Of a stretch of 32,000 bases of DNA, positions 1-32,000 are shown piece by piece (within the stretch, counting starts at the first letter, position 1; the number at the start of each line of letters is the position of its first letter). The DNA is from Longivirga aurantiaca (GTDB lineage: Bacteria; Actinomycetota; Actinomycetes; S36-B12; CAIYMF01). Made by a program: the position numbers and the translations under genes. Location of the stretch: contig NZ_JBHSTI010000008.1 in NCBI RefSeq assembly GCF_042660085.1, positions 2,325,604 to 2,357,603 on the forward strand, written 5' to 3'. The notes beneath the pieces were generated by a model. The model was not told where the DNA came from and searched no databases. It saw only the letters and a list, made by a program, of their open reading frames with translations.

Positions 1-77
1 CACAGGGAACTCCAGGGGCGTCGGGGCGGTGCGAGCAGCCTAGGACAGCCCCGGTCGTCGGCCGGACAAGATACGGG

Positions 78-374
78 TCAGGCCAGCGACAGGAAGAGCT
101 TCTCGAGGCGCGCCCGGTCGAGAGCGGGCGTCTCGCCCTTGCTCTCGGCCTCGAGGCACATCTCGAGGCCGCAGGCGACGACGCTGAACGCCGCGCGGTC
201 GACGGCCTTGGAGGCTGCGGACAGCTGGGTGACGATGTCGGAGCAGTCGCGGTCGGCCTCGATCATGGCGATGACGCCGTCGAGCTGTCCGCGGGCCCGC
301 TTGAGGCGGGCGATGACGGCCTTGGCCGCCTCGGGGTGCATCGACGCGCTCGCTCCGGTGGGCGTAGGACTCAT
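78..374 (-). CDS. CsoR/RcnR-family (DUF156) transcriptional repressor, CstR-like (persulfide-sensor type)
   Basis: ORF 78..554 trimmed to the ATG at 374 (98 aa). Family core RLKRARGQLDGVIAMIE..DC44SDIVTQLSA..AC68GLEMC73. The Cys44-Cys73 spacing of 29 matches CsoR C36/C65 and CstR C31/C60. The CsoR His61 position is Gly69. Lies 5 nt downstream of the CoADR-RHD stop. Confidence 0.85.
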   Translation of the reverse strand: MSPTPTGASASMHPEAAKAVIARLKRARGQLDGVIAMIEADRDCSDIVTQLSAASKAVDRAAFSVVACGLEMCLEAESKGETPALDRARLEKLFLSLA

Positions 375-379
375 GGCGG

Positions 380-2095
380 TCACGATGCCATCACCGGCGC
401 CTTCTGGCCCGGCATCCGCGCAGCGCCACGCTGGAGGACGAGGCCGGGCCGCTGCGCGCGGAGCGTCATCAGCCCTCCGTCCAGGCTCGCGGAGTCGAAG
501 CCGTTCTGGGCCAGAACGCGGTGCGCGAGGTACGACCGGAAGCCGCTGGCGCACAGGACGCGCACGGGTCGACCGGCCGCGGCCTGGCGCACGTCGTCGA
601 GGTGGTCGCGCAGCTCGGTGTGCGGCACGTTGTACGAGCCGGGCAGGTGCCCGCCCTCCACCTCGACCTCCGACCGGACGTCGAGGAGCAGGACGTCGTC
701 CCCGAAGCCGTCGAGGTCGTCCGGGCCCCAGGCCCGGAGCGTGCCGTCGAGGATGTTCTGGGCCATGAAGCCGGCCATGTTGACCGGGTCCTTCGCGCTG
801 CCGAACGGCGGCGCATAGGCGAGCTCGAGCTCGGCGAGGTCGTCGACGGTCATGCCCGCGCGCAGCGCGGTGGCGATGACGTCGATGCGCTTGTCGACGC
901 CGTCCTTGCCCACCGCCTGAGCGCCGAGCACGCGACCCTCCGGCGTGAACAGCAGCACGAGGTGCACCGGCTTGGCCCCGGGGTAGTAGCCGGCATGGCT
1001 TCCGGGGTGCAGGTGGACGACGTGGTGCTCGACACCGGCCGCCGTGAGCCGGCGCGACGTCGGACCGGTGACAGCCGCAGTGAGGCCGAAGACCTTCACG
1101 ACGGCGGTGCCGAGCACAGGCTGGGAGGTGCGCGCCCGACCGAGGATCGAGTCGGCGGCGGTGCGGCCCTGGCGGTTGGCCGGGCCGGCGAGCGGCACGA
1201 CGCCGGGCACGCCGGTGACGGCGTCGATCACCTGGATCGCGTCACCGACGGCCCAGATGCTCGGGTCGCTCGTGCGCTGGTCAGCGGTGACCACGACGGC
1301 GCCGCGGTCGGACAGCTCGAGGCCGGCGTCGCGGGCGAGGGCGGTCGACGGCTTCACGCCGACGCCGAGCAGCACGACGTCGGCCGCGAGCCGGGAGCCG
1401 TCGGCGAGGACGACGTCGACCGGGTGGTCGGTGGTCGAGTCCTCGACGGCTGCGAAGCCGGTGCCGACGCGGACGTCGACGTGGTGCAGGCGGAGCTCGG
1501 CCTCGACGAGCGCCGCCATCTCGGCATCGATCGCGGGCAGCACCTGCGGCGCCATCTCGACGAGGGTGACGTCGAGGCCGCGGCGGCGGAACGCCTCCAC
1601 GGTCTCGAGGCCGATGAAGCCCGCGCCGATGACGACAGCCTTCTGCGCGCCGGCCGCGAGCATCGCGCGCAGGACGTCGGCGTCCGGCACGGTGCGCAGC
1701 GTGCGCACCTGCGGGCGGTCGAGCCCGGGCAGCGGGGGGACGATCGGGTCGGCGCCTGTGGCGAGCACGAGCGCGTCGTACGGCAGCACGACGTCGACGT
1801 CGTGGACGAGATCGCGAGCAGTGACCGTCCTGCCCTCGCGGTCGATCGAGCGCACGTCGTGGTGCACGCGGACGTCGAGGTCGAGGGACGATTCGAGGCT
1901 GTCGGGGGTGTGCAGCAGCAGGGCGTCCCGGTGCGGGATCTCGCCGCCCACGTGGTACGGCAGGCCGCAGTTGGCGAAGGAGACCTCGCCTCCGCGCTCG
2001 AGCACGACGATCTGGGCGCTCTCGTCGAGCCGGCGCAGCCGTGCCGCCGCGCTCATCCCGCCGGCGACCCCGCCGACCACCACCACACGTCGCAT
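380..2095 (-). CDS. CoA-disulfide (persulfide) reductase with C-terminal rhodanese domain (CoADR-RHD)
   Basis: ORF 380..2272 trimmed to the ATG at 2095 (MRRVVVVGGVAGG, FAD GxGxxG). Redox Cys motif SFANCGLPY, second NAD(P)H fold VVIGAGFIGLE, C-terminal rhodanese loop CASGFRS. GAGGAG Shine-Dalgarno 7 nt upstream. Confidence 0.9.
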   Translation of the reverse strand: MRRVVVVGGVAGGMSAAARLRRLDESAQIVVLERGGEVSFANCGLPYHVGGEIPHRDALLLHTPDSLESSLDLDVRVHHDVRSIDREGRTVTARDLVHDVDVVLPYDALVLATGADPIVPPLPGLDRPQVRTLRTVPDADVLRAMLAAGAQKAVVIGAGFIGLETVEAFRRRGLDVTLVEMAPQVLPAIDAEMAALVEAELRLHHVDVRVGTGFAAVEDSTTDHPVDVVLADGSRLAADVVLLGVGVKPSTALARDAGLELSDRGAVVVTADQRTSDPSIWAVGDAIQVIDAVTGVPGVVPLAGPANRQGRTAADSILGRARTSQPVLGTAVVKVFGLTAAVTGPTSRRLTAAGVEHHVVHLHPGSHAGYYPGAKPVHLVLLFTPEGRVLGAQAVGKDGVDKRIDVIATALRAGMTVDDLAELELAYAPPFGSAKDPVNMAGFMAQNILDGTLRAWGPDDLDGFGDDVLLLDVRSEVEVEGGHLPGSYNVPHTELRDHLDDVRQAAAGRPVRVLCASGFRSYLAHRVLAQNGFDSASLDGGLMTLRAQRPGLVLQRGAARMPGQKAPVMAS

Positions 2096-2134
2096 CGCGC
2101 TGCTCCTCGGTCTCGCGGTCCGTACACGCGCCAC

Positions 2135-2156
2135 GTTATACCCCCTGGGGTATAAC
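2135..2156. promoter_or_regulatory. Perfect inverted repeat GTTATACCCC-CT-GGGGTATAAC, candidate CsoR/CstR-family operator
   Basis: 10-bp perfect arms with a 2-nt spacer: a G/C tract flanked by AT-rich arms, as in known CsoR-family operators. Sits in the 121-bp divergent region between the CoADR-RHD start (2095) and the MFS start (2217). Confidence 0.7.
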
Positions 2157-2216
2157 GGGCAGTCGCCCGGCCCTGGTGAGACACCGCTCACACCCGGAGC
2201 GTGGCAGGCTCGCACC

Positions 2217-3440
2217 GTGCGACGCACCTGGCTCACCCGCAACCTCGTGGTGCTGACCCTGGTGTCGCTCACCCAGGACGCCGCGAGCGAGCTGCTCTAC
2301 CCGCTGCTCCCCCTGCTCGTCACCGGCGTGCTCGCTGCTCCGCCCGTCGTCCTCGGCATCGTCGAGGGTGCGGCCGAGGCCGCCGCCGGCATCTCGAAGT
2401 ACGTCGCGGGGCGGTGGTCGGACGGCCGTCGGCGGCGCCCCTTCGTGACCACGGGCTACGCGCTCGCGGCGGCCGGCAAGATCCTGGTGGCCGCCGCGGC
2501 GGTCTGGCCGATGGTGCTCGTCGGGCGCGTGGTCGACCGGCTCGGCAAGGGCGTGCGATCGGCCCCGCGCGACGCGCTCATCGCGGCGTCGGTGCCGCGC
2601 GAGCACCTCGGCCGCGCGTTCGGCTTCCACCGCACCGGCGACACCCTGGGCGCGGTGATCGGTCCGCTCATCGCGCTCGCCGGCCTCACCCTGCTCGACG
2701 GCGACGTGCGCGCAGTGCTGTGGTGGGCCGTCGTGCCGGCCGTGCTCTCGGTGCTGCTCACCTTCCTGGTCCGCGAGAAGCGGCGTACGCCGGCACCCGA
2801 GGCCGAGGTCGAGGTCGAGGCCCAGGTCTCGGCGCCGAGCGAGCCGTCGCCGATCCCGCGCAGCCCGCTCCCCCGCAGCTTCTGGCGGGTGGTCGGGGTG
2901 CTCGTGGCGATCGCGGTGGTCAACTTCCCCGACGCCCTGCTGCTGCTGCGGATCTCCGACCTGGGCTACTCGACCACCGAGGTCGTGCTGGCCTATGTCG
3001 TCTTCAACGTCGTCTACACGCTCGGGTCGTACCCCGCGGGCGCGCTGTCGGACCGGCTTCCGCGACCGGTGGTGTACGGCGTCGGGCTGCTGGCCTTCGG
3101 CGTCGCCTACGGCGGCCTCGCCCTCGTCGAGCGCGGCCCGTGGGTGTGGGTGCTCATCTGCGTGTACGGACTCTTCCCCGCGCTGACCGACGGCGTGGGC
3201 AAGGCGTGGATCTCCACCCTCGTGGGCGACGAGCACCGCGGCCGCGCGCAGGGCGTGTTCCAGTCGCTGTCGAACGCGGCGGTGTTCCTCGCCGGCCTCT
3301 GGGCGGGGCTGCTCTGGGCGGTCGGGCCGGGCGACGGCGTGCTGCCGCTGCTCGTGTCGGGTGCGGTCGGCCTCGCGGCCGGCGCGGTGCTCGTGATCGG
3401 CCGCCATCGCGTCACCGGCGTACCGCAGCCGCTCGCCTAG
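2217..3440 (+). CDS. MFS transporter
   Basis: Distal part of ORF 1044..3440. The first plausible start is GTG 2217 (MRRTWLTRNLVVLTLVSL...). 12-TM-like hydrophobic profile and the MFS loop motif GRWSDGRRRRP. The start is inferred. Confidence 0.8.
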   Translation: MRRTWLTRNLVVLTLVSLTQDAASELLYPLLPLLVTGVLAAPPVVLGIVEGAAEAAAGISKYVAGRWSDGRRRRPFVTTGYALAAAGKILVAAAAVWPMVLVGRVVDRLGKGVRSAPRDALIAASVPREHLGRAFGFHRTGDTLGAVIGPLIALAGLTLLDGDVRAVLWWAVVPAVLSVLLTFLVREKRRTPAPEAEVEVEAQVSAPSEPSPIPRSPLPRSFWRVVGVLVAIAVVNFPDALLLLRISDLGYSTTEVVLAYVVFNVVYTLGSYPAGALSDRLPRPVVYGVGLLAFGVAYGGLALVERGPWVWVLICVYGLFPALTDGVGKAWISTLVGDEHRGRAQGVFQSLSNAAVFLAGLWAGLLWAVGPGDGVLPLLVSGAVGLAAGAVLVIGRHRVTGVPQPLA

Positions 3441-3443
3441 GCT
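3438..3443 (+). promoter_or_regulatory. Candidate -10 box TAGGCT for tRNA-Leu
   Basis: TANNNT hexamer within CCTAGGCT, 9 nt upstream of the tRNA 5' end. The same octamer recurs upstream of other genes. Confidence 0.3.
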
Positions 3444-3452
3444 GGCCCCCAC

Positions 3453-3537
3453 GCGGACGTGGTGGAATTGGCAGACACGCAGGATTTAGGTTCCTGTGCT
3501 CTCGAGCATGCGGGTTCGACCCCCGCCGTCCGCACCA
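3453..3537 (+). tRNA. tRNA-Leu (anticodon UAG), class II with long variable arm, encoded CCA
   Basis: Hand-folded. Acceptor GCGGACG/CGTCCGC, anticodon stem CAGGA/TCCTG with loop TTTAGGT, T arm GCGGG-TTCGACC-CCCGC, discriminator A plus CCA. Confidence 0.9.
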
Positions 3538-3554
3538 GCGCCCCTTCGCTGAGC

Positions 3555-3601
3555 CTGATCGTTCCGTCGTTCCCCGGGCCGGGGAACGACGGAACGATCA
3601 G
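3555..3601. terminator. Long perfect hairpin (about 22-bp stem, 3-nt loop), probable bidirectional terminator
   Basis: CTGATCGTTCCGTCGTTCCCCG-GGC-CGGGGAACGACGGAACGATCAG. Lies between convergent tRNA-Leu and rdgB and overlaps the rdgB stop codon (3598..3600). Confidence 0.6.
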
Positions 3602-4233
3602 TGCGAGCTGGGGGGCAGCAGGTCGCGCAGGACGGGGACGAGGGCGCGCAACGCGTTGCCGCGGTGGCTGATCGCGTCCTTCTCCTCGTTGCTCAGCTCG
3701 GCGCTCGTCCGCGTCTCGCCGTCCGGCACGAAGATCGGGTCGTAGCCGAAGCCGTTGCTGCCGCGGGGCTCGCGCACGAGGTGCCCGCGCATCTCGCCGT
3801 CGACCGTGGCCTCGCGCCCGTCGGGCAGCACGAGGGCGACGGCGCAGCGGAACTGCGCGCCGAGCCGGTCGTCAGGGGTGTCGCCGAGCTGGGCGAGCAC
3901 GAGCTCGAGGTTGCCGACGTCGGTGCTGCGCCCGGGCACGAGGCCGCCGCTCCAGCGGGCCGACAGGATCCCGGGCAGGCCGTTCAGGGCGTCGACGCAG
4001 AGGCCGCTGTCGTCGGCGACGGCAGGTGCGCCGGTGGCCTCGCACACCGCGCGCGCCTTGAGCAGCGCGTTGCCCTCGAAGGTCGACTCGGTCTCGGGCA
4101 CCTCGGGCACCGAGCCGTCCGGGAACGCGTCGATGCCGACGACCTCCACGTGCAGGCCTGCCTCGTCGAGGATCCGGGCCATCTCCTCGATCTTGTGCGC
4201 GTTGCGGGACGCGAGCACCACGCGCGAGGTCAT
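3598..4233 (-). CDS. rdgB: RdgB/HAM1-family non-canonical purine NTP pyrophosphatase
   Basis: ORF 3598..4527 trimmed to the ATG at 4233 ([17 protein letters not shown]...FGYDPIF...SHRG). ATGA overlap with the rph stop. Confidence 0.9.
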
Positions 4234-4955
4234 GACGCGAGCGCGGCCTTCTGCAGCTCGGTGAGGTCGGCGCAGCCCTGCGCTGCGAGCGCGAGCAGCT
4301 GGTCGAGCAGCGCGCGGTCGAACGGCTCGCCCTCCGCGGTCCCCTGCACCTCGACGTACCGTCCGTCGCCGGTCATCACCACGTTCATGTCGGTGTCCGC
4401 GGCGACGTCGTCGTCGTAGTGCAGGTCGAGGCGGGCCTCGCCGTCGACGATGCCCACCGACACCGCCGCGATCGAGTTGACGATGGGCTTCGCGGTGGCC
4501 TTCACGTGCCCCTGGCCGCGCGCCCACTCGATCGCGTCGACCAGGGCGACGTACGCGCCGGTGATGGCCGCGGTACGCGTGCCGCCGTCGGCCTGCAGCA
4601 CGTCGCAGTCGATCATGATCGAGTTCTCGCCGAGCGCCGACAGGTCGATCGCCGCGCGCAGCGACCGGCCGACGAGGCGCGAGATCTCGTGCGTGCGCCC
4701 GCCGACCTTGCCCCGCACCGACTCTCGGTCGTTACGCGTGTTGGTCGCGCGCGGGAGCATGGAGTACTCCCCCGTGATCCAGCCGAGGCCGGAGTCCTTG
4801 CGCCACCGCGGCACGCCCGCGGTGAAGGACGCGGCCACGAGCACACGGGTGCGCCCGAACGACACGAGGCACGAGCCCTCGGCGTGGTCGAGCCACCCGC
4901 GCTCGAACGAGACGGGACGGAGCTGGTCGGCGGCGCGGCCGTCGGAACGGGTCAT
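4230..4955 (-). CDS. rph: Ribonuclease PH
   Basis: 241-aa ORF with RNase PH hallmarks ([42 protein letters not shown]). Confidence 0.95.
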
Positions 4956-4961
4956 GGCGCG

Positions 4962-4967
4962 ACCCTA
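4962..4967 (-). promoter_or_regulatory. Candidate -10 box TAGGGT, leaderless rph
   Basis: On the minus strand, TAGGGT-CGCGCC-ATG(4955): a TANNNT box 6 nt upstream of the start codon with no Shine-Dalgarno. Confidence 0.4.
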
Positions 4968-4987
4968 ACGCCCAGCCCCGATCCGCC

Positions 4988-5031
4988 CTGGATGCCCCAG
5001 AGGCACCTCGAGGGGACTGTCCGGCATCCAG
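4988..5031. terminator. Inverted repeat CTGGATGCC...GGCATCCAG downstream of the MBL hydrolase gene
   Basis: 9-bp perfect arms around 26 nt that contain a CCTCGAGG palindrome. Lies in the 81-nt gap between the MBL stop (5037) and the rph start (4955). Confidence 0.4.
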
Positions 5032-5036
5032 ATCGG

Positions 5037-5783
5037 TCAGAGGTCGACGACGAGGCCCTGGGTGGCGAGGGCGAGGTCGCCCTCGAACACCGGCGCCGCC
5101 TCGGCGAGCGTCTCGTCGCTCGGCGTCCACGGCACGAGGTGCGTCAGCACGAGCCGGCCGACACCCGCACGGTTGGCGTGCTCGGCGGCCTGGGTGGCGG
5201 TCATGTGCAGGTTGGGCGGCAGGTTCTCGTACCGGCTGAGGAACGACGCCTCGTACAGAGCCAGGTCGGCGCCGCGCGACAGCTCGACGAGGGCGTCGCT
5301 CTCGCCGGTGTCGCCGCTGAAGACCAGCGAGCGGCCACCGGCCTCGACCCGCGAGGCGTAGCAGGGCACGGGGTGGTTCATGAGCGCCGTCGTGATGCGG
5401 AACGGCCCGATCTCGGTGACCTCGACGTGGTCGCGGAACTCGAACTCGCCGTGCATGCCCTCCTCCGGCGGGAGGTCGTACGCACGGGCGAGCCGGTCGG
5501 CGGAGCCCGTGGGCCCGATCACCGGGATCACCGGCGCGTGGCCGTCCGGGTGGTACCTGCGGAAGACGTAGTACGACGTGAGGTCGATGCAGTGGTCGGC
5601 GTGCAGGTGCGACAGCACGACCGCGTCGACGTCGTAGACGTCCGTGTGCTTCTGCAGCGCGCCGAACGCGCCGTTGCCGAGGTCGAGCACGATCGAGTGC
5701 CCGTCGTGCTCGACGAGGTAGCAGGAGGCCGGGGAGTCCGGCCCGGGGTACGACCCCGAGCATCCGACGATCGTCAGGCGCAT
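5037..5783 (-). CDS. MBL-fold metallo-hydrolase (Rv1339-like; possible cyclic-nucleotide phosphodiesterase)
   Basis: ORF 5037..7022 trimmed to the ATG at 5783 ([14 protein letters not shown]...). HxHxDH motif LSHLHADHC. ATGA overlap with the murI stop. Same syntenic position as the M. tuberculosis murI-rph neighbour. Confidence 0.85.
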   Translation of the reverse strand: MRLTIVGCSGSYPGPDSPASCYLVEHDGHSIVLDLGNGAFGALQKHTDVYDVDAVVLSHLHADHCIDLTSYYVFRRYHPDGHAPVIPVIGPTGSADRLARAYDLPPEEGMHGEFEFRDHVEVTEIGPFRITTALMNHPVPCYASRVEAGGRSLVFSGDTGESDALVELSRGADLALYEASFLSRYENLPPNLHMTATQAAEHANRAGVGRLVLTHLVPWTPSDETLAEAAPVFEGDLALATQGLVVDL

Positions 5784-6589
5784 CAGGACACGACCTCCAC
5801 AGCGTGCTCGACGGCGACGACCTCGGGACCGAGGAATCGCTTGGCCAGTGCGGTGAACGGGGCGGGGTCGCCCGTGGCGAGGAACCGGTGCACGGGCGCC
5901 GGCAGGGCGGGGTCGCGCTCGAGCCCGTGCGCCACGAGCGTGCGGTAGACGTCCTTCGCGGTCTCGTCCGCGCTGCTGACGAGCGTGACATCGTCGCCGA
6001 CGACGTACGAGATGACGCCGGCCAGCAGCGGGTAGTGCGTGCACCCGAGGACGAGGGTGTCGACGCCGGCCTCGACGACCGGGTCGAGGTACTCGTGCGC
6101 GACGGACTGCAGCTCGGCCCCACCCGTGACGCCGGCCTCGACGAACTCGACGAAGCGCGGGCAGGCCTGCTGCACCAGCGTGATGTCGGGCGCTGCGGCG
6201 AAGGCGTCGGCGTACGCACCGCTCGTGACGGTGGCCCGGGTGCCGATGACGCCGACGCGGCCCGTGCGGGTGACGCGCACGGCACGGCGTACGGCGGGCT
6301 GGATGACCTCGACGACGGGGACGGCGTACCGCTCGCGGGCGTCGCGCAGCACCGCAGCGCTGGCGGAGTTGCACGCGATGACGAGCATCTTCACGCCCTG
6401 GTCGACCAGGTGGTCCATGACGTCGAGGGCGAAGGAGCGCACCTCGGGGATGGGCCGCGGGCCGTAGGGGCCGCGGGCCGTGTCGCCGATGTAGAGGACC
6501 GGCTCGTGCGGCAGCTGGTCGAGGACGGCGCGCGCGACGGTGAGCCCTCCGACCCCGGAGTCGAAGATGCCGATGGGCGCGTCCGTCAC
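5783..6589 (-). CDS. murI: Glutamate racemase
   Basis: [10 protein letters not shown], catalytic Cys motifs ACNSAS and GCTHYP. GTG 6589 preferred over ATG 6667: the 26 upstream codons have poor third-position GC and rare codons (AGA, AGG, CTA), and a TAGTCT box lies 8 nt upstream of the GTG. Confidence 0.85.
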
Positions 6590-6597
6590 GAGAGCCG

Positions 6598-6603
6598 AGA
6601 CTA
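6598..6603 (-). promoter_or_regulatory. Candidate -10 box TAGTCT upstream of the murI GTG
   Basis: On the minus strand, CCTAGTCT-CGGCTCTC-GTG(6589). Confidence 0.3.
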
Positions 6604-6720
6604 GGCCCCCGACACGCCTTCTGCGGCCGGTCCCAGCGTCCTCTGTGTCGCACTGCACGTCTGCCATCCTCGGACTGCCGGGAGGCCTCCCGGCGCAGGC
6701 GTGCCCCGAGGAGCCAGACC

Positions 6721-7134
6721 ATGTCCAGCGATGTCCAGACCAAGCGCCCCGGCGGCGTCACCTTCGTCATCGTGCTCATCTGGGTCGCGGCCCTGTTCAA
6801 CGCCCTCATCGGCGTCTGGATGATGCTGGCGCCGTTCGGCCAGAACCCGACGATCACCGACATCCAGGGCAACACTGTCGAGCTGCCCGGCTTCTGGCTC
6901 TTCATGAACGGCGCGCTCTCGCTGCTGCTGGCGTTCATGTACGTCTGGCTCGCGCGGATGGCCTCGATCGGCGCGGCCTCGGCCCAGGTGATCATCCAGG
7001 CGCTCGCCGTCATCAACATCATCTTCGGCCTGTTCCGCCTGCCCTACGGCTGGCTCGGCCTCGTGCTCAACATCCTGATCCTGGTCATCGCGAGCGGCGC
7101 CTCGGCCAAGGCCTGGTTCAGCCGCCCGATCTGA
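6721..7134 (+). CDS. Small integral membrane protein, unknown function (about 4 TM)
   Basis: 137-aa ORF with GAGGAG 6-7 nt upstream of the ATG and four hydrophobic segments. I recognise no family motif. Confidence 0.7.
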
Positions 7135-7165
7135 TCGACGCCCCGCAAGGAACCCGACCCGTGCG

Positions 7166-8393
<1,228 letters not shown>

Positions 8394-8554
8394 GGCGGGC
8401 TTTCTCCACTCGTCGTGCGTGCTGGGGTGCTGCCGGAGGGCAGCCGACCGCGTCCCCGCGGCCCGTGATCAACAAGGGTGAGCCTAGGGCCACCTATTCC
8501 CGTCGACGACTGGAAGCAGGGCCTCGTACGGCGTCGCCGCAGGTCAGAGGCCGC

Positions 8555-8971
8555 TCAGACGACGGTGACCGGTTCCTCGGTGACGACGCCGTCCACGATG
8601 CGGTACGACCGCAGCTCGTACGGCCCGTCCTCGCTGCCGGTCTCCCGCGTCGAGACCAGCACGTAGTGGGCCTCCGGCTCGGACGCGTAGCTGATGTCGG
8701 TGCGCGACGGGTAGGCCTCGGTCGCGGTGTGCGAGTGGTAGACGACCACCGGCACCTCGTCGTTGTCGTCCATGTCGCGGTAGAGCCGCAGCAGGTCGAG
8801 CGAGTCGAACTCGTAGAAGGTCGGAGACCGCGCGGCGTTGACCATCGGGATGAACCGCTCGGGGCGGTCGCTGCCGGCCGGGCCGGCGATCACCCCGCAC
8901 GCCTCGTCGGGGTGGTCCTGGCGCGCGTGGGCCACCATCGAGTCGACCAGGTCCTGTCGGATCGTGAGCAC
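8555..8971 (-). CDS. mec: JAMM/MPN+ metalloprotease Mec (CysO-cysteine peptidase)
   Basis: JAMM motif HSHTATEAYPSRTD (HxHx7Sx2D) and upstream Glu (PDEACG). GTG 8971 chosen (TACTCT box 6 nt upstream). The longer ORF extends to ATG 9040, so the start is uncertain. Confidence 0.85.
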   Translation of the reverse strand: MLTIRQDLVDSMVAHARQDHPDEACGVIAGPAGSDRPERFIPMVNAARSPTFYEFDSLDLLRLYRDMDDNDEVPVVVYHSHTATEAYPSRTDISYASEPEAHYVLVSTRETGSEDGPYELRSYRIVDGVVTEEPVTVV

Positions 8972-8977
8972 GCGCCC

Positions 8978-8983
8978 AGAGTA
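8978..8983 (-). promoter_or_regulatory. Candidate -10 box TACTCT, leaderless mec
   Basis: On the minus strand, TACTCT-GGGCGC-GTG(8971). Confidence 0.35.
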
Positions 8984-9164
8984 CGAGGCCTGCGTGCGGG
9001 GCCCGAGGTCGCGTGACGTGCGTCGCATAAACCGCGCCATAGGTTGTTCAACTTGCGCGGTGTGCGTCCCGGGACCACCCTGGGCGAGGCCGCGACCCAG
9101 TGCGCGGCTCCGCCGTTCCGGGAGACGACGGCATTCCTCGGCTCATGCCTGTGGAGGCTTGTCC

Positions 9165-9992
9165 ATGTCGTCCGCCGTAGAGACGCTCTCGAACGGACAG
9201 TTCCAGACCGTCTACAACGTCTTCTCCTTCGCCCTCGCGTCGATGCTCTTCACCGCGCTGTTCCTGCTGGTGTCCCAGGGCCGCGTGCTCCCCCGCTACC
9301 GCCAGGCGCTCGTGGTCTCCGCGACCGTCTGCGGCATCGCGGCCTACCACTACTTCCGCATCATCAACTCGTTCAACGAGGGCTTCGCCCCGACGGCGAT
9401 CGGCGGCGACTACACGCTGACGCCGTTCGGCTTCAACGAGGCCTACCGCTACGTCGACTGGCTCCTCACGGTGCCGCTCCTGCTGCTCGAGACCATCGCG
9501 GTCCTTGCGCTCCCCCGCGCCACCCGCGCGTCCCTGCTCACCAAGCTGATCCCGGCGTCGGTCCTGATGATCGCGCTCGGATACCCGGGCGAGGTCGCCA
9601 TCGACACCCTGCCCAAGATGCTGTGGGGCGCGGCCTCGACGATCCCGTTCCTCTACATCCTCTACGTGCTGTTCGTCGAGCTCACCAAGTCGCTCGGCCG
9701 TCAGCCCGCCGAGGTGGCTGCCAGCGTGAAGCGCCTGCGCATCCTGCTGATCGCCACCTGGGGCGTCTACCCGATCTCCTACCTGTTCCCGGTCTTCGGG
9801 CTCGACGGCGCGGACGCGTTCGTCCTGCGCCAGGTCGGCTACTCGGTGGCCGACGTCCTGGCCAAGTGCCTCTACGGCCTCGTGATCTACAAGATCGCGC
9901 GCATGAAGAGCGCAGCCGACGACCCGGTCTTCGCCGAGCAGGAGTTCGAGGAGGCGCCGTCGTCCGAGGCTCGGGCCACGGCTGCTGCCTGA
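9165..9992 (+). CDS. Microbial (type 1) rhodopsin, xanthorhodopsin/proteorhodopsin-like light-driven proton pump
   Basis: ORF 8838..9992 trimmed to the ATG at 9165 (GGAGG 7 nt upstream). Helix C RYVD98WLLT102VPLLLLE109 (DTE), His62 (AYHYF), WGVYPISY, helix G SVAD230VLAK234CLYGL, helix E LWGAASTIPFLYILYVLF. Confidence 0.9.
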   Translation: MSSAVETLSNGQFQTVYNVFSFALASMLFTALFLLVSQGRVLPRYRQALVVSATVCGIAAYHYFRIINSFNEGFAPTAIGGDYTLTPFGFNEAYRYVDWLLTVPLLLLETIAVLALPRATRASLLTKLIPASVLMIALGYPGEVAIDTLPKMLWGAASTIPFLYILYVLFVELTKSLGRQPAEVAASVKRLRILLIATWGVYPISYLFPVFGLDGADAFVLRQVGYSVADVLAKCLYGLVIYKIARMKSAADDPVFAEQEFEEAPSSEARATAAA

Positions 9993-10045
9993 CCGGCACG
10001 ACGCACCACTCTCCGCACCTGCGTCTCCCGGCACGGGTGCGGTCA

Positions 10046-10083
10046 GGGCGGGTCCGTCGGTCGACAGACCGACGGACCCGCCC
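10046..10083 (+). terminator. Perfect 17-bp stem / 4-nt loop hairpin between rhodopsin and blh
   Basis: GGGCGGGTCCGTCGGTC-GACA-GACCGACGGACCCGCCC, starting 54 nt after the rhodopsin stop and ending 48 nt before the blh start. No U-tract, as is common in high-GC actinobacteria. Confidence 0.55.
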
Positions 10084-10130
10084 ACCCCTCCTTCCACGCC
10101 GCACCGGCCATCCCGCAGCGAGGAGCAGCC

Positions 10131-11126
10131 ATGGCCACGGTCGTGACGACCCGCCCGCGGGAACTGGCCGCACCGCCCCTCGTCGCCGTCGTGCTCGCCG
10201 CCGGACCGGTGGCGGTCGCCCTCGCCGTGGCGTCCTCGGGCGCGTTCGCGAGCTCGGACCCCGCGGTCCCCGGCTGGGCGCCGGTCGTCGCCCTCGCGGC
10301 CCTCGTGGCCGGGGTGCCGCACGGCGCCGTCGACCACCTCGCCCTCGTCCGGTCGCCGTCAGGACGGCGGCGCCTCGAGCTGGCCGCCGTCTAACTCGCC
10401 CTCGCCGCGACGGCTGCGGCTGCCGTCGTCCTCGCCCCGGCGCCGGCGTTCATCGTCGTGCTGGCGATGTCGGTGTGGCACTTCGGCACGGGTGACGTCG
10501 CTCTCGCGGACGAGCTGGCGGGCTCGCCCCGGCGCGGCCGCGGGACGCGACTGGTCCACGTGCTCGCCGCCGGGTCGGTGCCGGTGCTGCTGCCGCTGAC
10601 CTCGCCCGCCGCGACCGCCACCCTGGTGGGGCTGGAGCCCCGGCTCTCGGCCGTCACGGCGCCGGGCCTGCTGCTCGGCGTACGCGTGGCCGTGCTCGTC
10701 CTGGCCGCCACCGCGGTCGCCGTACTGCTGCGGGGGCGCCGAGTCGCCCCGGCAGGCGAGGTAGCGCTGCTCGTGCTGCTGGCTCTCACCGTGACGCCGC
10801 TGCTCGCCTTCGCGGTCTACTTCTCGGCCTGGCACGCCGCCCGGCACACGCTGCGGCTGGCGCTGGACGACCGGTCGCGGATCGACAGGGTGCGCCTGCG
10901 CACCGTCCTCCGCGACGGCCTGCCATCGCTCGTGGGCACGCTGGCGGTGGTCGGGGCCGCGGTCGGCTCCGGGGCGACGACGTCCACCCGGGTCCTGTGG
11001 TTCGCGCTCGCCGCGGTCTGGGGGCTCACCGTGCCGCACATGGTGGTGGTCGGCGCCTTCGACCGGCGACGACGCAGCGCAGGCGTCAGTCCTGCTCGTC
11101 CCAGCCCGGCGGAGGCTCGGACGTGA
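10131..11126 (+). pseudogene. blh: Brp/Blh-family beta-carotene 15,15'-dioxygenase (retinal synthase) frame interrupted by an in-frame TAA at 10392..10394
   Basis: ORFs 10131..10394 and 10458..11126 are in the same frame. The first carries GVPHGAVDH. The second carries WHFGTGD, SAWHAARH (two His 4 apart) and VPHM. GAGGAG lies 5 nt upstream of ATG 10131. A single stop separates the first conserved His from the others. Confidence 0.7.
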
Positions 11127-11679
11127 GGCCCGTGACGGCCTGGACGAGCGTCTCCTGCAGGAACGTCAGCCAGTCGTAGACGTGCACGTGCACGAACCCG
11201 GGGTCGTCCTCGTCGAGGTCGTAGAAGCCCTCGTGGTTGTCCTCGGTGAGCCCGAGCCGTGCGCCGAGGGCGAGGCGCAGGTCGTTGAGCGCACCCATCC
11301 AGGACGCGATCTCGTCGTCCGGCACGACGACCTTGCGGTCGGCCTCGGCCAGAGCACGCAGCACCGTCGCGGCATGGTTCATCTTGGTCTCGCGCAGCGA
11401 CCGCTCGGTGAAGCGTCGGAACTCCGAGCTGGCCTCGTCGTCGTCGGCGTAGGCGTCGGGCAGAAGCCGCGCGAGGGCGGGGTCGTCGGGGCGCTCGGCG
11501 TCGGGGTCGATGCCGACCATCCGGGCGAGCGGGTCGGCGTCGGCGCCCCAGGGGTCGTCCTCGGGCGAGACGAGCTCGAGGACCTGGCTGACGAGCGTGG
11601 CCAGGAGCCCGCGCTCGACGTCGTCGACCTTCAGGACCAGCTTGCCCGTGGCAGTACGCCGGAAGCCGTGCACGGCCAC
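11086..11679 (-). CDS. DUF2017 domain protein (conserved ClpS neighbour in actinobacteria)
   Basis: 197-aa acidic ORF starting at a GTG 1 nt after the clpS stop. Family assignment is from memory of the clpS-adjacent conserved gene and its acidic sequence character. Confidence 0.75.
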   Translation of the reverse strand: MAVHGFRRTATGKLVLKVDDVERGLLATLVSQVLELVSPEDDPWGADADPLARMVGIDPDAERPDDPALARLLPDAYADDDEASSEFRRFTERSLRETKMNHAATVLRALAEADRKVVVPDDEIASWMGALNDLRLALGARLGLTEDNHEGFYDLDEDDPGFVHVHVYDWLTFLQETLVQAVTGLTSEPPPGWDEQD

Positions 11680-11680
11680 G

Positions 11681-12019
11681 TCAGTCGTCCTTCTGCAGGG
11701 TGGCCCAGAGCCCGTAGGAGTGCATCGCCGCGACGTCGATCTCCATCTCCTCGCGGGTGCCGTTCGAGACCACCGCGCGGCCCTCGTGGTGCACGTCCCA
11801 CATGAGCTTCTGCGCCTTCTCCTTGGAGTAGCCGAAGTACTCCATGAACACGTACGTCACGTACGACATGAGGTTGACCGGGTCGTTCCAGACGAGCGTG
11901 ATCCACGGCCGGTCCGGAGCGGTGATGCTCTCGGACTCCGGCCGATCGAGCTCGACCGGTGCGACTCCCACGGCGTCATCGTCGCACGGGCACGCGGCGG
12001 CGGGTGTGCGCGGCACCAC
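11681..12019 (-). CDS. clpS: ATP-dependent Clp protease adaptor ClpS
   Basis: Core [46 protein letters not shown]. Start uncertain: GTG 12019, GTG 12016 or GTG 11971. Confidence 0.85.
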
Positions 12020-12024
12020 GCGCG

Positions 12025-12030
12025 TACGCT
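12025..12030 (+). promoter_or_regulatory. Candidate -10 box TACGCT, leaderless aminotransferase gene
   Basis: TACGCT-CGCCCC-GTG(12037). Lies in the 17-bp gap between the divergent clpS and aminotransferase start codons. Confidence 0.4.
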
Positions 12031-12036
12031 CGCCCC

Positions 12037-13761
12037 GTGACCGGACAGCCGCTCCCCGTCCCCCCGCGGGACCCGTCCCTCCCCGAGCCGCCGCTCCTGG
12101 CGCGCATCCGCCAGGGCGTCATCGGCGACGACACCGTGATGCAGGGGCCGTTCGGTCCGCGCCGTGTCACGTACGCCGACTACACGGCGTCCGGCCGCGC
12201 CCTGGACTTCCTCGAGGACTTCATCCGCTGCGAGGTGCTCCCCCGCTACGCCAACACGCACACCGAGAGCAGCGGCACGGGTCTGCAGACCACCCGGCTG
12301 CGCGAGGACGCCCGCGCGATCGTGCACGACGCGCTCGGCTGCGGCGACGACGCCGTCGTCATCTTCACGGGCTCGGGCACGACCGGGGCGATCGACAAGC
12401 TGGTCGGCATCCTCAACCTGCGCATCCCCGCCGACCTCGACCGCGAGCACGGCTTCTCGGCGCAGATCCCGCGCGACGAGCGTCCGGTCGTGTTCATCGG
12501 CCCGTTCGAGCACCACAGCAACGAGCTCCCGTGGCGCGAGTCGATCGCCGACGTCGTCACGATCCCCGAGGACGCCGACGGCCACATCGACGTCGAGCGG
12601 CTGCGCGCCGAGCTCGCGGCGTACGCCGACCGCCCGCTGAAGATCGGCTCGTTCAGCGCGGCGTCGAACGTCACCGGGATCATGACCGACGTCGACGGCA
12701 TCGCCCGACTGCTGCACGAGCACGGGGCGCTGTCGTTCTGGGACTACGCCGCCGCCGGGCCGTACCTCGACATCGACATGCAGGGCGACCACGTCGACCC
12801 GCTCACGCGCAAGGACGCCATCGTCCTGTCGCCGCACAAGTTCGTGGGCGGCCCCGGCACCCCCGGTGTCCTCGCGATCCGGCGCGACCTGCTCACCAAC
12901 TCGGTCCCCGTAGTCGTCGGCGGCGGCACCGTGGCGTACGTGAACCCGGCCGAGCACGTGTACCTGGCGGACGCCGTGCACCGGGAGGAGGCCGGAACGC
13001 CGGCGATCGTCGAGTCGATCCGTGCCGGCCTGGTCTTCGACCTCAAGCGCAACGTGGGCACCGACATCATCCGGGCGCACGAGGACGACTTCCTGCGCCG
13101 CGCCGTGGCCGCATGGAGCGCGCACCCGACCATCGACATCCTCGGCAACCTCGACGCAGAGCGGCTCTCGATCGTGTCGTTCACCGTGCGCCGCCCCGGC
13201 GGCCGCTACCTCCACCACAACTTCGTCGTGGCGCTGCTCAACGACCTGTTCGGCATCCAGAGCCGCGGCGGCTGCTCGTGCGCCGGGCCGTACGGCCACC
13301 GGCTGCTCGGGATCGACCTCGAGAAGAGCCACGAGTTCGAGCGCGAGATCACCCACGGGTGCGAGGGCATCAAGCCCGGCTGGGTGCGGGTGAACTTCAA
13401 CTACTTCGTGAGCGACGAGGTGTTCCAGTACGTCGTGCAGGCGGTCGCGATGGTGGCCGACCACGGCTGGAAGCTCGTGCCGCAGTACCGCTTCGACGTC
13501 GCGTCCGGTCGCTGGCGGCACAAGGACGGCACCGTCGAGCCGCCGTTGCGCCTCTCGCAGCTCGCCTACGTCGACGGCGAGCTGACCTACCCGCGGCACG
13601 ACGACCGCGCTCCCGAGTCGGACCTGCGCCGCTACCTCGCCGAGGCGCACGACCTCATGGAGTCGCTTCCCGAGCCGGGCGAGGACGTCGACGTCACGCG
13701 CGTGAGCCCGGACTTCGAGCACCTCCGCTGGTTCGAGCTCCCCGCCGAGTGCCTCACCTGA
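12037..13761 (+). CDS. Aminotransferase class V-fold PLP-dependent enzyme (cysteine desulfurase-like, long form)
   Basis: ORF 11959..13761 trimmed to GTG 12037. [14 protein letters not shown]-lysine context [12 protein letters not shown]-terminal [13 protein letters not shown]. About 574 aa. Confidence 0.8.
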
Positions 13762-13779
13762 CCTGGCGGATCCCGGCGG

Positions 13780-15633
13780 TCAGCCGACCTTGATGGCGAA
13801 GTACGCGTAGGCGCCGCGCACCGATCCGCTGCCGACGGCGTAGATGCGGTACTGGTAGGTCTTGCCCTTCGTGGTCGGCGCCCAGCGGAACGTCGCCTTG
13901 CCGTAGCGGTCGGCCGCGGCGGTGGCGACCGTCGTCCAGGTCGAACCGACGAGCACCTGGCGCTTGACCGTCTGGCCCTTGATCCACGGCTTCAGCGCGA
14001 CGTTCGCCGTCACGGTCTTCCCGGACTGCACCCCGAGCGCGCTGAGGTCGAGGGTGATGGCGGTGCGCACGCTCGTGGAGTCCGACGCCGTCCCCGTGTT
14101 GCGGTCCCAGGCGCCGGCGACGTTGACCTTGTACTGCGTGGACGCCGTCACCTTGTGCTGCAGCGCGACGCGGCCGTCGGACCCTGTGGTCGCGGACGTC
14201 ACGAGGCTCCAGGTCGACGTGCCGGCCGTGCGGGCGTAGAGCACGGCCCGCGCGCCCTGCACGGCGACACCGTCAGAGGTCGCCCGCGCCGCGACCGTGG
14301 CCGTCGTGCCGTACGTCGTCGTGGACGGCACGTACACCCCGACCTTCGTGGCCGAAGGCGCGAGGGTGCGCGCGTAGTCCCGCAGCGACGACCACTGCGC
14401 GGGAGCGGCGCCGTCGAGGTTCCACTGCGCGATCCCGCGCAGGCGGTACTTCTCGACGAGCTTCGCGCGGGCGAGCGCGGACGCCGCGTTGTCGTACCAC
14501 CCGGTGCGGTAGACCAGGCAGCTCGTGGCGGCGCCGCCGGAGGTCGTGCCCTTGTAGCGGACCTGGTAGGTGAACTGCCACTCGGCGTTGGTCTCGCTCC
14601 AGGTGCGCACGGCCGCGGACCGGTTGATCGTGTCCGAGATGTAGTCCGCGCTCGGGATCGCGGTGCCGGCGGCTGCCGCGGTGAACGACAGCGTGTCCCG
14701 GTAGTTCGCCGGCGTGTTGGTCGGGCAGGTGCCCACGACCTTCGAGACGCCGTTCACCTTCACCGTCGCGTTGCGCCCGTACGCCGGGACGCCGATCTGC
14801 ACCTTGCCCGACGGCACGACGGAGACGGCATGCTGCACGATCCGCTCGACCCACGGCAGCGGCGCGATCGGACCACCGGACACCGAGTAGTCGTACGCCA
14901 TGATGCGCAGGCGGTCGACCTTGTCGGCGATGCCGGCCCAGTCGTAGACCCAGTAGCCGTCGTTCCATTTCGTGCCCGAGGTCTGGGTGCGGTTGTCGGT
15001 GTAGATCGGCGGCGTGGTGACCGAGAGCAGCTTGCCGCGCGCATGCAGCGCTGCGGAGAGCTGACCGATGAACGTGACCCAGTCGGGGCGCGTGGTGTCC
15101 CAGGTCGTCACCGCGTCGTAGAACGCGAAGCCCTCGAAGTCGAGGTCGATGCCGTCGTAGTCGTTGGCCTGGACGAGCGCCACGATGCTCGAGACGAGGG
15201 CGGCGCGGCGGGTGGGGTCGTCGAGCACCTGGGCCATCTGCAGGGGTGTGGTCTTCGTCGTCATGCCGTCGGTGATGCTGGGCAGCACCTTCACGCCGGC
15301 GTCGCGCAACGCCGTCAGGACAGCGGCCTTGTTGGCGGCGTACGGCGAGCAGGCCGGGCAGGGCCTGGCCTCGTTGACGGTGGGCGACACCAGGTCCTGC
15401 GCGACGTACCAGAACGGCGACACCTCGGGCATCAGGTCGGCGTTGGCGACGGCCGCGCGGGTGCTGGCGCTCGTGGCGGAGCCGAAGTAGCCCCAGCCGG
15501 TCACGATCGGGCGCGGCGGCGCATCGGCGGCGGTCGCGGTGGTGGCGGGCACGGCGAGGCCGAGGAGGCCCACCCCGAGGGCGGACGCGAGCAGGGTCGC
15601 GAGGCGGCGGGTGCCGGTGCTGCGACGGCGCAT
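13780..15633 (-). CDS. Secreted glycoside hydrolase family 18 (chitinase-like) with C-terminal beta-rich domains
   Basis: ORF 13780..15702 trimmed to the ATG at 15633 (AGGGAGA Shine-Dalgarno). Signal peptide MRRRSTGTRRLATLL...ATTATA-AD. GH18 catalytic motif YDGIDLDFE. Confidence 0.85.
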   Translation of the reverse strand: MRRRSTGTRRLATLLASALGVGLLGLAVPATTATAADAPPRPIVTGWGYFGSATSASTRAAVANADLMPEVSPFWYVAQDLVSPTVNEARPCPACSPYAANKAAVLTALRDAGVKVLPSITDGMTTKTTPLQMAQVLDDPTRRAALVSSIVALVQANDYDGIDLDFEGFAFYDAVTTWDTTRPDWVTFIGQLSAALHARGKLLSVTTPPIYTDNRTQTSGTKWNDGYWVYDWAGIADKVDRLRIMAYDYSVSGGPIAPLPWVERIVQHAVSVVPSGKVQIGVPAYGRNATVKVNGVSKVVGTCPTNTPANYRDTLSFTAAAAGTAIPSADYISDTINRSAAVRTWSETNAEWQFTYQVRYKGTTSGGAATSCLVYRTGWYDNAASALARAKLVEKYRLRGIAQWNLDGAAPAQWSSLRDYARTLAPSATKVGVYVPSTTTYGTTATVAARATSDGVAVQGARAVLYARTAGTSTWSLVTSATTGSDGRVALQHKVTASTQYKVNVAGAWDRNTGTASDSTSVRTAITLDLSALGVQSGKTVTANVALKPWIKGQTVKRQVLVGSTWTTVATAAADRYGKATFRWAPTTKGKTYQYRIYAVGSGSVRGAYAYFAIKVG

Positions 15634-15926
15634 GTGGTGGTCTCCCTGGTCGTGGTGCGGCGAGGTCCGCGACGTGCTGCCTACTGAGTCCATCGTCGCC
15701 ACCTGCTGGCGACTTGACGTCCTGGGCCGCTCAGGTGCCCGGAATGACCCTAAGAGTCCCGATTCTCAGGCGTCACGCACCCGTCCGCGTTCCGGCTCCA
15801 CCCTCGCCGCCCCTGTCGTGCCGGCCCACCCGGGTGTCCGCTACCCGGAATCATCGGGCCGGCGCCGTCCGACGGTGCCCGGCGCGCTCCCCGGGTACGC
15901 GTGCGCCAGCGAGGGGCGGCGGCGAC

Positions 15927-15932
15927 TAGCGT
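15927..15932 (+). promoter_or_regulatory. Candidate -10 box TAGCGT, leaderless hypothetical gene
   Basis: TAGCGT-GCCGCGC-ATG(15940). Confidence 0.35.
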
Positions 15933-15939
15933 GCCGCGC

Positions 15940-16743
15940 ATGACGACGACTCCCGCCCTCGACCCGGGCCGTGCCGCGGCCCTCGTGGACGGCCTCGTGG
16001 CCGACCTCGCGGGCGCCGACGTGCCCGCCTCGGTCTCGGCGCATCGCACCCTGCACCGGTCGCGCCGCGCGGCCGCCCTCGGCCCGCTCGTGGTGCCGGT
16101 CAGCCGTATGGCGGGGCTGCTCGACGCCCTCGACGCCGACCGCGCGTCCGAGCCGGTCGACCTCGTCCTGGTGGCCGATCGGGGCCTCGTCGAGGCGGCC
16201 GAGGCGCGCGCCGTTCTGCTCGACGACGACCGCGTCGCGCTCCTCGGTCTGCACCTCACGCTCCCCACCGACGGCCCGCTCGGCGACTCCGCCCGGCTCA
16301 CCCTCGACTCGCTCGACTTCGCCCTGCCGGCCGCCGTCGGCGTGCCGGCCGCCCCCGGGTGGGAGCAGGCGCTCGACGTGCTCGCCGAGGACGGCGCCGA
16401 GCAGGCGCTGCTCGCCCTCACCTCGCGCGGTCCGAGCGCCGAGCACGTCGCGGAGTTCGTCGTGGCGTGCGTCCGCCGCGGGGTGTCGTTCGCCGTGGTG
16501 GGCGCGGCCGCCTCGGCGTTCCCCGGGCTGCTGGCAGCGACCGCCGCAGCACTCGACGGGCGTGAGCCGGCGCATGTCGCCGCGGTGCTGCTCGCCGACG
16601 ACCCCGCAGTCGCCCTGGCGGTGCTCGCGGACGCCGACCCCCGCGCGGTCCGACGTCGCCTCACGTCGATCGGCAGCAGCGACGCGGGCGGCACCCTCGC
16701 GCACCTCGTGTCGCTCGGGCTGCTCGCCGAGGCGGAGGCCTGA
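15940..16743 (+). CDS. Hypothetical protein (Ala/Leu/Asp-rich, no recognised motif)
   Basis: Frame of ORF 15901..16743 with very high third-position GC throughout. ATG 15940 chosen. Stop lies 1 nt before the GNAT start. Confidence 0.65.
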   Translation: MTTTPALDPGRAAALVDGLVADLAGADVPASVSAHRTLHRSRRAAALGPLVVPVSRMAGLLDALDADRASEPVDLVLVADRGLVEAAEARAVLLDDDRVALLGLHLTLPTDGPLGDSARLTLDSLDFALPAAVGVPAAPGWEQALDVLAEDGAEQALLALTSRGPSAEHVAEFVVACVRRGVSFAVVGAAASAFPGLLAATAAALDGREPAHVAAVLLADDPAVALAVLADADPRAVRRRLTSIGSSDAGGTLAHLVSLGLLAEAEA

Positions 16744-16744
16744 G

Positions 16745-17332
16745 ATGACCGAGCCCGATCTCACCGACGCCGTCGCGCCGGTCCCCCTCCAGGTGGGGCC
16801 GTACCGCCTCGACGTGCCGGCGGCGTCCGACACCGCGGACGTGGTCGCGGCGTTCCACGACCCCGACGTCGCCACCTGGAACCCGGCCGGCGGCGGCGAG
16901 ATCACGGCCGAGGAGCGCGCGCCGCTGTGGATCGCGGACCGCGCCACCTGGACGTCGCAGCACGCGTCCTGGGTCGTGCGCGACCACGACGGCACGGTGA
17001 TCGGCCAGGTCTCGCTGCACCACCTCGACCACGAAAGCGGCACGGGCGAGGTCGGCTACTGGCTGACGCCGCGCGGACGCGGGCGCGGGATCGGCACGGC
17101 CGTCCTCGACGCGGCGACGACGTACGCCCTGGACACGCTCGGTCTCTTCCGCATCGAGCTCTTCCATGCTGTCGAGAACGAGGCGTCGTGCCGGATGGCG
17201 CTGCGCTGCGGCTACGCGCTCGAGGGCACGACGAGGCAGAGCTACCGGTACGGCGACGGCCTGCGGCACGACGAGCACCTGCACGCGATCCTCGCCACCG
17301 ACCCGCGCCCCGAGGTGCGGCCGCCGGCCTGA
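16745..17332 (+). CDS. GNAT-family N-acetyltransferase (RimJ/RimL-like)
   Basis: Distal part of ORF 15971..17332 from the ATG at 16745. Acetyl-CoA loop YWLTPRGRGRGIGTA and HAVENEASCRMALRCGY. Confidence 0.85.
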   Translation: MTEPDLTDAVAPVPLQVGPYRLDVPAASDTADVVAAFHDPDVATWNPAGGGEITAEERAPLWIADRATWTSQHASWVVRDHDGTVIGQVSLHHLDHESGTGEVGYWLTPRGRGRGIGTAVLDAATTYALDTLGLFRIELFHAVENEASCRMALRCGYALEGTTRQSYRYGDGLRHDEHLHAILATDPRPEVRPPA

Positions 17333-17335
17333 CGC

Positions 17336-18589
17336 CTACGGCACCGACTTGATGCGGGTGACGAGCACGGCCGAGAGCAGCGTGACGACGGCGGTGAGCA
17401 CGTAGAGGCCGGTGTAGCCGAGCCCGCTCGTCACGATCGGCGCCGCGATCACGGGGGCCACGACCTGCGGTGCTGCGTTGGCGATGTTGATGACGCCGAG
17501 GTCGCGGCCGCGGTCGACGGCGGCCGGCAGCACCTGCGTGACGAGCGCCTGGTCGACCGCGAGGTACATGCCGTAGCCGAGGCCCAGGATCAGCGCCGCG
17601 ACCATCGCGACGTTGAACACCGGGAAGAACGCGAGCAGCACGGCGGAGACGGCCATCACCATCGTGGCGAGGATGACGTAGATCTTGCGCCTGCCGTCGC
17701 GGTCGCTGATCCGGCCGGCGATCACGGCGGTGACGATCGTCCCGAGCGCGTACAGCCCGATGAGGATGGTCTGGCTCGCGGCGGCGTCGTCGACCTTCAC
17801 CTCGTCCTGCAGCCAGAACAGCAGGTAGAGCGTGGCCATGGCGTTGCCGAGCATCATGAGGAAGCGGGTGATCCACGCCCAGGCGAAGTCGGGGTACTCG
17901 CGGGGGCTCACCCAGAAGCCGCGCAGGAACGGGCCGAGCTCGAACGGCGGACGCTCGTGCGGCTGCAGCGGGGTGTCCTTGATGCGCAGCACGAACGGCA
18001 GCACGAGGATCACGAGGAGACCGGCCGTCAGGAAGATCCCGGCGTCCAGTCCCGTCACGATGAACGACACGAGCGCGACGCCGAGGACGATGCCCACGGT
18101 CTGCGCCAGACCGACCCAGCCCGACACGAGCCCGCGCTGCCGCACCGGCACCTGGTCGGGGATCGTCGCGGTGAGCCCGGCGTAGGCCGAGTTGATCGTC
18201 GCCTGGCACACGCCCCACACGACGGCCAGCCCGATCACGGTCGACTGGAAGGCGAGCGCACAGATGGCGAGCGCGCCCAGCACCGAGCCCCAGAGCACCC
18301 AGGTCCTGCGCCGCCCGAAGCGCGACAGCGTGCGGTCCGAGAGCGCGCCCGCCGCCGGGTTGGCGACGATCGACATGAACGCGCCGACGCCGGCGATCCA
18401 GGCGAACGCGTTCTCCTTGCCACCCGATCCCGCCACCTCCTCCGCGAGACGGGGCAGCAGGTTCTGGATCGGCGTGTAGAACGCCAGCATGATGCCGAGG
18501 TTCGCGAGCACGACGGGCAGCACGTAGCGCGTGCCGATCTGCCGCGTCGGCTCCGCGAGCGCCGACGGCGCCTTGTCCTCCACGCTCAC
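17336..18589 (-). CDS. MFS transporter (probable glycoside/sugar importer coupled to the GH1 gene)
   Basis: Distal part of ORF 17336..19117. GTG 18589 forms a GTGA overlap with the beta-glucosidase stop. 12-TM-like profile, loop motifs GALSDRTLSRFGRRR and GRISDRDGRRK. Confidence 0.85.
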   Translation of the reverse strand: MSVEDKAPSALAEPTRQIGTRYVLPVVLANLGIMLAFYTPIQNLLPRLAEEVAGSGGKENAFAWIAGVGAFMSIVANPAAGALSDRTLSRFGRRRTWVLWGSVLGALAICALAFQSTVIGLAVVWGVCQATINSAYAGLTATIPDQVPVRQRGLVSGWVGLAQTVGIVLGVALVSFIVTGLDAGIFLTAGLLVILVLPFVLRIKDTPLQPHERPPFELGPFLRGFWVSPREYPDFAWAWITRFLMMLGNAMATLYLLFWLQDEVKVDDAAASQTILIGLYALGTIVTAVIAGRISDRDGRRKIYVILATMVMAVSAVLLAFFPVFNVAMVAALILGLGYGMYLAVDQALVTQVLPAAVDRGRDLGVINIANAAPQVVAPVIAAPIVTSGLGYTGLYVLTAVVTLLSAVLVTRIKSVP

Positions 18590-19980
18590 GAACGACCTCC
18601 CAGGAACGACTGGAACCAGGTGTACGACGTCTTCGGCACCCGCCGCTGCGTCGCGTAGTCGGTGTACACGAGACCGAACCTCGGGCGATAGCCCTCGGCC
18701 CACTCGAAGTTGTCGAGGAAGGACCACACGAAGTAGCCCTGCACGTCCACGCCCTCGTCGGCCGCCCGCCCGACCGCGGCGATGTGCTCGCGGAGGTACT
18801 GCACCCGGCGCGGGTCGTCCACCCGCGGGACGTCGCCGTCCTCGAGCGTGTCGGGGTAGGCGACGCCGTTCTCGGTCACCATCACCGGCGGCAGCGCGTC
18901 GCCGTACCGCTCCTGCTGCTGCACGAGCACCTCGCGCAGGCCGTCGGGGACGACCGGCCAGCCCATGTCGGTGACGTCCTCGGACGGGAACTGCTTGAGC
19001 TCGAACGGCAGCGGGTTGCCCTCGGCGGGTGCCGAGACGAGCGTGGGGTTGTAGTAGTTGATGCCGAGGACGTCGATCGGCTCGGCGATGACCGCGAGAT
19101 CGCCGTGCGAGACGCACGAGCGGTCGACCGGGATGCCGACGACCTCCGGATCGGGGTACTCCCCCAGCAGCACGGAGTCCATGTAGATCCGGTTCTGGAT
19201 CGCGTCGAGCGACGCCGCAGCGGCGCGGTCGGCGTCCGAGTCGGTCTCAGGGTGGACCGGCGACAGGTTGTGCGTGATGCCGATGCGGAGATCGCCGTCT
19301 GCGGCAGCCCGCATCGCCTGCACGGCGAGGCCGTGACCGAGCAGCAGGTGGTGCGTGGCCGTGAACGAGTCGAACATCAGCACCTTGCCGGGCGCGTGGG
19401 TGCCGAACCCGTAGCCGAAGGTCGAGGCCACCACGGGCTCGTTCAGCGTGATCCACGTGTGCACGCGATCGCCGAGGTTCTCCACCATCCACTCCGCGTG
19501 GTCGGCGAAGCGCTGAGCGGTGTCGCGCTCGAGCCAGCCGCCGAGGTCCTCGGCCCACTGCGGCAGGTCCCAGTGGTACAGCGTCACGACGGGCGCGATG
19601 CCGTGCGCCAGCAGCTCGTCGACGAGCCGGTCGTAGAACGCGACGCCGCGCATCTCGACCGCACCGTCCTCGGGCTCGATGCGCGGCCAGGAGATCGAGA
19701 AGCGGTACGCGTTGACGCCGAGACCGGCCATGAGCGCGACGTCGTCGGGCATGCGCCGGTAGTGGTCGCAGGCGACGTCGCCGGTGCTGCCGTCGAGGAT
19801 CTTGCCCGGCGTGTGCGCGAACGTGTCCCAGATCGACGGGCCCTTGCCGTCCGCGTCCGGTGACCCCTCGATCTGGTACGACGCCGTCGCCGTCCCCCAG
19901 AGGAAGCCGGCTCCGAAACGGTCGCGGGTCCGGCCGTCCGACAGCGTGCCGGGCTCGCCCGGCGACCACAGCGTCGTCAT
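18586..19980 (-). CDS. GH1 beta-glucosidase
   Basis: 464 aa. FLWGTATASYQIEG, acid/base ITLNEP, nucleophile VTENG. Confidence 0.95.
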   Translation of the reverse strand: MTTLWSPGEPGTLSDGRTRDRFGAGFLWGTATASYQIEGSPDADGKGPSIWDTFAHTPGKILDGSTGDVACDHYRRMPDDVALMAGLGVNAYRFSISWPRIEPEDGAVEMRGVAFYDRLVDELLAHGIAPVVTLYHWDLPQWAEDLGGWLERDTAQRFADHAEWMVENLGDRVHTWITLNEPVVASTFGYGFGTHAPGKVLMFDSFTATHHLLLGHGLAVQAMRAAADGDLRIGITHNLSPVHPETDSDADRAAAASLDAIQNRIYMDSVLLGEYPDPEVVGIPVDRSCVSHGDLAVIAEPIDVLGINYYNPTLVSAPAEGNPLPFELKQFPSEDVTDMGWPVVPDGLREVLVQQQERYGDALPPVMVTENGVAYPDTLEDGDVPRVDDPRRVQYLREHIAAVGRAADEGVDVQGYFVWSFLDNFEWAEGYRPRFGLVYTDYATQRRVPKTSYTWFQSFLGGRS

Positions 19981-20045
19981 GGCGGCACCCTGCCACGCCG
20001 GCCGCGCGGATGCGGGCTCTACGGCGAGGTGTCAGCCGATGCCGT

Positions 20046-20861
20046 TCACGGCTGCCGACGGTGCGGCACGACCGTGGTCCTGGCGGCCTTGTCGTGGATG
20101 GTCTGCCGCCACGGCTTGTCCCAGAGCGGCCACAGGTAGTCGATGATCGTGAAGAAGCCGCCGACGAGCGCCGCGCCGCCGCTCTCCACGGCCCAGCGGA
20201 TGCTCGCCGTGCCCCAGGTGAGGCCGACGCTGTCGAGGTCGCGCGGGCGGACGCGGATGCCGAGCGCCCTCTTGCCGAGCGTCCGCCCCCAGCGCACGTT
20301 CTGCGGCACCTCGTAGACGAACGTCACGAGCAGGGTGACCACGTTCAGGACCAGCGAGACCCCGGCGACGTCGGTGACCCACTGCTGCACGGCCTCGGCG
20401 GTGGGCATGCCGTCGGCGCCCACCGCATCGAGGTAGCGGGTGAGCGCCGGCCAGAGGAGCCAGAGCGCCACGGGCACGAGCACGATGCCCTCGATGAACG
20501 AGTCGATGATCTTCGCCATGACGCGCGAGCCGTACGACGCGATCTCGTACGGCGCCTCCGCGGGTGCGCCGTAGCGACCCGGTGCGGGAGCACCGTACGG
20601 CGGGGCGGGCGGAGGGGCCCAGCCCGCGGGCGGGGGCGGGTAGCCGCCCGGCGGCGGGACCGGTGCGGGGGGTGCCGCCTGCTGCCGCGGGGCGGCAGCC
20701 GGGGCCGAGCCCGGCGGCGGCAGCGCGACGGGCTGGCCCGGCACCGGCGGGGGCGTGCCCTCGGGCAGCAGCACCGAGGCGCCCCAGCGGGCGCCGTCCC
20801 ACCAGCGCACGTAGCCGGCGCTCGAGAAGGGGTCGGGGTACCAGCCCGGCGTCATCGCCAT
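20046..20861 (-). CDS. RDD-family membrane protein with N-terminal DUF2510 (GWYPDP) domain and Pro-rich linker
   Basis: ORF 20046..20951 trimmed to the ATG at 20861 (MAMTPGWYPDPFS...). C-terminal RDD-like TM region. TACGCT box 6 nt upstream. Confidence 0.8.
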   Translation of the reverse strand: MAMTPGWYPDPFSSAGYVRWWDGARWGASVLLPEGTPPPVPGQPVALPPPGSAPAAAPRQQAAPPAPVPPPGGYPPPPAGWAPPPAPPYGAPAPGRYGAPAEAPYEIASYGSRVMAKIIDSFIEGIVLVPVALWLLWPALTRYLDAVGADGMPTAEAVQQWVTDVAGVSLVLNVVTLLVTFVYEVPQNVRWGRTLGKRALGIRVRPRDLDSVGLTWGTASIRWAVESGGAALVGGFFTIIDYLWPLWDKPWRQTIHDKAARTTVVPHRRQP

Positions 20862-20867
20862 GGCGTG

Positions 20868-20873
20868 AGCGTA
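20868..20873 (-). promoter_or_regulatory. Candidate -10 box TACGCT, leaderless RDD gene
   Basis: On the minus strand, CCTACGCT-CACGCC-ATG(20861). Confidence 0.4.
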
Positions 20874-21057
20874 GGCGCTGCCCGAGCACGGCCGGCGCAC
20901 CGGACCGCCCGGCCGAGTTCGGTGAGCCTGGCCTTCCGTGACGGCGTTCACACCGGCAGCCTCGTCCAGCCGCGCGTCACAACCTGTTCTGCGCGGCTAC
21001 CGTGAGCAGCGCTCCGGTGGTCAGATCGTCCAGCGCGCACGGCAGGGGGTGGTCGCA

Positions 21058-21558
21058 ATGCCCGAGACCGCGGTCGACAGGATCGACGCCGCGATCCTCG
21101 CGCTCTTCGCCGCGGAGCCGCGGGTGGGGGTGCTCGAGGCCAGCAGGCGGCTGCGCATCGCCCGCGGCACGGTGCAGGCCCGGCTCGACAAGCTCGCCTC
21201 GCGGGGCGTCGTCACCGGCTGGGGGCCCGACCTCGACGCCGCCGCGCTCGGCTTCCCCGTCACCGCCTTCGTCACGCTCGAGATCGCCCAGACCGGCCAC
21301 GACGAGATCGGCGCGCGTCTCGCCGCGATCCCCGAGGTGATCGAGGTGCACACGATCACCGGCGGCGGCGACCTCCTCGCCCGGGTCGTCGCCCGGTCGA
21401 ACGCCGACCTCCAGCGCGTGATCGACCAGGTCGTGGCCACCGACGGGATCGGCCGCACGTCGACCGCCATCGCGCTCGCCACCCAGGTGCCGCACCGCGT
21501 CCTGCCCCTGCTGCTCGCAGCCGCGGGCGACGAGCACGCCGGAGCTGTCGACCGCTGA
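21058..21558 (+). CDS. Lrp/AsnC-family transcriptional regulator
   Basis: ORF 20938..21558 trimmed to the ATG at 21058. N-terminal HTH (IDAAILALFAAEPRVGVLEASRRLRIARGTVQARLDKL) followed by an AsnC/RAM domain. Confidence 0.85.
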   Translation: MPETAVDRIDAAILALFAAEPRVGVLEASRRLRIARGTVQARLDKLASRGVVTGWGPDLDAAALGFPVTAFVTLEIAQTGHDEIGARLAAIPEVIEVHTITGGGDLLARVVARSNADLQRVIDQVVATDGIGRTSTAIALATQVPHRVLPLLLAAAGDEHAGAVDR

Positions 21559-21707
21559 CCGCGTCCGGAACGGGGGGCGACCGCACCCCGTCTCCCGGCT
21601 GAGCGGACGACGATGGGCCGGTCGGGCCTGTCGTGCGCCGTCGGCGTGCTGCACCCTCGTACGGTGGTCGCCGTACCGCCGCCGTCCCGCACCGAGGAGC
21701 CCCGCCC

Positions 21708-23072
21708 GTGACCCGTCGACTCGTCGCCCCGGTCGCGGTGAGCGCTGCGGCACTCGCGGCCCTCCTCCTCGGAGCGCTCCCCGCCAACGCCGAGGTGCCG
21801 CCGGACTCCGGCGCCACGACCCCCCCGACGTCGTCGGTGCCGCTCGACGGGTACGACGCCTACGTCGCGGCGCAGACCCGCATGGCCGCCCTGCTCCCGG
21901 CCAGGGTCGCGGCGGCGCGGGCGCTCGGGCCCGCTCCCGGCATCCTCGTGAGCGACGCCGGCACCGGAGAGGTCGCGTACGCCGCGCACTCCACCACCCC
22001 GATGCGCGGCGCCTCCACCACCAAGCTGCTGACCGCCGTCACCTCGCTCGCGACCCTCGGCACGACCACCCGCTTCCCCACGACCGTGCTCGACGGACGA
22101 CGCGCCACCGAGGTCGTGCTGCAGGGCGGCGGCGACCCGATGCTCACCAGCGCGCAGGTGTCCGCCCTCGCCCGCAGCACGGCGAGGGCACTGGTGCCGC
22201 GCGCGCCGGCGGCCGGCTCGGCGACGACGTTCCGGGTCACGGTCAAGGTCGACGACACGCTCTACCCCGTGCCCACCCCCGCGGTCGGCTGGCCCTCGCA
22301 CTACCTCCCGTACGTCGTCGCCCCGGTGCGGCCGCTGATCCGCGACCTGCGCAACAGCTGGGACTCGGCCAAGGACGTCGGCACGTACTTCGCCGCGCGG
22401 CTCGCGGTGGAGCTGAAGGCCGCGCTGGCCGCGCGCCCCGATCTCGCCGTGTCGGCGGCGTACTCGGGGAAGATGGCGGCGGCCGACGGCGCGCCCGTGA
22501 TCGCCCGGTTCGCCGGCAACACCAGCGCCTCCGCGCTGAGGCTCATGCTGCTCGTGTCCGACAACGACGTCGCCGAGATGATGCTGCGCAACAGCGCCGT
22601 GGCGGCGACCGGAGCCGGCTCGTGGACGGCGGCCCGCTCGACCGCGCGCTCGACGCTGAACGGTCTCGGGATCGACACCACCGGCTGGGTGTTCGACGAC
22701 GGCAGCGGGGTCTCCCGCACCGACCGGCTCACCGCGCGCGGCCTCGTGCAGCTGCTGCGGGTGGCGCAGTCCCCCGTGCACCCCGAGCTCGCCCCGCTGC
22801 GGGGCTGGCTGCCCGTCGGCGGCGTCAGCGGCACGCTCAAGGCGGCGAACGGCCGCTTCACGACGTCGCCGACGAGCTGCGCGCGCGGCGACGTGTTCGC
22901 CAAGACGGGGACGCTGTTCGACACGATCGGCCTCGCCGGCTACGCGCGGGGCAGCGACGGCAGGTTGAAGACGTTCGCCGTGCTGGTGCACCGTTCCGGG
23001 GAGACGTATCCCAAGCTCACCGTGCGGCAGAGCGTCGACCGCGTCGCGGCGACCGCGACCGGCTGCTACTGA
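21708..23072 (+). CDS. dacB: D-alanyl-D-alanine carboxypeptidase/endopeptidase, PBP4 (peptidase S13) family
   Basis: ORF 21633..23072 trimmed to GTG 21708 (GAGGAG 8 nt upstream, then a signal peptide ...LPANA). Motifs STTK, SDN, KTG. Confidence 0.85.
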   Translation: MTRRLVAPVAVSAAALAALLLGALPANAEVPPDSGATTPPTSSVPLDGYDAYVAAQTRMAALLPARVAAARALGPAPGILVSDAGTGEVAYAAHSTTPMRGASTTKLLTAVTSLATLGTTTRFPTTVLDGRRATEVVLQGGGDPMLTSAQVSALARSTARALVPRAPAAGSATTFRVTVKVDDTLYPVPTPAVGWPSHYLPYVVAPVRPLIRDLRNSWDSAKDVGTYFAARLAVELKAALAARPDLAVSAAYSGKMAAADGAPVIARFAGNTSASALRLMLLVSDNDVAEMMLRNSAVAATGAGSWTAARSTARSTLNGLGIDTTGWVFDDGSGVSRTDRLTARGLVQLLRVAQSPVHPELAPLRGWLPVGGVSGTLKAANGRFTTSPTSCARGDVFAKTGTLFDTIGLAGYARGSDGRLKTFAVLVHRSGETYPKLTVRQSVDRVAATATGCY

Positions 23073-23081
23073 TCCCGGACT

Positions 23082-23121
23082 GGGTGCCGGAGAGGCACCT
23101 CGCGGTCCCTCTCCGGCACCC
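23082..23121. terminator. Bidirectional terminator hairpin between convergent dacB-like and IclR genes
   Basis: GGGTGCCGGAGAGG-(12 nt)-CCTCTCCGGCACCC, a 12-14 bp perfect stem in the 57-nt convergent gap. Confidence 0.6.
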
Positions 23122-23129
23122 CGAGCGGG

Positions 23130-23786
23130 TCAGCGCAGCGCGCGCGCGACCTCGCCGGCGGCGCGCAGCACCTTGGGGCCGACGTCGTCGAGCACGAGGT
23201 CTCCGAGCGCGAGCACGCCGACCGACGCCTCGATGCCGGCGACGCCGAGCAGCGGGGCCGCCACACCGACGGCGCCCGGCTGGAGCTCGCCGGTGGACAC
23301 GACCCAGCCGGGCTCGAACGGGCGACCACCGGTCGCCCGTGCGGCGAGCACGGCCTTCCCGCCGGCACCGCGGTCGAGCGCATGGCGCGCACCGACGCGG
23401 TAGGCGACGTGGAAGTCCGAGCGGGTGGGCTCCACGACCGCCACGGCGAGCGCGTCGGACCCGTCGACCACCGTGAGGTGCGCGGTGGCACCCACGGAGT
23501 CCGACAGCCGGCGCAGCGCCGGGAGGGCGGCCTCCCGCAGGACGGGCTGCACCTGCCGCGCGAGCGCCAGCACGGCCATGCCGAGCCGGCAGCGGCCGTC
23601 GGTGCCGCGCCGCAGCAGCGCGTGCTGCTCGAGCGTGACCACCAGGCGGTAGACGACGGTGCGCGAGACGCCGAGCCGTGCGGCGATCTCGGTGACGGTG
23701 AGGCCGTCCGACGCGTCGGACAGCAGTTCCAGGACTGACAGCCCTCGATCGAGGGTCTGGCTGGTCTCTGCGACCACGCGATCCAC
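23130..23786 (-). CDS. IclR-family transcriptional regulator
   Basis: ORF 23130..24005 trimmed to GTG 23786 (GAGGGA Shine-Dalgarno); alternative GTG 23777. N-terminal SQTLDRGLSVLELL...GLTVTEIAARLGVSRTVVYRLV, then an IclR effector domain. Confidence 0.8.
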   Translation of the reverse strand: MDRVVAETSQTLDRGLSVLELLSDASDGLTVTEIAARLGVSRTVVYRLVVTLEQHALLRRGTDGRCRLGMAVLALARQVQPVLREAALPALRRLSDSVGATAHLTVVDGSDALAVAVVEPTRSDFHVAYRVGARHALDRGAGGKAVLAARATGGRPFEPGWVVSTGELQPGAVGVAAPLLGVAGIEASVGVLALGDLVLDDVGPKVLRAAGEVARALR

Positions 23787-24000
23787 CTCGGTCCCTCTGC
23801 TCGTGGTCCCTCGTGAGGACCCGTGTGCTCGGTGCCGGAAGGCGCGTGGCGCACCCTCCTCGGCAGTCCGGCCGGGCGACCGGTCTGTTGACCACTCTGC
23901 CCCAGGTCGGGCCGGTTCGGTCAATTCCCGGCGTCCGATCTGCGACTCCTGCCACAACGAGGAGCGGTCGTGCGGGAGTTCCGCGGCGCACGTGGCGAAC

Positions 24001-24033
24001 CTCACGGACCCCGGCGTGGCGGGGGTCCGTGAG
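24001..24033 (-). terminator. Hairpin downstream of hdeD
   Basis: CTCACGGACCCC-(9 nt)-GGGGTCCGTGAG, a 12-bp perfect stem 39 nt past the hdeD stop. Confidence 0.5.
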
Positions 24034-24071
24034 GCCCGGTGGTCGTGCTGAGAGCTGTGCTGCGGTGCAGG

Positions 24072-24632
24072 TCAGACGCCTGCGGCCTTCTTCACCTGGA
24101 AGGCGCCGACGATCTCGCTGACGCCGAGGACGATCAGCATGATTCCGGTGATCCACACGATCACGCCGATCGTGGCCGGCCACACGAAGATGACGATCGC
24201 GCCGAGGATCCCGAGGATGCCGCCGGTGATCATCCAGCCGCGCCCCTCCATGCCCTTGCTCTGCAGACCGACGATCAGCTCGGTGATGCCGCGGAAGAGC
24301 CAGGCGATACCGATGAAGATCGCGAGCAGCGTCACCGAGTTGAGGAAGCTCTTGAACGCGAAGATCGCGAGGACGATCGACAGGATGCCGGAGATCGCGA
24401 GCAGCGCCCGGTGGTCCTTCTGCGAGAACGACTGCACGATCTGGAAGATGCCGCTGATCAGCAGGTAGACGCCGAACAGCACGGCGAGGACGACGAGGCT
24501 CTGCTTGGTGAAGATCACCATGCCGAGCCCGAGCAGCAGCGTGAGGACGCCGAGGAACAGCAGGAGCCCCCAGCTCCGGCCGAGCGCGGCGAGGATGTCC
24601 TTGTCGTCGTAGGTCTCGGTGGTCGCGGACAT
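24072..24632 (-). CDS. hdeD: HdeD-family (DUF308) acid-resistance membrane protein
   Basis: ORF 24072..24731 trimmed to the ATG at 24632 (AAGGAGG 5 nt upstream). Repeated DUF308-like TM hairpins (GILSIVLAIFAF..., GILGILGAIVIFVWP...). Confidence 0.8.
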   Translation of the reverse strand: MSATTETYDDKDILAALGRSWGLLLFLGVLTLLLGLGMVIFTKQSLVVLAVLFGVYLLISGIFQIVQSFSQKDHRALLAISGILSIVLAIFAFKSFLNSVTLLAIFIGIAWLFRGITELIVGLQSKGMEGRGWMITGGILGILGAIVIFVWPATIGVIVWITGIMLIVLGVSEIVGAFQVKKAAGV

Positions 24633-24793
24633 GCCGCCTCCTTGTGGTGCCCGGTGCTGTGCACGGTGGGTGCGCACGACCGGCGGGCCGTACGTCGCGT
24701 CCACAGTACGGGCGCGCGCCGGCCCGATCACGCACCCACGGAGGTCCGTGGCCCACCGTGTCGTGCCTCGCCTCGGGCTGCGAGCCCCTGCGG

Positions 24794-25551
<758 letters not shown>

Positions 25552-25555
<4 letters not shown>

Positions 25556-26442
25556 GCCGTGCCGCTCGCGTTCTGCCGGGCGATCGACTTCTCCAGCACG
25601 CGGTCGGTGAGACGGGTGAGCGGGATCGTCACGAGCAGGAACAGGATCGAGGCCACGATGTAGGGCGTGTAGTTGAAGGTCGTCGACGTCTCGATCTGCG
25701 CGTTGCGGATCGCGTCGCGCGCTCCGAGGATCGAGACGAGGCCGATGTCCTTGAGCAGCGCGACGAGGTCGTTGAGCAGCGGCGGCACGACCCGGCGGAT
25801 CGCCTGCGGCAGCACGACGTGGCGCATGGTCTGCGCCTGCGAGAGGCCGAGGCTGCGGGCGGCGGCGCGCTGGCTGGGATGCACCGAGAGGATGCCGGAC
25901 CGGATCACCTCGGCGACGTACGCGGAGTAGGTGAGCACCACCGCCGCGGTGCCGAGCACGTTGACGCTGGGCGGGGTGTCGGTGAGCTGCAGGGCCGGGA
26001 CGCCGAAGCCGATGAGCAGCAGCACCAGCAGGAGCGGGATGCCGCGGAACAGGTCGACGTAGACCGTGGCGAGGATGCGCAGCGGCGCCAGGGCCGGCGC
26101 GGTCGAGGTGCGCACCAGCGCGATGACCATGGACAGCACCGCGATGCACACCACGGCGATCGCGGCGAGCCTCAGGTTGAGCAGGAAGCCGTCCCAGATG
26201 TCCGGGAGCACCTCGAGGCCGTAGGAGAGGTCGAAGAACGTCTCCTGGACGACCGGCCACCCCTTGGAGGTGCCCACGACGACCATGAGCCCGCCGATGA
26301 CGACGACGGAGGACAGGACCGCGACGAGCGTGCGGCGGCGGTCCTGCGCCCGGCGGACGGCCCGGCGCGCGAGCTCGTGCTCGCTGGGCGCCCAGACGGG
26401 CCCGGCCGTGCCGGCCGGGCCCGTCTGCTGGTCGTGCGTCAC
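25552..26442 (-). CDS. Amino-acid ABC transporter permease
   Basis: Distal part of ORF 25552..29127 from GTG 26442 (GTGA overlap with the SBP stop). EAA-type loop AARSLGLSQAQTMRHVVLPQA. Confidence 0.85.
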
Positions 26443-27338
26443 GGAGCCAGGACAGGGGCGCCCTGGTCGGCGAGCCACTCCTTCTCGAGCGCTGCCAGGG
26501 TGCCGTCCTCGCGCAGGGCGTCGACGGCGCCCGACACGCACTGCGTGATCGGGCTGTCCTTGGCGAGCAGGAGACCGAGCTGCTCGTTCGCAGCGGCGGA
26601 GTCGGGCAGCTGACCGACGATGACGCCCTTGTCGATCTCGACGAAGGCCAGGTAGAAGGCCGTCGGGAGGTCGACGACGATGCCATCGATCTGCTTGTTC
26701 TTCAGCGCCGTGACCGCAGCCGCGTTGTCGTTGAAGACCTGCGCCTTCTCGGTCGGCTGGATCTGCTCCTCGATCGCCTTGAGCGACGTGGTGCCGATCG
26801 CCGCGCCGAGGCGGGCACCCTTGAGCTCGGCCACGGTCGTGGCCTTGGCGATCGGGCTCGACTCGTTGGAGATGACGACCTGCGAGAGGGCGTAGTAGCC
26901 GGACGAGAAGTCGACGACCTTCTTGCGCTCGTCGGTGATGGAGTACTGCTGGATGTTGAAGTCGAACGTCTTCGGGCCGGGGGCGATGGCCGAGTCGAAC
27001 GTGGTGCGCACCCACGTGACGTCGGCGTTGTCGTAGCCGAGCTGCTTGGCGACGGCGTAGGCAACGGCGGACTCGAAGCCCTTGCCGCTGGTGGGGTCGT
27101 CGTCGAGCATCCACGGCGGGAACACGGGCTCGCCCGTGGCGATCGTGAGCTTGCCGGCGTTCAGGGTCTCGAGCGACTCCGGTGAGCAGGTCGCAGACGG
27201 CGAGGCGGACTCGGAGGCGGACTCCGAGGCCGTGGCCGCTGCGGACGAGCTCGTGGTGCCGCCCGAGGACGAGCTGCCGCAGGCCGAGAGCAGCAGGGCT
27301 GCAGCGACCGGGACGAGCACGAGACGGGTACGACGCAC
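26439..27338 (-). CDS. Amino-acid ABC transporter substrate-binding lipoprotein (family 3 SBP)
   Basis: ORF 26439..27398 trimmed to GTG 27338 (GGAGG 7-8 nt upstream). Lipobox LLLSAC, Ser/Ala/Glu-rich linker, then an SBP_bac_3-like body. Confidence 0.85.
   Translation of the reverse strand: MRRTRLVLVPVAAALLLSACGSSSSGGTTSSSAAATASESASESASPSATCSPESLETLNAGKLTIATGEPVFPPWMLDDDPTSGKGFESAVAYAVAKQLGYDNADVTWVRTTFDSAIAPGPKTFDFNIQQYSITDERKKVVDFSSGYYALSQVVISNESSPIAKATTVAELKGARLGAAIGTTSLKAIEEQIQPTEKAQVFNDNAAAVTALKNKQIDGIVVDLPTAFYLAFVEIDKGVIVGQLPDSAAANEQLGLLLAKDSPITQCVSGAVDALREDGTLAALEKEWLADQGAPVLAP
27202..27230. repeat. 12-nt tandem repeat (about 2.4 copies) encoding the (SESA)n lipoprotein linker
   Basis: GAGGCGGACTCG GAGGCGGACTCC GAGGC, read directly from the sequence. 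Translates on the minus strand to ...ASESASESAS.... Confidence 0.6.
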
Positions 27339-27470
27339 GGTGAGACCTCCGCGGGGGTGCCGAAGGGCGGTCCCTCGGCCTGGCGGGCATTGTGCCAAAC
27401 GGGGGAAGGGCTGCCGACCGCAGGACCTGCCTGGACGGCCCGCGACCGCAGACCGAGACAGAACCGATAC

Positions 27471-29201
27471 CTAGCGCCTGCCGACGGCCCAGGCCCGGAT
27501 GCGGTCGAGCCGGGCCTGGAGCTCGGCCGCGCTCGCCCGGGGCACCTCGGGCCCGCCGCACATCCGGCGCAGGTCGGCGTGCACCGAGGCCTGCGAGGTG
27601 CCGGTCTGCCGGGCGTAGGCGCTCACGCAGGAGGCGAGCTCCTTCTTGAGCGCCTTGACGTCGACGGGGGCGGCCGCCTTCGGCTCGTCCTTGGCCGGCT
27701 TCTTCGTGCCGCGGGCGGAGCGGAGCAGGTCGTGCACCTGGTCGGCGTCGAGCAGGCCGGGGATCCCGAGGAACTCCTCCTCCTCGGCTGTGCCCGGCGT
27801 GACGCCGGTGCCGAACTCGCCGCCGTCGAACAGGACGCGGTCGAAAGTGGCCTCGCTCTCGAGGGCCTCGAAGCTCAGCTGGTCGTCGACGAGGAGGTCG
27901 GCGGTGCTCCGCTCGGCGAGGGCCTGGGCGACGAGGATGTCCTCCTCGCTCCAGGTGCCGTCGAGGCGCTTGCCGAGGGCGTGGTCGCGCTCCTCCTCGA
28001 GCTCTCCGGCGAGGCGCAGCAGCAGCGGCACGCTCGGCAGGAAGACGCTCGCGGTCTCCCCCCGCTTGCGGGCCCGCACGAACCGGCCGACCGCCTGCGC
28101 GAAGAACAGCGGAGTGGAGGTGGACGTCGCGTAGACGCCCACCATGAGGCGCGGGACGTCGACGCCCTCGCTGACCATGCGGACGGCGACCATCCACCGG
28201 TCGTTGCTCTCGCCGAAGGCCGTGATCTTCTCGCCGGCCTTCGGGTCGTCCGACAGCACGACGGTCGGCTTGTGACCGGTGATGCCGTGCAGCAGCTTGG
28301 AGTACGCGCGGGCCTTGGTCTGGTCGCTGGCGATCACGAGGCCGCCGGCGTCGGGCACGTGCTTGCGCACCTCGGTGAGGCGTCGGTCGGCGGCGCGCAG
28401 CACCTGCGGGATCCACTCGCCCTGCGGGTCGAGGGCGGTGCGCCAGGCCTGCTGGGTGACGTCCTTGGCCTGGTCTGCGCCGAGGACCGCGGCGACCTCG
28501 TCGCCAGCCTTCGTGCGCCAGCGCATGCGGCCGCTGTACGCCAGGAACATGACCGGGCGCACGACGTGGTCGCGCAGCGCGTCGCCGTACCCGTAGGTGG
28601 TGTCGGCGAAGCTGCGCGAGATGCCGTCGCGGCCGGGGGCGTAGGTGACGAACGGGATCGGGTTGACGTCGCTGCGGAACGGCGTGCCCGTGAGCGCGAG
28701 GCGGCGTGCCGCCGGCTCGAACGCCTCGCGGACCGACTCGCCCCACGACATCGAGTCGCCGGCGTGGTGCACCTCGTCGAGGATCACGAGGGTCTTGCGG
28801 TCCTCGACGCGACGTCGGTAGAGCAGCGTGTTGGCCGCGACGCCGGCGTACGTGACCGCGATCCCGAGGAAGTCGCTGCTCGTGGTGCCGCGCGCGCCGG
28901 AGAACTCGGGGTCGAGCGGGATGCCGACCTTCTTCGCCGCCTCCGCCCACTGCGTCTTCAGGTGCTCGGTGGGGGCGACCACGACGATGCGCTCGACCAC
29001 GCGCCGGTCGAGCAGCTCCGAGGCGAGGCGCAGGGCGTACGTCGTCTTCCCGGCACCGGGGGTCGCGACGGTGAGGAAGTCGCGCGGCTGGCGCGCGAGG
29101 TACTCGTCGACCGCGGCCTGCTGCCACGCGCGCAGCTTCTCGGCCGCGCCTCGCGGGGCACGCGCCGGGTAGGCCGGGGAGAGGTTCGACGCGAGGGGCA
29201 T
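27471..29201 (-). CDS. SF2 DEAD/DEAH-box helicase
   Basis: 576 aa. Walker A TPGAGKT, motif II LDEVHH, motif III LTGTPFRSD, C-terminal helicase lobe (SEGVDVP). Confidence 0.9.
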   Translation of the reverse strand: MPLASNLSPAYPARAPRGAAEKLRAWQQAAVDEYLARQPRDFLTVATPGAGKTTYALRLASELLDRRVVERIVVVAPTEHLKTQWAEAAKKVGIPLDPEFSGARGTTSSDFLGIAVTYAGVAANTLLYRRRVEDRKTLVILDEVHHAGDSMSWGESVREAFEPAARRLALTGTPFRSDVNPIPFVTYAPGRDGISRSFADTTYGYGDALRDHVVRPVMFLAYSGRMRWRTKAGDEVAAVLGADQAKDVTQQAWRTALDPQGEWIPQVLRAADRRLTEVRKHVPDAGGLVIASDQTKARAYSKLLHGITGHKPTVVLSDDPKAGEKITAFGESNDRWMVAVRMVSEGVDVPRLMVGVYATSTSTPLFFAQAVGRFVRARKRGETASVFLPSVPLLLRLAGELEEERDHALGKRLDGTWSEEDILVAQALAERSTADLLVDDQLSFEALESEATFDRVLFDGGEFGTGVTPGTAEEEEFLGIPGLLDADQVHDLLRSARGTKKPAKDEPKAAAPVDVKALKKELASCVSAYARQTGTSQASVHADLRRMCGGPEVPRASAAELQARLDRIRAWAVGRR

Positions 29202-29210
29202 AGGGCGGTG

Positions 29211-29216
29211 AGCCTA
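29211..29216 (-). promoter_or_regulatory. Candidate -10 box TAGGCT upstream of the helicase ATG
   Basis: On the minus strand, CCTAGGCT-CACCGCCCT-ATG(29201). Confidence 0.3.
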
Positions 29217-29301
29217 GGCGAGTCCGGCGCCCGACATGCCGCCCCGGGTGGTGGGCGTGTCACCCCCGCGACGTGCTAACGGACCCCGCGCGAGTCGGCC
29301 G

Positions 29302-30612
29302 TCAGCCGCCCGCGGGCGCCAGCGTGGGGCGGCCGATCCGGGTCGCCAGGACCGCGCCGACCGCCGCGACGCCACCCATGAGCAGCCAGATCTCGGCGAA
29401 GGTCCACCCGGTGACCGCGTCGGCGGCCACGGCCGCGGCGTAGATGGCACCGGCCGCTCCGATGAGCATGACGGAGCCGACCGAGTCGCACACCTGCAGG
29501 GCCGCGGAGTTGACGCCCTGGTCCTGCGGCTCGGACAGCTCGAGGGTGAGGGTGGCGATCGCGCCGAAGCACAGGCCCATGCCCGAGGCGCCGACGAGCC
29601 AGGAGATGCCGCCCACCCACCACGGCACCGACTCCACCATCGACAGCGGCATCGACAGCATGCAGAGCGCGACGAGCACCGCCCCGGCCTGCACGAGGGC
29701 CGAGCGCGGCACGCGGCCGTAGAGCCGGCCCTGCGCCTGCGAGCCGAGCGCCCAGCCGATCGCGCCGACCGTGAGCACGAGGCCGGCCTGGGCCGTCGAG
29801 ACGCCGCGCACCGTCTGCAGCGCGAGCGGGACGAACGCCTCACCCGCGAAGAAGGTGCCGGCGAGCAGGCCGCGCATCATGACCACGGTCGGGAGACCGC
29901 GCGCGAACCGGAGGGCGCCGCGCGGCAGGAGGCGGTCGAGGGCGGGGAGCACCAGGGCGAGCCCGACCACGGCGAGCACCAGGCCGGCGACGCCGAGGCG
30001 GGTGCCGGCCTCCTGGAGCATCGCGAGGCCGGCGGCTGCGACGAGCGCGAGCCGCAGCCGTCCGCGGCGCGGCGGCGCACCGCTCTCACCGAGCGAGCCG
30101 CCCAGCCGGCCGAGCCGCGGGGCCATCACCAGCATGGGCGGCAGCACGAGCACCGGGACGACGAGGAACACCGCGCGCCACGACACCTGGTCGGTGAGGA
30201 AGCCGGCGATGACCGGCCCGATGATCGCCGGCAGCACCCAGGCGGCAGCGAGCAGCGCGAACGCCTTGGGGCGCAGGTCGTCCGGGTACTGGCGCCCGAT
30301 GACGACGTACACCGCCACGATGGCCATGCCGCCGCCGAGGCCCTGCACGAGCCGTCCGGCCACGAGCACGGGCATCGCCCAGGCCAGGCCCGCGACGACC
30401 GCGCCGAGGCCGAAGAGGGAGACGCCGATCAGCAGCGCGGGGCGCGGGCCCGACCGGTCGCACCACTCCCCCGCCGCCACCATCGCGACGAGGCTGGCCA
30501 CGACGTACCCGTTGAACGCCCACGAGTAGGCGCCGAGCCCGTCGAGCGCTCGCGCGACGACAGGCATGGCCGTGGCGACGCCGATGCCCTCGAACGCGAA
30601 CATCGTCATCAC
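29302..30612 (-). CDS. MFS transporter (drug:H+ antiporter-like); true N-terminus probably lies further upstream
   Basis: ORF 29302..30612 starts at the first GTG. Coding-like sequence in the same frame continues to 30843 with no ATG/GTG/TTG (see findings). Confidence 0.8.
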   Translation of the reverse strand: MMTMFAFEGIGVATAMPVVARALDGLGAYSWAFNGYVVASLVAMVAAGEWCDRSGPRPALLIGVSLFGLGAVVAGLAWAMPVLVAGRLVQGLGGGMAIVAVYVVIGRQYPDDLRPKAFALLAAAWVLPAIIGPVIAGFLTDQVSWRAVFLVVPVLVLPPMLVMAPRLGRLGGSLGESGAPPRRGRLRLALVAAAGLAMLQEAGTRLGVAGLVLAVVGLALVLPALDRLLPRGALRFARGLPTVVMMRGLLAGTFFAGEAFVPLALQTVRGVSTAQAGLVLTVGAIGWALGSQAQGRLYGRVPRSALVQAGAVLVALCMLSMPLSMVESVPWWVGGISWLVGASGMGLCFGAIATLTLELSEPQDQGVNSAALQVCDSVGSVMLIGAAGAIYAAAVAADAVTGWTFAEIWLLMGGVAAVGAVLATRIGRPTLAPAGG

Positions 30613-30839
30613 GGTGACGATGCCGACGGTGAAGGCCCGGTGCTGGGCGCTGAACAGCCCGTCGCTCGCGGTCGCTGGGGCGTCTGCCGGCTGCTCCGGC
30701 TCAGGCAGGGGCGCGGCGTGGCTCGGACGAGGTGCGTGCGCAGGGGCGTGCGGCGGCTCGTACGGCGTCGAGGTGGCCGAGACGTCCTCGACGTACTCGC
30801 CCGGGGTGTCGCGGTCGGCGTCGTCCCCCCGGACGGAGG

Positions 30840-31160
30840 TCAGGACCCGTCCTTGCCGTCGCCCTTGTCCTTCTTCTTGTCAGGGATGCCCTCGTAGATG
30901 CGCTTGCAGTCGGGGCAGACGGGGAACTTGTTCGGGTCGCGGCCCGGCACCCAGACCTTGCCGCACAGTGCGATCACGGGTGCGCCGGTGACGGCGGACT
31001 CGACGATCTTGTCCTTCTTCACGTAGTGCGCGAAGCGCTCGTGGTCGCCGTCGCTGAACTGCGTGTCGGGCCGGTCCTCGACGAGCGTGCCGAGACCGGT
31101 GTCGGGCTCGGCGAGAGGCAGGGGCTCGAGGTCCGGAGGCATCGTCGACATGCCGGTCAT
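30840..31160 (-). CDS. DUF3039 domain protein
   Basis: ORF 30840..31208. Conserved core HERFAHYVKKDKIVESAVTGAPVIALCGKVWVPGRDPNKFPVCPDCKRIY. Start ambiguous: ATG 31160, 31151 (TACGAT box 7 nt upstream) or 31142. Confidence 0.8.
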   Translation of the reverse strand: MTGMSTMPPDLEPLPLAEPDTGLGTLVEDRPDTQFSDGDHERFAHYVKKDKIVESAVTGAPVIALCGKVWVPGRDPNKFPVCPDCKRIYEGIPDKKKDKGDGKDGS

Positions 31161-31200
31161 CGTACGACCGCCGCACCGCGCCCGTCCCCGCCGATCCCCC

Positions 31201-31242
31201 GCCTGCATTCACCGGCCTGCATTCACCGGCCTGCATTCACCC
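31201..31242. repeat. Three tandem copies of a 14-bp unit GCCTGCATTCACC(G/C)
   Basis: 31201..31214 and 31215..31228 are identical; 31229..31242 differs only at its last base. Lies in the DUF3039 upstream region. Confidence 0.9.
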
Positions 31243-31352
31243 GCAGAGGACAGGATCCGCCCTTCACGGGCGTGTTCTGTCCGTTCTCGCCGCATCTGGT
31301 CGGGCGCCGCTGACGCGCGGCGCGGTACGCCGGCGCGATCGGCGTACGACGG

Positions 31353-31943
31353 TCAGTTCAGCGACGGGTCGACCGAGGGCGTGGCGAGGAAGGCGAGATC
31401 GCCGGGCTGGCGGCGCAGCACACGGTGCCAGAGGTCGGCAGTATCGCTGGCGAAGACGTCGTCCGAGCCGCCGTCCACGACGTACCAGTCGCCGCGCGCG
31501 ATCTCGTCGGCGAGCTGGCCCTCGGCCCACCCGGCGTACCCCGCGAAGATGCGGACGGCCGAGAGCGTGGACGCCGCGCCGTCCGGGTCGATGTCGAGGT
31601 CGACGAGCCCGTAGGGCCCCGCGACGCGGCGGAAGCCGTCCGGCTCCGGGCCGTCGACCGGGCCGGGCAGGAGCGCGAGGCCGAGGGCGCTGTCCTCGGC
31701 GACCGGTCCGCCGTCGAAGACGACGTCGGCCCCGGTGGTGCGTCCGTCCCAGCTCGGCAGCACCGCGCCGACGGGCACATGCGAGGGGCGGTTGAGCACG
31801 ACGCCGAGGGTGCCGTCCTCGTCGTGGTCGAGCAGGAACACGACGGTGCGCGCGAAGTTGGGGTCGGTCATCGCCGGGGCGGCGACGAGCAGGCGGCCCG
31901 CGTGGGGCAGCGCCGGGGGCACGTCCAGGGGCTCGAGCGTCAC
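31353..31943 (-). CDS. YqgE/AlgH-family protein (UPF0301)
   Basis: 196 aa. LLVAAPAMTDPNFARTVVFLLDHDEDGTLGVVLNRP... and FAGYAGWAEGQLADEI are typical of the family. GTG start at 31943. Confidence 0.85.
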   Translation of the reverse strand: MTLEPLDVPPALPHAGRLLVAAPAMTDPNFARTVVFLLDHDEDGTLGVVLNRPSHVPVGAVLPSWDGRTTGADVVFDGGPVAEDSALGLALLPGPVDGPEPDGFRRVAGPYGLVDLDIDPDGAASTLSAVRIFAGYAGWAEGQLADEIARGDWYVVDGGSDDVFASDTADLWHRVLRRQPGDLAFLATPSVDPSLN

Positions 31944-32000
31944 CCGCCCAGCATGCCAAACGTCCCGCCTCCGGGTGACCGGTGATACACGTCACTGTCT

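Follow-up and report, generated by a model that had tools for sequence, protein, structure and literature searches.

A probably long-resident actinorhodopsin gene and an interrupted blh frame between the DUF2017 and mec genes of Longivirga aurantiaca

Genes and regulatory features of the locus

The window, that is, the whole 32,000-nucleotide stretch of DNA that was analysed, carries in the gap between mec and a DUF2017 gene a rhodopsin gene and a Brp/Blh frame, both antisense to their neighbours. The features of this region are the following.

8555-8971, minus strand: mec, a JAB/MPN CysO-cysteine peptidase homologue, first gene of mec-cysO-cysM (PF14464, E=1e-28)
8978-8983, minus strand: -10 element (TACTCT) of a putative mec promoter, 6 nt ahead of the GTG, with a probable leaderless start (comparison of relatives)
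9031-9057, plus strand: conserved element ACCGCGCCATAGGTTGTTCAACTTGCG ahead of the rhodopsin gene; it overlaps the -35 of the putative promoter (comparison)
9053-9081, plus strand: putative rhodopsin promoter, with -35 TTGCGC at 9053-9058, a 17-nt spacer and -10 CACCCT at 9076-9081
9118-9127, plus strand: conserved 5'UTR motif CCGGGAGACG, the exact reverse complement of 10022-10031 (comparison)
9165-9992, plus strand: rhodopsin gene, actinorhodopsin/xanthorhodopsin-like, DTE type, 275 aa, intact (PF01036, E=1.3e-37)
10013-10042 and 10046-10083, plus strand: two tandem GC-rich hairpins past the rhodopsin stop, a putative terminator/attenuator (inverted repeat, folding)
10131-11126, plus strand: blh, a Brp/Blh beta-carotene 15,15'-dioxygenase frame of 331 codons, interrupted (PF15461, E=1.6e-36)
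10392-10394, plus strand: in-frame TAA at blh codon 88, 'gtc TAA ctc' (comparison with relatives)
11086-11679, minus strand: DUF2017/AosR-like gene (PF09438, E=9e-58)
11681-12019, minus strand: clpS (PF02617, E=2e-22)

Beyond mec, the genes cysO, cysM, murI, an MBL hydrolase gene, rph and rdgB all lie on the minus strand. A reading of this DNA made earlier from the sequence alone (henceforth the sequence-only reading) had likened the block to Rv1331-1341; the conserved order is correct, but the rhomboid that it had included is not one, the 137-aa ORF between cysM and murI not being a rhomboid by Pfam. Its other remarks on the layout hold up well: the matches to PF01036, PF15461 and TIGR03753 bear out both gene identities and their positions; both genes are on the plus strand and the flanks entirely on the minus strand; third-position GC looks native (0.92 for rhodopsin and 0.88-0.92 for blh, against 0.87-0.96 for the neighbours); and the right end does run into the next gene, in a convergent overlap of 41 bp (11086-11126) between the 3' end of blh and the last 41 nt of the DUF2017 gene. 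The slot likewise holds extra cargo relative to other actinomycete orders: a Jiangellales MAG has nothing there, and Streptomyces has an amino-acid permease gene. The longest ORF of mec extends to 9040; its start is placed at GTG 8971, which is backed by the relatives (their alignment begins at residue ~22 of the long ORF, and 138 aa are called) and by the -10 element. The same arrangement (TAGGCT or TACCCT, 6-7 nt, start codon) is common to relatives with filled and with empty slots. Against the AosR model NF051854, the DUF2017 gene scores 101 bits, below the cutoff of 260.

The rhodopsin gene has a GGAGG 8 nt 5' of its ATG, and its product matches PF01036 at 129.9 bits (cutoff 24.6), with residues 20-245 on profile positions 7-221 of 224. 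The best structural match is PDB 9hfk (305 bits, E=5e-90), for which a literature search found no describing paper; residues 5-264 align with residues 5-264 of the solved chain 9hfk_A. The protein is nearer to XR/GR-like proteins than to proteorhodopsin, NaR or ClR, scoring 280 bits against psXR, 276 against GR (6nwd, E=2e-81) and 215 against XR, versus 113 for ClR, 90 for GPR and 88 for NaR. The alignment gives D98, T102, L106, E109, G155, D230 and K234 as its key residues. The helix-C D-T-E motif (D98, T102 and E109, in RYVDWLLTVPLLLLE) corresponds column for column to GR D121/T125/E132, and the Schiff-base lysine of helix G (DxxxK) is found with D230 and K234 in SVADVLAK, opposite TIADVLAK of GR; RYVDWLLTVPLL..E and ADVLAK recur unchanged in the D121/T125/E132/K257 region of GR. 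G155, in MLWGAAS, aligns with GR G178 (IIWGTVS), which is the XR G156 position, where dual-chromophore (antenna-binding) rhodopsins have a small residue that opens the carotenoid fenestration. By sequence, the protein is predicted to be a green-tuned DTE outward proton pump of the actinorhodopsin/xanthorhodopsin type; its putative assignment to the actinorhodopsins draws on Nanopelagicales-like flanks and on a slot common to low-GC contigs. With a dN/dS of 0.11 in the comparison of the window with L002 (L numbers denote the related loci compared), the opsin is under strong purifying selection.

A generic promoter and terminator consensus scan made no calls at the locus, and the promoter and hairpins were recognised only through the relatives. 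The hexamers of the putative rhodopsin promoter and their spacing are kept in L009, L012, L015 and L023, with varying spacer sequence. The upstream element is found with at most two mismatches to GTTGTTCAACTT in 33 of 86 rhodopsin upstream regions, versus 0.4% of shuffles, mostly at -120 to -127, and is present also at rhodopsins of other loci. An AosR/SigH site was considered as its source and is not supported, as the element accompanies the rhodopsin to loci without aosR and mec; the AosR paper gives no binding motif to compare with it. The rhodopsin is probably transcribed from its own conserved promoter, with a start predicted near 9088, divergent from a leaderless mec. Downstream, the hairpin region contains a perfect 17-bp inverted repeat (I16), and the rhodopsin-blh spacer folds at -77.4 kcal/mol (z=-5.5), with compensatory changes in two pairs across four relatives and a strong hairpin 3' of the rhodopsin in every relative. 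The two hairpins probably terminate or attenuate transcription, so that blh downstream would be expressed at a lower level. Rfam at E<=1 gave two sub-threshold chance matches and nothing else. Candidate regulatory motifs around the rhodopsin are GTTGTTCAAC and the complementary pair CCGGGAGACG/CGTCTCCCGG. The complementarity of 5' and 3' UTRs was also considered as a general trait of these genes and dropped, being confined to the subclade of the window and individually marginal (p about 0.03-0.08).

The interrupted blh frame

The blh frame, with a ribosome-binding site GAGGAG at 10120-10125, scores 126.8 bits against PF15461 (cutoff 28) and 136.4 bits against TIGR03753 (cutoff 95.25). It contains the candidate iron ligands His64/69 (PHGAVDH), His117 (WHFG) and His235/239 (WHAARH), which among the relatives compared are conserved in L002, L009, L015 and L006, and its product would split beta-carotene into two retinals for the opsin. 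Here the sequence-only reading was right about the family and overlooked the TAA at codon 88, the counterpart of which is Tyr in L002, L009, L015 and L006. The N-terminal fragment before this stop retains only His64 and His69 of the conserved histidines, and blh, as assembled, is a pseudogene that belongs to the family by descent.

The evidence for the TAA comes from one assembly. The stop might reflect an error of sequencing or assembly, or be a minority variant; the cassette would then work and cover the last step in making retinal by itself. Only one base (TAC/TAT to TAA) separates the frame from 331 intact codons: it has no frameshifts, and all five conserved histidines are in place; the blh dN/dS of 0.33 (window versus L002) indicates constraint over most of its history, and the orthologues are intact in L002-L004 (331 aa) and in L009. 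No second copy came to light when the 87-aa and 222-aa Blh fragments were looked up as exact matches, and the sole contig with an identical rhodopsin is 1.2 kb long and ends before blh. We nevertheless regard an error as unlikely, if far from negligible, in that blh has been deleted independently in the nearest relative and is absent from two others, opsin carriers without blh are well documented in the order (10.1101/367102; PMC12817590), and an A-creating substitution error in a 79%-GC sequence would be atypical of assembly artefacts.

In that nearest relative (L023, with a rhodopsin identical at 99% of amino acids and 94% of nucleotides), the counterpart of window positions 10090-11081 is missing, leaving a 76-nt remnant of the blh ribosome-binding site and first 13 codons (66% identity; score 19 versus -3±4.4 for shuffles). 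L012 and L005 have the rhodopsin alone. The independence of the L023 deletion, together with the lack of blh in these two loci, points to recurrent loss of blh in the group. The gene is found beside the rhodopsin only in the high-GC subclade; blh alone is a lineage-restricted addition, now decaying, and its dN/dS is three times that of the rhodopsin (0.33 versus 0.11). The nonsense codon at residue 88 would knock blh out in the window; in the nearest relative the gene is deleted. Since blh is dead or deleted while the opsin remains constrained, the opsin would have to use retinal from elsewhere, rely on another enzyme or serve a retinal-independent role.

The slot among relatives and its history

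In a sample of 80 related metagenomic contigs, 54 carry the rhodopsin in the same slot, on the plus strand between mec, cysO or murI on one side and DUF2017-clpS on the other, all of these on the minus strand. The 54 contigs range from 36 to 73% GC and their rhodopsins down to 64% identity; blh is present in none. Among named relatives, 'Candidatus Nanopelagicales' MAGs come closest in the flanks, and GC and synteny suggest that the low-GC contigs belong to acI/Nanopelagicaceae. Divergence of the rhodopsin follows that of the flanks: the p-distances of the two have a correlation of r=0.80 over 1376 pairs, or of r=0.88 when the flanks are limited to clpS and DUF2017, and dS between the window and L002 is 0.27 for the rhodopsin, compared with 0.19 for cysM, 0.29 for murI, 0.31 for clpS, 0.34 for cysO and 0.41 for DUF2017. 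In neighbour-joining trees on tblastn-derived alignments, the rhodopsin of the window clade is sister to the same-slot L027/L028 (94% and 62% bootstrap in two trees), and the flank tree with which it was compared recovers the same grouping, with deeper nodes weakly supported (18-68%). An identical cassette at this locus throughout the family, with a congruent phylogeny, was what the sequence-only reading had named as the mark of vertical inheritance, and for the rhodopsin this is essentially what is seen, the two trees agreeing on the main groupings. The reading that it implied, of a two-gene module recently wedged into a core locus, is not supported for the rhodopsin, given the same-slot count, the correlation with the flanks and the flank-like dS. 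Lateral movement of the rhodopsin, with or without blh, does occur, in a direction that these trees do not establish, because rhodopsins 81-86% identical are found at five or more genomic locations besides this one (L006-8, L024-26, L103, L104, L105) and are mixed with those of the slot where the tree is poorly resolved.

Comparison of the junction across relatives, which had been suggested as a check, also confirms that the cassette is absent from the close relatives L010, L011, L013 and L014. In their empty slots DUF2017 and mec lie just 18-57 bp apart and the mec -10 element is retained, and no cassette remnants are visible within these 18-57 bp in L010 and L011. In the flank tree, L010 and L011 nest beside the window, L002 and L009 at 100% bootstrap. 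As the four empty slots are nested among carriers, they are most simply losses, and insertion is a poorer explanation of them than loss, or exchange through homologous recombination. The nearest neighbour of the window is L009/L010 in both flanks and L002 over ~9050-11580; this mosaic, with its heterogeneity of site patterns (chi2=48, p=8e-10), shows that close relatives exchange alleles of the cassette by homologous recombination.

In a different sequence of events, the cassette would have been lost in the common ancestor of the window clade, L010 and L011, and the lineage of the window, L002 and L009 would have re-acquired it from a related lineage by recombination across the conserved flanks. 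The mosaic ancestry of ~9050-11580 relative to both flanks would fit such a history, as would the position of empty-slot taxa as the immediate outgroups of the window clade, and a blh dS of 0.71 (window versus L002), two to three times that of its neighbours, could mean an older imported allele. The count of events is equal to that of the loss-only scenario, and on parsimony three losses cannot be told from a single loss and a regain by recombination. However, between the window clade and L012/L015 the rhodopsin distances (0.12-0.16) show no reduction against those of the flanks (0.14-0.18), the rhodopsin tree reproduces the flank groupings, and the mosaic signal is one of exchange among carriers rather than of gain into an empty site. 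We therefore consider loss and regain to be quite improbable.

The junctions had been described as devoid of signs of mobility, and the searches agree. No integrase or transposase family turned up when all plausible ORFs of the 32 kb were scanned against Pfam, and a repeat search found no direct repeats bracketing the cassette; the only tRNA in the window by ARAGORN is a tRNA-Leu at 3453-3537, 5.5 kb away. No crtE/B/I/Y genes were found within the 32-kb window. Searches of IMG/VR and INPHARED returned no phage or viral carriage of relatives, and plasmid matches in PLSDB have at most 48% identity, in Polymorphobacter and Frondihabitans. None of the enzymes, repeats, attachment sites or atypical composition of a mobile island or transposon-borne cassette was found at the locus. 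That this organism or its recent forebears newly acquired a mobile rhodopsin-blh module at the DUF2017-mec junction is very hard to credit, even with a cassette antisense to all its neighbours, empty slots in close relatives and a near-identical architecture (promoter element, rhodopsin, hairpin, blh) in the unrelated contexts of L006, L024 and L103, when set against the breadth of slot occupancy, co-divergence with the flanks, flank-like dS, native GC3 and these negative searches.

We consider it likely that the lineage's own actinorhodopsin has long been resident in this slot, that blh has decayed here, and that the cassette has been gained and lost by deletion and homologous recombination. 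In the order of events that we infer, the rhodopsin would have occupied the slot between the aosR-like DUF2017 gene and mec-cysO-cysM since before the Nanopelagicales-like lineages, from low-GC aquatic ones to those of 72% GC, diverged. Presence or absence of the cassette, or of blh alone, would have arisen by deletion and homologous recombination via the conserved flanks, and gain and loss by this route would account for mobility genes not being seen. Given the same location across the lineage and the premature stop in blh, the locus appears to be an old inherited feature in partial decay rather than a fresh insertion.

Relation to known rhodopsin systems

The rhodopsin shares the whole seven-helix core with the GR/XR group (6NWD, 3DDL; 9HFK, psXR 9WFA, Kin4B8-XR 7YTB) at E=5e-90 to 1e-62, and with GR in particular the motifs of helices C and G and the glycine of the fenestration. 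It differs from GR and XR in coming from another phylum and in that its carotenoid binding and pumping are predictions, and from the group as a whole in its C-terminal tail (residues 250-275), which is not conserved. The blh frame resembles Brp/Blh proteins in matching both family models over their full length and above their cutoffs, with candidate ligand histidines, and departs from them in its break at codon 88 and in a C-terminal tail that is antisense to the end of DUF2017.

Marine proteorhodopsin photosystem clusters, PR-crtEIBY-blh, were reportedly described by Sabehi in 2005 and Martinez in 2007. Such clusters are often laterally transferred as islands. As in them, the opsin here is genetically linked to a retinal-forming enzyme; unlike in them, only blh is linked, and the opsin appears to be a long-term resident of one slot.

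A parallel in type is ActR of acI/Nanopelagicales and Luna-cluster Actinobacteria (Dwulit-Smith et al. 2018, 10.1101/367102; Chuon et al. 2021, PMC8113403), which has in common with the window rhodopsin the xanthorhodopsin-like clade, an origin in Actinomycetes, the DTE motif, Leu at the green/blue tuning position, a glycine permitting a carotenoid antenna, a single-copy chromosomal gene with (putatively, here) its own promoter and terminator, and patchy blh in the group. Nanopelagicales isolates all have one green actinorhodopsin, with blh patchily distributed (PMC12817590; 10.1101/367102). In contrast to these hosts, the present one has a GC content of 72% and is not a streamlined low-GC plankter; and whereas actR of acI is usually distant from blh (10.1101/367102), blh here lies directly 3' of the opsin and is a pseudogene. 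Opsin carriers without blh include acI-C, Nanopelagicus and Rhodoluna lacicola (10.1101/367102; PMC12817590). The window, L023 and L012 resemble them in having an intact, constrained opsin and a missing or dead retinal synthase, and differ in that loss is in progress, as a nonsense codon, a deletion with a remnant and intact copies elsewhere. A retinal-independent scramblase role has been proposed for ActR (PMC12393363).

A decidedly tentative extension, which we think doubtful as a whole, is that strong purifying selection maintains the opsin in this branch, which is high in GC and probably associated with soil, while retinal synthase is repeatedly lost, which would point to scavenged retinal or to a retinal-independent role such as the lipid scrambling suggested for ActR, and that the promoter-proximal element and the complementary 5'/3' UTR motifs form an undescribed regulatory module travelling with the gene. 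More generally, an antisense light-energy cassette among housekeeping genes resembles a fresh horizontal acquisition, an attractive reading that is corrected here, yet it appears to be a very old resident of its slot across lineages from 36% to 73% GC, giving actinorhodopsin a fixed genomic address in the lineage between the aosR-like DUF2017 gene and mec or murI. The cassette appears to be shuffled by homologous recombination through core flanks and not by mobile elements. The conserved upstream element is a candidate regulator site for actinorhodopsin expression, and the three stages at which blh is caught among close relatives (an intact gene, a nonsense mutant and a deletion that leaves a remnant) bear on why many opsin carriers lack retinal synthase.

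The opsin gene pair and its setting

Two frames on the + strand lie between mec and the DUF2017 gene, in opposite orientation to all neighbours of this slot, and the profile matches bear out the sequence-only reading of them as a microbial rhodopsin and a frame of the Brp/Blh family. The features of the region are as follows (window coordinates):

6721-7134, +, 137-aa ORF with roughly four TM segments, between cysM and murI and on the strand opposite to them
9031-9057, 27-nt upstream element ACCGCGCCATAGGTTGTTCAACTTGCG with core GTTGTTCAAC (9043-9052), overlapping the rhodopsin -35
9053-9058, +, putative rhodopsin promoter -35, TTGCGC, conserved in relatives
9076-9081, +, putative rhodopsin promoter -10, CACCCT, conserved in relatives
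9165-9992, +, rhodopsin, 275 aa (Bac_rhodopsin PF01036, E=1.3e-37)
10013-10042 and 10046-10083, hairpins after the rhodopsin stop
10131-11126, +, blh frame (PF15461, E=1.6e-36; TIGR03753, 136 bits, cutoff 95)
11086-11679, -, DUF2017 gene, homologue of M. tuberculosis AosR/Rv1332 (101 bits, under the equivalog cutoff)

On the mec side the block comprises rdgB, rph, an MBL hydrolase, murI, the small membrane ORF, cysM, cysO, and mec, and on the other side DUF2017, clpS, a class-V aminotransferase, and a GH18 protein. The gene order is that given by the sequence-only reading except for a rhomboid: the 137-aa ORF sits at the position of the M. tuberculosis rhomboid but is not one by Pfam and has no Pfam or NCBIfam match. 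It is 92% identical in three related loci (L002, L009, L010), and of the lower-GC relatives (48-64%) that have kept the ORF, most show 35-48% identity. The pair has the native third-position composition noted previously (GC3 0.88-0.92, within the local range of 0.87-0.96), and the DUF2017 gene does share 41 bp at its 3' end with blh. The impression that mobility genes are absent also held, with no integrase or transposase in the 32-kb window, no direct repeats found bracketing the cassette, and the sole tRNA of the 32 kb (tRNA-Leu, 3453-3537) lying 5.5 kb away; the window has no crt gene either.

The closest solved structures to the rhodopsin all belong to the xanthorhodopsin-like clade, namely, 9hfk (305 bits), psXR, Gloeobacter rhodopsin (GR; 6NWD, 276 bits), Kin4B8-XR, and xanthorhodopsin (XR; 3DDL), whereas chloride pumps, sodium pumps, and proteorhodopsin (PR) score far lower (~80-113 bits). 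Key positions, aligned to GR unless stated, are:

D98, GR D121, proton acceptor
T102, GR T125, helix-C motif
E109, GR E132, proton donor
D230 and K234, GR DxxxK, Schiff-base motif
L106, PR position 105, green/blue tuning (Leu = green)
G155, GR G178/XR G156, opens the carotenoid-antenna fenestration

By homology, the protein would be a green-absorbing outward proton pump, and it may bind an antenna carotenoid.

Expression signals and the adjoining operon

The rhodopsin ATG is preceded by GGAGG at 8 nt, and the hexamers of its putative promoter stay among relatives while the sequence of the 17-nt spacer between them varies. The upstream element recurs ~120 nt before the rhodopsin start in 33 of 86 upstream regions (shuffles, 0.4%), at loci that span 36-73% GC and include other-locus rhodopsins. 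A strong hairpin follows the rhodopsin in every relative; the rhodopsin-blh spacer of the window has a folding energy of -77 kcal/mol (z=-5.5), and pairing in its second hairpin is kept via compensatory changes. These hairpins would serve as a terminator or attenuator holding blh expression under that of the opsin. In addition, the first 3' hairpin has at its apex CGTCTCCCGG (10022-10031), of which the 5'UTR motif CCGGGAGACG (9118-9127) is an exact reverse complement. The two motifs occur together in eight lineages and are jointly absent in three (L002, L006, L105); their complementarity is of marginal per-locus significance, and no compensatory variants of the pair were seen among the lineages compared.

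The -10 of mec (TACTCT, 8978-8983, -) lies 6 nt before its GTG at 8971, and relatives with filled and empty slots alike place TAGGCT or TACCCT at a distance of 6-7 nt ahead of the mec start. Thus, mec has its own promoter regardless of the cassette and is probably leaderless. In M. tuberculosis, AosR acts with SigH to activate mec-cysO-cysM under oxidative stress (PMC8280819); with the AosR-like gene on one side and mec-cysO-cysM on the other, the rhodopsin stands between this regulator gene and the operon that it presumably controls.

Inheritance, probable loss, and exchange of the slot

The cassette had been taken for an insertion into a housekeeping block, and comparison with relatives speaks against this. 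A metagenome scan with the rhodopsin as query returned 80 loci, in 54 of which the rhodopsin adjoins at least one window flanking gene in the orientation seen in the window, usually as mec/cysO(-) rhodopsin(+) DUF2017(-) clpS(-). The GC content of these same-slot loci runs from 36 to 73%, their rhodopsin identities lie between 99% and 64%, and blh is missing from the slot in all 54. The lowest-GC contigs (36-44%; L029-L035, L038, L046, L052, L078, L089) have murI(-) rhodopsin(+) DUF2017(-) clpS(-), with mec-cysO-cysM missing from the block; GC, habitat-type contig names, and synteny suggest that they are acI/Nanopelagicaceae. Across the 55 loci of the entire collection that cover rhodopsin, DUF2017, and clpS, rhodopsin distances correlate with flank protein distances (r=0.80; 0.88 with clpS and DUF2017 alone). 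Rhodopsin and concatenated-flank NJ trees, built on tblastn-derived alignments and with weakly supported deep flank nodes, give matching groups; in both, the window clade comprises (window+L023, L002, L009), then L015 and L012, with the same-slot L027/L028 as sister. The dS of the rhodopsin between window and L002 (0.27) falls within that of the flanking genes (0.19-0.41). Together, these comparisons yield the result that the sequence-only reading had said would refute an insertion. They indicate that the rhodopsin has resided in the slot since ancient times and was passed down vertically, in agreement with published surveys, which find one green actinorhodopsin in every cultured Nanopelagicales isolate (PMC12817590).

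In a scan of species-representative genomes, the nearest relatives by DUF2017 protein are MAGs (80-81% identity, all ~72% GC) labelled 'Candidatus Nanopelagicales bacterium' or uncultured Actinomycetes. The mec/DUF2017 junction takes three states among relatives:

Rhodopsin + blh: window, L002-L004, L009, L015
Rhodopsin only: L012, L005
Empty: L010, L011, L013, L014, and the Jiangellales MAG L022

In empty slots just 18-57 bp separate the DUF2017 stop from the mec start. The flank tree places L010 and L011 directly outside window/L002/L009 (100% bootstrap) and L013/L014 inside the high-GC clade, with the rhodopsin present in all more distant ingroup lineages. The simplest reading is that the empty slots are losses; one loss followed by regain of the cassette through recombination would take as many events as three losses, and we regard it as unlikely. 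On flank genes, the empty-slot L022 groups with L048 and L058 (68-70% GC, same-slot rhodopsin; 99% bootstrap), and from this grouping slot occupancy may reach beyond the Nanopelagicales-labelled lineages. In Streptomyces (L016, 6752-8260, +), the slot holds an amino-acid permease (PF00324); it seems to tolerate differing cargo between orders.

A four-way nucleotide alignment reveals a mosaic. The window is nearest L009 or L010 on both flanks and nearest L002 over ~9050-11580, a segment that takes in both cassette genes and the 3' half of DUF2017, and site patterns differ among left flank, cassette, and right flank (chi2=48, p=8e-10). This ancestry points to exchange of the cassette allele among close relatives by homologous recombination via the conserved flanks, which could likewise spread filled, blh-less, or empty alleles. 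Rhodopsins 81-86% identical to that of the window are present in five or more unrelated contexts (L006-L008, L024-L026, L103, L104, L105), with no recombinase genes nearby; occasional relocation or transfer of the gene does take place. In L103, where the rhodopsin of the other-locus rhodopsin+BCD pair shares 82% identity with that of the window, a heliorhodopsin (PF18761; 680-1483, -) lies 4.5 kb from the pair.

Probable decay of blh

The family assignment of blh stands, but the sequence-only reading overlooked that its frame is broken by an in-frame TAA at codon 88 (10392-10394, gtc TAA ctc). Orthologues in L002, L009, L015, and L006 have Tyr here (AYLA, AYVG, LYLG, GYLT), implying one TAC/TAT-to-TAA change. 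The frame is otherwise intact and retains His64/69, His117, and His235/239; its dN/dS against L002 (0.33) is relaxed relative to that of the rhodopsin (0.11), yet still constrained, and the lesion is therefore recent. The TAA is read in one assembly only and may be a sequencing error. The dS of blh (0.71; window 10131-11126 versus L002 10954-11949) is two to three times that of all neighbouring genes; codon constraint may be weak, or the allele may be older and imported.

In the collected data, rhodopsin and blh are neighbours in the high-GC rhodopsin clade (window clade, L015, L006-L008, L024/L026, L103; 77% bootstrap) and, at other contexts, in a distant clade (L076, L077, L083, L101); in acI, a long distance usually separates actR from blh (10.1101/367102). 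High-GC pairs show star-like Blh protein distances (~0.5), which would be consistent with linkage from the base of that clade onward. L023, whose rhodopsin is 99% identical, lacks the equivalent of window 10090-11081 and retains a 76-nt remnant that aligns to the ribosome-binding site and initial 13 codons of blh (66% identity; score 19 versus -3±4.4 for shuffles). Taking the TAA as a genuine nonsense mutation, blh is undergoing loss inside the high-GC clade, being absent from L012/L005, deleted in L023, and nonsense-mutated in the window. An uneven distribution of blh is already documented for the order, in that acI-C and Nanopelagicus have no copy, and Rhodoluna lacicola depends on supplied retinal (10.1101/367102; PMC12817590). 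For ActR, a scramblase activity that does not require retinal has been put forward in a recent preprint (PMC12393363). The rhodopsin and blh pair is genuine, correctly identified, and ordinary: a resident actinorhodopsin at its ancestral address, accompanied in the window by a blh that is lineage-specific and now defunct.

Follow-up and report, generated by a model that had tools for sequence, protein, structure and literature searches.

A premature stop codon in the retinal synthase gene blh beside an intact rhodopsin gene in Longivirga aurantiaca: a probable recent loss of function

Bacteria that carry a rhodopsin without blh have already been described (PMC7734400). Among the Actinobacteria, for example, Aurantimicrobium minutum KNC makes retinal although it has no blh, and the pump of Rhodoluna lacicola works only when retinal is added (PMC7734400). 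The type-1 rhodopsins of Saccharibacteria (CPR) are proposed to rely on the retinal of other organisms (PMC9296517). The characterised example of the Brp/Blh enzyme family is Blh of uncultured marine bacterium 66A03 (Q4PNI0). Its iron ligands were proposed to be His21, His78, His188, and His192; an AlphaFold-based re-analysis would put His256 in the place of His192, and nine helices are reported for the protein (bioRxiv 10.64898/2026.08.06.743266).

The blh gene considered here lies in a 32-kb stretch of DNA from Longivirga aurantiaca, an orange lake bacterium of the Actinomycetota, the whole of which stretch is referred to as the window. Its product shares with Q4PNI0 a full-length HMM match and, according to the model of a homologue, a multi-helix membrane fold, and its conserved histidines are spaced 53/118/4/64 compared with 57/110/4/64 in Q4PNI0. 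Placement beside a rhodopsin gene is a further likeness to the Brp/Blh family. Unlike Q4PNI0, the window gene has a frame that is broken at Tyr88, with no full-length enzyme predicted, and an N-terminus about 40 residues longer. Longivirga has in common with R. lacicola and A. minutum an intact rhodopsin of the proton-pump type and no functional blh at the locus. In contrast to those two organisms, the loss in Longivirga appears to have been caught in the act, with nonsense, intact (in a relative with 99.3% identity), and deleted alleles in one genus, and Longivirga belongs to a different order (Sporichthyales, family Sporichthyaceae) and its genome is non-streamlined and high in GC. Saccharibacteria likewise keep a pump but no gene for retinal synthesis, which implies that they scavenge the chromophore (PMC9296517). 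They are, however, episymbionts without any carotenoid pathway, whereas Longivirga is free-living and cultured and has relatives with blh.

The blh gene occupies positions 10131-11126 of the + strand (331 codons, encoding a Brp/Blh beta-carotene 15,15'-dioxygenase), directly 3' of the rhodopsin gene, in a window with a GC content of about 72%. An ATG at 10131, a TAA at 10392-10394, and a TGA at 11124-11126 share one frame, the distance from 10131 to 10392 being a multiple of 3. A preliminary description of this DNA had reported two ORFs in a common frame, 10131..10394 and 10458..11126, with the TAA in the context GTC TAA CTC GCC, and had identified them as a retinal synthase (blh) gene; the coordinates, frame, and context are correct, and the identification holds. 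Profile PF15461 (BCD) matches the translation as a single stretch over the stop (residues 56-311, profile positions 2-267 of 267, 126.8 bits against a cut-off of 28). With Tyr restored at the stop, TIGR03753 (blh_monoox) scores 144.2 bits (cut-off 95.25) over profile positions 2-259 of 260, whereas the 87-residue piece before the stop scores 20.3 bits by itself; the piece after the stop covers positions 64-259. Because the PF15461 match runs over the stop as a single stretch, the two pieces are one gene. The motifs to which the preliminary description drew attention are also all there: GVPHGAVDH (residues 61-69, with His64) lies 5' of the stop, and WHFG (with His117), AWHAARH (with His235 and His239), and VPHM (with His303) lie 3' of it.

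The 5' fragment (10131..10394, +) consists of 87 codons and the TAA and encodes predicted helices 1 and 2, the start of predicted helix 3, and His64 (10320-10322). It is preceded by a Shine-Dalgarno-like GAGGAG at 10120..10125 (+), read from the sequence 5 nt 5' of the ATG, and its N-terminus, MATVVTTRPRE, lines up with the N-termini of homologues. The 3' remainder (10395..11126, +) is a clean open frame of 243 codons and TGA with a GC3 of 0.91, and it encodes His117 (10479-10481), His235 (10833-10835), His239 (10845-10847), and His303 (11037-11039). From the TAA up to 10458 there is no ATG, GTG, or TTG. The first in-frame starts of the remainder are GTG at 10458 (V110), 64 nt downstream of the stop, and ATG at 10467 (M113), and inspection of the sequence found no Shine-Dalgarno at either.

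The whole window was also scanned for in-frame stops with a coding-type GC3 above 0.85 on both sides, and only two sites were found, the TAA in blh and a TGA at 23070-23072, so that the interrupted frame of blh is no product of chance. The latter is taken to be the ordinary end of an S13-peptidase gene; in our reading, the putative source of the signal 3' of it is the opposite-strand gene at 23130-24005. The + strand of the window contains six TAA triplets, and the 24 gene ends that were scored comprise 23 TGA, one TAG, and no TAA.

A homology search with the blh protein gave 213 matches, of which 120 were listed, each of these a single protein of 244-397 residues with PF15461. Alignments were made first of the window protein with 25 homologues (26 sequences) and then of 116 homologues. 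The window protein keeps all 51 of the columns that are invariant in the smaller alignment. The preliminary description had pointed out that TAA is one substitution away from a Tyr codon and had proposed a family alignment as the way to find the expected residue. That alignment gives a clear answer, with Tyr at the stop column in 116 of 116 homologues (Tyr88), every one of them encoded by a single ORF, and not by a pair of normally separate genes, the finding that the same description had named as one that would speak against it.

The cluster that contains the 87-residue product has one other member, a 331-residue protein from the Logan assembly of run SRR22388094. The corresponding metagenome contig (L016, 2229 bp) is 99.3% identical at the nucleotide level to window positions 10070-12299 (2230 bp), and its codon 88 is TAC. 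Codon 88 is likewise TAC in five more distant loci (L018-L022), and the genes of the window use TAC for Tyr 197 times and TAT 4 times. Because Tyr is invariant at this position and the nearest relative has TAC, the event at codon 88 (10392..10394, +) is read as one C-to-A change at 10394 that turned the ancestral Tyr88 into a stop. In a motif-pattern scan of genome contigs, only distant relatives, with no more than 49% identity, appeared among the matches listed (at least 600). When JGI metagenome contigs were scanned for exact matches to the sequence around codon 88 with either allele, none was found, and literature searches returned nothing on Longivirga rhodopsin or retinal or on run SRR22388094.

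The consequence of the stop for the protein can be judged from a predicted structure. An AF2 model was made of P0001, a homologue that is 68% identical to and collinear with the window protein, from 116 sequences (mean pLDDT 88.7). Its first helices span residues 15-40, 50-71 (with His64), 78-101 (with Tyr88), and 103-130 (with His117), and more helices follow. The stop is thus predicted to cut the protein inside helix 3. Translation from the well-placed Shine-Dalgarno and ATG would end after 87 residues and would yield a stub of two helices and a bit. The stub is probably translated, because GAGGAG stands 5 nt 5' of the ATG.

The only histidines that are invariant across the 116 homologues are His64, His117, His235, His239, and His303, and all five are encoded in the window. 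Judging from their spacing and invariance, they would correspond to His21, His78, His188, His192, and His256 of Q4PNI0, so that under either ligand model the first ligand would be on the stub and the others 3' of the stop. The preliminary description was therefore right that the first conserved His is cut off from the others by the stop, but its count of four conserved histidines has to be raised to five, the last four of which lie 3' of the stop. The stub would carry only one of the five. A product begun at V110 or M113, for which there is no ribosome-binding site, would be without helices 1-3, His64, and Tyr88, in line with the earlier expectation that a restart after the stop would lack the first His. 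Because the predicted products are a stub of 87 residues and restarts without a ribosome-binding site, His64, or Tyr88, no active beta-carotene 15,15'-dioxygenase would be expected from the locus. The locus does not hold a single uninterrupted ORF of about 300-340 codons encoding all helices. It is a blh pseudogene or disrupted allele, without a predicted function as a family member, because it has a TAA at codon 88 while its homologues are single ORFs.

The rhodopsin gene (9165..9992, +) is intact and encodes 275 residues with a PF01036 match of 128.5 bits. Its translation has the features of a seven-helix opsin with a Schiff-base lysine and a D-T-E type motif in helix C, namely, DWLLTVPLLLLE (D-T-E) and the retinal-binding lysine in DVLAK. 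The residues of these motifs are presumed to be the proton acceptor, the donor, and the Schiff base from knowledge of proteorhodopsin rather than from an alignment. These features point to a rhodopsin of the proton-pump type (the proteorhodopsin, xanthorhodopsin-like, or actinorhodopsin group). Compared with relatives, the gene has an omega of 0.02-0.11.

Between the rhodopsin gene and blh, folding predicts two stem-loops on the + strand, at 10013-10042 and at 10046-10083, the second with a perfect 17-bp stem. The element (10013..10083) has a minimum free energy of -80.5 kcal/mol and a z score of -5.3, and none of 200 shuffled sequences was as stable. The hairpin is kept in L018, L022, and L024 with paired changes, for example, from GGGTCC/GGACCC to GGGCCC/GGGCCC. 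The stem-loops probably act as a terminator, an attenuator, or an mRNA-stabilising element that uncouples blh expression from that of the rhodopsin gene. A consensus scan of positions 8900-11300 for promoters and terminators found nothing; the hairpin was not flagged because it has no T-tract.

In the wider neighbourhood, genes for RNase PH, a metallo-beta-lactamase-fold protein, a racemase, a hypothetical protein, a CysM-like PALP protein, a ThiS-like protein, and a JAB protein precede the rhodopsin gene (+) and blh (+), and genes for DUF2017 (-), ClpS (-), a class-V aminotransferase, and GH18 follow, with more genes after them. The DUF2017 gene (11086..11679, -; PF09438, 195.9 bits) is convergent with blh, and the 3' ends of the two genes overlap by 41 nt. 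The 32-kb window contains no crt or other carotenoid biosynthesis genes.

Comparison with related loci revealed that blh is missing altogether from close relatives of the type strain. The same gene order and an intact blh of 331-332 residues were found in L018-L022 (82-85% DNA identity to the window) and in L032, which keeps the full rhodopsin-blh-DUF2017 arrangement. Contigs L023-L027, from several metagenomes and NCBI MAG GCA_964269125.1, were found via their rhodopsins (at least 90% identical). Although these contigs have 94% nucleotide identity to the window, DUF2017 follows directly after the rhodopsin gene, with no blh between the two. A further contig, L028, has the same arrangement.

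The segment missing from L023-L028 (10090..11081, +) is essentially the whole of blh. As judged by blastn, homology to the window ends at 10089 and resumes at 11082, or at 10086 and 11086 in L028, so that the left edge of the deletion is just past the intergenic hairpin and the right edge is just before the DUF2017 stop codon. The junction consists of about 68 bp with an RBS-like stretch and a start-codon remnant, CCATGAC, which is the start of blh as it is found in L018 and L022. Because this remnant and the RBS-like stretch persist there, the junction is interpreted as a deletion scar and not as ancestral absence. A neighbour-joining tree was built from 5.6 kb of flanking sequence; in it, L024, L025, and L028 group together as the sister clade of the window, and L018 and L022 branch outside. 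From this grouping we infer two independent events, a single deletion of blh in the sister clade and the nonsense change in the lineage of the type strain. Relocation of blh in the sister clade, instead of its loss, was considered and rejected as less probable, as the other blh-bearing lineages that were examined keep blh directly 3' of the rhodopsin gene.

The rhodopsin genes of the lineages without blh have fared differently. Between the window and L024 there are 34 synonymous and 2 non-synonymous differences (omega 0.019), and between L024 and L028, neither of which has blh, there are 53 synonymous differences and 1 non-synonymous difference (omega 0.006). All three rhodopsins retain an intact D-T-E motif and DVLAK context. 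These values, of about 0.01-0.02, point to very strong purifying selection on the rhodopsin of lineages without blh, and the selection implies that these lineages would keep a working opsin. Because blh has been deleted in the sister clade and the rhodopsin there is still under purifying selection, it appears that blh is dispensable in that clade and that the pump is not. That selection keeps the pump but not blh implies a dependable supply of retinal that does not come from blh at this locus; the source might be environmental uptake, a different enzyme, or a blh copy located elsewhere in the genome.

The nonsense change in the type strain must be either very recent or not real. Apart from the change itself, blh of the window differs from that of L016 by 6 synonymous and 2 non-synonymous changes (L180P and T194A; omega about 0.15), and omega for blh throughout the clade is about 0.33. 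Neither the comparison with L016 nor the family alignment gave any sign of decay 3' of the stop. We consider a genuine, recent loss-of-function allele of blh to be the best reading, with a probability of roughly 80%.

The main alternative is that the organism has TAC and a working blh. The A at 10394 would then stem from an error of sequencing or assembly, as the preliminary description had also suggested, from an error in the consensus, or from a variant carried by a minority of the sequenced culture. Several observations are compatible with an error. The rest of blh is perfect, with all invariant residues, a clean frame, and high GC3; its differences from L016 are of the purifying type, and the nearest natural relative has TAC. 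The lack of further decay is what would also be seen after a sequencing error. Furthermore, the 87-residue product was matched only in the NCBI record, and reads of the strain are seemingly absent from the Logan assemblies. However, the change is a substitution rather than an indel in a homopolymer. Across 21 kb, about 25 syntenic genes align with their relatives at full length and in a single segment, without a frameshift or stop. This part of the assembly is therefore not prone to error, and neither the stop scan nor the alignment to relatives found any other interrupted gene in the window. Stop-creating errors of consensus substitution are far rarer than genuine nonsense pseudogenes, as polished bacterial genomes are expected to have well under one of the former and have tens of the latter. 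The sister clade dispenses with blh, which makes a real loss plausible. Error therefore loses ground as an explanation, and we regard it as unlikely.

A stop that is real but leaky is a far weaker alternative. A near-cognate tRNA-Tyr or a suppressor tRNA would have to read the UAA (which is followed by C), and retinal synthesis would then be reduced and not abolished. Insertion of Tyr would restore exactly the wild-type protein, a small amount of enzyme may suffice, and the frame after the stop has stayed open, as it might if the gene were still in use, although recency explains this equally well. Low-level misreading of the UAA by near-cognate tRNAs could indeed yield traces of wild-type enzyme. 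However, the stop is conserved in none of the relatives examined, all of which have TAC, and the 101 nt from 10380 to 10480 fold no better than shuffled sequences (z = -0.02). The only tRNA in the window is a tRNA-Leu, with no suppressor tRNA there, and no Rfam family matched in the window. Among the stop codons of bacteria, UAA is the one at which termination is most efficient. The read-through that the preliminary description had offered as a third reading thus finds no support; programmed read-through or recoding was rejected as the main reading on the same observations, and even a merely leaky stop seems very improbable.

Assembly in the membrane of the 87-residue N-terminal fragment with a re-initiated C-terminal fragment is hardly credible. 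Each piece is an open frame with the composition of coding DNA, but no split homologue occurs among the 116 aligned, and the second piece lacks a start and Shine-Dalgarno of its own just after the stop. Moreover, neither fragment would contain residues 88-109, which include most of helix 3 and the invariant Tyr88 and Pro103. For practical purposes a naturally two-gene enzyme is also excluded, because none of the homologues listed or aligned occurs as a pair of neighbouring genes and no ribosome-binding site precedes the second piece.

A genuine and recent loss of blh agrees best with the first of the earlier readings, in which the pump is intact, blh is dead, and retinal comes from elsewhere; it is favoured by the sister clade, which has no blh and a rhodopsin that is under selection. 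With its rhodopsin gene intact, the strain would make the opsin, and retinal would be imported or made independently of blh, or the pump would be uncharged in pure culture. This physiological reading could change if the genome outside the 32 kb has a second Brp/Blh or a carotenoid cleavage oxygenase from a different family, or if it has no crt genes.

Public annotation does not convey the state of the gene. By exact match, the rhodopsin is on record as 'bacteriorhodopsin-like' (MFC6239211.1) and the DUF2017 neighbor as MFC6239213.1. The 87-residue stub is recorded as a 'hypothetical protein' (MFC6239212.1/WP_386768085.1) and in UniRef as 'beta-carotene 15,15'-dioxygenase', and an exact-sequence look-up of the 3' remainder found no such protein in the public collection. 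Surveys that rely on the stub annotation could score the strain as either blh-positive or blh-lacking, for the wrong reason in either case.

It is rather unlikely, though conceivable by analogy, that the rhodopsins of Longivirga are charged via an endogenous route independent of blh, like the 'unknown actinobacterial retinal pathway' postulated for A. minutum. If this were true, it would explain how blh could be lost twice while the pump was held at such a low omega. The series of intact, nonsense, and deleted alleles in near-identical backgrounds would then make the enzyme findable by comparative genomics and open to testing in a cultured strain. The interest of the locus would rise only if the strain makes retinal without blh. 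Most likely, the recent blh pseudogene beside an intact rhodopsin gene is a further example of the known condition of rhodopsin without blh. What it adds is a genus that holds three states of blh, intact, interrupted by a nonsense change, and deleted, and a cultured type strain that provides a means to ask where rhodopsin-bearing bacteria without blh obtain their retinal.

The 87-amino-acid stub encoded upstream of the premature stop codon in blh, the putative retinal synthesis gene (window 10131-10394), is carried as an ordinary protein in public records (MFC6239212.1, WP_386768085.1, and UniRef100_A0ABW1T5Q9). Its labels differ: NCBI lists a hypothetical protein and UniRef a beta-carotene 15,15'-dioxygenase. 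No public protein record was found for the downstream 244 codons. Because the stub is filed as an ordinary protein and the downstream portion has no record, the disruption of blh is invisible to protein-level surveys.

Between the window and L018, one of the relatives with an intact blh, blh (window 10131-11126) has diverged much faster than its neighbors. The amino acid identity of its product was 68%, compared with 96% for rhodopsin and a range of 85 to 97% among the products of 11 genes on either side; synonymous divergence (dS) was also higher for blh (0.70) than for the rhodopsin gene (0.27). The GC content was 77.5% over positions 10001 to 11000 versus 67.8% over positions 9001 to 10000. 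The fast divergence of blh could reflect weak constraint, codon usage differences, or recombination.

In the sister clade of L. aurantiaca (L023 to L028; 94% nucleotide identity), recovered from several metagenomes, including one from wastewater, and from the NCBI metagenome-assembled genome GCA_964269125.1, blh has been cleanly deleted relative to window positions 10090-11081. The deletion left a scar of ca. 68 bp that retains a remnant of the start codon (for example, L024 4926-4993). Rhodopsin in this clade differs from that of the window by only 2 amino acids and is under very strong purifying selection. In the window, the 3' end of blh overlaps that of the convergent DUF2017 gene by 41 nucleotides (11086-11126). 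Relatives L018 to L022 have the same overlap, and the sister-clade deletion stops 4 nucleotides before the DUF2017 stop codon.

The long contigs L022 and L028 ("contig_NNNN" records from ENA samples ERZ25039499 and ERZ25039524) have several genes that are broken into pieces or shorter than their counterparts in the window, in L022 at 233-1949 and 8410-8517 and throughout L028, which has 38 gap openings in 3.9 kb against the window. Examples include a two-piece Pyr_redox-rhodanese gene and a 35-amino-acid JAB gene. This pattern resembles the indel errors that long-read assemblies typically contain, and none of this gene splitting or shortening is seen in the window. A single-base indel separates the window, at position 12016, from the 99.3% identical metagenome contig L016. 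In the alignment to relatives, its position corresponds to ClpS codon 2, and the gene caller gave a ClpS of 96 amino acids in L016 and of 112 to 113 elsewhere, which may reflect either a contig error in L016 or a start site difference.

The only RNA gene detected within the window was a tRNA-Leu (anticodon TAG; 3453-3537), located between the MFS transporter gene (2217-3437) and a Ham1-like gene. Two adjacent stem-loops lie between the rhodopsin gene and blh (10013-10083), the second with a perfect 17-bp stem (z = -5.3). They have no T-tract and matched no Rfam family. The pair is conserved, with paired compensatory changes, in all relatives, as in L018 (about 9895-9965), L022, and L024 (4850-4925), and it is still present in the lineages with the blh deletion. 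This retention assigns the stem-loops to the 3' end of the rhodopsin transcript.
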